Source of the DNA: a virus
IMG/VR virus record: IMGVR_UViG_3300037086_000474
Span: 1-64,000 of that record
Reading direction: 5' to 3' (one strand)
DNA: 64,000 nucleotides
A model generated the notes under the pieces. It did no database searches. It had not been told where the DNA came from and saw only the letters and a program-made list of their open reading frames with translations. Position numbers and translations under genes: made by a program. Each line of letters begins with the position of its first letter. Within the stretch, counting starts at the first letter, position 1. Shown here in pieces: positions 1-64,000 of this stretch.

Positions 1-390
1 GTGAAGGTGAAGATAGATAAAGATCCTCTTTTCTACAAAGATGCAAATGGAAAAAAACCTCTCGAAAAGGATTTACTAGCTTTGGATCCGCACGAAGCAG
101 TAAAGGTCAATGCTCGGATTGAAGAAATCATCAAGGGGGTTGGTTGGCTTCTGCCCCATCATCCTCATACCGAAAATCTCAAGAAAACGAACAATAAAGC
201 AAAAGGTCTCTATGCTCTCAGAGTCAAAATCAATGGTCAATACCATCATATACCATATTTCATTTATAATGGAAAAGTTTATTTGATGTTTATTGATGAA
301 GGCCACGACAAAGACAACCACGTGCCAGACAACGATATTGCTAAAGCAATCAATATGAAAGCTGATTTTATGAGGAGGAAGAAGAAATGA
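1..390 (+). CDS. RelE/HigB (phage Gp49-like) toxin-fold protein, apparently degenerate; 5' end may lie outside the window
   Basis: FYKDANGKKPL...GLYALRVK...IPYF...PDNDIAKA follows the Gp49/HigB pattern (FYxxxxGxxP...GLYELR...RIxYF...PxxEIxxA). Confidence 0.6.
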   Translation: MKVKIDKDPLFYKDANGKKPLEKDLLALDPHEAVKVNARIEEIIKGVGWLLPHHPHTENLKKTNNKAKGLYALRVKINGQYHHIPYFIYNGKVYLMFIDEGHDKDNHVPDNDIAKAINMKADFMRRKKK

Positions 391-623
391 GTGAAGAAAA
401 AGTTATGGAGTTCTTTGGAAAGAACTTCGACAAGGAGCTTCTTGATAAGGGCAGAAAAGAAGTGGCCCTTGAACTCAAGGCTGAAGCTGAAGATGAAGAA
501 ATGAAAACTGGACTATCGGTCTTCAAAGAAAAGTTCAACACCCAAACAGAGGCCTTTACGCCTAAAATCTCTCATCCAGCACTAAATGCTCATGCTTTTG
601 TAAAGCTTCCAAAGAACGACTAA
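387..623 (+). CDS. hypothetical protein in antitoxin position, no HTH visible
   Basis: ATGA overlap with the RelE-like gene, SD GAGGAGG, acidic 78 aa. Confidence 0.55.
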   Translation: MSEEKVMEFFGKNFDKELLDKGRKEVALELKAEAEDEEMKTGLSVFKEKFNTQTEAFTPKISHPALNAHAFVKLPKND

Positions 624-697
624 CCCCTCTATGAGGAGTTTTTTATTGTTGAGGCACTGGATTTGTTTGTTGGATTTTAGAGCATATTTCATGATAT

Positions 698-1810
698 ATG
701 ATTTCGACTACTGTTCCTTTTGTTCTGAAATGTGATGACTGTGGCAAAGAATGGAACTCTACAAAAACCAACTATCAGTCAAGCAAAATAAGAGCAAAAA
801 CTGGAAAAGATCTCTGTAGCTCCTGTAGAAAGAAAGGTTCCAACAACCCGTTCTTCGACAAACATCACTCTCAACACACCAGACATCTCATCTCTCAAAA
901 GCAAATAGACAGTGGATGGGCAAAAGGCTCTGGAAATCCAATGTATGGAAAGCCTTTGCCAGAAGAAACCCTGAAAGAGATTGGTAGAAAACTCAGAGAA
1001 AACAACTCAAAGATGACTGCCAAGGAGAGAAAAGAGAAGTTTGATAGCGGCTTTGCCTCGTCTCATCTCAGAGGCAAAAAAAACATAGAAATCTATGGTG
1101 AGGAAAAAACTAGAGAAATGAGACTCCATCAGGACATCAATCAAAAGAAAGGTTTTGAAGCGATGTCTGATGAAGATTGGAAAAGATGGAGAGAAAACGT
1201 CTCTAGATCAATAAGAGAAAATGGATCATCAAAAGGCTCCAGAAACTCAATGTCGCTTGTTTCCATAGCAAAGCGGTATGGTTGTTCGATTGAAGAAGCC
1301 AGGAAACTGACTCCACAATATGGAAAACCCATGTCAGAAGAGGCAAAAAGAAAATCAGCCCTAGCCCATATCGGGAGGCTAGCTCCTGAAGGAAGCGGCA
1401 GAGGTATTTCTGGTCATATCATAAGTGATGGTTTCTACTTCAGAAGTTCATATGAGCTTTCATACATCGTTCAGCTTACTTCTAAAGGCATTCAATACCA
1501 ATCTGCTGAAAAAATCACTATTCCATACACGTTCGAAGGAAAACCTCGAACATATCACCCTGATTTCATCATTGACAAAACCATCATAGAAATCAAACCA
1601 AAGAGCAGGTTGAAAGAGGCTCTTGTTCAAGCCAAACTAGAGGCCGGTAGAACATGGTGTGAAGCCAATGCATATCTTTATACAGTTCTAACGGAGAAAG
1701 ACTTGGAGCTTCTTTCTAATGCCCAGATTTTAGAGCTCGATGGGCATGTGATAAGATTGTCCTACAAATGGAGAGGCAGACTGAATGAAAGACAAGTTTC
1801 AAACGCTTAG
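698..1810 (+). CDS. free-standing homing-type endonuclease: zinc finger + NUMOD3-like repeats + TnsA-N-like PD-(D/E)xK domain
   Basis: CDDC...CSSC; NPFFDKHHS, NPMYGKPL and PQYGKPMSEE repeats; YFRSSYE...YHPDF...IEIKP. Confidence 0.75.
   Translation: MISTTVPFVLKCDDCGKEWNSTKTNYQSSKIRAKTGKDLCSSCRKKGSNNPFFDKHHSQHTRHLISQKQIDSGWAKGSGNPMYGKPLPEETLKEIGRKLRENNSKMTAKERKEKFDSGFASSHLRGKKNIEIYGEEKTREMRLHQDINQKKGFEAMSDEDWKRWRENVSRSIRENGSSKGSRNSMSLVSIAKRYGCSIEEARKLTPQYGKPMSEEAKRKSALAHIGRLAPEGSGRGISGHIISDGFYFRSSYELSYIVQLTSKGIQYQSAEKITIPYTFEGKPRTYHPDFIIDKTIIEIKPKSRLKEALVQAKLEAGRTWCEANAYLYTVLTEKDLELLSNAQILELDGHVIRLSYKWRGRLNERQVSNA
1728..1757 (+). promoter_or_regulatory. class A promoter TTTTAGAG-N16-TAAGAT upstream of topoisomerase IB
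   Basis: same motif and spacing as five other copies; lies inside the 3' end of the endonuclease gene. Confidence 0.6.
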
Positions 1811-3503
1811 CCACAATGGTCCCTGCTTCCCGGAAGCATACGAACCTCGTCACTACAACGTGATGATCAATGGACAGAAGTGCCAACTTGAGCCTCTTGC
1901 CGAAGAGATCGCCACCTTCTGGGCGGCCAAACTCGACACCAAGTATATCAGCGACCCCGTTTGCATCACCAACTACTGGAAAGACTTTTCAGAAGCTCTG
2001 AAGCCTGCCTTTGGAAAGGCAGTTGAGAGCTTCAAGTTTCCTCAGGACTTTGATTTCTCTGAGATCTATCATGATCTCCAGAAGAGGAAGGAAGACAGGA
2101 AGCTTCAGACGAAGGTCGATCGTGAGAAGATCAAGACCCAGCGTCTTGCACTCAAGGCAAAGTATGGCATGGCTCAGTTGAACGGGAGAGAGGTTGAGCT
2201 CGGCAACTACATGATCGAACCTCCTGGCCTGTTCCTCGGAAGAGGGGAACATCCCCTTAGATTTCGTGTCAAGCCCCGCATCTTCCCCGAGGATGTCACA
2301 CTCAACCTGTCCAAAGGCACCCCTGTTCCGCCCGCCCCCGCAGGACACTCTTGGAAGAGAGTGGTAGAGAATAAGGGTGCCCTCTGGACTTGCATGTGGA
2401 TTGAGAAGATGTCGGGCGCCTACAAGAGGGTTCTCTTCTCTGCTTCTTCAGTGGTTGGACAGGACAGTGACCAGAAGAAGTTTGAAAAGGCCATCAAGCT
2501 GGCCAACAACTTCGACAAAGTTAACAACTATATCGACAGCAAGCTCACTGCTCGTGACAAGACGACCAGGGAACTGGCAACAGTTTGCAAGTTGATTGCG
2601 ACCATGTCGATCCGTGTTGGTGATGAGAAGGGCGCGGACACTGCCGACACTGTAGGAGCCTCGTCCCTTCGCGTCGAGCACATCAAGCTCACTGAGAGCA
2701 AGGTCGAGTTTGACTTCCTCGGAAAGGACAGCGTTCGCTACCACAACATCGTGGAGTTTGACATCCACACCATCCGTAATCTCCGCGAGTTCATCGAGCA
2801 CAAGAAGCCGAGCGACAAGCTGTTCTCAGACGGCATTAACTCGAAGGGCGTCAAGGAGTTTTTCAACGGCGTTCTCCCTGGCCTGACGGCAAAGCAGTTC
2901 AGGACGGCGACTGGTTCGACCCTTCTTGCAAAGGAACTGCAGAGCAAGCCAGTCGATTCCAAGCTGAGTGAGGCCAAGAAGGTCGAGATCTTTACGGAAT
3001 CCAATTTGACGGTAGCTTTGAAGTTGAATCATCAGACGGCAGTTTCGGAAGCTTATGACAAGTCTATCGACAACATGAAGGGCAAGGCCAAGGATCTTCA
3101 GGCCGAGTTGAGTACTGCGAAGTCGATCATTAGCCAGGAAAAGGAAGATGCCAAGAAGGCCATGGAAGATGGCATCGCTTACGCCGCCAAGAAGGGCAAC
3201 AAGAAAATGGCCAAGTGCTACAAGGCCATCTATGCGAAGAAGATCGAGAGACTCGATGCCAGGATCGCCAGGGTAGCGGGCAGGGTCGAGACGTTGAAGT
3301 CTCGTGTGGCCATGAAGACGAAGACTAGGGGCATTGCACTTGGAACTTCCAAGTTGAATTACAGCGATCCTCGCATTGCCATCTCATGGTGCAAGACGAA
3401 TGAAGTCGATCTCAAGCGCATCTATCCCGTCACCGCTCAGAAGAAGTTTAGCTGGGCCATGGATGCCGCCCCCGATTTCTTCATGAAGTATCCGAAAGTC
3501 TGA
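1785..3503 (+). CDS. top1: DNA topoisomerase IB, eukaryote/thaumarchaeal-like long form
   Basis: HNGPCFPEAYEP, EPPGLFLGRGEHP, IRVGDEK, FLGKDS, TAKQFRT, LNHQ, coiled linker, GTSKLNYSDPRI with catalytic Tyr. Confidence 0.95.
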   Translation: MKDKFQTLSHNGPCFPEAYEPRHYNVMINGQKCQLEPLAEEIATFWAAKLDTKYISDPVCITNYWKDFSEALKPAFGKAVESFKFPQDFDFSEIYHDLQKRKEDRKLQTKVDREKIKTQRLALKAKYGMAQLNGREVELGNYMIEPPGLFLGRGEHPLRFRVKPRIFPEDVTLNLSKGTPVPPAPAGHSWKRVVENKGALWTCMWIEKMSGAYKRVLFSASSVVGQDSDQKKFEKAIKLANNFDKVNNYIDSKLTARDKTTRELATVCKLIATMSIRVGDEKGADTADTVGASSLRVEHIKLTESKVEFDFLGKDSVRYHNIVEFDIHTIRNLREFIEHKKPSDKLFSDGINSKGVKEFFNGVLPGLTAKQFRTATGSTLLAKELQSKPVDSKLSEAKKVEIFTESNLTVALKLNHQTAVSEAYDKSIDNMKGKAKDLQAELSTAKSIISQEKEDAKKAMEDGIAYAAKKGNKKMAKCYKAIYAKKIERLDARIARVAGRVETLKSRVAMKTKTRGIALGTSKLNYSDPRIAISWCKTNEVDLKRIYPVTAQKKFSWAMDAAPDFFMKYPKV

Positions 3504-3513
3504 AGGAGAGGCA

Positions 3514-3714
3514 ATGAAGCCCTACGGAGTCAAGGTCATAGAATGGCCTGATGTGGGTGATATTCAGTCGATGGGAGCCAAGTCCAGCACTGGAAAGTTT
3601 GCTGGAAAGAGTGGTGACTATCATTCCTACAGCAAGGGAAACTCCAAGAAGAGGATCCGCCGCTATTGGAAGCGGAAAGCTCGCAAAGAGAAGGTAGAGA
3701 TAGACGAGTGCTGA
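3514..3714 (+). CDS. small basic hypothetical protein
   Basis: SD AGGAG, 66 aa ORF. Confidence 0.6.
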   Translation: MKPYGVKVIEWPDVGDIQSMGAKSSTGKFAGKSGDYHSYSKGNSKKRIRRYWKRKARKEKVEIDEC

Positions 3715-3965
3715 AGATTGGAGAAATCTGGCACAGTGATGCTTCTGATTGGTGGCCAATGAATGTGACGGGCGTCAGTGTTTTTCAAGTTATTCCTCGC
3801 CTTCGTGGAATGGCTGAAAATGAAATCGCTATCCACTCGCTCGGTGACAAGGTGTTCTATGTCGATAATGAAGCAGTCCAGCGTTTGATTTATTTGGGTA
3901 TTGTGAGACCTGCTTCTGAAGATGAAATTGCTCATTTCATGCTCAGCCGTTCCATTGCTTGGTAG
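3708..3965 (+). CDS. AKxLL-tail family protein
   Basis: GTG start giving MLKIGEIW; C-term PASEDEIAHFML. Confidence 0.65.
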   Translation: MLKIGEIWHSDASDWWPMNVTGVSVFQVIPRLRGMAENEIAIHSLGDKVFYVDNEAVQRLIYLGIVRPASEDEIAHFMLSRSIAW

Positions 3966-3969
3966 AGAA

Positions 3970-4221
3970 ATGAAACTTCATGGTGCCATTTATCATAGTG
4001 ATGAAGAAATTATCGATGATCAAGGGGTACCAGTACAAGCAAGAGTGTTTTCAGCAATGAGCATATCGGGCGGAAACCTTATGCATCCGACGATAGTGCT
4101 CAAACGAATGGATGGTTGGATGCATCACGTCGATGCAAACAAAATACAAGCTCTGATAGAACAAGATATAATAAGACTAGCAACAGATGATGAAATAGCA
4201 CTTTTTCTGCTGGGAGAGTAA
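3970..4221 (+). CDS. AKxLL-tail family protein
   Basis: C-term LATDDEIALFLLGE. Confidence 0.65.
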   Translation: MKLHGAIYHSDEEIIDDQGVPVQARVFSAMSISGGNLMHPTIVLKRMDGWMHHVDANKIQALIEQDIIRLATDDEIALFLLGE

Positions 4222-4243
4222 AAAGTGAAACAGGAGACAAAAA

Positions 4244-4723
4244 ATGTCGGACGAAAATGTTGATATGTTGAAAGACAAAATCACTGAGCTTCAGGATAAA
4301 ATCGAGGAGCTAAGCAGGGATGATGTATACGGAATGTGGACTCGTGCAGCTTTCCTCCAATTCTGTTTAGTCATGCCCAGAGGACGCAGAACCATTCTTT
4401 TTCTTGATTTTGATGGTATTCACAATCTCAATAAGGAGATTGGATACAAGGAAGTTGATAGAAAGATCAGAGCCACATTTACCATTCCTTTCAGAGCAAG
4501 TGACATTGTGGCCAGATGGTATTCTGGAGATGAGATTGTGATTCTATTTGATGGTGAGGGTGAAGGAGTGCAGCGAAAGATCACGGAGCTCGTGGAGAAG
4601 GCTAATGAAAATGGTCTCTCCTTCACATACGAAGTAGGACATTGGGAAGTTGGAAAATCAGATGTCATTGTGGCAGTAGATGATCTGTCCAACAAAAATA
4701 GAGCGAAGAGGAAGAAGGCGTGA
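4244..4723 (+). CDS. GGDEF-domain protein with degenerate A-site (SGDEI)
   Basis: coiled coil, DDVYGMWTR, FLDFDGIHNLNKEIGY, SDIVARWYSGDEIVILF. Confidence 0.8.
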   Translation: MSDENVDMLKDKITELQDKIEELSRDDVYGMWTRAAFLQFCLVMPRGRRTILFLDFDGIHNLNKEIGYKEVDRKIRATFTIPFRASDIVARWYSGDEIVILFDGEGEGVQRKITELVEKANENGLSFTYEVGHWEVGKSDVIVAVDDLSNKNRAKRKKA

Positions 4724-4968
4724 TAGTATATGTTCTCCCAGGTGATTGGAAGAAGGGAATTGCTCCAATTGGTTTGGTTACCCGAGCTGATATGGTCTTA
4801 GGAATTAAGGATGGTGTCATTCTCAAGGATCGTCGAGGAAAATCTGGTAGAAAGTTTGATGCTATCGGACTTCGTGCAGTTCTTCGCATACTTTCTAATG
4901 GTGAAGAGATTCCTCTGCCCGAGGATGTGAGGGCGAAAGAGATGTTGGAAGGAAATGACGGACGCTGA
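4720..4968 (+). CDS. AKxLL-tail family protein (divergent)
   Basis: C-term PLPEDVRAKEMLEG; GTGA overlap. Confidence 0.55.
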   Translation: MIVYVLPGDWKKGIAPIGLVTRADMVLGIKDGVILKDRRGKSGRKFDAIGLRAVLRILSNGEEIPLPEDVRAKEMLEGNDGR

Positions 4969-5284
4969 ATTCAGCTCTCTCAAATGGCAAGATCTCTACT
5001 ACTTTAAAAATGATAAGGGCTTTCGGTATCTCATCAAATTGCGCTCTACTTCTCAAGATCTTATAGAAACCCCAACATGGTCAGATCCAGGGTATCGTGA
5101 ATATAAAGCCAAAAAAGTAGTAGTCGTCGAATACGCTCTCAACTATGATTACATATTTCTCCCTCTCGGGCCACAACCTAAATGGAGTAATAGCATCGCA
5201 AGAATCAGAGAAGCTGATCTCTACAGATGGGAGCTCATTCCTCTTTCAGAAGATGAGAAGGCGAAGATTTGGTTGAGTGTATGA
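4955..5284 (+). CDS. AKxLL-tail family protein
   Basis: C-term PLSEDEKAKIWLSV. Confidence 0.6.
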   Translation: MTDAEFSSLKWQDLYYFKNDKGFRYLIKLRSTSQDLIETPTWSDPGYREYKAKKVVVVEYALNYDYIFLPLGPQPKWSNSIARIREADLYRWELIPLSEDEKAKIWLSV

Positions 5285-5544
5285 TCTATAAAATGGACTG
5301 GCAAAGAGCATTTCCATATGCCTGCATATCCACAAAAAATCCTTCTAATCTCTTTACTTTTGTTAGAGTAGATGAACAGGAAGTTGGTTCTCCTCATGTC
5401 ACATTTCAATACCGTGATGGCAATGTTTGGAAAAAGATGCATATGGTCAGAACTGTTCTTGATGACATAGTAGATATTGGAGGGGCCAAAGAAGTCACAG
5501 ATCTTTCTGAGAAAGCAAAAGCTTTTCTTCTAGGGGCTATATGA
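5281..5544 (+). CDS. AKxLL-tail family protein
   Basis: C-term VTDLSEKAKAFLLGAI; ATGA overlap. Confidence 0.65.
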   Translation: MIYKMDWQRAFPYACISTKNPSNLFTFVRVDEQEVGSPHVTFQYRDGNVWKKMHMVRTVLDDIVDIGGAKEVTDLSEKAKAFLLGAI

Positions 5545-5807
5545 AGAGAAAGAAAGGAGAGATGCGGCATCCTAGACCAGCTCGTCTCTATCGTCAAACA
5601 ATATGGCACGATCTTCCCAACCAATGTATTCTCAGAGATCATAACAGTATCAGTTGGGTTCTTAGCTTTTTCCACCCAGCAAAACATCGGATGAGTGGCA
5701 TAATTATAGGTGACGAGCACATTGAGAAATGGGTTTCAGCTGGCCAACTCTGTGTGGTGGAAGAAACAAACGAGGTGGAGTTAGCCAAGTTTCTATTGGA
5801 GGTTTAG
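5541..5807 (+). CDS. AKxLL-tail family protein
   Basis: C-term TNEVELAKFLLEV. Confidence 0.65.
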   Translation: MKRKKGEMRHPRPARLYRQTIWHDLPNQCILRDHNSISWVLSFFHPAKHRMSGIIIGDEHIEKWVSAGQLCVVEETNEVELAKFLLEV

Positions 5808-5856
5808 AGCTTTCTATGTTTCATTGTGTGATGTTTAACATGCTCTGGAGGTAAAT

Positions 5857-6063
5857 GTGAAGCACTTTTTCTTCTATAAGGATAGTCTCTTCGTTCATGT
5901 TTTGGACCATCAGGAAAAGAAGGAAGAATACACAGCTCGCACATATGATGGAATGAGTGGCCATATTGAGAAGATCAAGATTCCGGCTGATCAGTTTTAT
6001 AGTGCTTACAAACCAGTTCTCAACAAGGCCATGATCTCTCGTCTTCTAGTAATGGGTGCATGA
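5857..6063 (+). CDS. AKxLL-tail family protein (divergent)
   Basis: SD GGAGG; C-term VLNKAMISRLLVMGA. Confidence 0.6.
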   Translation: MKHFFFYKDSLFVHVLDHQEKKEEYTARTYDGMSGHIEKIKIPADQFYSAYKPVLNKAMISRLLVMGA

Positions 6064-6308
6064 TTTACCACGACACAAAAGACGATATCTATATCACGTT
6101 CAACAGCGCTCTATCGTTAACAACAATCATTCTGGATCCTAATGATCTGCAACCGGTGTATAACGTCGTAATCTATTCACCTAAAAAAGGTGGAAAGATT
6201 GCAAAAACTTTCTTTGGCAGAACTGAGCTAGAAAAACGGCTTGGCACAAGTATGTTTCCTGTCACAGATGAAGCAACTCTTGCCAAACTGATAATGTTGG
6301 GATTGTAA
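6060..6308 (+). CDS. AKxLL-tail family protein
   Basis: C-term VTDEATLAKLIMLGL. Confidence 0.65.
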   Translation: MIYHDTKDDIYITFNSALSLTTIILDPNDLQPVYNVVIYSPKKGGKIAKTFFGRTELEKRLGTSMFPVTDEATLAKLIMLGL

Positions 6309-6563
6309 ATGAAGCTCAAAGTTGGGCAGATTTACTACGATAAAGAGTCTAGGAAATACTTTGTTGTCCATCATTTCAATTCAAAACGAATCTGTTTAAT
6401 CATTGATTTTGCAACAGAGTGGATGCAAGCCAGTCCGAACAACACTCATGATACCAAGAGAATCAAAGAATTGATAAAGAAAGATCAGCTTCGTCTTGTA
6501 GAAGATGAACCAACAGTGGCAAAACTTCTTTTGAAAGAAGCTTTTCGAGTGTTAAGCATCTGA
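6309..6563 (+). CDS. AKxLL-tail family protein
   Basis: N-term MKLKVGQIYY; C-term VEDEPTVAKLLLKEAF. Confidence 0.7.
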   Translation: MKLKVGQIYYDKESRKYFVVHHFNSKRICLIIDFATEWMQASPNNTHDTKRIKELIKKDQLRLVEDEPTVAKLLLKEAFRVLSI

Positions 6564-6814
6564 TGAAAATCAAAGATGATTCAATCTATTACTATAAGCG
6601 CAACAACAAATATTTTAAGGTTTATCGCCACACCTCCAGCAATCTCACTCTCATAAGAGATTTTGTTGTCATGGCTGGACGAACCCAAAGTCCTTATCAA
6701 TGGGTAGAGCTGAAATGGTTCAAAACAGAGTTTGAAGCAAACCGACTTGTTTTGATTGAGGACGAACCTACAATAGCCAAGCTTCTTTTGAGAGGAGCAT
6801 TTAATGTGGCATAA
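6563..6814 (+). CDS. AKxLL-tail family protein, paralog of 6309..6563
   Basis: IYY...KYF.V...LI.DF; C-term IEDEPTIAKLLLRGAF. Confidence 0.7.
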   Translation: MKIKDDSIYYYKRNNKYFKVYRHTSSNLTLIRDFVVMAGRTQSPYQWVELKWFKTEFEANRLVLIEDEPTIAKLLLRGAFNVA

Positions 6815-6825
6815 TTCTCTTTATA

Positions 6826-7113
6826 GTGGAAACCAACGAGGTCCGAGTAAAAAACACGTACTACTTTGCTATCGAGGCCATGGCCTTTCTAAGTTTCAAG
6901 ATAAGAGGTGTTTTTCGTATCTGTCTCGTTGAAGAAGATTTGGCTGGGTATATTGAACAAAACTATTTTGTTTTCTTCTTCTTACAGGGCAAGGTACAGA
7001 CACTTGGGCTTGGGGCCCCAGATATTTTTCATAAAGATCTAGATTGGCAGAAAGAGTATTTTCGTTTTGCAACTGAAGATGAGGTTGCTAAGGCCATGAT
7101 GTTGGGACTATGA
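6826..7113 (+). CDS. AKxLL-tail family protein
   Basis: C-term FATEDEVAKAMMLGL. Confidence 0.65.
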   Translation: METNEVRVKNTYYFAIEAMAFLSFKIRGVFRICLVEEDLAGYIEQNYFVFFFLQGKVQTLGLGAPDIFHKDLDWQKEYFRFATEDEVAKAMMLGL

Positions 7114-7382
7114 ATACAGAGGAACATTACTACACCACTCTCTATGCTTTCAAACTTGACGTTTTTATCATTGAGGGCACGTTCAAGATACTTATTCACA
7201 ATGTTCCCGGAGAAGCTCCACATTATTACATTCGCTATATTGATCAGGAAAAGGGACCAATGGGGAAGTATTTGGGTCATGGAGAACAACATTTCAAGAG
7301 AATGTTTGGTGGAAGAGAGATGCTGTATCGTCCGGCAAAACGTCATGAAATCGCGAAAGCCTTTTTATTGGGGTTGAAATGA
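7110..7382 (+). CDS. AKxLL-tail family protein
   Basis: C-term PAKRHEIAKAFLLGLK. Confidence 0.65.
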   Translation: MNTEEHYYTTLYAFKLDVFIIEGTFKILIHNVPGEAPHYYIRYIDQEKGPMGKYLGHGEQHFKRMFGGREMLYRPAKRHEIAKAFLLGLK

Positions 7383-7612
7383 TAGTTCATGTTGGTGATT
7401 ATATACAAAATAAACTCAATGGATTGATCCATGAAGTTGTGGATCTAGATCCACCTCTTCCATATACTCATAGAACCATTATCATAGAACAAGTGACTCA
7501 TCCGTCATCAGGACATCATCATTTAGGCATTCCGGCTGATAGTCTAGATGAGTATTGGGAAATGGCAAAATTGGCTGATGTAGCAAAACTCATGCTTTGG
7601 TTTATTAGTTAA
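7379..7612 (+). CDS. AKxLL-tail family protein
   Basis: N-term VHVGDYI; C-term LADVAKLMLW. Confidence 0.65.
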   Translation: MIVHVGDYIQNKLNGLIHEVVDLDPPLPYTHRTIIIEQVTHPSSGHHHLGIPADSLDEYWEMAKLADVAKLMLWFIS

Positions 7613-7872
7613 TGCCAATAGGTGATCCAAGAGATTTAGATCCTAGTCTCACGAATGATCCAAGCGTGAAGATTGGACAAATCTATGAGAATTCAGATGG
7701 GTATTTTGAGGTGCTCATGGTAAGTGGCAGTTGGACTAGTATTTTTCAATATGGAAGCAATACTCCTCGTATGGTATTGAGAAATGGTTTTGCAGCTGGA
7801 CTAATTGATGGTACTATTCGTCTTGTGACTGATGAGGTCGAGATCGCAAAAGCAATGTTGATGAGAAAATGA
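7612..7872 (+). CDS. AKxLL-tail family protein
   Basis: VKIGQIY; C-term VTDEVEIAKAMLMRK. Confidence 0.65.
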   Translation: MPIGDPRDLDPSLTNDPSVKIGQIYENSDGYFEVLMVSGSWTSIFQYGSNTPRMVLRNGFAAGLIDGTIRLVTDEVEIAKAMLMRK

Positions 7873-8117
7873 AACCCAAGATTGGAGAAGTATATCATTT
7901 TTGTGTTGAAAAAGATGATAAGACAGGGATGTGGTGGAGCTTCTATCTTAGAGTGACCATGATTTGGGGCGACTTTATCAGCTATCTGAAAGAGGATGGA
8001 AGAAGGCAAGATATGGATCTTGATCTTTTTTGTAAATATATGAAGTGGGGACAGATGATAAAGATTACAGACACAGTTCTTTTAGCAAAACTTTGTCTGC
8101 TTGGAGTTGTAAGATGA
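7869..8117 (+). CDS. AKxLL-tail family protein
   Basis: MKPKIGEVY; C-term ITDTVLLAKLCLLGVVR. Confidence 0.65.
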   Translation: MKPKIGEVYHFCVEKDDKTGMWWSFYLRVTMIWGDFISYLKEDGRRQDMDLDLFCKYMKWGQMIKITDTVLLAKLCLLGVVR

Positions 8118-8491
8118 AAACAAATTCTTTTAAAGAACTCTTATTGAGTTTTCGACATGCTTTTAGAGGTTTCACATATGCTTTTAAGACTCAAAGAAAT
8201 CTAAGAATAGAAGCTATCATAGCTATTTTTGTCGTTGTCTTTGGCATTGTGTTAGGATTGGGTGTGATTGATTGGATTCTTGTTTTCTCATCAATCATTT
8301 TTGTCATTGTTTCTGAACTCTTTAACACCTCCATAGAAGCTCTTGCAGACGTTGTAAATGGAAAACACGACATCAGAATTAAGAACACAAAAGACATGGC
8401 TGCCGCTTCAGTGTTTCTAACAGTTTCGATTTCAGCAATAATCGGAATACTCGTATTTGGACAGCGGATTCTCATTCTGATAAAAAAATGA
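8114..8491 (+). CDS. dgkA: diacylglycerol/undecaprenol kinase family membrane protein
   Basis: SFRHAFRG, QRNLRI, three TM segments, ELFNTSIEALAD, KDMAAASV. Confidence 0.9.
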   Translation: MKTNSFKELLLSFRHAFRGFTYAFKTQRNLRIEAIIAIFVVVFGIVLGLGVIDWILVFSSIIFVIVSELFNTSIEALADVVNGKHDIRIKNTKDMAAASVFLTVSISAIIGILVFGQRILILIKK

Positions 8492-8742
8492 AGTTCAAGA
8501 TCGGTTCAATCTATAAGGTCTATGACTTTCCAAAGAAATCTATGTTCAGATATATGAAAATCGTTCGACTCGACAAAAATCAGGGATTTGTTATTTTTGA
8601 CACCTTTTATCCAGAGCCTATTACGGTGAAGGGTGAGAGTTCTATGACTATTGATGTTTGGGAATACTACGTTTTGAGAGGAAAAGCCATTCGATGTTTG
8701 GACGACGAACTAGCAAAACTAAATCTATTAGGAATAGTATGA
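8488..8742 (+). CDS. AKxLL-tail family protein
   Basis: MKFKIGSIY; C-term DDELAKLNLLGIV. Confidence 0.7.
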   Translation: MKFKIGSIYKVYDFPKKSMFRYMKIVRLDKNQGFVIFDTFYPEPITVKGESSMTIDVWEYYVLRGKAIRCLDDELAKLNLLGIV

Positions 8743-9053
8743 GAATAGAACCTGGAATGGTTTTCAAAGAGAGGCACTCTGTTTCGAGGGTTGATCTTTC
8801 GACGTACTTTTCTCAAAGAGAGGCATCTCAAGAAGAAATGGATAGTGCGATCTATTATTACATTGACCACATCGACCATAAGAAGAAAGAAGTCTATTTC
8901 AATGTATATTACCCTAAGTATAGAACTGATTATGAATCTAAGAGTGCCACTCATCATTCAGTAAGACGAACTATTTTGGCGGGGGTGTGGATCAGAGTGC
9001 CAGAAGAAGAGTTTGTAGCAATGAGAGCGAAACATCTCCTAACTTATGCTTAA
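8739..9053 (+). CDS. AKxLL-tail family protein
   Basis: MRIEPGMVF; C-term EEEFVAMRAKHLLTYA. Confidence 0.6.
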   Translation: MRIEPGMVFKERHSVSRVDLSTYFSQREASQEEMDSAIYYYIDHIDHKKKEVYFNVYYPKYRTDYESKSATHHSVRRTILAGVWIRVPEEEFVAMRAKHLLTYA

Positions 9054-9297
9054 AATACAAGTTGGAGACGTTTACAAAAGTTGGCCATCCAACTATGTAT
9101 TACCGTGTTTTCATATTGTGCAAAAGATCGAAGAAACAACCAAAACTGTGTTGTTTCAAACATGGTATTTGAATAAACAGACATGGGAAGAAGGAGCGTT
9201 TCGCACATTTGATTGGATAGAATACGCATTGAGAGAAAAAATATGGACAAAGAGTTCAGAATCGGAATGGGCACAAACACTTCTCTCGACGACATGA
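9046..9297 (+). CDS. AKxLL-tail family protein (divergent)
   Basis: IQVGDVY; C-term SESEWAQTLLS. Confidence 0.6.
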   Translation: MLKIQVGDVYKSWPSNYVLPCFHIVQKIEETTKTVLFQTWYLNKQTWEEGAFRTFDWIEYALREKIWTKSSESEWAQTLLSTT

Positions 9298-9596
9298 TTG
9301 GGGGAACTCTCTGGATTAGAATTGCAGAAAATGGTGTCTTTAAAGATAGAGAGCATGGACGAACTATTTACACTTTTAAGTACGCCTATATTAGAAAAAT
9401 AGTAGAAGACTCTATGGTTTGGTATGAGATCAACTGGTATAATGATGATGACTCTGAACCAGAAACCATCTCACATATTGGAACTTTAGAACAAAGTGTT
9501 AGAGTCGTGAAAGATAACTACAGAAGGGCTTCCTCATCCGAGGAAGTAGAAATACTATCGCATTTTGCATCCGGATTGCTGGGAGCTTCAAAATGA
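9294..9596 (+). CDS. hypothetical protein, possible divergent AKxLL-tail member
   Basis: ATGA overlap; C-term ASSSEEVEILSHFASGLLGA. Confidence 0.5.
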   Translation: MIGGTLWIRIAENGVFKDREHGRTIYTFKYAYIRKIVEDSMVWYEINWYNDDDSEPETISHIGTLEQSVRVVKDNYRRASSSEEVEILSHFASGLLGASK

Positions 9597-9931
9597 ACGA
9601 TCCCTCTCTACCAATAGAACTGGAGGAAGTAATGTCCGAGAATGGAGATTTCAATGATAAGGTCCAAATTGCTATCTTAGAAGAGATGAGTGAAGCTTTC
9701 AACGATGTTGGAGCCGAACTTGAACAAATCGTCAGTACTGAACCTAAGCAAGATGACAACAATTTTCTAAGAAATCGTCTCATCTCTATATCTCAGGCCT
9801 TTGGATACATGACCGCCCTTTTCAATCAATACTACATTTTGAACACTGGAGTCATTCCGAAAGAGCATAAGATTGGTTTTGAATCCATGCATGAAGATAA
9901 GGAAACAGAGCCAAAAGGACGTCGTAAGTAG
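9593..9931 (+). CDS. acidic helical hypothetical protein
   Basis: ORF coupled by ATGA overlap. Confidence 0.6.
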   Translation: MNDPSLPIELEEVMSENGDFNDKVQIAILEEMSEAFNDVGAELEQIVSTEPKQDDNNFLRNRLISISQAFGYMTALFNQYYILNTGVIPKEHKIGFESMHEDKETEPKGRRK

Positions 9932-9984
9932 ACATGTTGGTAGCGGTAGCATTTAGATTGCCGGCATACTTCTAACAAGAGACA

Positions 9985-10014
9985 TTTTAGAGTAGTTCGA
10001 GGAGGTAGTATAAT
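9985..10014 (+). promoter_or_regulatory. class A promoter TTTTAGAG-N16-TATAAT; ATG 6 nt downstream (probably leaderless)
   Basis: TTTTAGAG 9985-9992, TATAAT 10009-10014, ATG 10021. Confidence 0.7.
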
Positions 10015-10020
10015 CAGCTT

Positions 10021-10572
10021 ATGAAGATGAAGATCCTCGAGAACGGCAAGATGAAGAAGGGTGTGTCTCCAGACTACAACTTCTTGTTCGACAAAACCAA
10101 TGGCAGATTCGCTCGCTGGGGCAGAGAACTCAATGATGATCCATCTTGGTCCCCAGCAGGTCCGGAGATACTTGACCTTGAACTGAGTTCAGGTGGATGT
10201 GCCGGAAAATGTCCTTGGTGTTATAAGTCAAATCCCGAACGACTTATCCATAACCTCACCTTCGATGAGTTCAAGATCATCTTCCACAAAATGCCACCCA
10301 TTCTCACTCAGATCGCTTTTGGAATCACCGACATTTCCACCAATCCAGATTTTTTCAATATTATGGAATACGCTCGAGAGCATGGAGTGATTCCAAACTA
10401 CACTACCCATGGTATTGGTGTGGATGAGGAAATTGCAAACGAAACAGTAAGAATATGCGGAGCGATTGCAGTTTCAGTGTATGAGCACACGAAGGAACAG
10501 GCCTACGAGGCCATCCAGAAATACAGAAAAGCCGTCCTACAAAGCAAGGTCTATGTAAAAATAAAGAAATAA
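10021..10572 (+). CDS. radical SAM protein, N-terminal half of a split gene
   Basis: PEILDLELSSGGCAGKCPWC (CxxxCxxC), QIAFG, IPNYTTHG, GAIAVS; stops mid-barrel. Confidence 0.85.
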   Translation: MKMKILENGKMKKGVSPDYNFLFDKTNGRFARWGRELNDDPSWSPAGPEILDLELSSGGCAGKCPWCYKSNPERLIHNLTFDEFKIIFHKMPPILTQIAFGITDISTNPDFFNIMEYAREHGVIPNYTTHGIGVDEEIANETVRICGAIAVSVYEHTKEQAYEAIQKYRKAVLQSKVYVKIKK

Positions 10573-10574
10573 AT

Positions 10575-11402
10575 ATGAACTATATCCACGTGTATCAAAA
10601 CATATGTTTAGAAGCTAAAGGTAGGACCAAAACAATAGGTTTGGAAAAACATCATATTCTTCCAAAATCAATATACAGTCCTTTGGCAGCCCAAGTTCTA
10701 ACTAAAAATCAGTTTTTTGGGTTGAATTCAAAGGAGAACATTGTATTTCTAAATTTGAGAGAACATCTCTTTTGTCATCGATTGCTTGTTCGTATATTTT
10801 GTGGATTAGATGAAAATTGTTATCAGAGAATGATCTACGCATTTCATCAAATGAAAAGTCGAACTCCAAACAGTCACGTCTATGAAAGAGAAAGATCAGA
10901 ATATGCGAAAACATTATCAGTTTCTATGAGAGGAAAACCAAGTAGAGCAAAAGGAACTAAATGGACTGAAGAACATAGGAAGAGAAAGCATCATCTAAAA
11001 GATCGAACCTATGAAGACATATATGGTGAGGGAGCTCTTTTTCAAAAGAAGACGCGCTCAGAGGCTCATATTGGTATGAAGCCTTCTTTTGAAACTAAAC
11101 AGAAGATGCATTTATCAAAACTCAATCAGTCTGCTGATACGAGAAAGAAAATATCGATTAGTCACACTGGTATGAAAACTCGATTGGAAACTAAGGAAAA
11201 ACTCAGAAATATCTTTTCAGGACCTAATAGTCCAAATGCCGATAAGACAAAACATTTGTTTCTACATGAAGACGGTAGAGAGGAGCTAGCAACAAAAGCT
11301 GAAATGAAACAGAAATACGGAATTGTTGTATATCCTCTAGTGAATGGCAAACGAAATGTGATCAAAGGCTGGTCATTGAAGGAGAAAAGCTGTGGAAAAT
11401 GA
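10575..11402 (+). CDS. HNH/NUMOD3 free-standing homing endonuclease (T4 Mob-like) inside the split radical SAM gene
   Basis: EKHHILPKS...ENIVFLNLREHLFCHRLL, then H(I/T)GMKx(S/R)xETK repeats; more AT-rich than its flanks. Confidence 0.8.
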   Translation: MNYIHVYQNICLEAKGRTKTIGLEKHHILPKSIYSPLAAQVLTKNQFFGLNSKENIVFLNLREHLFCHRLLVRIFCGLDENCYQRMIYAFHQMKSRTPNSHVYERERSEYAKTLSVSMRGKPSRAKGTKWTEEHRKRKHHLKDRTYEDIYGEGALFQKKTRSEAHIGMKPSFETKQKMHLSKLNQSADTRKKISISHTGMKTRLETKEKLRNIFSGPNSPNADKTKHLFLHEDGREELATKAEMKQKYGIVVYPLVNGKRNVIKGWSLKEKSCGK

Positions 11403-12102
11403 AAAGATGATCGCAATCCCCAAAAAGCACATGCATGAGGACACTTCAGAATATGAAGAGATAACAGTGGCTGAGTTCTATAAACGGTATGGAGAACAGG
11501 CTGGGGAACAGCTAACTCAGGAGATTCTTGCCGTCAATATCCACTACATGTTGTCGCAGGAAACACTCAATGATGCGTTCAATGTTGTGCAAGACATTGT
11601 CCACGATGAGAGGCTGAAGGGTCTCAATGCCGTTGTATTCCTCCAATACAAAGATAAAGGTCGAGGCAAGGGAGAGTTCCATTCCATCCAGGACGCATGG
11701 GACTATAGACGCCTCATCGATTTCTGTGAGATGAGGAAGGTCGGATACGGTTTCGATAGCTGCTCCGCCCCTCTCTACTTCAAGGCAGTTGAAGAGCGCG
11801 AAAACTACAAACAGCTCGTCCAGTTTGCTGAGCCTTGCGAGAGCTCACTCTTTTCGAGCTACATCAACTGCTACGGTGAGTTCTATCCCTGTTCATTCAC
11901 TGAAGCTTCTGAAGGATGGAACACCGGTATTAGTGTTCTGAAGTGTGACAACTTTCTCAAGGATGTGTGGAATAATGAGAGAGTGGTGACATTCAGAAAC
12001 TCTCTCGTTGGCAGCTCTTCAAAGTGCATCAACTGCAAGTCTCAAAAGATTTGTAGGTCTTGTCCAGTCTACGATGTTTCTGCTTGCAAAGAGAAGGAGT
12101 AA
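11392..12102 (+). CDS. radical SAM protein, C-terminal half with SPASM-type Cys motif
   Basis: GTG start with SD AAGGAG; VNIHYML, NAVVFLQYK, GFDSC, PCESSLFSSYINCYGEFYPCSF...CINCKSQKICRSC. Confidence 0.85.
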   Translation: MENEKMIAIPKKHMHEDTSEYEEITVAEFYKRYGEQAGEQLTQEILAVNIHYMLSQETLNDAFNVVQDIVHDERLKGLNAVVFLQYKDKGRGKGEFHSIQDAWDYRRLIDFCEMRKVGYGFDSCSAPLYFKAVEERENYKQLVQFAEPCESSLFSSYINCYGEFYPCSFTEASEGWNTGISVLKCDNFLKDVWNNERVVTFRNSLVGSSSKCINCKSQKICRSCPVYDVSACKEKE

Positions 12103-12105
12103 TAG

Positions 12106-12333
12106 GTGTATTACGAAGGACCCACTTTCTACATGGGCGGGGTGAGTGAATACGACATATTCATGCTGAAGCAGCAGAAGGCCGTGAAGGAAAACAAAAT
12201 TGCGGCCTTTGGATACGAGGTCATGATGAAGGCTGCAAATCTAGGTTTTAACAGCATTGAAGAATACGTCAAATTCATCAAAGAGTGTCACACTATTCAA
12301 CTCGCTTCTTCTACAACAAAGACACCAGAGTAG
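12106..12333 (+). CDS. hypothetical protein
   Basis: SD AAGGAG, GTG start. Confidence 0.55.
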   Translation: MYYEGPTFYMGGVSEYDIFMLKQQKAVKENKIAAFGYEVMMKAANLGFNSIEEYVKFIKECHTIQLASSTTKTPE

Positions 12334-12368
12334 CGTCTTGATTGCCAGCAGAGGCATATTTTAAACTA

Positions 12369-12737
12369 ATGAGTAGAAATGAGAAGCGGGCCGTCATCTA
12401 CGGCGCGATGTTTGACGAGAAAGATGTTCTCGAAACTCTTCCTCCCTCCAAAAGAGCCTCATTGATGCTTGCCACAAACGAAGACATGAATGCATACGAG
12501 CTCATGCAAAACTTCGTTGAAAATAATAAAACTTTTTCCTTTTATCATGTGTTTGCACGCGAACCCCATTACGACCTTTACTTCATTGGAAGGGATTGGG
12601 ACACAATCAAAGATAATGAAACTGGAAAGCGTTTTAGGGAAAGTGTAGCACTTCGTCTCAGTAAATATTTTGACAGAAAGGTTGTCTGTAGGACGATCGT
12701 GATCCCAACAGAGGAGATGTATGAAACTTCGACATAG
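12369..12737 (+). CDS. homolog of the body of SNSS protein 21707..22087, lacking the SNSS motif
   Basis: VIYGAMF...YFIGRDWDTIKDNETGKRFRESV vs CIYGAHF...VYIGREWSSVKDDETGHQFKDSI. Confidence 0.7.
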   Translation: MSRNEKRAVIYGAMFDEKDVLETLPPSKRASLMLATNEDMNAYELMQNFVENNKTFSFYHVFAREPHYDLYFIGRDWDTIKDNETGKRFRESVALRLSKYFDRKVVCRTIVIPTEEMYETST

Positions 12738-13092
12738 TTTCGTTTCAAATAGTTCAACTACTTCATTTGTCATCATCGCCAGAAGGGCCTCTCTCAAAGA
12801 GATCGATGACCCCAATGTCAAAATCTATCTTGGTGAGTATGGTGATGGAGCCGCCTACGACAGGCCGAGCGAGGCCATCATCGCTTGGATCAAGGCAGAG
12901 AAAAGAGATGATCTCGATTTCTACTACGAATACCTTTCTGCTGGAGAAGAGCAAGAAGTCGAAGGATCTGATCTCGTCTCAAAGCTTGCTCTTCTCGCTC
13001 TCGATCCCAAGAAAGTGGTGATCAAGACTTTTGAGAAGAGCTACTATTTTCCAGAAGACGTGGAACAGTTCAAGGGGGTTGTAGAAAGATGA
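12721..13092 (+). CDS. SNSS-motif protein 1
   Basis: MKLRHSFVSNSSTTSFVII. Confidence 0.8.
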   Translation: MKLRHSFVSNSSTTSFVIIARRASLKEIDDPNVKIYLGEYGDGAAYDRPSEAIIAWIKAEKRDDLDFYYEYLSAGEEQEVEGSDLVSKLALLALDPKKVVIKTFEKSYYFPEDVEQFKGVVER

Positions 13093-13427
13093 AAATCAGG
13101 ACAGGTTTCGTCAGCAATAGTTCGTCATCGAGTTTTGTGGCTTGTCTTCCGGACAATTTTGATATCAATACTATCAACTTCGAGGAATGGGCACAGAGGG
13201 CTAGTGAGTACCACAGTCACAAAACCTTTACCACTGAAGACATCAAGAAGATGACCGAAGATTGTATCCTCTACAATGGTTGCTGTGAAGAGGACACCTT
13301 CTTTCACATCGCTCCCGACATGTTTAAAGACTATATCATCTGTCAAGTCGACGTTAGTAGCGACAGTGGAAGCTTCGCTTTTCTGAATACGAAGGAGAAA
13401 CAGAAGCTAAGGGAGATTCTGAAATGA
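13089..13427 (+). CDS. SNSS-motif protein 2
   Basis: MKIRTGFVSNSSSSSFVA. Confidence 0.8.
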   Translation: MKIRTGFVSNSSSSSFVACLPDNFDINTINFEEWAQRASEYHSHKTFTTEDIKKMTEDCILYNGCCEEDTFFHIAPDMFKDYIICQVDVSSDSGSFAFLNTKEKQKLREILK

Positions 13428-13726
13428 AGATTCGAACAGGTTTTGTGAGCAATAGTTCCTCCTCAAGTTTCGTTGCCAAGCTGCCTGAAGATTTTGACAT
13501 CAACTCGATTGATTTCGAGGATTGGGCAACAAAGGCTTCTGTCTACGGCAAATCCTTTTGTGCTCAGGATATCAGAAAGATGACTGAGAGTTGTATCAAA
13601 AAGGGCAGGTGTCGTGAGGACGAAGAGTTCTTTGGCATTGCTCCAAAAATGTTTGAACGGTTCATCACCTACCGAACAAATGTCGAAGGATTTGGAAGTT
13701 TTGTCTTCCTGAAAAATACTCTTTAG
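13424..13726 (+). CDS. SNSS-motif protein 3
   Basis: MKIRTGFVSNSSSSSFVA; close paralog of protein 2. Confidence 0.8.
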   Translation: MKIRTGFVSNSSSSSFVAKLPEDFDINSIDFEDWATKASVYGKSFCAQDIRKMTESCIKKGRCREDEEFFGIAPKMFERFITYRTNVEGFGSFVFLKNTL

Positions 13727-13736
13727 GAGAAATAAG

Positions 13737-14135
13737 ATGAAGGTAAGAAGCGGGTTTGTGAGCAACAGTTCGTCCTCGAGTTTCGTCATGCTCTTTCCGG
13801 AAGATTTCGATGTCGAAAAAATTGACTGGTCGAAGTTCGATTTCGTGGAGTTCGCAGCAGATTACTGCTACGAGGACGGCGACTATGACGATGACGCTGA
13901 AGAGATTGATGATCGAAAGCCGGTTGATGAGACTCTCAAGACTGACATCGTCAAGGGTCTCAAGAAACTTCTTGGTGGTGAAACGCTTTGGGACGAGGAA
14001 GATGCCACTGCCATGGCGGCAATTGAACTGCTTTTCCCGGACTACATCATCGCCGAAATTAGCACTGATAGTGACGGCGGTCAAATGGCTCTTGCTGACA
14101 GGGTAAAGGCCAAGAAGATTCTTGGGGTAGCATGA
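13737..14135 (+). CDS. SNSS-motif protein 4
   Basis: MKVRSGFVSNSSSSSFVM. Confidence 0.8.
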   Translation: MKVRSGFVSNSSSSSFVMLFPEDFDVEKIDWSKFDFVEFAADYCYEDGDYDDDAEEIDDRKPVDETLKTDIVKGLKKLLGGETLWDEEDATAMAAIELLFPDYIIAEISTDSDGGQMALADRVKAKKILGVA

Positions 14136-14455
14136 TGAAGAAATTTCTGATTATCCTTGGACTTATTGTCATCGTAACAGGCGGGTTTGCCAGTGGATCC
14201 ATTGAGGATGGTTCCCACTGGCTTCCAGTTGAAGGAACTGCTAGTAATCACATTATCACCGACGGTCGGAACTACTCAATCTCGATAGATGAAATAGCAG
14301 CAGTTCAACTCTATACCAGCATTTCAGCGGCTATTTTTCTCAAGGGCAATGATAGGCCACTTTATATTCAGTTCGGCAGCAAAGAGGAAACTCAAAATTT
14401 TATTGCTGAAGTCTATAAAAGAATGGCTGCTATTCAGATACCAAAGGTGAAATGA
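14132..14455 (+). CDS. secreted protein with Sec-type signal peptide
   Basis: MMKKFLIILGLIVIVTGGFASGSIED; paralog of the next gene. Confidence 0.7.
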   Translation: MMKKFLIILGLIVIVTGGFASGSIEDGSHWLPVEGTASNHIITDGRNYSISIDEIAAVQLYTSISAAIFLKGNDRPLYIQFGSKEETQNFIAEVYKRMAAIQIPKVK

Positions 14456-14757
14456 TGAAGAAACTTTTGATTGTTTTGGCTCTCATTCTCTTGTCGCTCA
14501 ATGCCTTTGCTCAGGCAAATAGTTCTTACAACTATCACATGGTGACCGACAATGCCACATATGTGATCTCGATGGATGATGTTGTGAGTGCTATGATTTG
14601 GGACGGTAATCGTATCGAAGTCTTCTTCAAAGCTGATAAAGAGCCAATGTGGATTGTTCTCAAAAATAAAGAAGAGGCCGTTGCCCTTCTCAAAGAGATC
14701 ATCAGCAAGATGCAGACTTTGAAGTACAATTTTCCAAACGATAAAGCGAATCGATGA
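14452..14757 (+). CDS. secreted protein with Sec-type signal peptide
   Basis: MMKKLLIVLALILLSLNAFA; shares HxxTD...YxISxD...KEE with the previous gene. Confidence 0.7.
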   Translation: MMKKLLIVLALILLSLNAFAQANSSYNYHMVTDNATYVISMDDVVSAMIWDGNRIEVFFKADKEPMWIVLKNKEEAVALLKEIISKMQTLKYNFPNDKANR

Positions 14758-15158
14758 AGACTCGATCGGGGTTTATCAGTAACAGCTCCTCCTCAAGTTT
14801 CGTCATGCTTTTCCCTGATGATTTCGATATCGATAAGATTGATTGGAACAAACTTGATTACTCTATCTTCATGAAGTCGTTATCAACGATCGATGAGCAA
14901 GACATCAAAGAAAAGTTTAAGAATGCAGCTGCTGATGGTCTCAAGAAACTTTTCGAACGTGGTCCCATTGGAACCAGTGTCGAAGATGAAGGTTCTTTTG
15001 ATCGAGGAATGCTTTGGGACAGTGAAATCACTGATGCAACATGGGCCGTCACCAATCTCTTTCCTCAGTATGTGATAGCTGAATTCGAAACTGGTCCAGA
15101 AGATGGTAAAATCATTCTTATCAACACCGCAAAAGCAAAGACAGCTCTGAAAATATGA
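14754..15158 (+). CDS. SNSS-motif protein 5
   Basis: MKTRSGFISNSSSSSFVM; paralog of protein 4. Confidence 0.8.
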   Translation: MKTRSGFISNSSSSSFVMLFPDDFDIDKIDWNKLDYSIFMKSLSTIDEQDIKEKFKNAAADGLKKLFERGPIGTSVEDEGSFDRGMLWDSEITDATWAVTNLFPQYVIAEFETGPEDGKIILINTAKAKTALKI

Positions 15159-15307
15159 AAGTTCGATTAGGTTTTGTGAGCAACAGTTCCTCTAGTTCTT
15201 TCATAATATCAAACGGAGCAGAACCCGATCTGTATGAGAAGGCTTTTTCTGCCGTTGTTGAAGATTTGATCGAACACGGTCATTCATTTGAAAGGCACAC
15301 ACTCTAG
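15155..15307 (+). CDS. SNSS-motif protein 6 (50 aa, absent from ORF track; possibly frameshifted, natural end 15345)
   Basis: manual translation MKVRLGFVSNSSSSSFIISNGAEPDLYEKAFSAVVEDLIEHGHSFERHTL*. Confidence 0.75.
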   Translation: MKVRLGFVSNSSSSSFIISNGAEPDLYEKAFSAVVEDLIEHGHSFERHTL

Positions 15308-15341
15308 CAGAAATAGATTCTGAAGAGGTGAAGGAGAAGAT

Positions 15342-15743
15342 ATGAAAATCAGGCAGGGATTCGTAAGTAACAGTTCCACGAGTTCTTTTTTCATGCTTTA
15401 TCGTGAGGCTACGAAGGAAGAGCTTGGTGACGAACATATCGTCATGAGCATGGATGGTGGAGAGGGCGCCGCTTATTTCCATGTCACACCTGAGATCGCA
15501 GAATGGCTCAAGAACAATGAGCCTTCTGAGCCTTATGATCTCTATTACAGCTATGTCGATTTCCGCGATGGAGAAGACACAATCAACAAAGCAGAACTTA
15601 TGGCCAAGGTTGCCACCATTCCTGACGGAGACATCAAATATCTCGTTCAGGATGTGGATCAGTGGTATCCTGAGAGTCTTGGTGACTTTCTCGAGTATTT
15701 CGACATGGAAGAAGAGGAAGAAGACGAGGACGAGGACACCTAG
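15342..15743 (+). CDS. SNSS-motif protein 7
   Basis: MKIRQGFVSNSSTSSFFML; shares G(D/E)GAAY with protein 1; acidic tail. Confidence 0.8.
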   Translation: MKIRQGFVSNSSTSSFFMLYREATKEELGDEHIVMSMDGGEGAAYFHVTPEIAEWLKNNEPSEPYDLYYSYVDFRDGEDTINKAELMAKVATIPDGDIKYLVQDVDQWYPESLGDFLEYFDMEEEEEDEDEDT

Positions 15744-15773
15744 TTTTAGAGTCATAACCACCTGATGTATAAT
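15744..15773 (+). promoter_or_regulatory. class A promoter TTTTAGAG-N16-TATAAT
   Basis: exact spacing; followed by SD GAGGTG and ATG 15794. Confidence 0.7.
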
Positions 15774-15793
15774 CATACTCAGAGAGGTGAAAG

Positions 15794-16666
15794 ATGTATC
15801 GTACTTTGAGCGGCAAAAAGATTGATGTTCTGAGCACGGATGCCATCGTCATTTCCTACGAAGATATCAGGGCTTCAGGACGTCCTTCTTTTTCTCGAGA
15901 GAATGCTCTTTATCATGAGCTTTGGAATCGAATTGATCAGTTCAGAGCGTCAAAGACCGCCACACTTGCCTTCACCTCCAAGACCCAGACACCCATAAAG
16001 AAGGACGTTTTTTCCATGTTCTCTGGACATTCTGACGGTTGGGATCAAATGCTGAGGTATTTTCAGCATGCCACCGACAAGCGGATGTTGCCGGTTCTGG
16101 ATCGCATCTTCCTTCAGGAAGACATCCACGATCTTCTCAAAGATCATCTCGAATACTACAAGAAGGCCATAGAGTACTTCGACAACAGCAGAAAGCTGCA
16201 GGCTGCCAAGAAGAAGAAACACGAACAGCTCGAAAAAAAGATCTCAACCAATCAGGCTCAGGTCTCTGCGGCTGTTTCACTTCTCATTCCCGAAATCGGA
16301 ACAAAGATGGTTCTTGCCGAAGACTGGCACATGAATCTTTACAACGAGTATCGCAACGTTGGTGTGCTGGAACTGACAGAGATCATCACAAGGAAGAATC
16401 AAAACCGGTTGGATCTCTACGGTGGCGAACGCATGAAGCACAATGAGATCGTGTTTCCCAAGGGCTCCATGCTGACTGTCGATCGCATCTACATCAGAAA
16501 GGGAGCCTCAGATTTCTCCTCACTGACTTTCTACATCGCTAAGGGTTCCAAGATCCAGCGTGCTGGACAGGAATATGTTTCTTCCAAGGCTCTCCGCTTC
16601 TGGGCCAAGCTGAGGGATGTCAATAACATGAAGGTTCAGTTTGTCGAAGAAACGGTCGTAAAGTAG
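15794..16666 (+). CDS. hypothetical phage protein
   Basis: 290 aa ORF with its own promoter and SD. Confidence 0.7.
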   Translation: MYRTLSGKKIDVLSTDAIVISYEDIRASGRPSFSRENALYHELWNRIDQFRASKTATLAFTSKTQTPIKKDVFSMFSGHSDGWDQMLRYFQHATDKRMLPVLDRIFLQEDIHDLLKDHLEYYKKAIEYFDNSRKLQAAKKKKHEQLEKKISTNQAQVSAAVSLLIPEIGTKMVLAEDWHMNLYNEYRNVGVLELTEIITRKNQNRLDLYGGERMKHNEIVFPKGSMLTVDRIYIRKGASDFSSLTFYIAKGSKIQRAGQEYVSSKALRFWAKLRDVNNMKVQFVEETVVK

Positions 16667-16667
16667 T

Positions 16668-17084
16668 ATGGAAACTGGAACGATCTATAAATTCAGCCTC
16701 AAAGTTGGTCACAAGCTCAAACACTGGCAATATAAGATTGCAGCGACCCATGAGGTCACTATTCTCATGGGGATGGTATTTCTTCTCAACAAAGTCTGCA
16801 TTCTATTGGGGTACGACTACAAAGATCGTGACATGATCTACGACTTTTCAATGTCTGATGCGCCTTTTGAAGGATATCAGATTATGCTTCATCGCATGGA
16901 TGATGTTCCATTAGAGGTGGATCAGCGATTGGGTCGCCTTTATTCTGTAGAGCTTTCAACAATCGGTGATTTTCAAGCAGAACCGTGCGTTCCAGAGTTT
17001 TTCAACAATAAGTATTTCAAACATTGGCCTGATCACATCTTTTTCAAGTTTGAAAAAACTACAGGATCTGGGATCATAAACTGA
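16668..17084 (+). CDS. hypothetical protein
   Basis: 138 aa ORF, operonic spacing. Confidence 0.6.
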   Translation: METGTIYKFSLKVGHKLKHWQYKIAATHEVTILMGMVFLLNKVCILLGYDYKDRDMIYDFSMSDAPFEGYQIMLHRMDDVPLEVDQRLGRLYSVELSTIGDFQAEPCVPEFFNNKYFKHWPDHIFFKFEKTTGSGIIN

Positions 17085-17103
17085 GAGAGGCATATTTCAC
17101 TCT

Positions 17104-17643
17104 ATGAAGATCCGGACCGGTTTCATCAGCAACAGCTCTTCAAGCTCTTTCATTATAGCATTCGCTAAGCTTCCTCATTCTATTGAGGAGATTCAAGAAA
17201 TGCTCTTTGGTAAAAAGGAACTCTACTACGACGCCTCCAAGCCTGGCAGCTACTACAACGCTTCTGCAACCGTGACCGCTCGTCGGGCTGCTGAAGATGT
17301 ATTTGCCAAGATTATGGAACAAGGTGCCCCCCTTACCATAAAGGAAATGACAGAAGAAGTCAGTCACGGAACTCTCTATAAGAGCAAGTGGTCGATCGGT
17401 CTCGACATCTCTGCAATCTACGACAAATTTGAAGACAAAAAAACTGGCGACGTTGATTATGATGCGGCCAACAAGGTTGTGGAAAAGCATGCTAGGGTCA
17501 TTGTCAAGAACTTTGTGAAGGATCACAAAGGAAAGTATTTCTTCATCTTTCACTATGCAGATGAAGATGGAAGCTTTGGCAGCATCATGGAACATCAGGG
17601 CCTTTTCAAGAAACTGCCGAGTTTGGTGATCAGCAATCACTAG
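17104..17643 (+). CDS. SNSS-motif protein 8
   Basis: MKIRTGFISNSSSSSFII; YADEDG near C-terminus. Confidence 0.8.
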   Translation: MKIRTGFISNSSSSSFIIAFAKLPHSIEEIQEMLFGKKELYYDASKPGSYYNASATVTARRAAEDVFAKIMEQGAPLTIKEMTEEVSHGTLYKSKWSIGLDISAIYDKFEDKKTGDVDYDAANKVVEKHARVIVKNFVKDHKGKYFFIFHYADEDGSFGSIMEHQGLFKKLPSLVISNH

Positions 17644-17924
17644 TGAACAGGCTTACAGTTATTGACAGCGTGCTCCTCAAGGAGATACTTATTGATCTTG
17701 AGAAACATAAGGCCAAACATTCAAAGGCCAGACATCAGGTCAAAGAAACTTTTTTCAAAAAGGAATATTATCTAGAGTTTCTTGATCATGATGAGGCATT
17801 TAAAGCTTGCATATATCTGCTAGCAAGCAAAAAAAGGTATTTGCTGAAGTATCGTATTAGTTTTGTACATGAAAAAAACCGATTGTATTTAGTTTATGTT
17901 CCTCCGGAGATACTCGCACAATAG
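17643..17924 (+). CDS. hypothetical protein
   Basis: GTG start overlapping the upstream stop. Confidence 0.55.
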   Translation: MNRLTVIDSVLLKEILIDLEKHKAKHSKARHQVKETFFKKEYYLEFLDHDEAFKACIYLLASKKRYLLKYRISFVHEKNRLYLVYVPPEILAQ

Positions 17925-17935
17925 GAGAAAACAAA

Positions 17936-18097
17936 ATGTCGGTAGACGCCAGAGTAGAAATTGAACTTGATTTAGCCCTTGAAGATTTTGAGCTTCTTGA
18001 AGAAGAGGCAAAGAATCTTAGCATAACGGTCGATGAACTTATTTTGAGGATGGTGAGGAGTCACATAGATGAAGGTACGCCAGGGATTCGTCAGTAA
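17936..18097 (+). CDS. small acidic ribbon-helix-helix-like protein (absent from ORF track)
   Basis: SD AGGAG; MSVDARVEIELDLALEDFELLEEEAKNLSITVDELILRMVRSHIDEGTPGIRQ*. Confidence 0.5.
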   Translation: MSVDARVEIELDLALEDFELLEEEAKNLSITVDELILRMVRSHIDEGTPGIRQ

Positions 18098-18656
18098 CAG
18101 TTCTTCAGCATCGTTTGTTGTCATGCTGAATGGAGTGGCACCTCTTTATGGAAAAGCCGTAAAGGCTCTTCGAGACAGCGGTCATCTCAAGGATCTTAAG
18201 TTCCCTACTCCAAAACAAATCGCAATCGAAATGCTCACTGCGGCAAATGGACATGAAAGTTACGACGGAGCTGATGAGCGTTATTCTGCGATGATTGCAA
18301 GTATTACTAAGGTAGATGATGACATCGACTATGTTGCCTTTCCGTCAATCAATTATGAAACAGAAATCTTCAAGAAAGAGGAGGGTGTTGTTCTCGTCCA
18401 GACTTGCAACAACCAGTGGGATGACTGGATGGTTGCCATCGAAAAAATCAAGACCAAGTATCCAGATGCTCAGATTGAGATTTTTGACGAGGGTGGTGAA
18501 CCGGATGATCTCTTCTCTGAAGAGTGGAACATTTGGAACAGTGAGGATGACAACAAAAACAATCCCCACTTCCTTCACTTCAACCATTTGAAGATGGTGA
18601 GAGAGGGAAAGAAGGTTTGTTTTCTTCATGAAGATAAATTTTACAAAAGAAGTTAG
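18069..18656 (+). CDS. SNSS-motif protein 9
   Basis: MKVRQGFVSNSSSASFVV. Confidence 0.8.
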   Translation: MKVRQGFVSNSSSASFVVMLNGVAPLYGKAVKALRDSGHLKDLKFPTPKQIAIEMLTAANGHESYDGADERYSAMIASITKVDDDIDYVAFPSINYETEIFKKEEGVVLVQTCNNQWDDWMVAIEKIKTKYPDAQIEIFDEGGEPDDLFSEEWNIWNSEDDNKNNPHFLHFNHLKMVREGKKVCFLHEDKFYKRS

Positions 18657-18678
18657 GATGCTTCTCATAAGGAATTAA

Positions 18679-19674
18679 ATGAATCTAATGTTGACATCGA
18701 AATGCAATAAGGGTTGTCCTTATTGTTTTTCGTCTAAATATAGAATCTCTGGTGGAATCGATACTAGTGAAATGAGCTTTGAGTATTTCACTAGTCTTCT
18801 CGACAAATTTCAGGATCTGAACATCGTGAAACTTCTAGGAGGAGAACCCACAAATCATCCAGAGTTCAAGAAATTTGTTACAGAGTTGATTAGGAGAAAA
18901 ATAGATTACATTCTCTTTACCAATCTTCTTTTTCCTGATGACATTACGGAATTTATGGCAGAGGCAGTCAAGGCTCCGCAAACTCGCCTTCTTATCAACT
19001 CAACTGACATTGACGTAAAAGACAGAATCAAAGTATGGTCTTCTAACTACAATAGGATCTATGAAAGTGCCTACGCTGTAAATAGAGAAGAAAATCTAAC
19101 TTGTGGAATCACTTTCGATGAGGAAAAAGACTATAAATATTACATAAACTATATTGATTTCTTATTGCAACACATTCATAAGATTGAATACGTAAGACTG
19201 AGTCTTACTTTTCCTGAAAAGTTGGATGACAAGAATCAGTTTTATGCAATCAACAACAAGGCCCTTGGTGAAAAGATGTTGATTGTTTCTAGAAAGATAA
19301 TTGATCTCAACGCTAAGCCAAATATAGATTGTACAATTTATCCTTGTATGTTTGAAAACAAAGAAGAGTGGAAATTTTTGAGAAAGTTCTCGGATTCGCC
19401 GATTTCTACTAGATGCATGAACAATCATCACCAAGTTCTAAATACTGGTGAGATGTTCTATTGTTATCCTCTGAGAGGATCTTTAGACGATGATATTATT
19501 GGATATGAAACGAATGCTCAGATTCTAAAAGAAATGAAACGGCGATATGATGTACTTTTTTCTATGGTGGAAAAACCGGAAGTATGTAAAGCGTGCGCCT
19601 TTTTTAAGGCAGAAGAATGTCCTGGGCCATGCTTGGGGTTTTACGATTTGTCGAAGATTGAGAAACCATTTTAG
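18679..19674 (+). CDS. radical SAM protein with SPASM-type C-terminal Cys cluster
   Basis: LTSKCNKGCPYCF, LLGGEPTNHPEF, FTNL, CKACAFFKAEECPGPC. Confidence 0.9.
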   Translation: MNLMLTSKCNKGCPYCFSSKYRISGGIDTSEMSFEYFTSLLDKFQDLNIVKLLGGEPTNHPEFKKFVTELIRRKIDYILFTNLLFPDDITEFMAEAVKAPQTRLLINSTDIDVKDRIKVWSSNYNRIYESAYAVNREENLTCGITFDEEKDYKYYINYIDFLLQHIHKIEYVRLSLTFPEKLDDKNQFYAINNKALGEKMLIVSRKIIDLNAKPNIDCTIYPCMFENKEEWKFLRKFSDSPISTRCMNNHHQVLNTGEMFYCYPLRGSLDDDIIGYETNAQILKEMKRRYDVLFSMVEKPEVCKACAFFKAEECPGPCLGFYDLSKIEKPF

Positions 19675-19689
19675 AAACAGGAGAAATAT

Positions 19690-20103
19690 ATGAAAATGAG
19701 AAGTGGATTTGTATCAAACAGTTCTTCAAGTTCGTTCATGATTGCCTTCAAGGGAAAGCCAACTAAGGATCAGTGGGATCAAATTTTCAAGATTGACAAG
19801 ACCTCACCAATCTATGGTATCATAGCAGAAATTGTTTCAACCATCGAAGAATGTGTTGAACACACCTTCTATCCGTCTGCCGACTATCCAGCTTCACCGT
19901 CAAATGACTACTCCGACTATTTAAGAGATGAGGAGGGCGGAGACGAAGGAGATAAAAACGTTTGGGAAGCCCTCAAAAACGGCTATACTGTAATGATCGG
20001 TGATTTCGCAGATGACAATGGTCCAATCGAGTCAATGCTCTGTGGGCAGGATCTCTTCTACAAAGACGAAAATTTGATTATCAAGCATGATGGAGGCTAT
20101 TGA
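19690..20103 (+). CDS. SNSS-motif protein 10
   Basis: MKMRSGFVSNSSSSSFMI; FADDNG. Confidence 0.8.
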   Translation: MKMRSGFVSNSSSSSFMIAFKGKPTKDQWDQIFKIDKTSPIYGIIAEIVSTIEECVEHTFYPSADYPASPSNDYSDYLRDEEGGDEGDKNVWEALKNGYTVMIGDFADDNGPIESMLCGQDLFYKDENLIIKHDGGY

Positions 20104-20447
20104 TGAAGATCAGAAGTGGATTTGTTTCAAATAGTTCAACCAGTTCATTCATCATGCTTGGTTTCAAGGTCAAATATGAAGAAGATCTTGAAACCAAGGT
20201 GGATGAATTCAACGAGCGCATAGCCAATTATGTGAAACTTGAACACTTAAGTGGAGACAGTGATGATACCTATCTCGGTAAGATTCTACTCTATGAATCT
20301 GATGAAGATGGTTACATTTCACCCAAGTCTATCTCTCTCGATGAGGTCAAAAAGTTTGAGAAAGGACTTGATCTTCATCGATATATTTTCAAAGGTGTCT
20401 TTGGATATGAGATGCCAGAACTCTCAATCATAGGTGGTTCAATCTGA
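20103..20447 (+). CDS. SNSS-motif protein 11
   Basis: MKIRSGFVSNSSTSSFIM. Confidence 0.8.
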   Translation: MKIRSGFVSNSSTSSFIMLGFKVKYEEDLETKVDEFNERIANYVKLEHLSGDSDDTYLGKILLYESDEDGYISPKSISLDEVKKFEKGLDLHRYIFKGVFGYEMPELSIIGGSI

Positions 20448-20881
20448 GAATTCGAATGGGTTTCGTCAGCAATAGCTCATCATCCTCTTTCTATATCACC
20501 AACAAATCTGACAAAACTCTCACTCTTGTAGATTTTGTGAAAGAGAACCCTCAACTTATCAAACAATATCTTGATAGGTATTGGGACAACCATGGTGAAG
20601 GAGAATACCCTGATCCATATGCTGAGGACGACGACGAATATACCATTTATGAAGCCAAACAACTTCTAAGTAATGGGTATCCTACTAAACACTTTACTCA
20701 GAAAAGAATGATTGAGGAGGCTGCTGATAAATTCTATTTCGAATGGAATCCACGCGAGATGTCCTCATGCACTTTTGCGGATGATGATGGTTCGACGCTT
20801 GGACAAGTTCTCCGAATAATACTTGAAAAAGATGGAGAAAGTAAAAATTTTCGATGGCACTTTAGCCAATCCAATCAATAG
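20444..20881 (+). CDS. SNSS-motif protein 12 (probable CTG start)
   Basis: CTG AGA ATT CGA ATG GGT TTC GTC AGC AAT = (M)RIRMGFVSNSSSSSF; FADDDG. Confidence 0.75.
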   Translation: MRIRMGFVSNSSSSSFYITNKSDKTLTLVDFVKENPQLIKQYLDRYWDNHGEGEYPDPYAEDDDEYTIYEAKQLLSNGYPTKHFTQKRMIEEAADKFYFEWNPREMSSCTFADDDGSTLGQVLRIILEKDGESKNFRWHFSQSNQ

Positions 20882-20896
20882 CATATTTTATTCATC

Positions 20897-21343
20897 ATGA
20901 AACTTAGACAAGGATTCGTCAGCAATAGCTCATCTTGCTCATTTCTTATTACGAACACATCCGATAAATCTCTTACATTAGTGGATTTTGTGAAAGAAAA
21001 TCCTCAACTCATCAAAGAATACCTTGACGAATACTGGAGCAATGAAAGTGACGATCCATATCCTGATCCTTATATTGAAGAATTCGAGGGAGATGAGGCC
21101 GTTAAGGAAGCCAAAAAACTTCTGAGTGGTAACGAGGGTAGATACGAATACACTCAGGCTGCTCTTGTATTGGGTGCAGGCACGGGTCCCCGATATAAAA
21201 CCAATTTTTCTCCTCATTCAAGCAAGCTCTGTGAGTTTGGAGATGAAGATGGTACAGTAATTGGTCAGGTTTTTGATTATGCTCTTAGACATGGTGGTCA
21301 CAGCAAGAATTGGAAGTGGAAACTTGACCACATGAATCGATAG
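20897..21343 (+). CDS. SNSS-motif protein 13
   Basis: MKLRQGFVSNSSSCSFLI; close paralog of protein 12; FGDEDG. Confidence 0.8.
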   Translation: MKLRQGFVSNSSSCSFLITNTSDKSLTLVDFVKENPQLIKEYLDEYWSNESDDPYPDPYIEEFEGDEAVKEAKKLLSGNEGRYEYTQAALVLGAGTGPRYKTNFSPHSSKLCEFGDEDGTVIGQVFDYALRHGGHSKNWKWKLDHMNR

Positions 21344-21368
21344 CCTCTTTTAAAAGGAAAAAAAACAA

Positions 21369-21710
21369 ATGAAAATCAGAGAAGGTTTTGTCAGCAACAG
21401 TTCTACGAGTTCATTCATAGTTTTGGCCTGTGAGATTCCAGAAAATATTCTCACAGATGACGCGAGAAAAGCTCTGATAGAGAAAAGCATGCTTTTGCAA
21501 AATGACGGCGAGGAGTTTCTTGGAAGAGTTCTTTGGACTGCCAGTGATGATAGTGGCTTTGAAGTCAGAGACTTCCAAGAGTTCAGAGATGACATGGCAA
21601 ATGAATATGGCAAAGTTGTTGCAGAGGCTTCAAATCTGGGCATCAATAGCCCAGTAAAAATAATTTATGGAGTCGCCTATGAAGGTGGATTCTGTGAGGT
21701 GGATGAATGA
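21369..21710 (+). CDS. SNSS-motif protein 14
   Basis: MKIREGFVSNSSTSSFIV. Confidence 0.8.
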   Translation: MKIREGFVSNSSTSSFIVLACEIPENILTDDARKALIEKSMLLQNDGEEFLGRVLWTASDDSGFEVRDFQEFRDDMANEYGKVVAEASNLGINSPVKIIYGVAYEGGFCEVDE

Positions 21711-22087
21711 AGATCAGACAGGGGTTTGTTTCAAACAGTTCTGCTAGTTCTTTTTGTATTTATGGGGCTCACTTTTCAGACATCAATGAGGCCGTTGAGT
21801 TGATTTCTGAGATCGGTGGAGATATTATGCTTGTCGACCAGGCTAAAGCTTTACTTGGTGGTGACGAGGGTGACCCAAACGATCTCTTAGAACAGTGGGC
21901 TGATAAAGAGGATCTCTCTTTTATCAGAGGTCCAGATGGAGATGGAGTGTATATTGGCCGTGAATGGTCATCAGTCAAAGATGATGAAACTGGTCACCAG
22001 TTCAAAGATTCTATAGAAGAAAAACTCAAAACAATTTTCGGAAAGGTTGCTTTCGGTACTTTATCTGAAGCATGGTATGATGGATAA
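21707..22087 (+). CDS. SNSS-motif protein 15
   Basis: MKIRQGFVSNSSASSFCI. Confidence 0.8.
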   Translation: MKIRQGFVSNSSASSFCIYGAHFSDINEAVELISEIGGDIMLVDQAKALLGGDEGDPNDLLEQWADKEDLSFIRGPDGDGVYIGREWSSVKDDETGHQFKDSIEEKLKTIFGKVAFGTLSEAWYDG

Positions 22088-22093
22088 CACTTT

Positions 22094-22115
22094 GGGGCCC
22101 AACGGCCCCTTTTTT
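22094..22115 (+). terminator. intrinsic terminator closing the SNSS array
   Basis: GGGGCC-caac-GGCCCC-TTTTTT. Confidence 0.8.
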
Positions 22116-22136
22116 ATTTCTGTTCATTCTGCCCTA

Positions 22137-22196
22137 TAAGATAACCTAAATCACTACTCCCAAACATAATCTTTTAACTGAAAATAAACAAGATAA
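22137..22196 (+). promoter_or_regulatory. two AAGATAA boxes (putative late promoter)
   Basis: TAAGATAA 22137 and AAGATAA 22190, upstream of the first structural gene. Confidence 0.45.
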
Positions 22197-22230
22197 GCTA
22201 AAGTCGTTTGCTCATAGGAGATAATGTCGA

Positions 22231-24327
22231 ATGGCTATTTTATATCTAAAAAACTTGACAGGTTCAGAACAAACAGTCGATGATCTAGGCATTGTCATTG
22301 ACGATCATCAGTCTATTCAGATCGATGAAAACGACATCAATGGAATGCTCACTACGGACATGATTTCAACCTTGGCAAATGATAGTAACCCATCACATGG
22401 ATTGATTTTGTCTACAACTGACATTGGTGATACTTCTGGAGATTTGCCATATGCTGTCGCTCTAGAACGCATTGCACTCAAAACACATTGGAAGCCACCA
22501 GTAGCCACTCATGCAAATCTTCCTATCAGTGGAAATGAGCTTGGTGATTTGAGATATGTTGAAGATGTTGGGGCTATTTATCGATGGGATCAACCAAGTG
22601 TTTCTTGGATAAAGATTACCAGCAATACTACTCTTACTGTTACGGAGATTGATTATAATCCTATAGGAACTGACATCACTAAGTTAGTTTTCGTAGATAT
22701 ACCTGAAGATGGTGTTTTTGTCGATCAATCAAACAATACTGCCTATATTGGTGCTCCTATTCCACCAGGAACTTTGAATGCTAAATCTCTTGCAATAACT
22801 GGACCAACTCTAGTTAGTGCAGGGCTTTCGCAAGGAAATACAAACTACAAGGTTTCTGATCCAGCCGGAAATGTTGTCAATTATGATACAAACTTGGCTA
22901 GTGTTCCAGTAGTTTCTTTTTCAACTCCATCAGGAGACTATTGCAATTATGGTGACAAGGGAACGGCTTCTGTTTGGATTAATGGAACGAAAGTCGTAAC
23001 AATCGATCTTGTAGTAAATTTCAACGAGACTAATAGAAACTTATCACAAAACATTGCAACCGATTATCATACTACTGGAACTGGTAATCCACTCACTTCT
23101 GGAGTTGCAAACTTTATCGGTGGGGCTGCTGGAAAGGGAAATTTAACAATTAATTCAGTTGCTATTTATCAAAATTTTCCATTCTTCCAGAAATGGACCG
23201 CCACTATCAACGTAACAGACCATAGTCTTTTCAGACAGGGATATAATTCAATCTATATGACACACGATAGTCTTAGTTCGTATGGTGGGGACCAGACATC
23301 AAACACTGTTGATCTATTCTATGATATAGCCATTACAACTCCAGCAGTCAATACACCAACGGTTACTGAAGATGTTCCAGTCTACAGAGATTTATCAGGT
23401 GTAAAATATTATGACGCAAATTCTACTTGGAAAATTGGCTTTGTTGGGTCACATTGTTTCGATGATGTTTATCATCCATCTGGTGCACCACTAGTTGTTT
23501 CTGGATGGCCAGGAATGACATCAACTCCAATTATGTATAGTGATACCCATGTCACTGGTGTGAGTGCTCCTCCAGCGATTGGTGATGTCATGACAGTTTC
23601 TAATTTGGGGATAACTGTTGGTATCAACCAAGTTTCCAGTAATGCCACAATAACAGTAACACCGAGAGGTCCATATGGATCTTATACTGCACAAACATCT
23701 GCTTCCCAAAACATCTTAATTTGGACCTATACTACTTCTTCAACCGATACTACCGAGTATTTCAGAGACGAACAATATCGTTTACTCAATGGTAATTATA
23801 CTACTATTCCTGCTACGATTACCAATCAATGGGATAGCTCACAGAGTCTTGTGACGTATGATGATACAAAGGGGTTGCAACTTTATCTGAATCAGCTCAT
23901 TCAACCGGCTCTGAATTTCTCAACTTATTATCCAACTGGAAATCCAAATTACTCTTCACTTTCATCTACTACAAATAGAATCTATTTGCGAGCTTTTAGA
24001 GGAATGAATGTCTCACACGCTAATGGAACTTTGAGATTAACTGGTGTAACAAAAACTCAGCTTAGTGCTGGATCAATCAAAATTGAAATCAAGGCACCAT
24101 CTCAAACCGGTTGGCTTGATTTGAGCAAGGATTACAACTTTGCTACATTTACAGGCATTGATGGAGATGGGTGCTGGGTAAATAAAGACATTCAATCGAA
24201 TTCAGATTTCCAATTCTCTCTCGGTAGTTTCTATACACAAAATAGTGGATGGATGGTTATAGTAAGAGTAACGTATCCATTAAATACGGCTCCAATCCTT
24301 ACGGGCATGTCGATAACCGACTGGTAA
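22231..24327 (+). CDS. virion structural protein (T/S/N/G-rich, shared N-terminal module)
   Basis: N-term YLKNLTGSEQTVDDLGI shared with other fibre-like genes; beta-rich composition. Confidence 0.65.
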   Translation: MAILYLKNLTGSEQTVDDLGIVIDDHQSIQIDENDINGMLTTDMISTLANDSNPSHGLILSTTDIGDTSGDLPYAVALERIALKTHWKPPVATHANLPISGNELGDLRYVEDVGAIYRWDQPSVSWIKITSNTTLTVTEIDYNPIGTDITKLVFVDIPEDGVFVDQSNNTAYIGAPIPPGTLNAKSLAITGPTLVSAGLSQGNTNYKVSDPAGNVVNYDTNLASVPVVSFSTPSGDYCNYGDKGTASVWINGTKVVTIDLVVNFNETNRNLSQNIATDYHTTGTGNPLTSGVANFIGGAAGKGNLTINSVAIYQNFPFFQKWTATINVTDHSLFRQGYNSIYMTHDSLSSYGGDQTSNTVDLFYDIAITTPAVNTPTVTEDVPVYRDLSGVKYYDANSTWKIGFVGSHCFDDVYHPSGAPLVVSGWPGMTSTPIMYSDTHVTGVSAPPAIGDVMTVSNLGITVGINQVSSNATITVTPRGPYGSYTAQTSASQNILIWTYTTSSTDTTEYFRDEQYRLLNGNYTTIPATITNQWDSSQSLVTYDDTKGLQLYLNQLIQPALNFSTYYPTGNPNYSSLSSTTNRIYLRAFRGMNVSHANGTLRLTGVTKTQLSAGSIKIEIKAPSQTGWLDLSKDYNFATFTGIDGDGCWVNKDIQSNSDFQFSLGSFYTQNSGWMVIVRVTYPLNTAPILTGMSITDW

Positions 24328-24353
24328 AATATATTTTCTAAAGAGGTAAAACT

Positions 24354-24572
24354 ATGAAAATTGAACAATTGAAAGTGGCTTTGAATGGTGCGGTGACTCC
24401 AAAGATGCAGAAGGCTATCAAGGAGCGACTCATTCGCGCAATTAAGAATGATCCAGATCTTGAAAGTCTTTTGGAAGATATGGCAGCTAAGAAGGGTAAT
24501 GCAGTGCGTGTTTATACTGATGGATTGAAAAAGGCTGTTGAAGCATTTGTAACCTTTTATAAGGGAAAATAA
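24354..24572 (+). CDS. small charged protein
   Basis: SD GAGG, operonic. Confidence 0.6.
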   Translation: MKIEQLKVALNGAVTPKMQKAIKERLIRAIKNDPDLESLLEDMAAKKGNAVRVYTDGLKKAVEAFVTFYKGK

Positions 24573-24799
24573 TGCAGTTAGACAGCTTATTTCTAGAAGA
24601 GAAACAACAATTGCCAGCCCAAAAAATGAAAGTCCCAGAAACTTCGGTGAATTTAACTGAACCTCAAGTAAGAGATTTCATCAAGTTTCTAAATGAACAC
24701 ATACATGATTTATCAAAAGTTAAAATAGTAAAATTTGGAAACGGTCTGATGCTAAGAGAGGGCAATGAAAAGTCCTATATCAGACTAGAGAAGGAGTAA
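24572..24799 (+). CDS. small charged protein, possible internal head protein
   Basis: N-term MQLDSLFLEE. Confidence 0.55.
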   Translation: MQLDSLFLEEKQQLPAQKMKVPETSVNLTEPQVRDFIKFLNEHIHDLSKVKIVKFGNGLMLREGNEKSYIRLEKE

Positions 24800-24803
24800 G
24801 TAA

Positions 24804-25163
24804 ATGAAATCAGTGAAAGATTTAGTTAAGAGACTCGCAGAAGAGACTTATCAAATAAAGGAAGGAGATGGCGACAAGGATTTAGCAAAAGAGGACGCTC
24901 TTTCTCTTATTGCCGACTTTGTAAAAGAAGTGAAGAAATCCTTCAAAGACAAAGAAGATGAACTCGAGATTTTGAGGGCCGCTTCTAAAACTCTTGAATT
25001 CTTTATCAATGAAATTGCTAGTGCAGATATGGAACCAACTGAACCAAGTTCGGCTCTTGGATTTGGTTCTCCTTCGATGGGACCAGAAGGTGGAGAGGAA
25101 GAGGAAGAAGAAGATGGGGAAGATGAGATTCCAGTAGAAGAACCAAGAAGTATCAAAAAGTAA
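24804..25163 (+). CDS. acidic protein, possible prohead core/internal protein
   Basis: N-term MKSVKDLVKRLAEE; Glu-rich tail. Confidence 0.6.
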   Translation: MKSVKDLVKRLAEETYQIKEGDGDKDLAKEDALSLIADFVKEVKKSFKDKEDELEILRAASKTLEFFINEIASADMEPTEPSSALGFGSPSMGPEGGEEEEEEDGEDEIPVEEPRSIKK

Positions 25164-25190
25164 ATTATTGCAACAAAATGGAGGATTATT

Positions 25191-25973
25191 ATGGCTTATG
25201 ATCAAACAGAGATAACAGCCCTCAATGCACCATGGAGATGGGTAAGACAGATAAAGTGGCTAAAGGGTGATTCAGCCCCACTAGACCCAGCTCCTACAAA
25301 TGCAGCTGCACAACTTGCAGCCTTGGATCCAAGCTACAGGTCAGTACTTGAATATGTCGAAGGAATCGACATTGGAGATGTTCATGGAGCAACAATCCCA
25401 ACAGTTGCGATCAAATCAGTTGGAGCAACATCTGTAGTGTTCTCAATTACTGATCAAGACGTCGATTGTGACGGAGTATTCTATGGACTCAATACACAAA
25501 ACTATGATGGATCGACAACTCCATCGGCCCCAGGAAGCTGGTCGAATGATACAGGTCTCACGAGTTATGTCAACAAGACTTTCACAGCATCTGGATTGAC
25601 TCCTGGAAAGCATCTCGCATTCTCATTCAAGGGAAAACAGGGTGCGGCAACATACAGCACAGCGACCGCTGTTCTCTACGCAATACTAGCTCCTGCTGCT
25701 GTTGCTGATCTTGCAGCAGTTGATGGAACGGGGCACGCGAATGTTAGTTGGACTCCTTCTGCTGGTATCGCTTCTCAGACTTTATATTACAAAACGGGAT
25801 TGACTGCAACAGTTTCGAGTATAGTATCAACAGGAACTGCAGTGACTCTCTTGAAGACAGACACTACAAAAGCAGTCACACTGGCCGCAGGTGATTATTC
25901 ATTCGCTATTGTTTCGACAAACCCAAGCGGTTCTGTAAATAACACAGCAGCTGCGCGTGTCACGCTCGTATAA
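25191..25973 (+). CDS. virion decoration-like protein with FnIII-like beta-sandwich domains
   Basis: FTASGLTPG...FSFK; ANVSWTP...LYYK...LAAGDYSFAIVSTN. Confidence 0.6.
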   Translation: MAYDQTEITALNAPWRWVRQIKWLKGDSAPLDPAPTNAAAQLAALDPSYRSVLEYVEGIDIGDVHGATIPTVAIKSVGATSVVFSITDQDVDCDGVFYGLNTQNYDGSTTPSAPGSWSNDTGLTSYVNKTFTASGLTPGKHLAFSFKGKQGAATYSTATAVLYAILAPAAVADLAAVDGTGHANVSWTPSAGIASQTLYYKTGLTATVSSIVSTGTAVTLLKTDTTKAVTLAAGDYSFAIVSTNPSGSVNNTAAARVTLV

Positions 25974-25986
25974 TAGGGAGTTTTAA

Positions 25987-26157
25987 ATGAAAATCAGAAT
26001 TGAGAAAAAAAGTGCAAGACAGTATCTGATTCTTCTTGGATCAGAAACAGAAGTGAACGGTTTCTTTCTTACACCAGAAGATCTTGCCAAGCTTAAGACA
26101 AATGTGACTGAAGCTGTTGAATTTCCAGACAGACAGGCCGTTGGAGATGTCATCTAA
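25987..26157 (+). CDS. small hypothetical protein (absent from ORF track)
   Basis: SD GGGAG; MKIRIEKKSARQYLILLGSETEVNGFFLTPEDLAKLKTNVTEAVEFPDRQAVGDVI*. Confidence 0.55.
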   Translation: MKIRIEKKSARQYLILLGSETEVNGFFLTPEDLAKLKTNVTEAVEFPDRQAVGDVI

Positions 26158-26228
26158 ATAGAATTCATTGAGCGTTAAAAATAGCAAACTCAATTCATTT
26201 GTTTTTGAAATTATAGGGAGACATAGCA

Positions 26229-27353
26229 ATGGCTGATCTAACTAGTCAAGAGAAAACCAACCTCGCACTCAAAATGGTTTTTGGCATCCAAGGCCTATCA
26301 AATACAGAAGACAGCACGGGTCTAAAATGGTATGAAGAGAAAAACTCTTGGAGACCATTTCTAGTCAATCAAGATCTGTGGGCGAATACTGTTCCATCAG
26401 CCGCTGATTCTACGGCTGCTGACGACAATGTCACCGCACACCCAGGAACTCTTGAAAAGAGGGACATCAAGTTGTCTCTTGTGAATGGAACAAATTACAG
26501 AGCTTGGTCAGCCTATATTACTCTCGATACTCCGTCCTCGGGGATGTATGATAACTGGCTTCTCCCACAAATCTTTGGACAAGGATATGCAATGAGATTG
26601 TTCCAGGACAATGGTTCTGGAACTGGAGTTGGAACAGAAATTCCAACAACTCAAGGTGCTTGGATTCCGTCTTACAAATTAGGGTTTATAGTGTTGGGAG
26701 CTGCTAATACCGCATCTGCAATGAGTTGGACTACACCCCTATGGGCTAGAGTTTATAGATATATTGGACCAAAAGGAATCAGCGGATCAACAGCCAACGT
26801 CTCTCTACAAGATGCATATGATAATGATACAACTATTACGATTGATAGTAGTGGACCGGTGATTCTTGACTCATCTACTACTACAAATGCTCCATTTGAA
26901 ATCGTATCAACAACCGCTGCTCCAACTACAAATCTTGCTACTGGTCAAATGGCGGTTGTAAATGGTGAATTCTATATGTATGACTCAATTAGAGGAAAAT
27001 GGCTGTCTGTAGACAAGAGAGATGTTTCTTTTCAGGTTAGATATGGAGATGGAATTTATTTGGCCACCGGTGTTCAGACTGATCATGCTACGGGATGGAC
27101 AGCTCTTAATAACGGAACGATTATTGGAATAACTGCGGTAGGCGGATATGGAAATCAAACAAAGAGCTTCTCTGTCAGGAAAAATGGTGTTGATACCGAT
27201 CTTCTTTCTTTCTCTTTGACTACGGGCAAATACTCCAGTGCTTCTACCAATCTTGATTTTTCAGCTGGAGACGTTATTCAAGTTTATTGTACAGCAACCG
27301 GTGGCCCTATTTTCTCTCCTAGAGTTTCACTCAATGTAGCTTGGAGGGCATAA
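26229..27353 (+). CDS. virion protein with shared C-terminal YDxxRxxWL domain
   Basis: YDSIRGKWLS...GTIIGITA...SVRKNG...DFSAGDVIQ. Confidence 0.7.
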   Translation: MADLTSQEKTNLALKMVFGIQGLSNTEDSTGLKWYEEKNSWRPFLVNQDLWANTVPSAADSTAADDNVTAHPGTLEKRDIKLSLVNGTNYRAWSAYITLDTPSSGMYDNWLLPQIFGQGYAMRLFQDNGSGTGVGTEIPTTQGAWIPSYKLGFIVLGAANTASAMSWTTPLWARVYRYIGPKGISGSTANVSLQDAYDNDTTITIDSSGPVILDSSTTTNAPFEIVSTTAAPTTNLATGQMAVVNGEFYMYDSIRGKWLSVDKRDVSFQVRYGDGIYLATGVQTDHATGWTALNNGTIIGITAVGGYGNQTKSFSVRKNGVDTDLLSFSLTTGKYSSASTNLDFSAGDVIQVYCTATGGPIFSPRVSLNVAWRA

Positions 27354-27541
27354 TGAATTTGCAAGAAATGCTTGATGAATTGATACTTGAGCTAATTGAT
27401 AGTGGAAACCCTAATAAAAAGAAAGATTTGATGCCTAAAGAGGCTGATGCTGAGGTTCTCAAAGCCATTAAAAAAGCGATGGACGTTCATAATATGAGTT
27501 TCGATGAATATTTTGAGTATATGAAGGAGCGGATAGGATAA
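27353..27541 (+). CDS. small charged protein
   Basis: N-term MNLQEMLDE. Confidence 0.55.
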   Translation: MNLQEMLDELILELIDSGNPNKKKDLMPKEADAEVLKAIKKAMDVHNMSFDEYFEYMKERIG

Positions 27542-27825
27542 TGAAACTACAAGAAATGGCCAAAGAATTAGACGAGTATGTGAGCATTACCGACAAAGAT
27601 GGAAACTTGGATCTTGGGTATCTTGAGCTTAGACTCATTACTCTTTCTTCAAAAGAAGAAGCTCAAAGACTTGCTAAGAGAGTTTTTGACAGACTTCATC
27701 CAGCAGATTTAAAAAAGGCTGAAAAGCTTGCAAAGAGCCTTGGAAGCCATTATGCAAACATGTTTTTTCTAGACGCGTTGAAAAAGCATCAAATGACAAG
27801 TTTAGAAACAGTTAGAGCAAAATAG
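27541..27825 (+). CDS. small charged protein
   Basis: N-term MKLQEMAKELDE. Confidence 0.6.
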   Translation: MKLQEMAKELDEYVSITDKDGNLDLGYLELRLITLSSKEEAQRLAKRVFDRLHPADLKKAEKLAKSLGSHYANMFFLDALKKHQMTSLETVRAK

Positions 27826-27837
27826 GAGTTTAGATAA

Positions 27838-30800
27838 ATGGCGACTACTTATTATCTTAAAAATACTTCAGGTAGCACTGTCACTGTTGCAGACATTGGT
27901 GTGCAGTTGCCAAACAATCAATCGATACAGATTGACCACAATGCAATCAATGGTTGGTTAACCAACCAACTGGCAAGTGCGCTAAATGCTGGAACTCTTG
28001 TTTTATCAATCACAGATATTGGAGATGTTGGTGGTGATTTTACTGGTGCAGAAGCAATTAGGGCTCTAACTATCACCTCCTATCATGATACAGACAACCC
28101 ACACGAAACAACCATTTCTCAAACAATTACGGCTGATACTAGCGCTCCTCCTATTACCCTTCAGCTTTTAAAAGACTTGACAGATGCGGCACGTGATGTT
28201 GATGTATCAGATCCTATCGCCTATCCTGCTGGAGGGTTACACAATCACAATAGTCTATATTGGACCAAAATACAACTTGGAACTGATAATCACGCCACTG
28301 TTCATATTGATTGGGCGAATATAACAAATGCTCCTTCATTTGGATCTCCAAACTGGGAACCTCCGGTTCAAGTAATTATTAACAATCAGGGACCAACAGC
28401 CCCCTCAAATCCAACAACAAATGAATTTTGGTTGAATACCACTAGCAATCATATAGAACAGTGGAATGGAACAACTTGGGTTGATGAGGGAGCTCCAACT
28501 AATGGTGAGAGAATTATTGACGGACCTGGCGGCGGTGGAGATATTCTAATATATAACACTACGAATAATAGTTGGAATCCAGTTGCTCCAGAGGTCACCT
28601 TAGGTGAAAGGGGAAACACCCCCCCATCAAATCCTACTATCAATGAAAATTATCTAGATACTCAAAACAACCACATTTATCAATGGAACGGAACTACTTG
28701 GGTTGATCAAGGAACACCAACTAATGGTGAGAAAATTATCGACGATGCTATACAGCCAGCCCAAGTTCTTATCTACAATTCAACAACTAACACTTGGGAT
28801 CAAGCTGGTCCTCAGATTGATATAGGAGAAAGAGGAAATAATCCTCCATCAACTCCAACAAATGGTGAAGAATATGTGGATACAGACAATGGACATGTCT
28901 ATATCTACAATGGTACAACTTGGGTAGATCAAGGTGCTCCAACAAACGGCGACACGATCATCGACAATACTTCGCAACCAGCACAGGTGTTGATCTATAA
29001 TTCAACTACTCATCTTTGGGAACCAGGTGGTCCAGCGGTAGTGGTTGAATCAAAGAGTCCAACGCCTCCTTCAAATCCAACGATCAATGAACAATACCTC
29101 AACACAACTGACAATCATATTTACCAGTGGGATGGAACAAATTGGATTGATCAGGGTGCTCCAACAAACGGCGAGACAATCGTCGATGGCACCACAAATC
29201 CAAATACAATTCTCACCTACAATTCATCCACTGATACTTGGATCACATCGACCCCAACAGACGGCATAGTAAATGAAAAGGGCGACAATCCTCCATCAAC
29301 TCCAACTCTTGGTGAAACCTATCTCAATAATACCAACAATCATATTTATCAGTGGAATGGAACAACTTGGGTAGATCAAGGTGGTCCAACCAATGGTGAA
29401 TCAATTGTTGATAGCAGTAATCGTCCAAATACAATTCTCACCTACAACTCAACCACAAATACTTGGATTACCACTACGCCGGATTCTACTATTGAAATTC
29501 AAGGAGGCAATCCTCCTGCAAGTCCAGTTATCAATGAGACTTATCTCGATAATTCAAACAACCATATTTACAAGTGGGATGGAACAAATTGGATTGATCA
29601 GGGCGCTCCAACAAACAATGAAACAATTGTTGATGGAAGTGGAAAACCAGAGGCTGTTCTAGTATATAATCTGATTCAAAACACCTGGAATCCTATTGTT
29701 CCTGAGATCACAATTGCCGATAAGTCGCCCACTCCTCCTTTAAATCCAACTCCAAACGAGTATTATCTCAACACAACTAATAATCATCTCTATGAATGGA
29801 ACGGAACTAATTGGGTTGATCAGGGTCCTCCAACAAACAATGAAACAATAATTGATGGTTCTGGTACTCAAGGAACTGGAAATATAGAGACCTATAACTC
29901 AACCACTAATACTTGGGTTCTTACAAATCCAACCCCAGATACAGCAGTTATTGTAAATAATGACGGCGACGGACAACCAGCAGAATATATCTTCAATTCT
30001 GTCAGCAATTCTTGGGTTAAACTAGCTGATATCAATTGGGGTGAGCACAATGCTCTTGGTGGAAGAAGTGCCGAAGATTCTCACCCAGCCACAGCAATTT
30101 CCTACGACAATTCAGTAAGCCACATCAACGCAACCAATGTCCAAGTGGCAATAGATCAGATGGTTGCTTCTGTTGGAGTGTTGGTAAGCAATTATGTTGT
30201 TGTCGCTAAAGATGGTTCAGACGCTTCAATTGCTGGAGAAGTTCGCGGAGGGTTTGAGACTCCATTCTTGACCGTTCAAGCAGCAATTACTGCAATCCCA
30301 ACTATTGGAATTGGAGCTGCTTCTTCTGGAAATAGATACGCTGTTTGGATGGCTCCTGGAGATTATAATGAGAATGTGGTTCTTAACAAGGCTTGGGTGT
30401 ATATAGTGGCGGACCAAAATGGAGGAACAGAGTTACTAAGTTCAACGGGAAACACTCTAACACTATCTTCAACAGTTGATAGTTCAACTGGTGTCTATGG
30501 TTTGAAAGTCATTTCAAATTCTAGCAATACGACAGATAACGCAATTTTTGTTACTGGAAGTAATCCTATAATTATTTCTACCGATGCTCTCGCTCCTTCG
30601 GGAGCGCGCGCTATTTATTTCGATGGGGCCCATAATCAATTTGTCAGAGGATCTACTTTTGTTGGACCGGTGAGAATCGATGCTGGAACAATTCAATTCT
30701 TGGAGAGCAGAGTCGACGGTCTAACAAACGTCACAAATGGCAATCTCAGAGTAATTGATGGTTATTTCAACAATAATGGTGGTGATGCAATTGCTCAAAC

Positions 30801-33264
30801 TGGTGGAACCGTTACGCTTGTTTCAGCTAAATTGATTTCCGGTTCTGGTTCAATAGACTATAATCAAACAGCTGGAACTGTGTATTGGGGATGGGTAGAG
30901 TATGATCATTCTTCTGGAAAAACAGTGTTTAGCGGAACAAAAACACTTCTGTTCCCAGCAGGAGACTTATATTTTGACAACACTGTTTATGGTGGGAGTG
31001 CTACAACAGTTCAACAAGCAATAAACAATCTCTTTCAACAAACCAGTTCAATGATTACTCCATATATTGTTGGAAAAGACGCTACTGATCCATATGCTCT
31101 CATTCACACAGCAATTGCTCAGGCAGTTGCTGATGGACACGGAATTGCAAATCCAGCCATAATTCTTGTAAAACCAGGAACATATACTGAAGATGTCGTT
31201 GAGTATCCTGGAATTAATGTTATATCATTGATGAATGATAAGGCATATCAAACAAAAGTAAATGGAACATTGACTTATAGTTGCACGACTGGAACGCTTG
31301 GAAACAATTTAGCTTCTTGGTTGGGAGTTGATGTTTCAAGTGGATCTCCAACCGTCGCATCACTAGTTTTTAGTGGAACCGCTCCTCAGAGATTAAATGT
31401 TTCAAATTGTGAAATTAATTCTGGCAGTGCAAATCCTGCACTTGAGATGAATAATTCAGGAACTGGATCGGTGTTGGTCAATAGCAATGTAAATTATAAT
31501 AACATATCAACAGGATTTGCAGCGAAGATTGATGCTGGAACATTCTCTCTATTTAAGACTCAAACGGTTGCCATGGGGAATGCTACCGCAGTTCAATTCA
31601 ACAATGCTGCTCAGCTTCAGGGAATGTTGAACTACTCTCAAGGAAATTTGGATTTCAATGGAACTTCTGGTGGTTTATTTGGACAACTTACAGTTGCAAA
31701 TGGAACGAATCCCGCAATTGATTTCAGTTGTGCCGCAAGCCAATTATTTCTTATGGATCCTATTCAAACTGGAAATGGTGCAATAAAGGGTGGAACTCAT
31801 CCAGAAAATGTATTTATTCATCCAAACGCAACCGATATTTACTACAACAACACAACATCAGGACTTTCCTCAGTTACGGTTCAAAATGCAATTGATGAAA
31901 TTGCAACTGAATTTGGAGTTGGACTTGACAATATCGTGTGGGTTGCTAAAAATGGAAATGATTCAGCAGTTGGAGTGTTGATTGGAACAATTTCAAATCC
32001 TTTCTTGACGGTTCAGGCCGCAATCACTTCTATTGTTGACGCAGCTTCTACGAAAGTTTATATCGTTATGGTAATGCCAGGTAGATATTTAGAAAATCTG
32101 ACATTTAAACCCTGGGTTAACGTTTGTGGTATTTCGAAAGAAGCCACGGTCATTGCTACTGGTTCTGGAACTCACTCAGGAACTTTCTCTTCTGGTGGAA
32201 GAATAGCTCTTAAAGACATTTCGTTCGGTGGTGCAACTCAATTAATGACCTTCACCCATCCTGCAAGTTCTCCGGGTGGTACTTCTATTACTATCGACAA
32301 TGCAAATATTGGCACACCATTATTCAACATGCTTGGAGGTGGGGTAGACTACGTTCAATTCAGAAATGATTTCTATTGTGCTGCAACGACAACCGTTCAT
32401 TCAGCAAATTTGACGGCATTTAACGGCATATTCTTGGGTGGACTGCGACAAGATGATACTGGCTGTGAACACGTTGATGGCTACGGTTCAGCAAGCACAA
32501 ATACAATAAAAGACTGCATGGGCGACACTCTAAATTGCGTTGGAAATGTGTGGGTTGAATTCTACAACAATTACAGTTGGTCAACACTAACTTCTAATGG
32601 AGCAACTTGTACGGTGAGTTATGATGCTCAATCAGCTCCAGATACTCCTGCAGGACTTATAAGTCTAAACGGTGGATTATTTCAGAGAACAGATAATGCA
32701 TTCGCAATTGGTTTCGATAAAACAATCAAAAACAAACTAGTTGCTGAAGAAGTTCAGGCTGCAATTGATGAACTCACAGATAAGATTGTGGCTTTTGATA
32801 TTCCTCAAGGAACTTCTTTCCCAGTATCTCCGGCACCAGCAGCTGGTGATCTATTTTATAGAACCGATTTAAATTTGACATTCCAGTATGATTCATCGAG
32901 AAGCAAATGGCTATCAATCACACAAATGTTCTTAGACTGGGGAAGCAACAGTGCTGATGGAAAATATTTGAACATCCATGGAGCTGCTGCAACTCAGACT
33001 GGTTACTTGATGCCTAGAAATGGAACGATCATAGCAGTCACTGCGAAGTGTGCTTCTGGAAATCAAAGCAAGGCATTTGAGATTAGAAAAAACAATGTCG
33101 GAGCCACCCCGCTTAAGTCTTTTTCTTTAAGCAGTGGAAGTTACAGCTCAATAAATGACAACATTGATTTCAGTACTACAGATTACATTCAAGCGTTCGC
33201 TGTATCTGGTGGAGAACCAGCTAGAGATGCCGTAGTGATGATTATTATAGGTTGGCGAGGTTAG
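27838..33264 (+). CDS. large tail fibre/spike-like protein: shared N module, 7 WNGTxW repeats, 3 beta-helix-like units, shared C module
   Basis: 7 repeats of PxxPTxNExYLxTxxNHIYQWNGTxWVDQGAPTNGE; 3 units of V(A/G)KxG...PFLTVQAAI...PGxYxE; YDSSRSKWLS. Confidence 0.75.
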   Translation: MATTYYLKNTSGSTVTVADIGVQLPNNQSIQIDHNAINGWLTNQLASALNAGTLVLSITDIGDVGGDFTGAEAIRALTITSYHDTDNPHETTISQTITADTSAPPITLQLLKDLTDAARDVDVSDPIAYPAGGLHNHNSLYWTKIQLGTDNHATVHIDWANITNAPSFGSPNWEPPVQVIINNQGPTAPSNPTTNEFWLNTTSNHIEQWNGTTWVDEGAPTNGERIIDGPGGGGDILIYNTTNNSWNPVAPEVTLGERGNTPPSNPTINENYLDTQNNHIYQWNGTTWVDQGTPTNGEKIIDDAIQPAQVLIYNSTTNTWDQAGPQIDIGERGNNPPSTPTNGEEYVDTDNGHVYIYNGTTWVDQGAPTNGDTIIDNTSQPAQVLIYNSTTHLWEPGGPAVVVESKSPTPPSNPTINEQYLNTTDNHIYQWDGTNWIDQGAPTNGETIVDGTTNPNTILTYNSSTDTWITSTPTDGIVNEKGDNPPSTPTLGETYLNNTNNHIYQWNGTTWVDQGGPTNGESIVDSSNRPNTILTYNSTTNTWITTTPDSTIEIQGGNPPASPVINETYLDNSNNHIYKWDGTNWIDQGAPTNNETIVDGSGKPEAVLVYNLIQNTWNPIVPEITIADKSPTPPLNPTPNEYYLNTTNNHLYEWNGTNWVDQGPPTNNETIIDGSGTQGTGNIETYNSTTNTWVLTNPTPDTAVIVNNDGDGQPAEYIFNSVSNSWVKLADINWGEHNALGGRSAEDSHPATAISYDNSVSHINATNVQVAIDQMVASVGVLVSNYVVVAKDGSDASIAGEVRGGFETPFLTVQAAITAIPTIGIGAASSGNRYAVWMAPGDYNENVVLNKAWVYIVADQNGGTELLSSTGNTLTLSSTVDSSTGVYGLKVISNSSNTTDNAIFVTGSNPIIISTDALAPSGARAIYFDGAHNQFVRGSTFVGPVRIDAGTIQFLESRVDGLTNVTNGNLRVIDGYFNNNGGDAIAQTGGTVTLVSAKLISGSGSIDYNQTAGTVYWGWVEYDHSSGKTVFSGTKTLLFPAGDLYFDNTVYGGSATTVQQAINNLFQQTSSMITPYIVGKDATDPYALIHTAIAQAVADGHGIANPAIILVKPGTYTEDVVEYPGINVISLMNDKAYQTKVNGTLTYSCTTGTLGNNLASWLGVDVSSGSPTVASLVFSGTAPQRLNVSNCEINSGSANPALEMNNSGTGSVLVNSNVNYNNISTGFAAKIDAGTFSLFKTQTVAMGNATAVQFNNAAQLQGMLNYSQGNLDFNGTSGGLFGQLTVANGTNPAIDFSCAASQLFLMDPIQTGNGAIKGGTHPENVFIHPNATDIYYNNTTSGLSSVTVQNAIDEIATEFGVGLDNIVWVAKNGNDSAVGVLIGTISNPFLTVQAAITSIVDAASTKVYIVMVMPGRYLENLTFKPWVNVCGISKEATVIATGSGTHSGTFSSGGRIALKDISFGGATQLMTFTHPASSPGGTSITIDNANIGTPLFNMLGGGVDYVQFRNDFYCAATTTVHSANLTAFNGIFLGGLRQDDTGCEHVDGYGSASTNTIKDCMGDTLNCVGNVWVEFYNNYSWSTLTSNGATCTVSYDAQSAPDTPAGLISLNGGLFQRTDNAFAIGFDKTIKNKLVAEEVQAAIDELTDKIVAFDIPQGTSFPVSPAPAAGDLFYRTDLNLTFQYDSSRSKWLSITQMFLDWGSNSADGKYLNIHGAAATQTGYLMPRNGTIIAVTAKCASGNQSKAFEIRKNNVGATPLKSFSLSSGSYSSINDNIDFSTTDYIQAFAVSGGEPARDAVVMIIIGWRG

Positions 33265-33317
33265 AAATTTTCAATTTTCATAACAATTGTGTTTCCTATC
33301 TACAGTTTTCACCCCAA

Positions 33318-33365
33318 GCCCCTCTCTTGAGGGGCTCTTCATCTCTATTTCTGCGATAAGATAAT
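33318..33365 (+). repeat. terminator + AAGATAA unit, copy 1 of a direct repeat flanking the HNH gene
   Basis: GCCCCTCTCTTGAGGGGCT...ATCTCTA...GATAAGATAAT. Confidence 0.7.
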
Positions 33366-33399
33366 AGTTCTTAGCCTAAATCTTGGGAGGTAACCTAAG

Positions 33400-33618
33400 A
33401 TGGACAAAAAGATTCGAGATTTATACAAACATAAACGATGGATCGAGATGCGAGATAAAGAGATTGCACATCACCCTATCTGCGCTCTCTGTGGGTCAAA
33501 AGCTACGTTGACAGCTGATCATATTAATCCTCCTGCAAATGAGGATGCGTTTTGGTCTTCACCAATTCAAACAATTTGTCGAAAATGCCATTCAAAGAAA
33601 CTGCAAAGCAGACGATAA
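33400..33618 (+). CDS. small HNH endonuclease (HK97 gp74-like architecture)
   Basis: LYKHKRW..MR...HPICALC...ADHINP...QTICRKCHSKK. Confidence 0.85.
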   Translation: MDKKIRDLYKHKRWIEMRDKEIAHHPICALCGSKATLTADHINPPANEDAFWSSPIQTICRKCHSKKLQSRR

Positions 33619-33640
33619 CCCCTCATTTTCTCTATTATGG

Positions 33641-33689
33641 GCCCCTTTCTTGAGGGGCTTCTCTATCTCTACCTCAAGGATAAGATAAT
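33641..33689 (+). repeat. terminator + AAGATAA unit, copy 2
   Basis: GCCCCTTTCTTGAGGGGCT...ATCTCTA...GATAAGATAAT. Confidence 0.7.
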
Positions 33690-33716
33690 CTTAACCTGAT
33701 TTTAGGAGAAATACCG

Positions 33717-35663
33717 ATGCCAACAGTGTCACCAGGCGAGCTTAAGGGTGGTACGCCCACTGGAACTTCAACAACAGAACAAAATAGAGATCCAACAATT
33801 GCTGTAGTAAATGGCCTCACTATTCAACCTCTGAAAAATTGGGAACCGGATGGAGTTAATGTAATAACTCTGAACAGCACGCAAAAGCTGCAGGCAATTC
33901 AATCTATATTGCAAGCCATGGTTGCCAACAGAAATGAAGCGTCTAATTTCAGTTCACTGCCAACATCTTTGATGGGCGCTACCATAGCTTGGTCCGATGA
34001 AAATCCTGGTAATACTGAGATTTCTTACACCATCACTCTAGATGGTATTAAGGTCACGCAAAATTCTAATTCTATGTTGGCTTCTCCAGTTGCTACAATT
34101 GGAACATTTGCAATGACGGATGCACAGGCCGTAGCTAGGGCCTCAGAAATTTTAGTAATTAGTCTTGGAAAAAATAAAGATCTACAACACCTCATCTCTA
34201 ATATTATTCTTCCAACTTCTGGATCATTTGGAACAACTATTAGTTGGAATTCTTCTGATACTGCTCATATTGCCAATAATGGTATTGTCAACCAACCACC
34301 GCTCGGTAGTACTGCGGCCTCTGTTACTCTAACGGCCACCATTACTAAAAATGCTGCCAGTACGAGTAAGATTTTTTCCATCATAGTTAGACAATCATTT
34401 ATTGTTGCAAGTGATGCTGATGATGTTGCAACTGATAAGGCTGTCTTATCAGTTGGTCTTGGATCTAATCCTGATTTTACTCACGTTACAACGAACCTTA
34501 CATTGGCATCGTCTGGCTCACATGGCACTTCAATTTCTTGGGGTTCTTCCAACACAGGAACCATTTCTAACTCAGGAGTTATTGTGAGGCCATCTGGATC
34601 TGATGCCAACTTGACATTGACTGCAACGATCATGAAAAATGCAGCTAGTGATACTAAGGTGTTTAATGTGACGGTTTTGCAAGTCCCTGTCACGGGCGTA
34701 TATGCTGCTGGGTACTATCACGGGGATAGTGTTGATGCTCCTGCCTACTGGGTGAATGATTCGGCAGGTAAAGTAAATCTCGGTTTCGTACTGCCAACAA
34801 ATAATCGTGCACTTGCGATAACGATGCATGAATCAACTCCATTATCTGCGGGATGGTACAATGATTCCTCTTACCAACAGGCTTGCTACTGGGTGAGTAC
34901 CACTCCAGTTGCACTAAGCTCTTCTAATGCCTTAGGCTCTCAAGCCAATGCCATTGCAGTTGATGGTTCTGATATATACATAGCAGGATCCTACAATCCA
35001 ACTGGCAGCAATTATGCTTGTTATTGGAAAAACGGAATTTTTACAGGTGACTATTCAGCTCCTGGAGACGGAGAACTTCTTGGAATAGCAGTGTCGGGAT
35101 CAGACGTAGTTGTTGGTGGATATTTCTTTGTTGATCCCGTGCACTATCCATTCATCTGGATAAATAGCACACCGTTGCAGTATATGGTTGATGATGGAAT
35201 CGTTAGTGGAGTCGCAATATCAGGATCTACTATGTACGCTTCAGGATACAAAGTAGTGAGTGGAGTTCGGCACCCTTGCTATTGGAGCGGACCGCTTAGT
35301 GCTACTGGCATTGGTGATCTGACACGAGTTGACTTGAGTGAAATTGGTACAAGCGGTGGAGAGGCGACAGGCGTGACAGCGTCTGGATCCGATGTGTACG
35401 TTTCGGGATACATCAACTCTGGTACGGGTTTTACGTTTGCGTGCTATTGGAAGAATGGCGTAAGAAAAACTGCTGATGGAACAGCAAGAGCAGATTCTAT
35501 AGCAGTTTCTGGATCGGACGTTTATATTTCGGGATGGAAAAATGATGGCACTACTCAGCTTGCATGCTATTGGAAAAATCCGACTGGTCCTGGCGCGCCG
35601 TCAGGATGCCGAAAAGATCTCAGCATCTATCCTTCTGAGGCTCACTCTATTATAGTTGGATAA
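33717..35663 (+). CDS. virion adhesin-like protein: shared N domain, 2 atrophied Ig-like repeats, ACYWKNG propeller-like repeats
   Basis: LxLxxSGxxGTxISWxSS...LTATIxK...KxF repeats; IAVSGSDVYxxG...ACYWKNG repeats. Confidence 0.7.
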   Translation: MPTVSPGELKGGTPTGTSTTEQNRDPTIAVVNGLTIQPLKNWEPDGVNVITLNSTQKLQAIQSILQAMVANRNEASNFSSLPTSLMGATIAWSDENPGNTEISYTITLDGIKVTQNSNSMLASPVATIGTFAMTDAQAVARASEILVISLGKNKDLQHLISNIILPTSGSFGTTISWNSSDTAHIANNGIVNQPPLGSTAASVTLTATITKNAASTSKIFSIIVRQSFIVASDADDVATDKAVLSVGLGSNPDFTHVTTNLTLASSGSHGTSISWGSSNTGTISNSGVIVRPSGSDANLTLTATIMKNAASDTKVFNVTVLQVPVTGVYAAGYYHGDSVDAPAYWVNDSAGKVNLGFVLPTNNRALAITMHESTPLSAGWYNDSSYQQACYWVSTTPVALSSSNALGSQANAIAVDGSDIYIAGSYNPTGSNYACYWKNGIFTGDYSAPGDGELLGIAVSGSDVVVGGYFFVDPVHYPFIWINSTPLQYMVDDGIVSGVAISGSTMYASGYKVVSGVRHPCYWSGPLSATGIGDLTRVDLSEIGTSGGEATGVTASGSDVYVSGYINSGTGFTFACYWKNGVRKTADGTARADSIAVSGSDVYISGWKNDGTTQLACYWKNPTGPGAPSGCRKDLSIYPSEAHSIIVG

Positions 35664-35759
35664 AATATTAACTTAGTCTCTCGAAAGAGTAATTTTCCAT
35701 CTATTCAGTCAAATAATAAAGATAAATTAAACTCTCATATTTTTATAGGAGAAATAAAC

Positions 35760-38700
35760 ATGGCACAACTCAAAGGTGGAGACCCAACACTTTTTTGGAA
35801 ACGTGGTTTTAATATTCAACCACTGAAAGATTTTGTATATACAGATGCTCAAAAACTAGCAGCGATTCAATCGATAATTAATGCAACCTTGCGAGGCGTT
35901 AGCAACATTCCAGATGCTAATCAATTGCCTACGACTTTAATGGATGTTACTATCGATTGGTCTATCGGTACACAAGCTGATGACATTTACCAATTGACTA
36001 TTGATGGGCTCACTCTGGTTCAGGATGCAAATGAGGCTCCAGTTTCGGCCGCCCCAACAACTGGAATGACTGATCAACAAATGGCCACATTTGCAGCCCA
36101 AGCCCTAATAGTTGGACTTGGAACAAATACTGATCTGCAACATGTTCAGACAAATCTTACACTTCCGGTAACAGGACTTTATTCAACAACGGTGGGTTGG
36201 AGTTCTTCTAGTACAGGAACAGTTTCTAATTCAGGAGTTGTCTCAAGACCATCCGGATCTGATGCAAGTATCGTATTCACCGCAACTGTCACTAAAAATG
36301 CCGCAAATGTTACAAAAACATTCAACGCAACAGTATCACACTCAACCAACACTGATGCGGCCGATGTTGCAACCGACAAGGCAGCTCTATCAGTTGGTCT
36401 TGGATCGAATTCTGATCTTAATAACGTTGTAAGCAATCTTACATTGGTATTGTCTGGTTCACATGGCACTTCAATTTCTTGGGGCTCTTCTAACACAGGA
36501 GCTATTTCTAACTCAGGAGTTGTTGTAAAGCCTTCTGGATCTAATGCGAGTGTGACTTTGACCGCAACAATTTCTAAGGGTGCAGCTTCAGACACGAAAG
36601 AATTTAACGCAATAGTATTGCAAAATGCTGACACATCTAATGTAGCTACAGACAAGGCAGCTCTATCAGTTGGTCTCGGATCTAATCCTGATCTTGAGGA
36701 TGTCACAACAAATCTTACACTCTCAACAAGTGGCTCGAATGGCACTTCAATTTCTTGGCAGTCTTCTAGCACGGGAGTTGTTTCTAACTCTGGAGTTGTC
36801 TCAAGGCCTTCTGAATCGAACGCGAGTGTAACACTCACTGCAACAATTTCTAAGGGTGCAGCATCAGACACGAAAGAATTCAATTTGACTGTATTATTTT
36901 TAGTTGATACTTCGGCTGCTGATGTTGCAACGGACAAAGCAGCTCTATCGATTGGTCTTGGATTAAACAGTGGCTTAAGCAATGTGGTGGGTCATCTTAT
37001 ATTCGCCACATCTGGATCGAATGGCACCACTATTTCTTGGGAAACAAACAATGTTGCAGTAACTAGTGAAGGAAATATTGTTCGACCACCAGCATCTGGC
37101 AGTGATGCTTCAGTGGCTATAACTGCTACAATATCTAAGGGTCGCTACTCAGATACAAAACAGTTCAATGTCACTGTAAAGAAATTGGTTGCCGTTGGAG
37201 CAGCATTCCAGCCTCTCAATGTGAACGGTGGTAATATTTTGGGAGGAACAAGAGAAAATGCTAGCATTTACTCTCTGAGTGTTTTTGGCACTAAGCTTGT
37301 TGTTGGAACAGATCAGGGAAGAATATCATCATATGATAGTTCAAACTCAACTTGGACTTATTATGATGCTTCAAGCGGACTCAGAGACAATCAAACAATG
37401 TTTGGGGCAGGTATTTTGAGTTGTGTTTATGGATCAACGATAGTGTTTAATGATGCATACAGCAATATTGCTTCTTGGGATGGAACTGCGTGGAAAAAAC
37501 CTGATGGGAGTGGAACTGGAACTGGCATATATGCTAAACTTTCCGATTATGTTTATCCTTCGGGTAGCGGCATGGCGACGACTCCCGTAGTTTACAATGG
37601 CAGTATTGTATTTGCTAGTTCTGCTTATGTTGCTTCTTGGGATGGATCGGCTTGGAAAAAATATAATGGAAATGGAACAGGAACCGGACCATATAGTATG
37701 GGGACAGTTGTTGGAAATCAGATAATTCAAGCTATGACAGTATGGAACGGTTTCCTTATTGTCGCAGGAGGACTTGGTCGAATTGGCTCATTTGATGGAA
37801 CAAATTGGAAGAATTATGATGGTACCGGTACGGGAACGGGTCCATATTCAAATGGGTCTTGGTTCCCTCAAAATACTGGGGATGCTATTTATGCAGTATT
37901 TTCGTATGGAAGTCAATTACTAGTTGGTGGACCCAATGATAGTGTTTCTTCTTGGGACGGATCGGCTTGGAAATATTATGATGGAACTGGGACAGGGTCT
38001 GGAATTTATCATCAAAGTATCTTCGCAGATAGAACCTCAATTACAAAAATTGTTCAACTTGGGAGCGTTTTGATGTTCTTCGGCTACAACAATATCGCTT
38101 CTTATGATGGATCTGCTTGGAAGCTTTCAGATGGAACAGGAGGAGGAACAGGTCCTCACGCTGATGCGGCTACTGGCAGTGATCACATTCTCGCGTATCC
38201 AAAAGCAGTATTTTTCAATTCGACTATTGTATATGGTGGTAACGCGGGGAGAGTCAATTCTTGGGACGGAACCAAGTTTGGAGATCAATCGGGTGCAACA
38301 GGACTCTATAAAGCCATGTCTGCCGACTTTGGAACTAAGCAATACCCAACATATTCAATTGAATTGCTCGGTGATAAATTGCTAGTTGGATCCGGTGCGG
38401 GTGCATTGTCTTATTATGATTTCACAGGATCAGTATGGCATCCATATACGGAAACAAGTAATCCATTGACCGACAATTCAGATTCTAATAAAACCCAGGA
38501 AGAAATTGGCTTGATGCTAAAGTATCAATCAGGTTCGGTCATTTTATCCCCAGGAATGCACGGAAGTAGCGTAATATGTTCTTATGACGGAATCAATTGG
38601 AAGACGGCTGATGGCAGTGGAACAGGAACTGGTCCATATTATACCTCGCCTATGTTTCCATATTCTACAATAGGTCTCTATGGAAATTATATAATAACTG

Positions 38701-39410
38701 GAGATATGATTGGAAACATAGAATCTTGGGATTTAATTGCCTCAGATTGGAAACACTCTGATGGATCAGGAAGTGGAAATGGTCCCTATGCTAGCTATTT
38801 CATGAATCCCATTGTACAGTCAATGATAACATCGATCGTCAAATACGGTGATAATTTGGTTGTGGCCGATATGGGCGGAAACATTACTTCTTGGGATGGA
38901 ACTAATTGGAAAAAATATGATGGAGCTGGTACAGGAACAGGACCATATCGTGCTGCGACCGGAGAGGCTCAACTAGTTGTATATGATGGAATGTTGGTCG
39001 CAGGTGGAAATCTTTTGTCTTCGTATGATGGCTCTAACTGGAAAAACTATGATGGAACTGGTGCGGGAACAGGAATATATTCTATGGGCGCACCGTGGAA
39101 TAGCGAGGTCATCACAGTACTTCTTGTCGAGGGTAATACTCTAGTAGTTGTAACTGAGTCTGGAAAAGTTGCTTCATACGATGGTTCTAACTGGAAAAAC
39201 TATGACGGAACTGGGACAGGCACGGGTCCTTATAATGATGGAACAATGATTGGAGTCTCCGACAATTTGCCGGGAGAGCAACTAGTTCAAGATGCTTATG
39301 CGGTTGATGGTGGTTTCTACATTGTTGGAGGTCGAGAGAGACTCGCGTCTTATAAAGTGTCCAACAAGACATGGTACAATTACGACGGAACGACAACAAA
39401 TCAATCATAA
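35760..39410 (+). CDS. virion adhesin-like protein: shared N domain, 4 atrophied Ig-like repeats, WDGxxWK propeller-like repeats
   Basis: N-term homologous to 33717..35663; about 12 S(W/Y)DGxxWKxxDGxGxGxG repeats. Confidence 0.7.
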   Translation: MAQLKGGDPTLFWKRGFNIQPLKDFVYTDAQKLAAIQSIINATLRGVSNIPDANQLPTTLMDVTIDWSIGTQADDIYQLTIDGLTLVQDANEAPVSAAPTTGMTDQQMATFAAQALIVGLGTNTDLQHVQTNLTLPVTGLYSTTVGWSSSSTGTVSNSGVVSRPSGSDASIVFTATVTKNAANVTKTFNATVSHSTNTDAADVATDKAALSVGLGSNSDLNNVVSNLTLVLSGSHGTSISWGSSNTGAISNSGVVVKPSGSNASVTLTATISKGAASDTKEFNAIVLQNADTSNVATDKAALSVGLGSNPDLEDVTTNLTLSTSGSNGTSISWQSSSTGVVSNSGVVSRPSESNASVTLTATISKGAASDTKEFNLTVLFLVDTSAADVATDKAALSIGLGLNSGLSNVVGHLIFATSGSNGTTISWETNNVAVTSEGNIVRPPASGSDASVAITATISKGRYSDTKQFNVTVKKLVAVGAAFQPLNVNGGNILGGTRENASIYSLSVFGTKLVVGTDQGRISSYDSSNSTWTYYDASSGLRDNQTMFGAGILSCVYGSTIVFNDAYSNIASWDGTAWKKPDGSGTGTGIYAKLSDYVYPSGSGMATTPVVYNGSIVFASSAYVASWDGSAWKKYNGNGTGTGPYSMGTVVGNQIIQAMTVWNGFLIVAGGLGRIGSFDGTNWKNYDGTGTGTGPYSNGSWFPQNTGDAIYAVFSYGSQLLVGGPNDSVSSWDGSAWKYYDGTGTGSGIYHQSIFADRTSITKIVQLGSVLMFFGYNNIASYDGSAWKLSDGTGGGTGPHADAATGSDHILAYPKAVFFNSTIVYGGNAGRVNSWDGTKFGDQSGATGLYKAMSADFGTKQYPTYSIELLGDKLLVGSGAGALSYYDFTGSVWHPYTETSNPLTDNSDSNKTQEEIGLMLKYQSGSVILSPGMHGSSVICSYDGINWKTADGSGTGTGPYYTSPMFPYSTIGLYGNYIITGDMIGNIESWDLIASDWKHSDGSGSGNGPYASYFMNPIVQSMITSIVKYGDNLVVADMGGNITSWDGTNWKKYDGAGTGTGPYRAATGEAQLVVYDGMLVAGGNLLSSYDGSNWKNYDGTGAGTGIYSMGAPWNSEVITVLLVEGNTLVVVTESGKVASYDGSNWKNYDGTGTGTGPYNDGTMIGVSDNLPGEQLVQDAYAVDGGFYIVGGRERLASYKVSNKTWYNYDGTTTNQS

Positions 39411-39415
39411 AAATC

Positions 39416-39439
39416 AGCCCCTCGAAAGAGGGGCTTTTC
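39416..39439 (+). terminator. intrinsic terminator
   Basis: AGCCCCTC-GAAA-GAGGGGCT-TTTC. Confidence 0.8.
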
Positions 39440-39441
39440 TA

Positions 39442-39471
39442 TTTTAGAGATCCACTCCATCAGCATATAAT
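39442..39471 (+). promoter_or_regulatory. class A promoter; ATG 6 nt after TATAAT (probably leaderless)
   Basis: TTTTAGAG-N16-TATAAT, ATG 39478, no SD. Confidence 0.7.
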
Positions 39472-39477
39472 CATTTT

Positions 39478-40077
39478 ATGAACATACAAGTGTTCGGAGA
39501 AGAGACACTCATAGACCATCTTTGTGCTCTGGGCAACCACTACTCTCACTGCATCTCTATCAGGGATCCCCAGCTGAAGATGCCCCAGATCATCAAAGAA
39601 AGTTTTCAGGCTATTCTCGAGCTCAAATTTGCAGACATCCCATATGAAATAGAAGGAGTAAGAGCTCCTGAGAAGAGAGACATTAGGGGTGTCATAGAGT
39701 TTTTCAATCAAACTAAAGACAGTGCAACTGGATACACCATTCATTGCCATGCTGGTATTTCTCGTTCTACTGCAGTAGCTCTTGGAATAGCTTATCTCAT
39801 CACTGGAGATGAGAGGGCTGCTGCAGATATGTTTCGGGCTGCTGTTGGAAAAAAGAGCATTAGTCCCAATATAAGGATCGTTCAATTTTTTGATGAGCTT
39901 CTTGGAAGCAATCTGAAATCCATTGCTCATGAGTTTCATAGAGCCACCGATGATGCAATGAAGAAAGAGCTGCTTGATCTCTTCGAACCAAAAGGGCTCT
40001 TGGCTAAGGCCGATAGTGTGCGGTCAAAGCATATTTATTCTGGTTTAGACAAGAAAGGAGCTCAAAGTGAGCTATAA
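39478..40077 (+). CDS. protein tyrosine/dual-specificity phosphatase-like protein
   Basis: CX5R P-loop IHCHAGISRSTA; ISIRDP; SPN. Confidence 0.85.
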   Translation: MNIQVFGEETLIDHLCALGNHYSHCISIRDPQLKMPQIIKESFQAILELKFADIPYEIEGVRAPEKRDIRGVIEFFNQTKDSATGYTIHCHAGISRSTAVALGIAYLITGDERAAADMFRAAVGKKSISPNIRIVQFFDELLGSNLKSIAHEFHRATDDAMKKELLDLFEPKGLLAKADSVRSKHIYSGLDKKGAQSEL

Positions 40078-40618
40078 TAACCAGATCGTCCCGGGATTTG
40101 ATGAAGATTTGAACAATGAAATCATCATTACCTTGAGGAAGATCGGCACAGTGCCCCAATGTCTTTCTTTTGAGCTGAAGGGACATATTGACACTTACAA
40201 CTCTGGATTCTTTCAGAAGCAAGTCAATAAGGTCATTGCAGCTGGGTACATCTATCTCATCTTCAATGCCAATGGACTCAACTACCTCTCGAGCACAGGC
40301 ATCGGTTCCTTCACCTCGTTTCTCAAGACAGTAAAGACGAAGAATGGAGACGTTGTGTTTGTTGGAATGCAAAGCAAGGTGTTCGAAATTTTTCAGCTTC
40401 TTGGGTTCCAACAGTTCTTCAAGTTCTCGAACACAATCGAAGACGCCATTTTATTTTTCACGACTACTAAGAAAGGTCCTGCGAGCCTTTTTCCAAAAAC
40501 TTTTGCATGTCCTATCTGTGATCACAAGCTCAGGGCGTCGAAGAACGGAAGGTTTCGCTGTCCTTCTTGCAAAACTGTTCTTCTTCTGACCGAAAAGGCA
40601 GAGGTGCTTCTCGGATGA
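40067..40618 (+). CDS. anti-sigma factor antagonist (STAS) with C-terminal zinc ribbon, spirochaete-type
   Basis: IVPGFDE, GHIDTYNS, LNYLSSTGIG, VFEIFQLLGF, CPIC...CPSC. Confidence 0.85.
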   Translation: MSYNNQIVPGFDEDLNNEIIITLRKIGTVPQCLSFELKGHIDTYNSGFFQKQVNKVIAAGYIYLIFNANGLNYLSSTGIGSFTSFLKTVKTKNGDVVFVGMQSKVFEIFQLLGFQQFFKFSNTIEDAILFFTTTKKGPASLFPKTFACPICDHKLRASKNGRFRCPSCKTVLLLTEKAEVLLG

Positions 40619-40694
40619 AAGGGCATTCCAAACTTCGCTCCACAGCCTATGAGAACATATTTGCCTCATGGCATATTTTTAGTAGGAGACACAC

Positions 40695-40949
40695 ATGATA
40701 CTTCAAACATTTGACCATGCGAAACTGAAGCTTCTCTTTTCAGATGGAAGAACGTTTGTTTGTACTGAGGACTCACACTATAAGGTATGGACCGTCGCTC
40801 AGAAGGGAAATGAAGTAGTAGTGCAGTGGGGTAGGATTGGCAACAAGATCCAAGACCAGACCAAAAAGTTTTACAATGATTTTTCAGCCAAACGCTTCAT
40901 CAACGAAAAGATTGAAGAGAAGAAAAAGAAAGGCTATGTGGAGATATGA
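40695..40949 (+). CDS. WGR domain protein
   Basis: HYKVW...VVVQWGRIG...EKKKKGY. Confidence 0.85.
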   Translation: MILQTFDHAKLKLLFSDGRTFVCTEDSHYKVWTVAQKGNEVVVQWGRIGNKIQDQTKKFYNDFSAKRFINEKIEEKKKKGYVEI

Positions 40950-41242
40950 GAATCGGTTCTTGGGAGATCAAACGAATCGTTCCCAAATGGGCAACTCAAC
41001 GCAACATGTATTGGCGATGTCCTGTTTGCAAAAACATAAGTCGACTTGCTTTTGCAAAAGATGGTAGGACTCTCTTCCAAATCATGCTCGATGAGAAAAC
41101 CACAAAGCTTGACAGCATGACACTCACCTGTGGAACTTGCAAATCGAAGATCACATTCATGGCTGCTGATGAAATTGCTGTGAAGATTGCAGAAATCAAA
41201 GCAGAAGAGCTCGAGAAAGCGTCGGCGTCTGGTGATAACTAA
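40946..41242 (+). CDS. zinc-ribbon protein
   Basis: CPVC...CGTC. Confidence 0.6.
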   Translation: MRIGSWEIKRIVPKWATQRNMYWRCPVCKNISRLAFAKDGRTLFQIMLDEKTTKLDSMTLTCGTCKSKITFMAADEIAVKIAEIKAEELEKASASGDN

Positions 41243-41411
41243 AGACCTTTCAAAATCTTTAATTTGGCAAGAAGCCAAGCGTCTTTTGGATCCAGAACCA
41301 CTTCTGACTTGTGCGTATTGTAAATATCATTCGCACAACAATTATTGCTTGAAATCATCCAATAGTCAGGAAACTGAAGATGAAGATTCCTGTCAGTATT
41401 TTACCACATAG
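41232..41411 (+). CDS. AKxLL-Cys4 microprotein 1
   Basis: EAKRLL...CAYC...C...CQYF. Confidence 0.55.
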   Translation: MITKDLSKSLIWQEAKRLLDPEPLLTCAYCKYHSHNNYCLKSSNSQETEDEDSCQYFTT

Positions 41412-41422
41412 GGGATAGAGAT

Positions 41423-41587
41423 ATGAAGAAACGGGTGTCACTTTCGAAATGGGTTGGAATGAGGATTCTTCATAAACCCAACCGTGGTCTTTCCAAAAAC
41501 CATCAACCACAGCCTTTTACACTTCGCGTTTCAGCCGCCGAACTTGAGCGAAGAATTGAGTCTCTGAGTAAAAGAGACGGGGCATAG
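41423..41587 (+). CDS. small basic protein (absent from ORF track)
   Basis: MKKRVSLSKWVGMRILHKPNRGLSKNHQPQPFTLRVSAAELERRIESLSKRDGA*. Confidence 0.45.
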   Translation: MKKRVSLSKWVGMRILHKPNRGLSKNHQPQPFTLRVSAAELERRIESLSKRDGA

Positions 41588-41766
41588 TGTCTCCATATTT
41601 GATGGCAAAAAATCTTTTAGAGAACAAAAAATGCAAATCTTGCATTGGAACTCTCTATAACTCTGAATGTCCTCTTCATCCTCATCGCCCCCGCGCGGAG
41701 ACATGCTCTTGTTGGGAAAAGAAACCATCGAACACTCCAGAAGAGTATTTTGGTATAAAAGTTTAG
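41587..41766 (+). CDS. AKxLL-Cys4 microprotein 2 (absent from ORF track)
   Basis: MSPYLMAKNLLENKKCKSCIGTLYNSECPLHPHRPRAETCSCWEKK... Confidence 0.65.
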   Translation: MSPYLMAKNLLENKKCKSCIGTLYNSECPLHPHRPRAETCSCWEKKPSNTPEEYFGIKV

Positions 41767-41767
41767 A

Positions 41768-41920
41768 ATGAGCGAGGATCAAATTGCAAAGATGCTTCTA
41801 GAGGGAAAGAATTGTGAGACATGTTGGCGTATGGGAGTGGAATGCGGAGAGTCCACTCAAAATATTGATGCCAATTTTGTTTGCAGGAGTTGGGAGGAGA
41901 ATATATTCTTAAAAAAATGA
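41768..41920 (+). CDS. AKxLL-Cys4 microprotein 3 (absent from ORF track)
   Basis: MSEDQIAKMLLEGKNCETCWRMGVECGESTQNIDANFVCRSWEENIFLKK*. Confidence 0.7.
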   Translation: MSEDQIAKMLLEGKNCETCWRMGVECGESTQNIDANFVCRSWEENIFLKK

Positions 41921-42114
41921 CTGAGGATAAAATCGCCAAAAATCTTCTTGCCAATAAAACGTGTGACACTTGCATGTCATTAGAATGCTCTCGTCATGAT
42001 CACACGGCCGACGACACTTGTGAAAGATGGAGAGGGTCTAGTTGGCAGAAGACATTGCCAAGAAATGGCTTGATGGAACCCTTAGTAGAAGGACCACTTG
42101 GAAAAATCTATTGA
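41917..42114 (+). CDS. AKxLL-Cys4 microprotein 4
   Basis: MTEDKIAKNLLANKTCDTCMSLEC...DTCERW. Confidence 0.7.
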   Translation: MTEDKIAKNLLANKTCDTCMSLECSRHDHTADDTCERWRGSSWQKTLPRNGLMEPLVEGPLGKIY

Positions 42115-42268
42115 ACCTTACAAACTTGCTAAGATCCTTCTTTTGATGGATGAGAGATCTTGTAAAAACTGCACTAGCGCAGATTGCGGAGCTAACCAAT
42201 ATGAGCCTTTTCTTCAGCAATTTGGAGACTATTTATGTGAAAACTGGGAAAATTTCGACACACCGTGA
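42098..42268 (+). CDS. AKxLL-Cys4 microprotein 5 (absent from ORF track)
   Basis: TTG start; MEKSIEPYKLAKILLLMDERSCKNCTSADCGANQYEPFLQQFGDYLCENWENFDTP*. Confidence 0.65.
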   Translation: MEKSIEPYKLAKILLLMDERSCKNCTSADCGANQYEPFLQQFGDYLCENWENFDTP

Positions 42269-42298
42269 TTTTAGAGCAAATGGACAATAAGTTAGAAT
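42269..42298 (+). promoter_or_regulatory. class A promoter for the CCA enzyme N-half
   Basis: TTTTAGAG-N16-TAGAAT; in-frame ATG 42305 lies 6 nt downstream. Confidence 0.65.
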
Positions 42299-42304
42299 AT
42301 GATC

Positions 42305-43057
42305 ATGTTGGAAACCTCTAAAAAGGTGATTGAGACTCTTCGCAAAGCAGGATTTGAAGCCCTGGTCGCTGGTGGAGCGGTCCGGGACATGGTCATGGGT
42401 CTCCAGCCAAAAGATGTAGACATCGCCTCAGATGCCAGTGTGGAAGATATCAAGAAACTCTTCAAAACCATTCCTGTTGGAGAGAGTTTTGGAGTTTGTA
42501 TCGTTCTGGTAGATGGGCATTCCTTCGAAATTGCGCGTTTCCGCGCGGACGGTGAGTATCTGGATGGAAGACGCCCTTCATCCGTGGAGTTTAGCTCGAT
42601 GGAGGAGGATGCGAAAAGGCGCGATCTCACCGTGAATGGTCTTTTCTGGGATCCCACTTCCGACAAGGTGATCGACTTCGTGGGTGGAATGGAAGACATC
42701 AAGGCGGGAAGAATCCGCTTCATTGGCAATGCTCAGTCTCGTATCGACGAGGATCGGCTGAGGATGCTGAGGGCGGTTCGCTTTGCGCTGAAACTGGGGT
42801 TCAAATTCGATCAGAAGGATTTCGAGGTGGTGAAGAGCAACGCGCATCGTATCCACGACATTTCTGCCGAGAGGATCCGCGAGGAGCTGAACAAGATGCT
42901 GCGCATTGGAAAACCTCGTCAGATGCTGGAGATGCTGCGAGACACTGGTCTCCTGAAGGAGATTCTGCCTGAAGTCATGAAGATGATCGACTGTGGTCAG
43001 AATCCCAAGTGGCATCCGGAGGGAGCCCGGGTCCAGAAAATCATTTACATAGATTGA
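42305..43057 (+). CDS. cca: CCA-adding tRNA nucleotidyltransferase, N-terminal half (class II NTase + RNA-binding domain)
   Basis: AGGAVRD, KDVDIA, EIARFR, EDAKRRDLTVNG, EDRLRMLRAVRF, SAERIREEL, QNPKWHPEG. Confidence 0.9.
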   Translation: MLETSKKVIETLRKAGFEALVAGGAVRDMVMGLQPKDVDIASDASVEDIKKLFKTIPVGESFGVCIVLVDGHSFEIARFRADGEYLDGRRPSSVEFSSMEEDAKRRDLTVNGLFWDPTSDKVIDFVGGMEDIKAGRIRFIGNAQSRIDEDRLRMLRAVRFALKLGFKFDQKDFEVVKSNAHRIHDISAERIREELNKMLRIGKPRQMLEMLRDTGLLKEILPEVMKMIDCGQNPKWHPEGARVQKIIYID

Positions 43058-43063
43058 AAGTAG

Positions 43064-43088
43064 AAACCCCTCGAAAGAGGGGTTTTTT
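43064..43088 (+). terminator. intrinsic terminator after the CCA N-half
   Basis: AAACCCCTC-GAAA-GAGGGGTTT-TTT. Confidence 0.85.
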
Positions 43089-43183
43089 GTTTCTTTAATA
43101 AAAGTTATATTTCCGTTTTTCATCATCCATGTCCCTGTTCTAAGATAATACTGAATGCATTCATTTCTATAGGAGGACACAAC

Positions 43184-43564
43184 ATGTCTAGATCTCGTCA
43201 CAGTAGAGAGTTTCAACTCGTTCGCAGTGTTCAAGCAGAAATCATCGTGCTCAAGCAGCAAGTTCTTGATCTGCAGGACAGAGTGGCAGCATTGGATGGT
43301 GCACCAGCACCAACTCCAATCATTCCACCCGTAGTAGATCCAGTAACTCAACCACCTGTTGATCCAGATGTTCATCAGGATCCACCACCACCCGTTGTTC
43401 CTATTACTCCAGTTCCAGAACCAGCACCAACTCCTGATCCGACACCAGTTCCAGCTCCTGATGCTCCTGCCCCTGCGCAAGCTCCAGATCAGCCAGCACC
43501 TGCACCAGCAGTTGATCCAAATGCTCCTGTCCCTCCATCAACTGCAGCTCGCAGAATGAACTAG
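43184..43564 (+). CDS. coiled-coil + Pro-rich protein between the CCA halves
   Basis: TAAGATAA at 43141, SD AGGAGG, heptad IIVLKQQVLDLQDRVAALD, P/D/A-rich tail. Confidence 0.7.
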   Translation: MSRSRHSREFQLVRSVQAEIIVLKQQVLDLQDRVAALDGAPAPTPIIPPVVDPVTQPPVDPDVHQDPPPPVVPITPVPEPAPTPDPTPVPAPDAPAPAQAPDQPAPAPAVDPNAPVPPSTAARRMN

Positions 43565-43587
43565 AAACTAGAGATCACAAGCATAAT

Positions 43588-43611
43588 ATGGGGCCGAAAG
43601 GCCCCATTTTT
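43588..43611 (+). terminator. intrinsic terminator whose T-tract overlaps the next promoter
   Basis: ATGGGGCC-GAAA-GGCCCCAT-TTTT. Confidence 0.8.
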
Positions 43612-43637
43612 AGAGCCCATAGCATATATGATAAGAT
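43608..43637 (+). promoter_or_regulatory. class A promoter for the CCA enzyme C-half
   Basis: TTTTAGAG-N16-TAAGAT; in-frame ATG 43644 lies 6 nt downstream. Confidence 0.65.
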
Positions 43638-43643
43638 ATGTTC

Positions 43644-44354
43644 ATGAATGACGAACTGCTGATCAATGGACGCAAAGCAATCCTTGGACCCGTGGAGCCC
43701 TACGATCAGCACAACCCTGATCACAATGACCCTACCAAATATGTCCTCACTCCTGGAGATGTGTGGGAGCACACCATCCGTGTCATGGAGGGGATGGTTG
43801 AGCTGGGCAAGAAGGATGACGATGTGATGATGTGGTCCGTTCTGCTGCACGATGTTGGAAAGCCCGTTGTTTCCACTATTGAGAACGGTGTCATCAGGTC
43901 GAAGGGGCACTCTAAAGCTGGTGCGGAGATCACTGAGGATATTCTGACCAGGCTGAAGTTCTCCAATGACTTCATTGAGTCTGTTCGTGAGATTGTGTAT
44001 GCTCACATGATCCCCTTTGATGTTGATAGGATGAAGAAGTCCACTCTGAGGAAGTTCCTGGCGAGGAAGGACATCGAAGGCCTGATCAACATTGGAATGG
44101 CGGATTGTATGGGAACTGAGGGAAACTCCGAGTTCATTCTGGAGTGGAAGGGTTTCATTGACAAGAAGAGGGAGGAATTCAAGGCTCAGGAACTGCTGCC
44201 CAGGCCCTTCATCACCGGTCGGGATCTGATCGAGCTGGGAATGAGTCCTGGACCCACCTTCAAGAAAATTCTGGGAGAGGTCTTCGACAAGCAGCTGGAA
44301 GGAGAGCTGATCAGCAAAGAGGATGCGATCCATTACGTGAAGAGTAATTATTAG
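43644..44354 (+). CDS. CCA-adding enzyme C-terminal half (HD domain + tail)
   Basis: GDVWEHT, LLHDVGKP, GHSKAGA, HM, ADC, ITGRDLIELGMSPGP. Confidence 0.9.
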   Translation: MNDELLINGRKAILGPVEPYDQHNPDHNDPTKYVLTPGDVWEHTIRVMEGMVELGKKDDDVMMWSVLLHDVGKPVVSTIENGVIRSKGHSKAGAEITEDILTRLKFSNDFIESVREIVYAHMIPFDVDRMKKSTLRKFLARKDIEGLINIGMADCMGTEGNSEFILEWKGFIDKKREEFKAQELLPRPFITGRDLIELGMSPGPTFKKILGEVFDKQLEGELISKEDAIHYVKSNY

Positions 44355-44397
44355 AAAAAGCGCAGTGGATTGAAATTGTACCGCATTATTGAAAACC

Positions 44398-44426
44398 AAG
44401 GCCGCTGAAAAGCGGCCTTCTCTTTT
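44398..44426 (+). terminator. intrinsic terminator
   Basis: AAGGCCGCT-GAAA-AGCGGCCTT-CTCTTTT. Confidence 0.75.
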
Positions 44427-44501
44427 ATCAGTCTGCCATAGCATTTCTCCTAAGCCGCCCGAAAGATAAACAAAACACTACTTTCTCAAATGGGGGAAAC
44501 T

Positions 44502-46064
44502 ATGGCCGTAGATACACTAATTCTTCTTAATGGAAGTACGGGACAACTTGTCATTCCTGATCTTGGAATAGAACTTCCTGCAGGAGATGATCTTGATCTT
44601 CTACAATCATCAGAGGACGAACAACTTTTAGAATCTACTGATCTTTCTACCGCCATGGGAGTTACCGGCGTTACGGTGAAGCTCAATGGTGGTTCGGCGA
44701 TGACATACCAGAACGTCATCGATTATCTACAAAAAATTTCTTTCTATTTCAATCTTGATTATGCCTACATTTCTGGAAAAGATTCTGCCACAGATATCAC
44801 TGGAGCAGAACTAGAGAGATTGACTGATGGGAGTGATGTATCTTCATCACCACAGTTGCATAATCACGACACTAGATATTACACACAGACACAACTTTCA
44901 ACTTCTGGACAATCAACCGTAAATTGGGGCAACATTTCTGGTGCTCCATCTTTTGGATCATTGCATTGGAAAGATCCAGCTGATAGAACAAATGCTGGCT
45001 ATGGTTCTGGCACAATGTTACCACTTACTGGAAATGCCATAGATGATGCTAGGATCGTTACTGATGATGGAGATGGCAAGGCTGCACAGTATGTTTGCGT
45101 GGCGATCTCCGGAGCTTGGAATGTTCAATGGATAAAAATAGCCGATGTCGATTGGGGAAATGCCTCTTCAATTGGGGTAACTCCAAATGGTAATCTAGGA
45201 TCATCTAATGTTCAGGCGGCTCTTTATGAACTGCAAGACGACATTGATGGTTTGTCTCTTGATGAGGCATACAACCGTGGATCATTGATCACTGTTGACA
45301 ATACAAATGTTAATTGGAAATTGACAAGTGCAAAGGTTTTTGAAGTAACTGACTCTGGTGGATCGAATGTTATATTTAGCGTGACTGGTGGAACAACCGG
45401 TGGTTCATTCTATTTCAATGGAACTGTGGCATCCACTATTGGAACAACAGCCGCTAATCTCACAATTTCTACAACAACTTCTGGAACCTTGAATATAAGT
45501 TCTTCTGGTACCTTGAATCTAAAAGATCAATACCTTACTTCAGGTATTCCTCTCAGTGAGAGTGGCGTAACAGGATTAGATGCTTATTTCTCTACTCACG
45601 CAACATCAATCATTGGAGCAATCAACTACTTAGCTGAAAATGTGGCTGGTGGAATGACTATAGTTGATGGCCAACTTTATATCTATGATTCGACTAGATC
45701 AAAACATCTCTCAGCCGCAAATATTGAATATGTTTTTGCAGATCTTAGTACTAAGGGAACCTATCTTGCAATTGGCAACGCACAAGCAACAACGATTGGA
45801 TACAAGCTTCCTACAAAAGCTACAATTATAGGAATTACTGCAATTGCAGACACCGCTGCTGATGGACAACAAATAGAAATACGAAAGAATAGTTCTGCAA
45901 CTCCAGTTGCCACATTCACATTTACTTCACAAGCTTATTCATCTTGGACAACTGATGTAGATCTTTTAGCTGGAGATATTCTACAAGCATTCTCCACTTG
46001 GTCAAGTGGAAGTCCAATCAAAAATGTGGTTGTTAGTGTATACGTTCGCTGGCGTACACCTTAA
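44502..46064 (+). CDS. virion fibre-like protein, short paralog of 27838..33264
   Basis: LHNHD...WGNISGAPSFGS, DDGDGKAAQY, WIKIADVDWG, YDSTRSKHLS. Confidence 0.7.
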   Translation: MAVDTLILLNGSTGQLVIPDLGIELPAGDDLDLLQSSEDEQLLESTDLSTAMGVTGVTVKLNGGSAMTYQNVIDYLQKISFYFNLDYAYISGKDSATDITGAELERLTDGSDVSSSPQLHNHDTRYYTQTQLSTSGQSTVNWGNISGAPSFGSLHWKDPADRTNAGYGSGTMLPLTGNAIDDARIVTDDGDGKAAQYVCVAISGAWNVQWIKIADVDWGNASSIGVTPNGNLGSSNVQAALYELQDDIDGLSLDEAYNRGSLITVDNTNVNWKLTSAKVFEVTDSGGSNVIFSVTGGTTGGSFYFNGTVASTIGTTAANLTISTTTSGTLNISSSGTLNLKDQYLTSGIPLSESGVTGLDAYFSTHATSIIGAINYLAENVAGGMTIVDGQLYIYDSTRSKHLSAANIEYVFADLSTKGTYLAIGNAQATTIGYKLPTKATIIGITAIADTAADGQQIEIRKNSSATPVATFTFTSQAYSSWTTDVDLLAGDILQAFSTWSSGSPIKNVVVSVYVRWRTP

Positions 46065-46089
46065 TTTTTTGGTAAAAAGAAAAATAAAG

Positions 46090-46290
46090 ATGACGGGGTA
46101 TTGGATAGCTTATGACAAAACAGTGATGGTAGTTGATCAGAATGATTTCAATAGTGGATCTCTTGTGAAGAAGATCATAGCAGATCCAACAGGAGATTGG
46201 AGTGGATCAGTTGGTCAATCACCACATTTGTATAGCGGGCATTTTGTCATCTCACAAGATGAAGTAATAAGATTGATTTTTGGAGATTAG
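46090..46290 (+). CDS. small protein with IF(E/G) C-terminal helix
   Basis: C-term DEVIRLIFGD. Confidence 0.5.
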   Translation: MTGYWIAYDKTVMVVDQNDFNSGSLVKKIIADPTGDWSGSVGQSPHLYSGHFVISQDEVIRLIFGD

Positions 46291-46292
46291 AA

Positions 46293-47381
46293 TTGAGAAA
46301 ATTTGCGTCTGTCACAGATCGATTGATTTTTGAAACTCGTGCAAAGAACCTCACTAAGCTTGGAGAAGAACCAGTTCTTTCAGTGGTAACCGATTTCCCA
46401 CTCGAATTCACGAGAATGGTTTTTAAAGGTCTTCAGCAGGTGTGGGAAATAGATCCAGATGTTGTTGAAACTGCTGTGAGAAAGATGGGTGAAACCATTG
46501 TTGGAAGCTCTCTTTCAAATAGAAACCCTTGGTTTGATAGCAATAACGACAATAGATTTGAATTCAAAGATGGAAAAAGTGGGCACGACATTCAATTCGA
46601 ACTCAATTTTATTGGAAATGAAGCACTGTGGAGCATTAGGATTTCATATGAAAGAGTTCTTGAAAAAAATCGAACTCTTCCGATAAGAATAGGAAGAATA
46701 ACTGCTAATGAAATGATTGCTAATTTCGTTGGTAAAGCAAAACAGATGATGACTGATATGAAACCTAGATATCCAAGGACCGCAGAAGGGGATGAAGCTG
46801 TTGAAAGAGCCGAAAAGGGATTGAAAAAAGAATGGCCTCAAATTATCAACAAGCTTCAGCCATTTGCAATGGCTCATTATTTGTTTTTTGGAGAAGAGCG
46901 CCAGGAAAAAAGAAATGTCCATCGTCTATTCTTGAGACCATCATTTTCAAAACACGGTATTGGTAGTTGGACACGTCATGTAGAAGACGCTCTTTCTTGG
47001 AACGACATCAATAGAAATTGGGGCTTTAATGATCCTCTCAAAGACTTTACTTATTCTTTTCAATTTGAGGCATTGGAAAAAGCATTGCCAGGAATATGGA
47101 AGCGTTTGAGAGCCAACAGTGTTTTGATCATGGGTGGAGGTTTCACTGGAGATTACATTTGGCTCGACACGTCTCCAGCATCAAGATCTGCAAGGCATCC
47201 ATCCTCTAGCAAAAAAGATGATGGTGGTTGGTATTCTTATGGAGAAGTAGAAGAAGACATAGAAAAGAGACTCGACATGCAAATTCAGGGTGCCAAAGAA
47301 AAAGCCAAATCAATGACACTCGAAGAATTCAAACGATTTCTCATAATAAATGCTCTAGACAATGTAAAAGAGGAGAAATAA
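46293..47381 (+). CDS. hypothetical protein
   Basis: 362 aa ORF, TTG start. Confidence 0.65.
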   Translation: MRKFASVTDRLIFETRAKNLTKLGEEPVLSVVTDFPLEFTRMVFKGLQQVWEIDPDVVETAVRKMGETIVGSSLSNRNPWFDSNNDNRFEFKDGKSGHDIQFELNFIGNEALWSIRISYERVLEKNRTLPIRIGRITANEMIANFVGKAKQMMTDMKPRYPRTAEGDEAVERAEKGLKKEWPQIINKLQPFAMAHYLFFGEERQEKRNVHRLFLRPSFSKHGIGSWTRHVEDALSWNDINRNWGFNDPLKDFTYSFQFEALEKALPGIWKRLRANSVLIMGGGFTGDYIWLDTSPASRSARHPSSSKKDDGGWYSYGEVEEDIEKRLDMQIQGAKEKAKSMTLEEFKRFLIINALDNVKEEK

Positions 47382-47382
47382 G

Positions 47383-47904
47383 GTGATAATCCTCTTGACT
47401 AATATTTCAAATGATACTGTCGTCATCAATGACTTGGGAATAGAGCTTCCCACGCAAGTTAGCTTAGACATAAGACCAAGGTATTCTGATGAACAAATAC
47501 TTGGATCTTCTAGTTTAATAGAAGCCATAGATGCCAGGGCATTTTCTTTGGCTGTTGATGGAGTTTCAACCACCTTTCCTCAACTCGTGGTTCTTTTAAC
47601 CTATTTGAATCGAATAAACCATGAAACTTTACCGACCTTAATACATGAAATTAGTCAACCTTCTTTTTATACTGTCACTAGAGACAGCAAAGGATTAGTC
47701 GCAAGTGTTATTGGATACACAGATGAGACTATGGTTCTTAAAGTAAGAGAGGAGATCTACACTAGAATTCCTAATTCTATTGCCATTACTTCAATTACTA
47801 CTCATCAATATAATACAAGTGGAAACATAGTGTCCACTGAAATTAATTATCCAATGAGAGATACAACTAATAAGATTTCCAACTATACGGCTACGAAGTC
47901 ATAG
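47383..47904 (+). CDS. virion protein with shared N-terminal module
   Basis: LLTNISNDTVVINDLGIELP matches 44502 LLNGSTGQLVIPDLGIELP. Confidence 0.6.
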   Translation: MIILLTNISNDTVVINDLGIELPTQVSLDIRPRYSDEQILGSSSLIEAIDARAFSLAVDGVSTTFPQLVVLLTYLNRINHETLPTLIHEISQPSFYTVTRDSKGLVASVIGYTDETMVLKVREEIYTRIPNSIAITSITTHQYNTSGNIVSTEINYPMRDTTNKISNYTATKS

Positions 47905-47916
47905 GAGAATAAGAAA

Positions 47917-48264
47917 ATGGATCTTAATCTATTAGCCACCCAACTTAATGAAGGCATCATGGGTGAGATTTATTACAGAGCAAAAGAGCTCAGAGCTTTA
48001 AAGAATTCTGGGACAGAAATTGTTAACAAAGTCGCACAAGAGTTCAAAAAAGATCCAAAGGATATAGAGAAACTCTTCTTGCCATATGCCATAAAGGATT
48101 TGGCCGATAATTCTGAGATTGATGATAAGAGATTTGAGACGCTGAAGACAAATTACAGAGATCTTTTTGACCAAAGAGAGTTAAAAACTCTTGGTAAGAC
48201 AACATTTGTCAATCGTCTTGTAGATAGGGTTATTGCAAAAGGACAGTGGGCTCAGGTAGAATAA
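47917..48264 (+). CDS. small charged protein
   Basis: N-term MDLNLLATQLNE. Confidence 0.6.
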   Translation: MDLNLLATQLNEGIMGEIYYRAKELRALKNSGTEIVNKVAQEFKKDPKDIEKLFLPYAIKDLADNSEIDDKRFETLKTNYRDLFDQRELKTLGKTTFVNRLVDRVIAKGQWAQVE

Positions 48265-48563
48265 TGACCTTCGACTATGTTGATAAAAGAACAACAAGCA
48301 AAGGATGCAGAATAGTTGCAAATAAAGCAGAGGGCAAAAATTTTTGGGGCGTGATTAAGGCTGATGGAAGTTTTCTCGTGCCTCTCTTTTTTCACAATAT
48401 AGTCATTGATGAAGATCATGGAAAGAAAGATGTTTTCAGAGTTGATTTAAGCAGAAAGCAAGAAGTTCATTCCTATTGGATTAGAGATGATGGCAAATGG
48501 GTGGATAATGGAAGGGACATGATTAGAGGGCTTTTCAAATTTGTTGGAGGATATGATTACTAA
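48264..48563 (+). CDS. IFE-tail family protein
   Basis: C-term RDMIRGLFKF. Confidence 0.55.
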   Translation: MTFDYVDKRTTSKGCRIVANKAEGKNFWGVIKADGSFLVPLFFHNIVIDEDHGKKDVFRVDLSRKQEVHSYWIRDDGKWVDNGRDMIRGLFKFVGGYDY

Positions 48564-48907
48564 TGCCAGAACCTTATCGATATAAAACACAGATTTTTGC
48601 AGTTGACGTTTTGGGAGAACCAGTCCCAAACAAAGTAGATAGATACTCAGAAGAACCAAGCGTTCATGTCAGTTTTGATACTAGAGACACTGAACGATAT
48701 GCAGACCACGTGGCCAAGGCTTATCATAAAGCCAAACGCATCGAGTGGCAAAAATCATATAAAGAACTTATGATGAATAAAAGAGCAGATCAAGCAATTG
48801 CTAGAGGGGTTGCTCTTTCTTCTACCCCCTTTGATGCAGACGAATATGAAAAGAGATATGGTGCAAATCTTGTAAGGACTACTGCCGTTCCCAAGGATGC
48901 TATGTAA
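48563..48907 (+). CDS. hypothetical protein
   Basis: TAATG coupling. Confidence 0.55.
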   Translation: MPEPYRYKTQIFAVDVLGEPVPNKVDRYSEEPSVHVSFDTRDTERYADHVAKAYHKAKRIEWQKSYKELMMNKRADQAIARGVALSSTPFDADEYEKRYGANLVRTTAVPKDAM

Positions 48908-48909
48908 AG

Positions 48910-49194
48910 ATGATTAGTCTTGAGAATGTAATTGAAACATACAGAAACAAAGGCAAAGACTATCGCTCATTTGAATATCTCGGTCTAGAGACAGATTGCT
49001 CATATAAGGGATATCAACATGAGTGGGAATGTAGAGTGGGTGGCATAATAGATATGCGAGGTCGATATAGTCCATATTATTTTACAATAAAAAGACTAAC
49101 AATAAAGGCATTGGCAGAGGCGCTTGAGAATATGTTTAGGAGAAATGAAGTCAAGAAACTTTTTTTTGATAAAATTTTTGAGGTTGCTAGATGA
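48910..49194 (+). CDS. IFE-tail family protein
   Basis: C-term KKLFFDKIFEV. Confidence 0.6.
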   Translation: MISLENVIETYRNKGKDYRSFEYLGLETDCSYKGYQHEWECRVGGIIDMRGRYSPYYFTIKRLTIKALAEALENMFRRNEVKKLFFDKIFEVAR

Positions 49195-49466
49195 TCAAAC
49201 TGTACACTTGGTGCTTTTATACTCCAGATGGAACTCGTACTTATTTTTTCAGTCTCAATGAAGAAAAGACTGTTGGAAAGGGGATTACATTTCCAAAATG
49301 GGCTGAGAAACCTATCTATCAATGGGATGCAATAGCTCACAAAGAAGATCCTGAAAACTGGGTTAATGCCCACAAGCCAAAGGAATTTTCTAGAAAAGTA
49401 ATTAGCTTTATTTTTGAAGACACTGCTTATGTCAAAAAGGTATGGGACCCATTCGATGAGTACTGA
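49191..49466 (+). CDS. IFE-tail family protein
   Basis: RKVISFIFED. Confidence 0.6.
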   Translation: MIKLYTWCFYTPDGTRTYFFSLNEEKTVGKGITFPKWAEKPIYQWDAIAHKEDPENWVNAHKPKEFSRKVISFIFEDTAYVKKVWDPFDEY

Positions 49467-49815
49467 TGTAGAAACAGGACAATGGATGACACGACAAATA
49501 GGAGCTCCTGGAACACACCTGGAACTATTTTTCTCTCTTGGTGACGCACACATCAAGAGCTTTATGAGAGGTGGTTGGATGGACGCAATACAGTGTGGAT
49601 CGATTGGAAACAACTATCTTAGACAACTGACTTGCACTTTGTATGAAACATCTAAACATCTCAGGAGAACAGCTATTCAATATGCTTCAAAACCAAGGCT
49701 TCTAACTCCAAAAGAACTGAGACTAGTGAAGAAAGAAATAAAAGAATGGGAAGAAGGCCCAAGACAGATATTTATGAAGTGTATTTTTGAAAATCCAAAT
49801 TCGAGAGTTCGATAA
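49456..49815 (+). CDS. IFE-tail family protein
   Basis: RQIFMKCIFEN; paralog of the next gene (GxWxTR...GWxxAIxCGSxG). Confidence 0.65.
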   Translation: MSTDVETGQWMTRQIGAPGTHLELFFSLGDAHIKSFMRGGWMDAIQCGSIGNNYLRQLTCTLYETSKHLRRTAIQYASKPRLLTPKELRLVKKEIKEWEEGPRQIFMKCIFENPNSRVR

Positions 49816-50147
49816 TGGAAGGCAAGTGGATAACGAGAGACGAAGGTGGTGACGATCGTTTGCTCTACTTTTGCATAAGTGGTGGACATGTTGATGATGC
49901 GCACGACGGATGGTTTGAAGCAATAAAATGTGGAAGTTTTGGGACCAATATAAATGGCAAAGACTTTTGTTTGATTTACGATAGTCCTGATGGTATGTGG
50001 AAAACAGGCATATGGGATCAATCGGATCCAAAATATTTAAATGCGAATGAAGAAAAACTCTTCAAAGCAGCATTCAAAAGATGGGGAAAAACTGGTCGAA
50101 GATTGTTTGTGAAAATATTTTTCGAGGATATGAAATGGAAGAAGTAA
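49815..50147 (+). CDS. IFE-tail family protein
   Basis: RRLFVKIFFED. Confidence 0.65.
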   Translation: MEGKWITRDEGGDDRLLYFCISGGHVDDAHDGWFEAIKCGSFGTNINGKDFCLIYDSPDGMWKTGIWDQSDPKYLNANEEKLFKAAFKRWGKTGRRLFVKIFFEDMKWKK

Positions 50148-50368
50148 AGCAAGAATGCGATGAACTCAAAGAGTTCTTAGACGTAGAAAGAAGAATTATT
50201 CTCAAACACATTGACAGCCACAAATGGTTCAATGGCATTGCTGATAAAAATGAAGCCATTGCAGACTTCATTTCCCGTTATGCATGGCTTATCCGGGAAA
50301 CTTACTGCATGAGCATTTGTGGCAATAGCAAGAATTGTGCTGTTTTGGATAGCTTGGAAGAAAAATGA
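50135..50368 (+). CDS. small hypothetical protein
   Basis: MEEVKQECDELKEFL...; SD GAGGA. Confidence 0.55.
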   Translation: MEEVKQECDELKEFLDVERRIILKHIDSHKWFNGIADKNEAIADFISRYAWLIRETYCMSICGNSKNCAVLDSLEEK

Positions 50369-50709
50369 AATCAGATACTAAGTTTAGAATTGGTGCCACA
50401 GTCTATTGGGCTGAAATAGATAATGCTAATTTATCACATCAGCCTGACGGTGTCAATCTTTTTAGTGGAACTGTAATTGAAGACAAGATGAGTCAGGACA
50501 GTCCATATATCAAATTCAAAGAGATACTTTACCACGTTGGAAAATACACTTATGCTGGTGAAGGACGAAAATTGGATCCAGTACATCAAAATGCTAGGTT
50601 CAGCCTCTATGGATTTATCAACTCAATGCATTATAAGATTTTCAAAAAACTAGAAAAGGCTCAGAAAGATATGATTGTTCGTATCTTTGAAAAAGAAAAA
50701 TGGCTCTAA
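50365..50709 (+). CDS. IFE-tail family protein
   Basis: KDMIVRIFEK; TVYWxExxN...PDGV shared with the next gene. Confidence 0.65.
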   Translation: MKSDTKFRIGATVYWAEIDNANLSHQPDGVNLFSGTVIEDKMSQDSPYIKFKEILYHVGKYTYAGEGRKLDPVHQNARFSLYGFINSMHYKIFKKLEKAQKDMIVRIFEKEKWL

Positions 50710-51011
50710 AAAGATCTCTTTACGATGATGAGACCGTTTATTGGGTAGAAGTGGAGAATAGCAAAAACATTCCATTTATTGAAAATCCAGATGGTGTTTT
50801 TCTTTATCGTGGCAAGGTTCAATACACATATGAAAGTGGGCGCTATTATGTCAATAATATGGAATTGTTGTTCTCTACAGACGATAAAAAGAGATCAAAA
50901 TATGGAAAAAGAGATGCAGATTTCCATAACCAGGACACGCTTTTTGACAATCTGCAAAAGGTGAAGAAAGAAATGATACGGATGATGTTCCAAAAACAAC
51001 ACTGGATGTAA
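50700..51011 (+). CDS. IFE-tail family protein
   Basis: KEMIRMMFQK. Confidence 0.6.
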   Translation: MALKRSLYDDETVYWVEVENSKNIPFIENPDGVFLYRGKVQYTYESGRYYVNNMELLFSTDDKKRSKYGKRDADFHNQDTLFDNLQKVKKEMIRMMFQKQHWM

Positions 51012-51058
51012 GATAAAAAATCCTGGCCAACAAAGATAGTCGTAGGAGCTAATACAGA

Positions 51059-54000
51059 ATGGCTGAAAATTATCGCATAGTAGAAATAAATGGCCTAGCC
51101 ATTGATCCAATCACTCAAAAAATGCCAGTAGAAATTACTGCTGAGCCACACGCTCTTTTTGGAGTTGAACATTATGGCTTGTTAGATGACAGTCAAATTC
51201 CTAGTGGAATAATGAGAGATCTCGAACATCAGCTCGATCCTCATACTATGATAATTGATGGAAGAGATGTTTCAGTGGATGGAACAAAACTCGATACAAT
51301 TGAAACAGGCGCTGAAGTAAACAATCTCACTGATCAACAAGCTCAGAGTTTGACATCTGGAATTGATTGTAATTGGCACACCCATGACAATAGATATTTC
51401 ACTAAAGCCCAGCTTTCAACATCAGGAATGTCGATGGTTGATTGGGGAAATATCACAGATGCTCCGACAGCATTCAATCCGACTATTGCTACTACCTCCA
51501 CTCTTGGTGGAGTTATTATTGGAAGTGGTGTCAATGTTTCTTCAAATGGAACAATTAGTGTCACTCCGTATACTCTTCCCAAAGCGACACAAACAACTCT
51601 TGGTGGAGTGATTATAGGGCACGATATCAATATCGATGTCAATGGTGTCATCAGCATCGACAATTACGAACCATATATGATGGAGCCTGTTATTTCTGGA
51701 TACTTGCTCTCTTCAAGTGCCGCGGGACTTCGCCATTGGGTTCCACCCTATTCATTACCTCCGGCCACAACTTCTACACTTGGTGGAGTTGTTGTAGGAA
51801 CCAACATTGGAGTTGATGCTAATGGAACAATAAGTGTCACCAATATTCCTTGGTCAATTATTTCATCAACACCAACTTCTATTGCTGGGTACGGAATTGT
51901 TCTCACGTTTTCCAACATCACAACTGCTCTTGGTTACACTCCAATCAATGTCAATCAAATTGGCGTTGCAAATGGTCTCGCTACGCTTGATGGTTCAGGA
52001 CATTTGACCAATTCTCAAATTCCTCTATCTCTTATTGGAGCACTCGTTTATCAGGGAGTTTGGGATGCCAATACAAACACTCCACATTTAGTATCTGGAG
52101 TTGGAACAAAAGGATGGTATTATAAAGTTAGTGTGGCTGGTTCGACAAATATTGATGGAACGACTTCTTGGGATATTGGAGATTTGATTATATTTGATGG
52201 AACGACTTGGGATGCAGTTGAAGAAGTGGCACCAGCAGTTGACAGTTTCAATGGAAGAACCGGCAATGTTGTACTTTCTTCTTCAGATGTCACAACAGCT
52301 CTTACATATACTCCATACAATGTCACAAACCCTGCTGGCTATTTGACACTTTCTACACTTCCAATTGGCTCAACAACAGTTCAAGGTATTTTGGAAGTTG
52401 GTGGTGAATTAGGTGTCTCAAATGGTGTAGTGTCCTATACACTTCCACAAGCCACGACTTCTACTTTAGGTGGAGTAATTGTAGGAACAGGACTTTCTGT
52501 TTCTGCTGGAAATATCAGTATTGTTTATGCAGGAACGGGTTCCATTAATTCAGCTTCTCACAGCGATCATACTCATTCTAATGGCTCCAACATTGGTGGC
52601 CCCTATGAACTCGCTGATGGAAATCCATCAGCTGATGGTTATTTGTTTTCATCCACAATTCTTGGTTCGAGATCTTGGGTGGCTCCATATTCTTTGCCAG
52701 CGGCAACATCCTTTGCTCTAGGTGGAGTAAAGATTGGATCCAACATTGATGTTGAGAGTGATGGAACAATCAGTGTCACTTTCCCAGCTGCCTATTCTCT
52801 TCCAATTGCATCTTCTTCGGTTCTTGGAGGAATAAAGATTGGGGCAAATGTTTCAGTTGCTGGTGACGGAACCATTTCTGTTGCAATTCCATATGTTCTT
52901 CCACCTGCGACCACTTCTGTTCTTGGTGGAGTAATTGTTGGAAGCAACATTAGTGTTGATGTGAATGGTGTAATTAGTATAACTGGATACGAATTAGCAC
53001 TTGGAAATCCATCGACCAATGGCTACCTGCTCTCATCAACAACTTCTGGCACCAGATCTTGGGTTGCACCATATTCTCTTCCTGCCGCTACTTCTTCTGT
53101 TCTTGGAGGAGTAATTATTGGAAGTGGCATCAACAATAGCAGTGGAACTATTTCAGTAACTCCATATTCTCTTCCTGCCGCTACTTCTTCTGTTCTTGGA
53201 GGAGTAATTATTGGAAGTGGCATCAACAATAGCAGTGGAACTATTTCAGTAACTCCATATTCTCTTCCTGCCGCTACTACTTCTGTTCTTGGTGGAATAA
53301 TAGTAGGAACCAACATTTCAGTTTCTTCTGGAACTATATCAGTTGCTACTGCCACCACGGCAGTTCTTGGTGTTGTCAAAGTAGGAACCAACATTACTGT
53401 ATCGTCTGGAACTATATCAGTTGCTACTGCCACCACGGCAGTTCTTGGTGTTGTCAAAGTAGGAACTAATATTTCAGTAGCTTCTGGAGTTATTTCTGTT
53501 GCGACAGCTACTTCATCGGTGCTTGGACTTGTAAAGCCAGATGGAACCATTATTACCATATCCTCTGGAGCCATCACTGTTGCCACCTCTACAACAGCGG
53601 CTCTTGGTGTTGTGAAGCCAGATGGAACAACAATTACTATTGCCGCTGGAGTTATTTCGGCGACACAATACTCTTTGCCAACAGCATCTACCACAGTTCT
53701 TGGTGGAGTAAAGATTGATGGATCCACCATCACTATTTCTGGTGGAGTAATTTCTGCTCCATATACCTATACTTTGCCATCTGCAACAACCGTCACTCTT
53801 GGTGGAGTGATCATTGGAAGTGGCATCACCCTTTCAAATGATGGAACAATCTCAGTCACTCCCTACACTCTTTCACAGGCCACGTCTTCCATTTTAGGTG
53901 GAGTAATTATTGGAAGTGGTATCAATGTTTCAAATGGAACCATAAGCATTGACAACTATGAATTGGCACTTGGAGATCCAACGGCAGATGGATATTTGCT

Positions 54001-57000
54001 TTCTTCTACTACATCTGGAACGAGGTCTTGGGTTGCTCCATACTCTTATTCATTACCAGCCGCCACTACCTCTACTCTTGGAGGAGTGATTGTTGGATCC
54101 AACATTTCGGTTTCATCTGGAACGATCAGCATAACTGCAATTCCTTGGTCAATAGTTTCATCAACACCAACAACAATTTCTGGCTATGGTATTGTGATGA
54201 CTTCTTCTAATGTCACCACCGCACTCGGATATACTCCAATCAATGTCAATCAGATTGGTGTTGCCAATGGGCTTGCAACTCTTGATAGTTCAGGTCACCT
54301 TACCAATTCACAAATACCCCTTTCATTAGTTGGAGCTCTCGTTTATCAAGGTGTTTGGGATGCTTCAGCCAACTCTCCTCATCTAACTAGTGGTGTTGGA
54401 ACTAAAGGGTGGTATTATAAAGTAAGCGTGACTGGAACAACATCTATTGATGGAACATCGGCTTGGGGTGTTGGTGATCTTCTTATTTTCAATGGAACGA
54501 CTTGGGATAGTGTTGAAGAAGTTGCTGCTGAGGTCACATCATTCAACACAAGAACTGGTAATGTTGTATTAACTTCTTCTGATATTACGACGGCTCTTAC
54601 ATACACTCCATATAATGTCAGTAACCCAGCTGGATATTTGACATTGGCCACACTTCCCATTGCTTCATCTTCTACTTTTGGTATTGTAGAAATTGGAAGT
54701 GGCATTGATATCTCTGGCGGTGTAATTTCAGTCACTCCCTATTCTCTACCAACAGCATCCACCACAGTTCTTGGTGGAGTAAAGGTTGATGGTTCTACAA
54801 TCACAATTTCAAATGGGGTCATAACCGCTCCTTACACCTACACTCTTCCAATCGCTACTTCTACAATTCTAGGTGGAGTGAAGATCGGCGCCAATATCAA
54901 TATTTCAAGTGGCACCATAAGCATTGCTAATTATGAATTGGCTCTTGGAATTCCATCCACAAATGGATACTTGCTTTCTTCCACAACCTCTGGAACGAGA
55001 TCTTGGACTGTTCCATATTCTTTGCCAGTGGCAACATCCTCTGTTCTTGGTGGAGTGATCATTGGAAGCGGTATTAATCTAAACAGTGGAACAATTAGTG
55101 TCACACCATATTCGCTCCCAACTGCATCCACCACTGTTCTGGGTGGAGTAAAGATTGATGGATCTACCATCACAATCTCTAGTGGTGTAATTTCTGCTCC
55201 ATATATATACACTCTTCCACAGGCCACCACGTCAGTTCTTGGTGGAATTATCATCGGAAGTGGCATTAATGTTTCAAGTGGAACAATCAGCGTTACTCCA
55301 TATACTCTTCCAGTTGCCACTTCTTCAATTCTTGGAGGAGTAAAAATTGGAAGCAATATTGCTGTTGGTGGAGATGGAACTATCAGCATCGCCAACTATG
55401 AGTTAGTACTTGGAAATCCATCTACAAATGGATACATTCTTTCATCAACCGCTTCTGGAACAAGATCTTGGATTGCCCCATATTCTTTGCCAACTGCATC
55501 GACTACAGTATTGGGTGGTGTCAAAATTGATGGAACATCTGTAGTTATTTCTAGCGGAATCATCTCTGCTACTTACACATACACTCTTCCTGTGGCTACT
55601 TCTTCAACCCTTGGAGGAGTTGTTGTTGGATCAGGACTTAGCGTAAATGCTGGAACAATTTCAGTCAATTTCCCAACTCCATATTCTCTTTCAATTGCAA
55701 CCTCCTCAACATTGGGTGGAGTGAAGATTGGATCTAACATCAATATTGCTGGCGATGGAACTATTTCAATAACTCCATATAGTCTTCCAATTGCAACTTC
55801 TTCTGTTCTTGGAGGAGTAAAGATTGGAAACAATATCACTGTTGGTGGTGATGGAACTATATCTGTAGCAGCACCATATTCTCTACCAGCAGCAACAACG
55901 TCTGCACTTGGTGGAATTATTATAGGAAGCGGTCTTGGTGTGACTAGTGGAGGAACTCTATCAGTTAATTTTCCAGCATCTTATATTCTTCCAGTCGCTA
56001 CAGCTTCTGTTTTGGGTGGAGTAAAAATTGGAGCTAATGTTAGTGTGACTGGAGACGGAACCATTTCAGTAGCCACTCCATATTCACTACCAACCGCTTC
56101 AACCACCATATTAGGTGGTGTAAAAATTGATGGAACAACTGTTACAATTTCATCTGGAATTATTTCAGCTCCCTACACATATACTCTTCCACAGGCAACT
56201 ACTTCTACACTTGGTGGAGTGATAGTTGGGACAGGATTTTCTGTTTCCTTTGGAAACATTTCAGTGGTATATGCTGGAACTGGTTCAGCTAATTTTGCTG
56301 CTCATAGCGATCACAATCACACTGGAATTTATGAACCAGTGCTTGGAAATCCAGGAACGAATGGATATATTCTTTCTTCTACAACTAGTGGAACAAGATC
56401 TTGGATTGTACCATATTCACTTCCTGCTGCCACAACATCTACGCTTGGTGGAGTGATCGTTGGAACGAACATCTCCGTATCAGCTGGAACTATCAGTATC
56501 ACTGCAATTCCTTGGTCCATAATAACATCAACTCCAACCACAATTTCCGGTTATGGAATAGTTCTTACTTCATCAAACATTACCACTGCCCTTGGATATA
56601 CTCCAATCAACTCCAACTTAATCGGAGCCGTTAATGGACTTGCCACCCTTGACGTAACAGGCCACTTGACGACGGCACAAATACCAACTTCTCTTCTTGG
56701 TGGTTTGAATTATCAGGGAATTTGGAATGCTTCTACAAACTCCCCTGCTTTGGCCTCTGGTGTTGGAACTAAAGGGTGGTATTATAAAGTAAGCGTGGCT
56801 GGAACAACCTCCATTGATGGAATTTCTGCTTGGGAGCTTGGTGACTTAATCATATTTGACGGCACTACTTGGGATAGAGTTGAAGGTGGAGTGACAGATG
56901 TCACATCTGTTTTTGGCAGAACTGGTGCAGTCACTTTAATATCTTCAGATGTCACTACCGCTCTTGGGTATACTCCTTACAATGTCACCAACCCTGCTGG

Positions 57001-58726
57001 TTACATCACTGCCTCAACAGTTCCAATTGCAACAGCGTCAGTGCTTGGTGGAGTAAAGATTGGAGCCAATGTAAGTGTTGCAGGAGATGGGACAATCTCT
57101 GTTGCAACACCATATTCTTTGCCAACTGCTTCAACAACCGTATTGGGTGGTGTAAAAGTTGATGGAGCAACCATTACAATTTCATCTGGAGTGATTAGTG
57201 CTCCATATACATATACACTTCCTACCGCCACAACATCTACACTTGGTGGAGTGATTGTGGGCAGTGGCATCAATTTAGCGTCAGGAACTATATCAGTCAC
57301 TCCATATTCTTTGCCAACTGCTTCAACAACCGTATTGGGTGGTGTAAAAGTTGATGGAGCAACCATTACAATTTCATCTGGAGTGATAAGTGCTGCTACT
57401 TATGTTGATGCTCTCGCTACCACTTCTACTGCTGGTGATGTAATAATTGGTACGGGACTTTCTGTTTCTTCAGGAACTATTTCAGTAATTTATGCCGGAA
57501 CTGGATCAGCCAATTCCGCTGCTCATAGTGACCATACTCATATCAATTCTTCTTCAATTGGTGGTCCATATGAACTTACACTCGGAAATCCTGGAAGCAA
57601 TGGTTATGTTCTTTCTTCTACTACTTCTGGAACTAGATCTTGGGTTGCTCAAAGTTCTTACACACTTCCACAGGCCACAGCATCAGTTCTTGGTGGAGTA
57701 ATTGTAGGATCCAACATTAGTGTTGCTAATGGTGTAATTAGCATTGCCAACTATGAACCAGCACTTGGAAATCCGGCAGGAAATGGTTATGTTCTTTCTT
57801 CTACGACCGGTGGAGTGAGATCTTGGGTGAGCGTTGCCACCACATTACAAGGTGCCTATAATGGTGGCCAAACGGTCAATGTAAGCGGAAGTAACGTGGT
57901 ATGGCAATTACCAGTCAGTAAGGGATTTGTTATTCAAGATAGCACCGGTGCCAATACCATGTTCTCAATTTATGGTAATAATACTTCTGGTTCTTTTGGG
58001 CTTGCAGGAAATCAATACAGCTCAATTCAGGTTAGTGATGTCCAGCTAGACATCTATTCAAATGGAACAGGAAGCTCCATCACAATTCGTTCTGCAGGGA
58101 CATTGACATTTGATGATAAGTTTACATCGAGTGCCATTTCACTAAGTGAAACTGGTGTAACTGGTTTGGCAGCTTCATTCTCTGGTCACGCAACCTCCAT
58201 TATTGGCGCTATCAATTATATGCAGACGGAGGTCATGAGTGGTGGTGTTCAAAATGGTGTTCTCCAACTCACTAATCAGAGTTCCGCTCCAACTGGTGCC
58301 GCTGGCCAGATAGCAATGATTAATAGCGATCTTTATTTTTATGACGCTACAAGAGGAAAGTGGCTTACTCCATCTAAGACAGCTCAGTGTGCTAAGAATG
58401 GAAACTCAAAGGGTTATTATCTCAGATGGCCTGATGGTGCTCCTGGATCTGGAACATCTGGTCTTACTTTCCACAGAATTGGTACAATTGTTGGAGCCGC
58501 CATCAACACTACTACAACCGGAACTCCTGCAGTTGGAATGCACGCGTTCATAACACTCAATGGTTCTAATGTGGCTACCCTCACATTTGACAGCACGGGA
58601 GATGCCCTAAATACAACGTTCAATGTAGATTTCAATCTTCACGATGTTCTAGGAGTGAAAATGGACAATGGCACAACTGATTTACAGAACCCAATTGCCA
58701 GCATAGAGTATAGTTTTCGTCCGTAA
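51059..58726 (+). CDS. very long fibre protein with YxLPxATxSxLGGV repeats (head/tail-fibre type)
   Basis: dozens of YSLPxATxxxLGGVxIGxxIxVxxGTIS units, 3 GxATLDxxG...YQGxW...GWYYKVS modules, C-term YDATRGKWL. Confidence 0.8.
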   Translation: MAENYRIVEINGLAIDPITQKMPVEITAEPHALFGVEHYGLLDDSQIPSGIMRDLEHQLDPHTMIIDGRDVSVDGTKLDTIETGAEVNNLTDQQAQSLTSGIDCNWHTHDNRYFTKAQLSTSGMSMVDWGNITDAPTAFNPTIATTSTLGGVIIGSGVNVSSNGTISVTPYTLPKATQTTLGGVIIGHDINIDVNGVISIDNYEPYMMEPVISGYLLSSSAAGLRHWVPPYSLPPATTSTLGGVVVGTNIGVDANGTISVTNIPWSIISSTPTSIAGYGIVLTFSNITTALGYTPINVNQIGVANGLATLDGSGHLTNSQIPLSLIGALVYQGVWDANTNTPHLVSGVGTKGWYYKVSVAGSTNIDGTTSWDIGDLIIFDGTTWDAVEEVAPAVDSFNGRTGNVVLSSSDVTTALTYTPYNVTNPAGYLTLSTLPIGSTTVQGILEVGGELGVSNGVVSYTLPQATTSTLGGVIVGTGLSVSAGNISIVYAGTGSINSASHSDHTHSNGSNIGGPYELADGNPSADGYLFSSTILGSRSWVAPYSLPAATSFALGGVKIGSNIDVESDGTISVTFPAAYSLPIASSSVLGGIKIGANVSVAGDGTISVAIPYVLPPATTSVLGGVIVGSNISVDVNGVISITGYELALGNPSTNGYLLSSTTSGTRSWVAPYSLPAATSSVLGGVIIGSGINNSSGTISVTPYSLPAATSSVLGGVIIGSGINNSSGTISVTPYSLPAATTSVLGGIIVGTNISVSSGTISVATATTAVLGVVKVGTNITVSSGTISVATATTAVLGVVKVGTNISVASGVISVATATSSVLGLVKPDGTIITISSGAITVATSTTAALGVVKPDGTTITIAAGVISATQYSLPTASTTVLGGVKIDGSTITISGGVISAPYTYTLPSATTVTLGGVIIGSGITLSNDGTISVTPYTLSQATSSILGGVIIGSGINVSNGTISIDNYELALGDPTADGYLLSSTTSGTRSWVAPYSYSLPAATTSTLGGVIVGSNISVSSGTISITAIPWSIVSSTPTTISGYGIVMTSSNVTTALGYTPINVNQIGVANGLATLDSSGHLTNSQIPLSLVGALVYQGVWDASANSPHLTSGVGTKGWYYKVSVTGTTSIDGTSAWGVGDLLIFNGTTWDSVEEVAAEVTSFNTRTGNVVLTSSDITTALTYTPYNVSNPAGYLTLATLPIASSSTFGIVEIGSGIDISGGVISVTPYSLPTASTTVLGGVKVDGSTITISNGVITAPYTYTLPIATSTILGGVKIGANINISSGTISIANYELALGIPSTNGYLLSSTTSGTRSWTVPYSLPVATSSVLGGVIIGSGINLNSGTISVTPYSLPTASTTVLGGVKIDGSTITISSGVISAPYIYTLPQATTSVLGGIIIGSGINVSSGTISVTPYTLPVATSSILGGVKIGSNIAVGGDGTISIANYELVLGNPSTNGYILSSTASGTRSWIAPYSLPTASTTVLGGVKIDGTSVVISSGIISATYTYTLPVATSSTLGGVVVGSGLSVNAGTISVNFPTPYSLSIATSSTLGGVKIGSNINIAGDGTISITPYSLPIATSSVLGGVKIGNNITVGGDGTISVAAPYSLPAATTSALGGIIIGSGLGVTSGGTLSVNFPASYILPVATASVLGGVKIGANVSVTGDGTISVATPYSLPTASTTILGGVKIDGTTVTISSGIISAPYTYTLPQATTSTLGGVIVGTGFSVSFGNISVVYAGTGSANFAAHSDHNHTGIYEPVLGNPGTNGYILSSTTSGTRSWIVPYSLPAATTSTLGGVIVGTNISVSAGTISITAIPWSIITSTPTTISGYGIVLTSSNITTALGYTPINSNLIGAVNGLATLDVTGHLTTAQIPTSLLGGLNYQGIWNASTNSPALASGVGTKGWYYKVSVAGTTSIDGISAWELGDLIIFDGTTWDRVEGGVTDVTSVFGRTGAVTLISSDVTTALGYTPYNVTNPAGYITASTVPIATASVLGGVKIGANVSVAGDGTISVATPYSLPTASTTVLGGVKVDGATITISSGVISAPYTYTLPTATTSTLGGVIVGSGINLASGTISVTPYSLPTASTTVLGGVKVDGATITISSGVISAATYVDALATTSTAGDVIIGTGLSVSSGTISVIYAGTGSANSAAHSDHTHINSSSIGGPYELTLGNPGSNGYVLSSTTSGTRSWVAQSSYTLPQATASVLGGVIVGSNISVANGVISIANYEPALGNPAGNGYVLSSTTGGVRSWVSVATTLQGAYNGGQTVNVSGSNVVWQLPVSKGFVIQDSTGANTMFSIYGNNTSGSFGLAGNQYSSIQVSDVQLDIYSNGTGSSITIRSAGTLTFDDKFTSSAISLSETGVTGLAASFSGHATSIIGAINYMQTEVMSGGVQNGVLQLTNQSSAPTGAAGQIAMINSDLYFYDATRGKWLTPSKTAQCAKNGNSKGYYLRWPDGAPGSGTSGLTFHRIGTIVGAAINTTTTGTPAVGMHAFITLNGSNVATLTFDSTGDALNTTFNVDFNLHDVLGVKMDNGTTDLQNPIASIEYSFRP
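53069..53278 (+). repeat. near-exact 93-nt in-frame tandem repeat (2 full copies + partial)
   Basis: CCATATTCTCTTCCTGCCGCTACT at 53069, 53162 and 53255. Confidence 0.85.
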
Positions 58727-58742
58727 TTTTTAGGGAGTAAAT

Positions 58743-60854
58743 ATGCTTACGACTTTTCAGATCAAAAATACGAGTGGCTCATCAATCTTTATAAGCGAAC
58801 TTAGTCTCACCATTCCTGCAAGTAGTTATGCAACCGTAACTAACGAGGATGTTTGGGAAGCGAACGCCTCTGGTGATTTGAGAGGTTTCATCAATGCTGG
58901 TACCACAATCATCAACAATGGTTCAGATCTAAATCAAGCCGACAGCCTTTCCTTCCTTGATGACACTCTTTATCTCAAAACCATTTTTTCTGTTTTAGGT
59001 CACACCCACCCTGGAACGTATGAACCAGTACTTGGAAATCCAGCAAGCAGTGGCTATGTTCTTTCTTCAACTACTGCCGGAGTAAGATCTTGGGTGTCAA
59101 ATATGAGTTACACCCTTCCAGCAGCTACGACTTCTACTCTTGGTGGAGTGATCATTGGAACTAATATTTCAGTTTCTGCCGGAACGATTTCGATCGCTTC
59201 TATTCCTTGGTCAATTGTTGCCTCTACTCCAACCACAATCTCTGGTTATGGAATAGTTCTTACTTCTTCCAACATTACTACTGCTCTTGGGTATACTCCA
59301 ATCAACTCCAACCTCGTTGGAGCAGCTAGTGGTCTTGCTACTTTAGATGGAACAGGAAAACTCACGACTGCACAAATACCCGCGTCTCTTGTTGGAGCCC
59401 TAGTTTATCAAGGAACCTGGAATGCTTCTACAAATACTCCCACCTTAACTTCTGGAGTTGGAACAAAGGGGTGGTATTACAAGGTTTCTGTTGCAGGAAC
59501 TACTAGTCTTGATGGTTTTGCCAATTGGGGAGTAGGAGATCTTGTTATTTTTGATGGAACAACTTGGGATGGTGTAGAAGACACAGAAAATGTAGTTACG
59601 TCATTCAACACAAGATATGGTGCCGTCACGCTCACATCTTCAGATGTAACAACGGCCCTAACCTACACTCCCTACAATTCAACAAATCCAGCGGGGTATA
59701 TAACGGCAGCCACCTTACCAACAGCATCAACCACTGTTCTTGGTGGAGTAAAGATTGATGGTACTACAATAATAATTTCTAGTGGAGTGATTAGTCACCC
59801 ACTTGCTGGAACCGGAACTACCAACTCTTCTGCACATAGTGACCACACTCATACAAATGCAAGTGGAATTGGTGGCCCATATGAATTAGCTCTTGGAAAC
59901 CCAGGAACAAGTGGATATATTTTGTCTTCGACAACTACTGGAATTAGATCTTGGGTTGCCTCCGCCTATACGCTTCCAGCAGCTACAATTTCTACTCTCG
60001 GTGGAATTATTGTAGGAACAGGTCTGGGAGTATCCACTGGAACAATTAGCGTTTCATATGCTGGAACTGGAACTGCTACCTCGGCAGCCCACTCCGACCA
60101 TACACACTCTGGAACATATGAACCCGTACTCGGAAATCCTGGAACGAATGGATATGTTGTTTCTTCGACAACTGCTGGTGTTAGATCTTGGATCGCTCCA
60201 AGTTCCTATACTCTTCCGACGGCCTCTACTACAGTGCTTGGAGGAGTGAAGGTTGATGGAACTTCAATCACAATTACTAATGGCGTTATTTCAACGAAAA
60301 ACTTTTCGCTCAACGACATATACAATAATGGAACCACAATCACCACTGGAGCAGGTGCTTTTAATTTAGACTCGGCCAACGGATATGCCCCTCTACAAAT
60401 TGGTCCTGAGACGTCTGCACCAACTGCTGGACTTGCAGCGGGACAAATTTGTACTTATGATAACACACTTTTTATGTATGATGCAGTTAGAGGCCATTGG
60501 CTTTCTGTTGATAGCGTGGCCTTTTCGGCAGCTATAGTTGGTTCGAGTGTTAAGAACTCTTATATGCTCGTTCACGGAGACAGTTGTTCAGCAACAGTAG
60601 GGTATGTAATGCCATTTAATGGAACAATTGTTATGATGGGAGCAGTTTCATCTTCAGCAACTAGCAATAGTTTTGCGATCTATAGGAGTGGGGCATCTTT
60701 GGTGAGTTTGGCGTGGAGTGGAGTTGCCTCGGTCTATTCAAACACGACTAATGCAGATTTTTCTGCTGGTGACATACTCTCACCCTATATTAGTGGCACA
60801 TCCAACTATTGTACAAATCCAGTCTGTTGGTTCAGCGTCAGAAGGAGAATATAA
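58743..60854 (+). CDS. fibre protein: shared N module + same repeats as 51059 + shared C module
   Basis: FQIKNTSGSSIFISEL; LPAATTSTLGGV; YDAVRGHWLS...DFSAGDIL. Confidence 0.75.
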   Translation: MLTTFQIKNTSGSSIFISELSLTIPASSYATVTNEDVWEANASGDLRGFINAGTTIINNGSDLNQADSLSFLDDTLYLKTIFSVLGHTHPGTYEPVLGNPASSGYVLSSTTAGVRSWVSNMSYTLPAATTSTLGGVIIGTNISVSAGTISIASIPWSIVASTPTTISGYGIVLTSSNITTALGYTPINSNLVGAASGLATLDGTGKLTTAQIPASLVGALVYQGTWNASTNTPTLTSGVGTKGWYYKVSVAGTTSLDGFANWGVGDLVIFDGTTWDGVEDTENVVTSFNTRYGAVTLTSSDVTTALTYTPYNSTNPAGYITAATLPTASTTVLGGVKIDGTTIIISSGVISHPLAGTGTTNSSAHSDHTHTNASGIGGPYELALGNPGTSGYILSSTTTGIRSWVASAYTLPAATISTLGGIIVGTGLGVSTGTISVSYAGTGTATSAAHSDHTHSGTYEPVLGNPGTNGYVVSSTTAGVRSWIAPSSYTLPTASTTVLGGVKVDGTSITITNGVISTKNFSLNDIYNNGTTITTGAGAFNLDSANGYAPLQIGPETSAPTAGLAAGQICTYDNTLFMYDAVRGHWLSVDSVAFSAAIVGSSVKNSYMLVHGDSCSATVGYVMPFNGTIVMMGAVSSSATSNSFAIYRSGASLVSLAWSGVASVYSNTTNADFSAGDILSPYISGTSNYCTNPVCWFSVRRRI

Positions 60855-60856
60855 AA

Positions 60857-61714
60857 ATGGCTCAACGAATTATCAAAAACTATACTAATCAAGATTTAAT
60901 TTTAATCGATTTAGGAGACGTTGTCATTCCCGCTAATGGAGCCACAGATATCGGTGGTGAAGAAAATAAACTCATTCAGCTCGCCTCTTCAAACGATTTG
61001 ATTGCTGCGATTGGTCAAGGTATCAATAAATATCAAGTAAACGATGGAATGAAAGACATGTCTTTTTCTGAGGGTATTGATTGTATTAGAAAGATACAAG
61101 TTCCCACACTGAGAGACCCTCAAGGAAGATGGCGAGTTAGAGCAGACTCAATTCCTACAAACTATGACGTTCAATTTACTGGTTCTGGCGATAATTTAAC
61201 AACTCGAGAAATTTGTGGAGGAGAGCCACTATACTGGAATTTTCACGGGGATGAACATGAGGTCACCGAAGGCGTACCAAGTGGATATCGAAGAAAAAGA
61301 ATAGATTTTCAATTTATAGATGGTGTATATGTCAAAGACGGAATTATCAAATACGTCGGCGCACCCCCCTCGTCATACATAGATATGATGTTGGTTTGTC
61401 CCACGGGCTATTATTACGATAAAAAATGGGTTGATGACGGTGGCAACATATCTTGGACTTATCATGAGGCAACCGAAGATACTGTTTTCGCTTGTTGGGT
61501 GAATAAGTTTTGGATATACGGCGACGACGATTGTACTTTGGGAACAGAAACTGCTTCTGATATACTTGCTCCAGAGTATTTGATCTGGAGAATAGAAATC
61601 ACGGCGCCCGCGGATATGCCTGATACTGTTCCATTTCACGACATCACAGGATTGCACGGTACATGTATTTTTCAACTTTATCGAGCGAGAACAATCGCTT
61701 GGCCCGCGGAGTAG
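60857..61714 (+). CDS. virion protein with shared N-terminal module
   Basis: IIKNYTNQDLILIDLGDVVIP...LASSNDL; SD AAGGAG. Confidence 0.6.
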   Translation: MAQRIIKNYTNQDLILIDLGDVVIPANGATDIGGEENKLIQLASSNDLIAAIGQGINKYQVNDGMKDMSFSEGIDCIRKIQVPTLRDPQGRWRVRADSIPTNYDVQFTGSGDNLTTREICGGEPLYWNFHGDEHEVTEGVPSGYRRKRIDFQFIDGVYVKDGIIKYVGAPPSSYIDMMLVCPTGYYYDKKWVDDGGNISWTYHEATEDTVFACWVNKFWIYGDDDCTLGTETASDILAPEYLIWRIEITAPADMPDTVPFHDITGLHGTCIFQLYRARTIAWPAE

Positions 61715-61741
61715 GTTTTATCAAACTATAGGAGTAAAAAA

Positions 61742-61927
61742 ATGATTGAAGGATTTTATTTTTTTGATTGGAAAGACTTAACCGAAGAACAGACAGCAGA
61801 CATCATTGAATTTATGACTTCTGGAGGAAAACAAAGGCTTCAGTCTGATAGAAAGTTTATCAATATGCAGAAGATGAGTAACTTCTTGAGAAGAAATCCT
61901 GATCTATCACAATACTTTGTAGGATGA
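61742..61927 (+). CDS. small hypothetical protein
   Basis: SD AGGAG. Confidence 0.55.
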   Translation: MIEGFYFFDWKDLTEEQTADIIEFMTSGGKQRLQSDRKFINMQKMSNFLRRNPDLSQYFVG

Positions 61928-61958
61928 CAAGTAAAGATAATCTAGTAAGGAGTTCAAT

Positions 61959-62396
61959 ATGCCAGATACACCAGTTGTTCCAATCACACCACCAACGTCA
62001 CCAGTATTGCCTGGACCAACAGTTCAAGATATACAAAAACAAATTGAAGAGCTCAGAAACTCACTTCTGTCTCAAGATCAGGGAGATCAGGGAGTAGAAG
62101 TTGGAGCAGCGCCCACAGTGGGAGGAATACCGGTAAAGACCGATAGTACTTCTAAGTGGATGATCAATATTTCATTTGTTGTTTTTGGACTCTGTGGAGT
62201 AGTTGGATCAGTGTGGCAGGGATTTGATATGACTAAATATACTCAGTTCTTGCAGACATTTGCCTATATTTGGGCGCCACTTGTTGTTGCAGTCGGTGGA
62301 GGTCGTGCTTTCAAGAATTGGGTCAGCAAGAAATATGTGCCACCCGAGACACCATTAAATCCATCTGTTCCTGCATCAGTTGCGGGCGGAAAATAG
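61959..62396 (+). CDS. membrane protein with two hydrophobic segments (holin-like)
   Basis: WMINISFVVFGLCGVVGSVW and FAYIWAPLVVAVGGG; AAGATAA upstream. Confidence 0.45.
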   Translation: MPDTPVVPITPPTSPVLPGPTVQDIQKQIEELRNSLLSQDQGDQGVEVGAAPTVGGIPVKTDSTSKWMINISFVVFGLCGVVGSVWQGFDMTKYTQFLQTFAYIWAPLVVAVGGGRAFKNWVSKKYVPPETPLNPSVPASVAGGK

Positions 62397-62405
62397 GGAA
62401 TTTAT

Positions 62406-62702
62406 ATGAAATGGATCCTTACGTTGGAGGAAAATGGCTATGAGATCCGTTATTGGGATCAAATTACTGAGCAAATCGGTGAATCAATAGCCACTAATTG
62501 GAACAAAAAAAGGCTTTATGAGACTCTGTTAGAAAGCGGCTTCAACATCAAGAAAGAAGATCTGAAGGAGGCCTTCAGCATACTTGATAGTGGTGAGAGG
62601 CCTTTTGTTGTATTAACTTCTTTGTCGAAGGGTCCCATCGACCTGGACACCTTTATTCACGACCAATTTGTCATCGACAAAGAAACTCAAGATGGAAAAT
62701 AA
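62406..62702 (+). CDS. hypothetical protein
   Basis: 98 aa ORF, operonic. Confidence 0.55.
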   Translation: MKWILTLEENGYEIRYWDQITEQIGESIATNWNKKRLYETLLESGFNIKKEDLKEAFSILDSGERPFVVLTSLSKGPIDLDTFIHDQFVIDKETQDGK

Positions 62703-62928
62703 TGAAAAAATACTCGCGACCCATTATTTAGAGCAAGTTGCTATAGGGTTGGAAGATTTTGGTAGATTCAAAGAATTATTTAATGCTGAACACATATATT
62801 CGTTCTATGTCAAAGACAAAAGAGTCGATGGCACGAAAGTAATACTTAGTGTTCGAGCGATGAGGATCAATGAATTTGCTGATCTTCTTCGCGCAAATAA
62901 AATCGAGTACGAAGTATTAGATCAATAG
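62692..62928 (+). CDS. hypothetical protein
   Basis: operonic ORF. Confidence 0.5.
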   Translation: MENNEKILATHYLEQVAIGLEDFGRFKELFNAEHIYSFYVKDKRVDGTKVILSVRAMRINEFADLLRANKIEYEVLDQ

Positions 62929-62937
62929 GAGATCATA

Positions 62938-63633
62938 ATGAAAAGGTCATCGAAAAAGTTGGAACTCTATAAGGAAGAGAAGCAAGAAGTTCTCAATAGA
63001 ATTCTGAAACTTTATAAAGATTGGGCTTCTTCCAAGGGACAAAAGGCCATTCAAGAAATGAAAATGACTCTCAATGAGGCAATTACTAGCCCAATTAATT
63101 TCTTGAAGATAGTTGAGAAGATGGGATCAGATGGAAAAACGATGCTAGATATCTATGGTAAAGAATGGACACGATTTGGAAAAAGTCCCCTAGAGGCCAA
63201 AAAGAACATAATTAAGACATTAGTCAAAGAAAATAAGATGAGAGCCCTAAAAGAAGACAAAAACGATGGATCTGTCGTTGGTGAGTTTGGATTGGCCTAT
63301 TACCCCATTACTGATAGATCAAATGCAATGGAATCTGCAGTAGATTTGAATGACCGTGATATTGTTATCCAAATTAGACATGCTATCACTGGTGGCAATA
63401 TGGAAATTGCCAAGCAATTGATTTTGAGTTCTTGGGGCAGTCTGACTCTTAATGACCGCAATAGTTTAATTGAGTGGATTAATGGAATGCAACAGTACAA
63501 TGCGTTTGAAAATGCTCCAGAAAAGGGCAGAAAGTTGCTAATTAAGCCATTAAAGACTAAAAATGAAATGCCAAAAGATGAATTCGCTGAAAGATTTGTT
63601 AAAACAGCAATTGAAAACATGAAAATTAGTTAG
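62938..63633 (+). CDS. charged hypothetical protein
   Basis: SD AGGAG; 231 aa. Confidence 0.6.
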   Translation: MKRSSKKLELYKEEKQEVLNRILKLYKDWASSKGQKAIQEMKMTLNEAITSPINFLKIVEKMGSDGKTMLDIYGKEWTRFGKSPLEAKKNIIKTLVKENKMRALKEDKNDGSVVGEFGLAYYPITDRSNAMESAVDLNDRDIVIQIRHAITGGNMEIAKQLILSSWGSLTLNDRNSLIEWINGMQQYNAFENAPEKGRKLLIKPLKTKNEMPKDEFAERFVKTAIENMKIS

Positions 63634-63640
63634 ACCTTGC

Positions 63641-64000
63641 GTGAACTATTGTAATCTTGCGATTACGTTTTCCTGTTTCATAGAAGCATGGCTTGGAACT
63701 AATCGCTTAGATCTAGAGGTCTTCTTCTCCACAGGCTTTACTTCGGGAGGTTCCATCCCTAGTTGTTTTATTCCGTAATTTGCCAGATTTGTCCCAGCAT
63801 TTTGGTCTCTATCTAAATAGGCACCACAGCTGGGACAATTCCAACTTCTTTCCTGCAGCATCAAATCCTTTTTTACATACCCACAACTCGAACAAGTTTT
63901 ACTGGATGCAAACCACTTGTCCGCTTGAATGAGTGTTTTATCATTCCATAGTGTTTTGTATTTTAGTTTCTGTACGAACGTTGCATATCCAAGATCTGAT
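63641..64000 (-). mobile_element. right end of an IS200/IS605-like tnpB element
   Basis: tnpB stop followed by TTCAC on the minus strand, then unrelated flank. Confidence 0.5.
63646..64000 (-). CDS. tnpB: TnpB (IS200/IS605-family RNA-guided nuclease), C-terminal part; gene continues beyond the window
   Basis: manual translation SDLGYATFVQKLKYK...DKWFASSKTCSSCG...ERSWNCPSCGAYLDRDQNAGTNL (zinc ribbon + RuvC-III DRDxNA). Confidence 0.9.
   Translation of the reverse strand, partial: SDLGYATFVQKLKYKTLWNDKTLIQADKWFASSKTCSSCGYVKKDLMLQERSWNCPSCGAYLDRDQNAGTNLANYGIKQLGMEPPEVKPVEKKTSRSKRLVPSHASMKQENVIARLQ

Follow-up and report, generated by a model that had tools for sequence, protein, structure and literature searches.

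A phage CCA-adding enzyme gene broken into two open reading frames, and a recurrent tail/head peptide pair at the break that may be part of a mobile intervening element

The closest precedent for the locus described here is the nrdA-a / mobE / nrdA-b arrangement of a genes-in-pieces ribonucleotide reductase in Aeromonas phage Aeh1 (Crona et al. 2011, PMC3045599). That work already put forward the notion that the products of a gene broken by a mobile nuclease may carry assembly tails; its authors also reported that the NrdA tails are not needed for heterodimer formation and expected tails of this kind in other genes to be so idiosyncratic that sequence similarity would not reveal them (PMC3045599). 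The phage gene for the CCA-adding enzyme resembles Aeh1 nrdA in being a conserved enzyme gene kept as two retained open reading frames (ORFs) around a gap that in some relatives houses a free-standing gene of the homing-endonuclease type, in carrying new C- and N-terminal tails without counterpart in the unbroken protein, in the lack of RNA or protein splicing, and in the charge pattern of a basic-ish upstream tail and an acidic downstream head. It differs in that the Aeh1 tails are unique to one locus, whereas the tail/head pair of the CCA genes (hereafter, the module) is shared by 25 or more genes, occupies two sites and is accompanied by nucleases of at least three families, or by none. Moreover, the CCA module is polymorphic among close relatives and occurs also in continuous form, and any function of its tails is putative. 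To our knowledge, assembly tails on a gene broken by a nuclease have been studied only in Aeh1 NrdA; a tail pair recurring across phages would turn splice-free gene breaking from a stroke of luck into a heritable strategy that can be passed between phages.

Other known systems share parts of this layout. Fractured split-intein genes (Dassa et al. 2009, PMC2677866) show the same order of an N-part with its peptide, a nuclease gene with its own control elements, and a peptide with its C-part, and like the CCA module they come mainly from phage metagenomes and have a homing-like distribution. In contrast to their ~130 or more residues, the CCA peptides comprise ~35–50 residues, have no splice-junction residues and give no intein match, and for these reasons trans-splicing is not expected. 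The T4 topoisomerase genes 39/60, split by mobA, are a further case of a phage enzyme broken beside the gene of a mobile nuclease, and their products likewise bear tail-like extensions; unlike in the gene 60 bypass, there is here no 50-nt coding gap, no matched take-off and landing codons and no following stop, and the CCA tails are conserved and translated. Inteins and group I introns with homing endonucleases similarly occupy a conserved site, are patchy on the host tree, often have their cargo lost or replaced and are less diverged than their host, but the CCA element is never spliced out, so that the host protein either remains divided or retains the inserted residues. CCA synthesis through two class II polypeptides is also found in Aquifex and some other bacteria, which have CC-adding and A-adding enzymes; that pair, however, consists of complete paralogues with divided specificity, not of halves of one enzyme.

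In the 64,000-nt stretch of jumbo phage DNA analysed here (the window), the CCA-adding enzyme gene consists of two ORFs, each with its own expression signals. The break between H-P-E-G and D-V-W-E-H-T claimed in a preliminary description of this DNA was borne out, with flanking extras of 10 and 40 residues. The upstream gene (N-half, 42299..43057, plus strand, 252 aa) encodes the Pol-beta head and the neck of a class II CCA-adding enzyme (Pfam PF01743, 4.6e-34, and PF12627, 6e-19), followed by the N-tail, 10 codons past H-P-E-G (43025..43054, plus strand) that form the first half of the module around the core V-[RQ]-K-I-[IL]; conservation of this tail extends to 16 or more N-halves. The gene caller places the start of the N-half at its second ATG, at 42305. 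A terminator-like hairpin with an 11-pair stem and then a T run lies 3' of this gene (43062..43087, plus strand). It is followed by an ORF of 126 aa with a good Shine-Dalgarno sequence (43184..43564, plus strand), which occupies what we call the cargo slot, and by a GC-rich hairpin (43588..43607, no strand assigned). The downstream gene (C-half, 43638..44354, plus strand, 238 aa) begins with the C-head, the second half of the module, which comprises 40 codons ahead of D-V-W-E-H-T (43638..43757, plus strand) with the conserved core L-G-P-x4-D-x2-N-P-[DE]-H-x-D-x2-K-Y and then five residues, the last of them Gly. After the head come the HD phosphohydrolase (body) domain (PF01966, 2.5e-12) and the C-terminal tRNA-binding tail domain (PF13735), and a terminator-like hairpin is found 3' of the gene (44398..44419, plus strand). 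As the halves are in different frames and 580 nt apart, with a gene in between, they do not form one continuous polypeptide.

Each half is preceded by the rare motif TTAGAGC-N15-TA(G/A)(A/G)AT, directly abutting ATG-NNN-ATG. The copies, TTAGAGC-N15-TAGAAT at 42271..42298 and TTAGAGC-N15-TAAGAT at 43610..43637, both on the plus strand, adjoin the start codons of the N-half and the C-half, and their role as promoters is putative. The window holds three such motifs against 0.3 expected, two of the three being those of the CCA halves. The claim of separate expression signals for each half agrees with these findings, in the form of a common promoter-like motif and putative terminators.

The identity of the enzyme and the exact position of the break were supported by comparison with relatives. 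The G-G-x-V-R-D, D-x-D and R-R-D columns of the Pol-beta head are invariant among 13 N-halves, and the H...HD...D residues are invariant in the C-half, with the neck (PF12627) assigned to the former and the tRNA-binding domain (PF13735) to the latter. Each half aligned to intact enzymes with a probability of 100 in hhalign, and the profile comparison placed the two halves exactly on either side of the H-P-E-G|D-V junction, which is uninterrupted (H-P-E-G-D-V-W) in an intact relative (L001); the tails matched no part of the intact enzyme in this comparison. The head domain of the enzyme is present as a single copy in the genome. Searches of GenBank phage records returned no DNA match and, at the protein level, distant intact homologues only. 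A decaying pseudogene broken by insertion could be suspected from the interrupted coding sequence and the unrelated ORF in the gap, but both frames are open and full-length, with all catalytic and metal-binding residues present. Moreover, the split is kept across relatives that are only 40–55% identical, and both halves are present in the nearest relative (P0040/P0002), at 78% and 90% identity, making decay a very improbable explanation.

The tail and head peptides are no one-off scar: 25 or more metagenomic phage CCA genes have them, with a conserved head of 27–40 residues in the downstream halves. The module has a charge of +1 in the upstream tail (slightly basic) and of -3 in the downstream head (acidic). 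Mean pairwise identity was 65% for the C-head core compared to 31% for the remaining C-half, and the core was more conserved than the host protein in all of the 105 pairs compared (105/105). As invariant residues of the module are encoded by two to four synonymous codons, and given this difference in identity, the tails are translated, conserved peptides and not junk. In building these comparisons, MAFFT misplaced the N-tails onto the G-D-V-x-x-H-T helix, and the N-halves were excluded from the second alignment; a word-based search with the head alone returned only near-identical proteins.

The same tail/head pair was found at a second break site within the head domain of the CCA enzyme, F-R-x-D-x-Y | G-R-R-P. 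One protein, P0170, is the middle piece of a three-piece enzyme and carries the module at both sites, its N-terminus being the head and its C-terminus the tail. All head matches in the metagenome and viral sets were in CCA genes (11/11 and 9/9, respectively), and among 1.84 billion representative proteins the module was found only in pieces of the CCA enzyme and in two repeat proteins. The module is therefore specific to phage CCA genes, where it sits in two different loops. The tails are portable, as seen from the second CCA site and from the three-piece enzyme.

These data also bear on whether the halves act independently, the N-half being a minimal nucleotidyltransferase, the C-half a stand-alone HD 2',3'-cyclic phosphodiesterase/phosphatase, and the tails tolerated scars. 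Such a division would be in keeping with a break at a domain boundary, with separate promoter-like motifs and terminators, and with the phosphohydrolase activities of its own attributed to the HD domain of the E. coli CCA enzyme (Yakunin 2004, as cited in PMC6961547). Against it, no other part of the C-half is as conserved as the tails, and in the contigs of relatives both halves are always retained together and adjacent. In addition, the break at the second site runs through the catalytic head domain, and pieces made there cannot act alone. Class II CCA enzymes hold the tRNA through their body and tail domains, both of which are needed. Independent function of the halves is thus regarded as quite unlikely.

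No signature was found of a process that would restore a single chain, in line with the preliminary description, which had argued against cis-splicing, ribosome hopping and inteins. Rfam gave nothing at the gathering score in the whole window, with only chance-level matches (E up to 10) in 42900-43900, and no intron match in a relative (L017); a group I or group II intron was rejected as neither sequence contains a ribozyme core detectable by Rfam. The tails gave no match to intein models at E 10, either with Pfam or against PDB sequences. Whereas an intein calls for Cys/Ser at position 1, His-Asn at its end and Cys/Ser/Thr at +1, the module begins with Ala or Ser, its head finishes with Pro-Gly or x-Gly, and Asp is the usual residue at +1. 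An intein or split intein was rejected because of the size of 10 + 40 residues compared to ~130 or more for a Hint domain, the wrong junction residues and the null profiles; the C-head does resemble a DnaE-type C-intein, but this likeness was unsupported by the profile tests. Translational bypass or read-through was rejected because of the 733-nt gap, the sense codon that follows GGA in the window, the variable frames and the protein-level selection on the codons that would be skipped. The possibility that the head is a diverged duplicate of the I-L-P-E-V...H-P-E-G segment was rejected as well, as neither the head nor the tail, aligned by itself to intact enzymes with hhalign, gave a match.

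A single polypeptide restored by splicing, bypassing or some new self-ligation chemistry of the module would find some encouragement in the two GGA codons for Gly that flank the insert in the window, and in the invariant Asn, His and Asp of the head, which could be imagined as catalytic. Besides the negative Rfam intron and Pfam intein searches, this is contradicted by the total of 50 residues, far below a Hint fold, by the Asp at +1 and by a gap that holds a gene and two hairpins. Moreover, the flanking Gly codons differ in relatives (L006 and L011), and C-halves carry their own ribosome-binding sites and start codons. Restoration of one chain is thus extremely improbable.

The content of the gap varies among relatives, a mobile nuclease gene being the usual occupant. 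At the H-P-E-G|D-V site, it contains no gene in three loci (L006, L011 and L012), an HNH/NUMOD3-like ORF in L008, and a DUF7487/TnsA-like, PD-(D/E)XK-like ORF in L093; L104 contains a nuclease-like ORF that, judged by eye, resembles that of L008. At the second site, L091 has a GIY-YIG gene (1.9e-13), L090 and L092 have IS200 TnpA plus IS605 TnpB, and L095 has a zinc-finger ORF. Gap lengths lie between 40 nt and 1.7 kb, and the relative frames of the halves vary. Free-standing genes of the homing-endonuclease type are thus present in the gaps of relatives (GIY-YIG, DUF7487/TnsA-like and HNH-like) and absent from that of the window. There, the middle ORF has a helix-like N-terminus and then a proline-rich, low-complexity stretch; it matched no family in Pfam or PHROGs, and a search for a second copy in the genome found none. 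ESM Atlas likewise yielded nothing informative on this ORF or on P0174, a repeat protein described below. As this cargo ORF is not a nuclease, the copy of the element in the window is not demonstrably mobile now.

Most close homologues have no module, and some pairs of split and intact alleles are ~89% identical. The presence or absence of the module is polymorphic among close relatives, as in homing inteins and introns. On a tree of the N-part, the state of module presence requires at least nine changes, at least seven of them forced by well-supported branches, these being changes without direction in which gains and losses are not distinguishable. The grouping of all module carriers in a single clade was rejected by the AU test (p 2.3e-55). 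As judged from the sequences, this interleaving of alleles with and without the module, together with the ~89% pairs, is the behaviour of a mobile element.

The preliminary description had also considered that relatives might show the tails as an ordinary insertion in an intact gene, which would tell against the clasp that it proposed. Such forms exist, as a continuous insert of ~35 aa in an unbroken gene, but only in a few cases (P0163, P0164 and P0171/L106), and the split forms are far more numerous. Given the continuous module in unbroken genes, the module may serve some purpose independent of the break, which would then be a secondary event. Accordingly, the ~35-residue module could be an ordinary functional insertion of a phage CCA lineage, for instance an extra hairpin contacting tRNA or a partner, with nuclease genes landing in a permissive turn and the patchiness arising by recombination among phage CCA genes. 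The tails would in that case be no adaptation to reassembly but simply the two parts into which the insert was cut. Apart from those unbroken ORFs, the invariant polar residues (D, N, H, K and Y) suggest a structured motif over a simple zipper, and a similar motif forms a 36-residue tandem repeat in P0161 and P0174, the two repeat proteins, which are unrelated to the CCA enzyme. Nevertheless, a lineage-specific insert does not predict the occupation of two different loops, the complete absence of the module from most close homologues, the rarity of continuous forms with respect to split ones, or a module less diverged than its host gene. An ordinary functional insertion is therefore considered rather unlikely.

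We favour the reading that the locus encodes a predicted two-subunit HD-type CCA-adding enzyme for tRNA 3'-end repair, in combination with an intervening element at the break and assembly by means of the tails, and assign to this combination a probability of about 0.55. The gene would be interrupted in a surface linker between the neck and the HD domain by an element that is kept both in the RNA and in the protein. This element would comprise a short coding end, which gives the upstream half a strand-like tail and a stop codon; a cargo slot, holding the proline-rich ORF here and GIY-YIG, HNH-like or PD-(D/E)XK-like nucleases, IS200/IS605 or nothing in relatives; and a coding start, from which the downstream half receives its conserved head of 27–40 residues. 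Spread could occur by nuclease-driven recombination between co-infecting phages. Each polypeptide would be produced from its own promoter-like signal and start codon, and both would re-form the normal neck/HD interface, with the strand of the tail pairing with strands of the head in a small beta-meander in trans that aids assembly.

More specifically, the tail and head might be the peptide part of a new mobile intervening element, a non-splicing analogue of split inteins in which a self-associating, two-part mini-fold holds the pieces together, a proposal that we make tentatively and to which we give somewhat less than an even chance. If it is true, homing nucleases could invade the coding sequence of an enzyme without killing the gene, and the module could move from one site to another and perhaps be used as a very small natural split-protein tag. 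In any case, the module is a defined sequence family, with a core of about 10 + 27 residues, on which tail function can be tested. The CCA enzyme repairs tRNA 3' ends, which anti-phage defences attack; it is therefore likely to matter to the phage that the enzyme goes on working when selfish DNA invades its gene.

A clasp role for the tails is no more than plausible, and several results bear on it. The identical module at both junctions of the three-piece enzyme argues against the tails giving pairing specificity. A clasp in common with the split radical SAM gene (10021-12102), based on a shared HxDx(S/T)xY motif, had also been put forward but is not supported: the head profile was silent on the head of that gene even at E 100, and in the window the head HMM found only the CCA head. 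AlphaFold2 predictions for the read-through form of L006 and for the continuous P0163 gave no confident clasp. The read-through of L006, which is naturally in frame, was modelled with a pTM of 0.80 and domains with pLDDT >90, a confidence that indicates that the elements of the interface are all retained. The tails had a pLDDT of 27–55 in this model and of 55–79 in P0163, in which a weak beta-bridge joins the base of the tail to the end of the head.

The gene for the CCA-adding enzyme in the window is broken at the H-P-E-G|D-V-W-E-H-T motif, with extra residues on both sides of the break, as the preliminary description had it; ORFs, domain matches and an intact relative agree on this. An upstream ORF of 252 aa (N-half, 42299-43057, + strand) matches class II tRNA nucleotidyltransferases over their Pol-beta head (PF01743, 4.6e-34) and their neck domain (PF12627), and ends 10 residues past H-P-E-G. 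A downstream ORF of 238 aa (C-half, 43638-44354, +) has 40 residues ahead of D-V-W-E-H-T, followed by an HD domain (PF01966) and a C-terminal tRNA-binding domain (PF13735). Between them lies a proline-rich ORF of 126 aa (43184-43564, +) that matched no family and for which no relatives were found in family and structure-atlas searches. Profile-profile alignment against the intact enzyme showed that the two halves flank exactly the H-P-E-G|D-V point, and H-P-E-G-D-V-W is uninterrupted in an intact phage relative (L001, 49% identical). Profile comparison revealed no part of the intact enzyme matching the 10-residue tail or the 40-residue head, and neither was matched in Pfam at E 10 or among PDB sequences. 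All catalytic and metal-binding residues are kept in both halves, and the source record contains one copy of the enzyme. As this virus contig spans 112 kb at an estimated completeness of 54%, it probably belongs to a jumbo phage.

Mechanisms that would restore a single chain were rejected, in agreement with the earlier proposal. An intron was discarded on the lack of any Rfam match. The added peptides total 50 residues, start with Ala and end with Pro-Gly followed by Asp, and therefore lack the defining features of an intein. A translational hop would have to cross a 733-nt gap with a gene inside; moreover, relatives vary in the reading frames of the two halves and in the distance between them (40 nt to 1.7 kb), and every C-half comes with a ribosome-binding site and a start codon of its own.

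The claim that each half has its own promoter and terminator was borne out as regards the motifs themselves. A hairpin followed by a T run lies 3' of each half, and a further hairpin 3' of the middle ORF. Ahead of both halves stands TTAGAGC-N15-TA(G/A)(A/G)AT, a motif with three copies in the 64 kb where 0.3 would be expected; its -10-like hexamer directly abuts ATG-NNN-ATG (42293-42307 for the N-half, 43632-43646 for the C-half). Read from sequence as a putative promoter, this arrangement fits separate transcription of the halves under similar regulation. A transcript start about 7 nt past the hexamer would fall on the second ATG, suggesting possibly leaderless mRNAs for both halves. The sole other copy in the window, TTAGAGC-N15-TAAGAT (1730-1757), lies just 5' of a 572-aa ORF starting at 1785.

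Searches with the halves recovered about 12 N-halves of some 250 aa, all ending in H-x-E-G, [AS]-x-[VI]-[RQK]-K-I-... and a stop, and C-halves of 220-240 aa starting with (K)-L-G-P-x4-D-x2-N-P-[DE]-H-x-D-x2-K-Y-x5 and then D-V. Several pairs share one large viral contig (L006, L008, L011, L012 and L093). Across 12 loci the invariant head residues are encoded by 2-4 synonymous codons, which places the peptide itself under selection. The 20-residue core of the head shows 65% mean identity among 15 C-halves, versus 31% for the rest, and exceeds the rest of the protein in 105/105 pairs. In a search of 1.84 billion representative proteins, matches to the head profile were confined to CCA-enzyme pieces and two proteins, P0161 (1979 aa) and P0174 (208 aa), in which a unit of ~36 residues is repeated in tandem (with a basic stretch, then V-T-V-L-K-G-T-G-I-I-Y-D-x-N-N-P-E-H-Q-G-K and further residues). 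Their strand-turn-strand-Y-D-x-N-N-P-E-H unit is akin to the continuous form of the module (tail plus head), and may represent the fold from which it derives. DNA matches to the head lay in CCA genes in 9/9 viral and 11/11 metagenome cases; the module was not found in any cultured-phage record of the GenBank phage collection.

The interpretation of these tails as a split-domain clasp was right only in part. In a structure model the break sits in a linker joining two well-folded domains, and the two chains would come together again in the usual domain arrangement, with the tail presumably pairing as a beta-strand with strands of the head. Structural support for such pairing is weak: the continuous-form model showed only a short bridge from tail base to head end (pLDDT 55-79), and in a read-through model of L006 the tail/head region was disordered. 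The concept of tails on a gene in pieces is itself already published; in the only studied precedent they were essential for activity and not needed for heterodimer formation (PMC3045599), and "clasp" may oversimplify their role. According to the literature (PMC6961547), the HD domain acts on damaged tRNA ends by removing their 2',3'-cyclic phosphate. What appears to be new is a conserved, CCA-gene-specific tail pair, forming a two-site module that is tied to mobile elements and also occurs in continuous form.

A clasp shared with the split radical SAM/SPASM-type gene of the window (N-half 183 aa, 10021-10572; C-half 236 aa, 11392-12102) was not supported, as an HMM built from 25 sequences of the CCA head failed to detect the radical SAM head even at E 100. 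That gene, cut with almost no spacing by a 275-aa HNH(AHH)/NUMOD3-like ORF (10575-11402), is a parallel gene in pieces, with tails unrelated by HMM to the CCA module.

The gap between the CCA halves serves as a slot in which mobile genes sit as cargo. At the H-P-E-G|D-V site it holds no gene in L006, L011 and L012, two ORFs in L008, one of them HNH/NUMOD3-like, a DUF7487/TnsA-like PD-(D/E)XK ORF in L093, a nuclease-like ORF resembling, by eye, that of L008 in L104, and the proline-rich ORF in the window. The head profile alone also retrieved CCA genes whole at H-P-E-G-G-V and cut between F-R-x-D-x-Y and G-R-R-P (L090-L092, L095, L099-L103 and L105). Here ...V-R-K-I-[IL]-E-(K) precedes the stop codon of the upstream piece, M-K-L-G-P-x-E-P-Y-D-P-x-N-P-D-H... 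opens the downstream piece, and the gap contains a GIY-YIG gene (1.9e-13), a GIY-YIG gene broken by IS200/IS605, or a zinc-finger ORF. In L090 (1948-3419), L092 and L101, an IS200-type TnpA and IS605 OrfB/TnpB are inserted in the GIY-YIG gene, a mobile element nested in a mobile element. As P0170 carries the head at its N-terminus and the tail at its C-terminus, the enzyme is in three pieces there, with the module at both junctions. In P0163, P0164 and P0171 the ORF is unbroken and the tail runs directly into the head, the two forming a single insert of about 35 residues or longer. P0171, the 979-aa ORF of L106 (3086-6022), joins a CCA-type enzyme that bears the continuous module to a ~450-residue C-terminal extension.

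On a tree from an IQ-TREE short search over 86 sequences of the N-part, module excluded, module-bearing alleles require at least 9 state changes, and branches with SH-aLRT of 95 or more force at least 7 of these; holding them as one group cost 522 log-likelihood units (AU p 2.3e-55). Split and intact alleles are up to 89% identical in protein (P0045 versus P0059, P0058 versus P0063), and on the tree the split L008 is sister to the intact L013. Gains and precise losses look alike on the tree, and neither can arise without recombination with an allele in the opposite state. State changes, nuclease cargo and low module divergence together are as one would expect for a homing element, which would invade, then undergo cargo decay and finally be lost.

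The head-domain loop seems to be a repeated insertion target. In the viral contig L017 (2908-5603), a CCA gene is cut at the same loop, A-T-F|D-G-R-R-P; an Rfam intron search there was blank, the tails are Cys-rich and quite unlike the module, and the interrupter, a 346-aa ORF on the reverse strand, looks by eye like the DUF7487-like cargo of L093.
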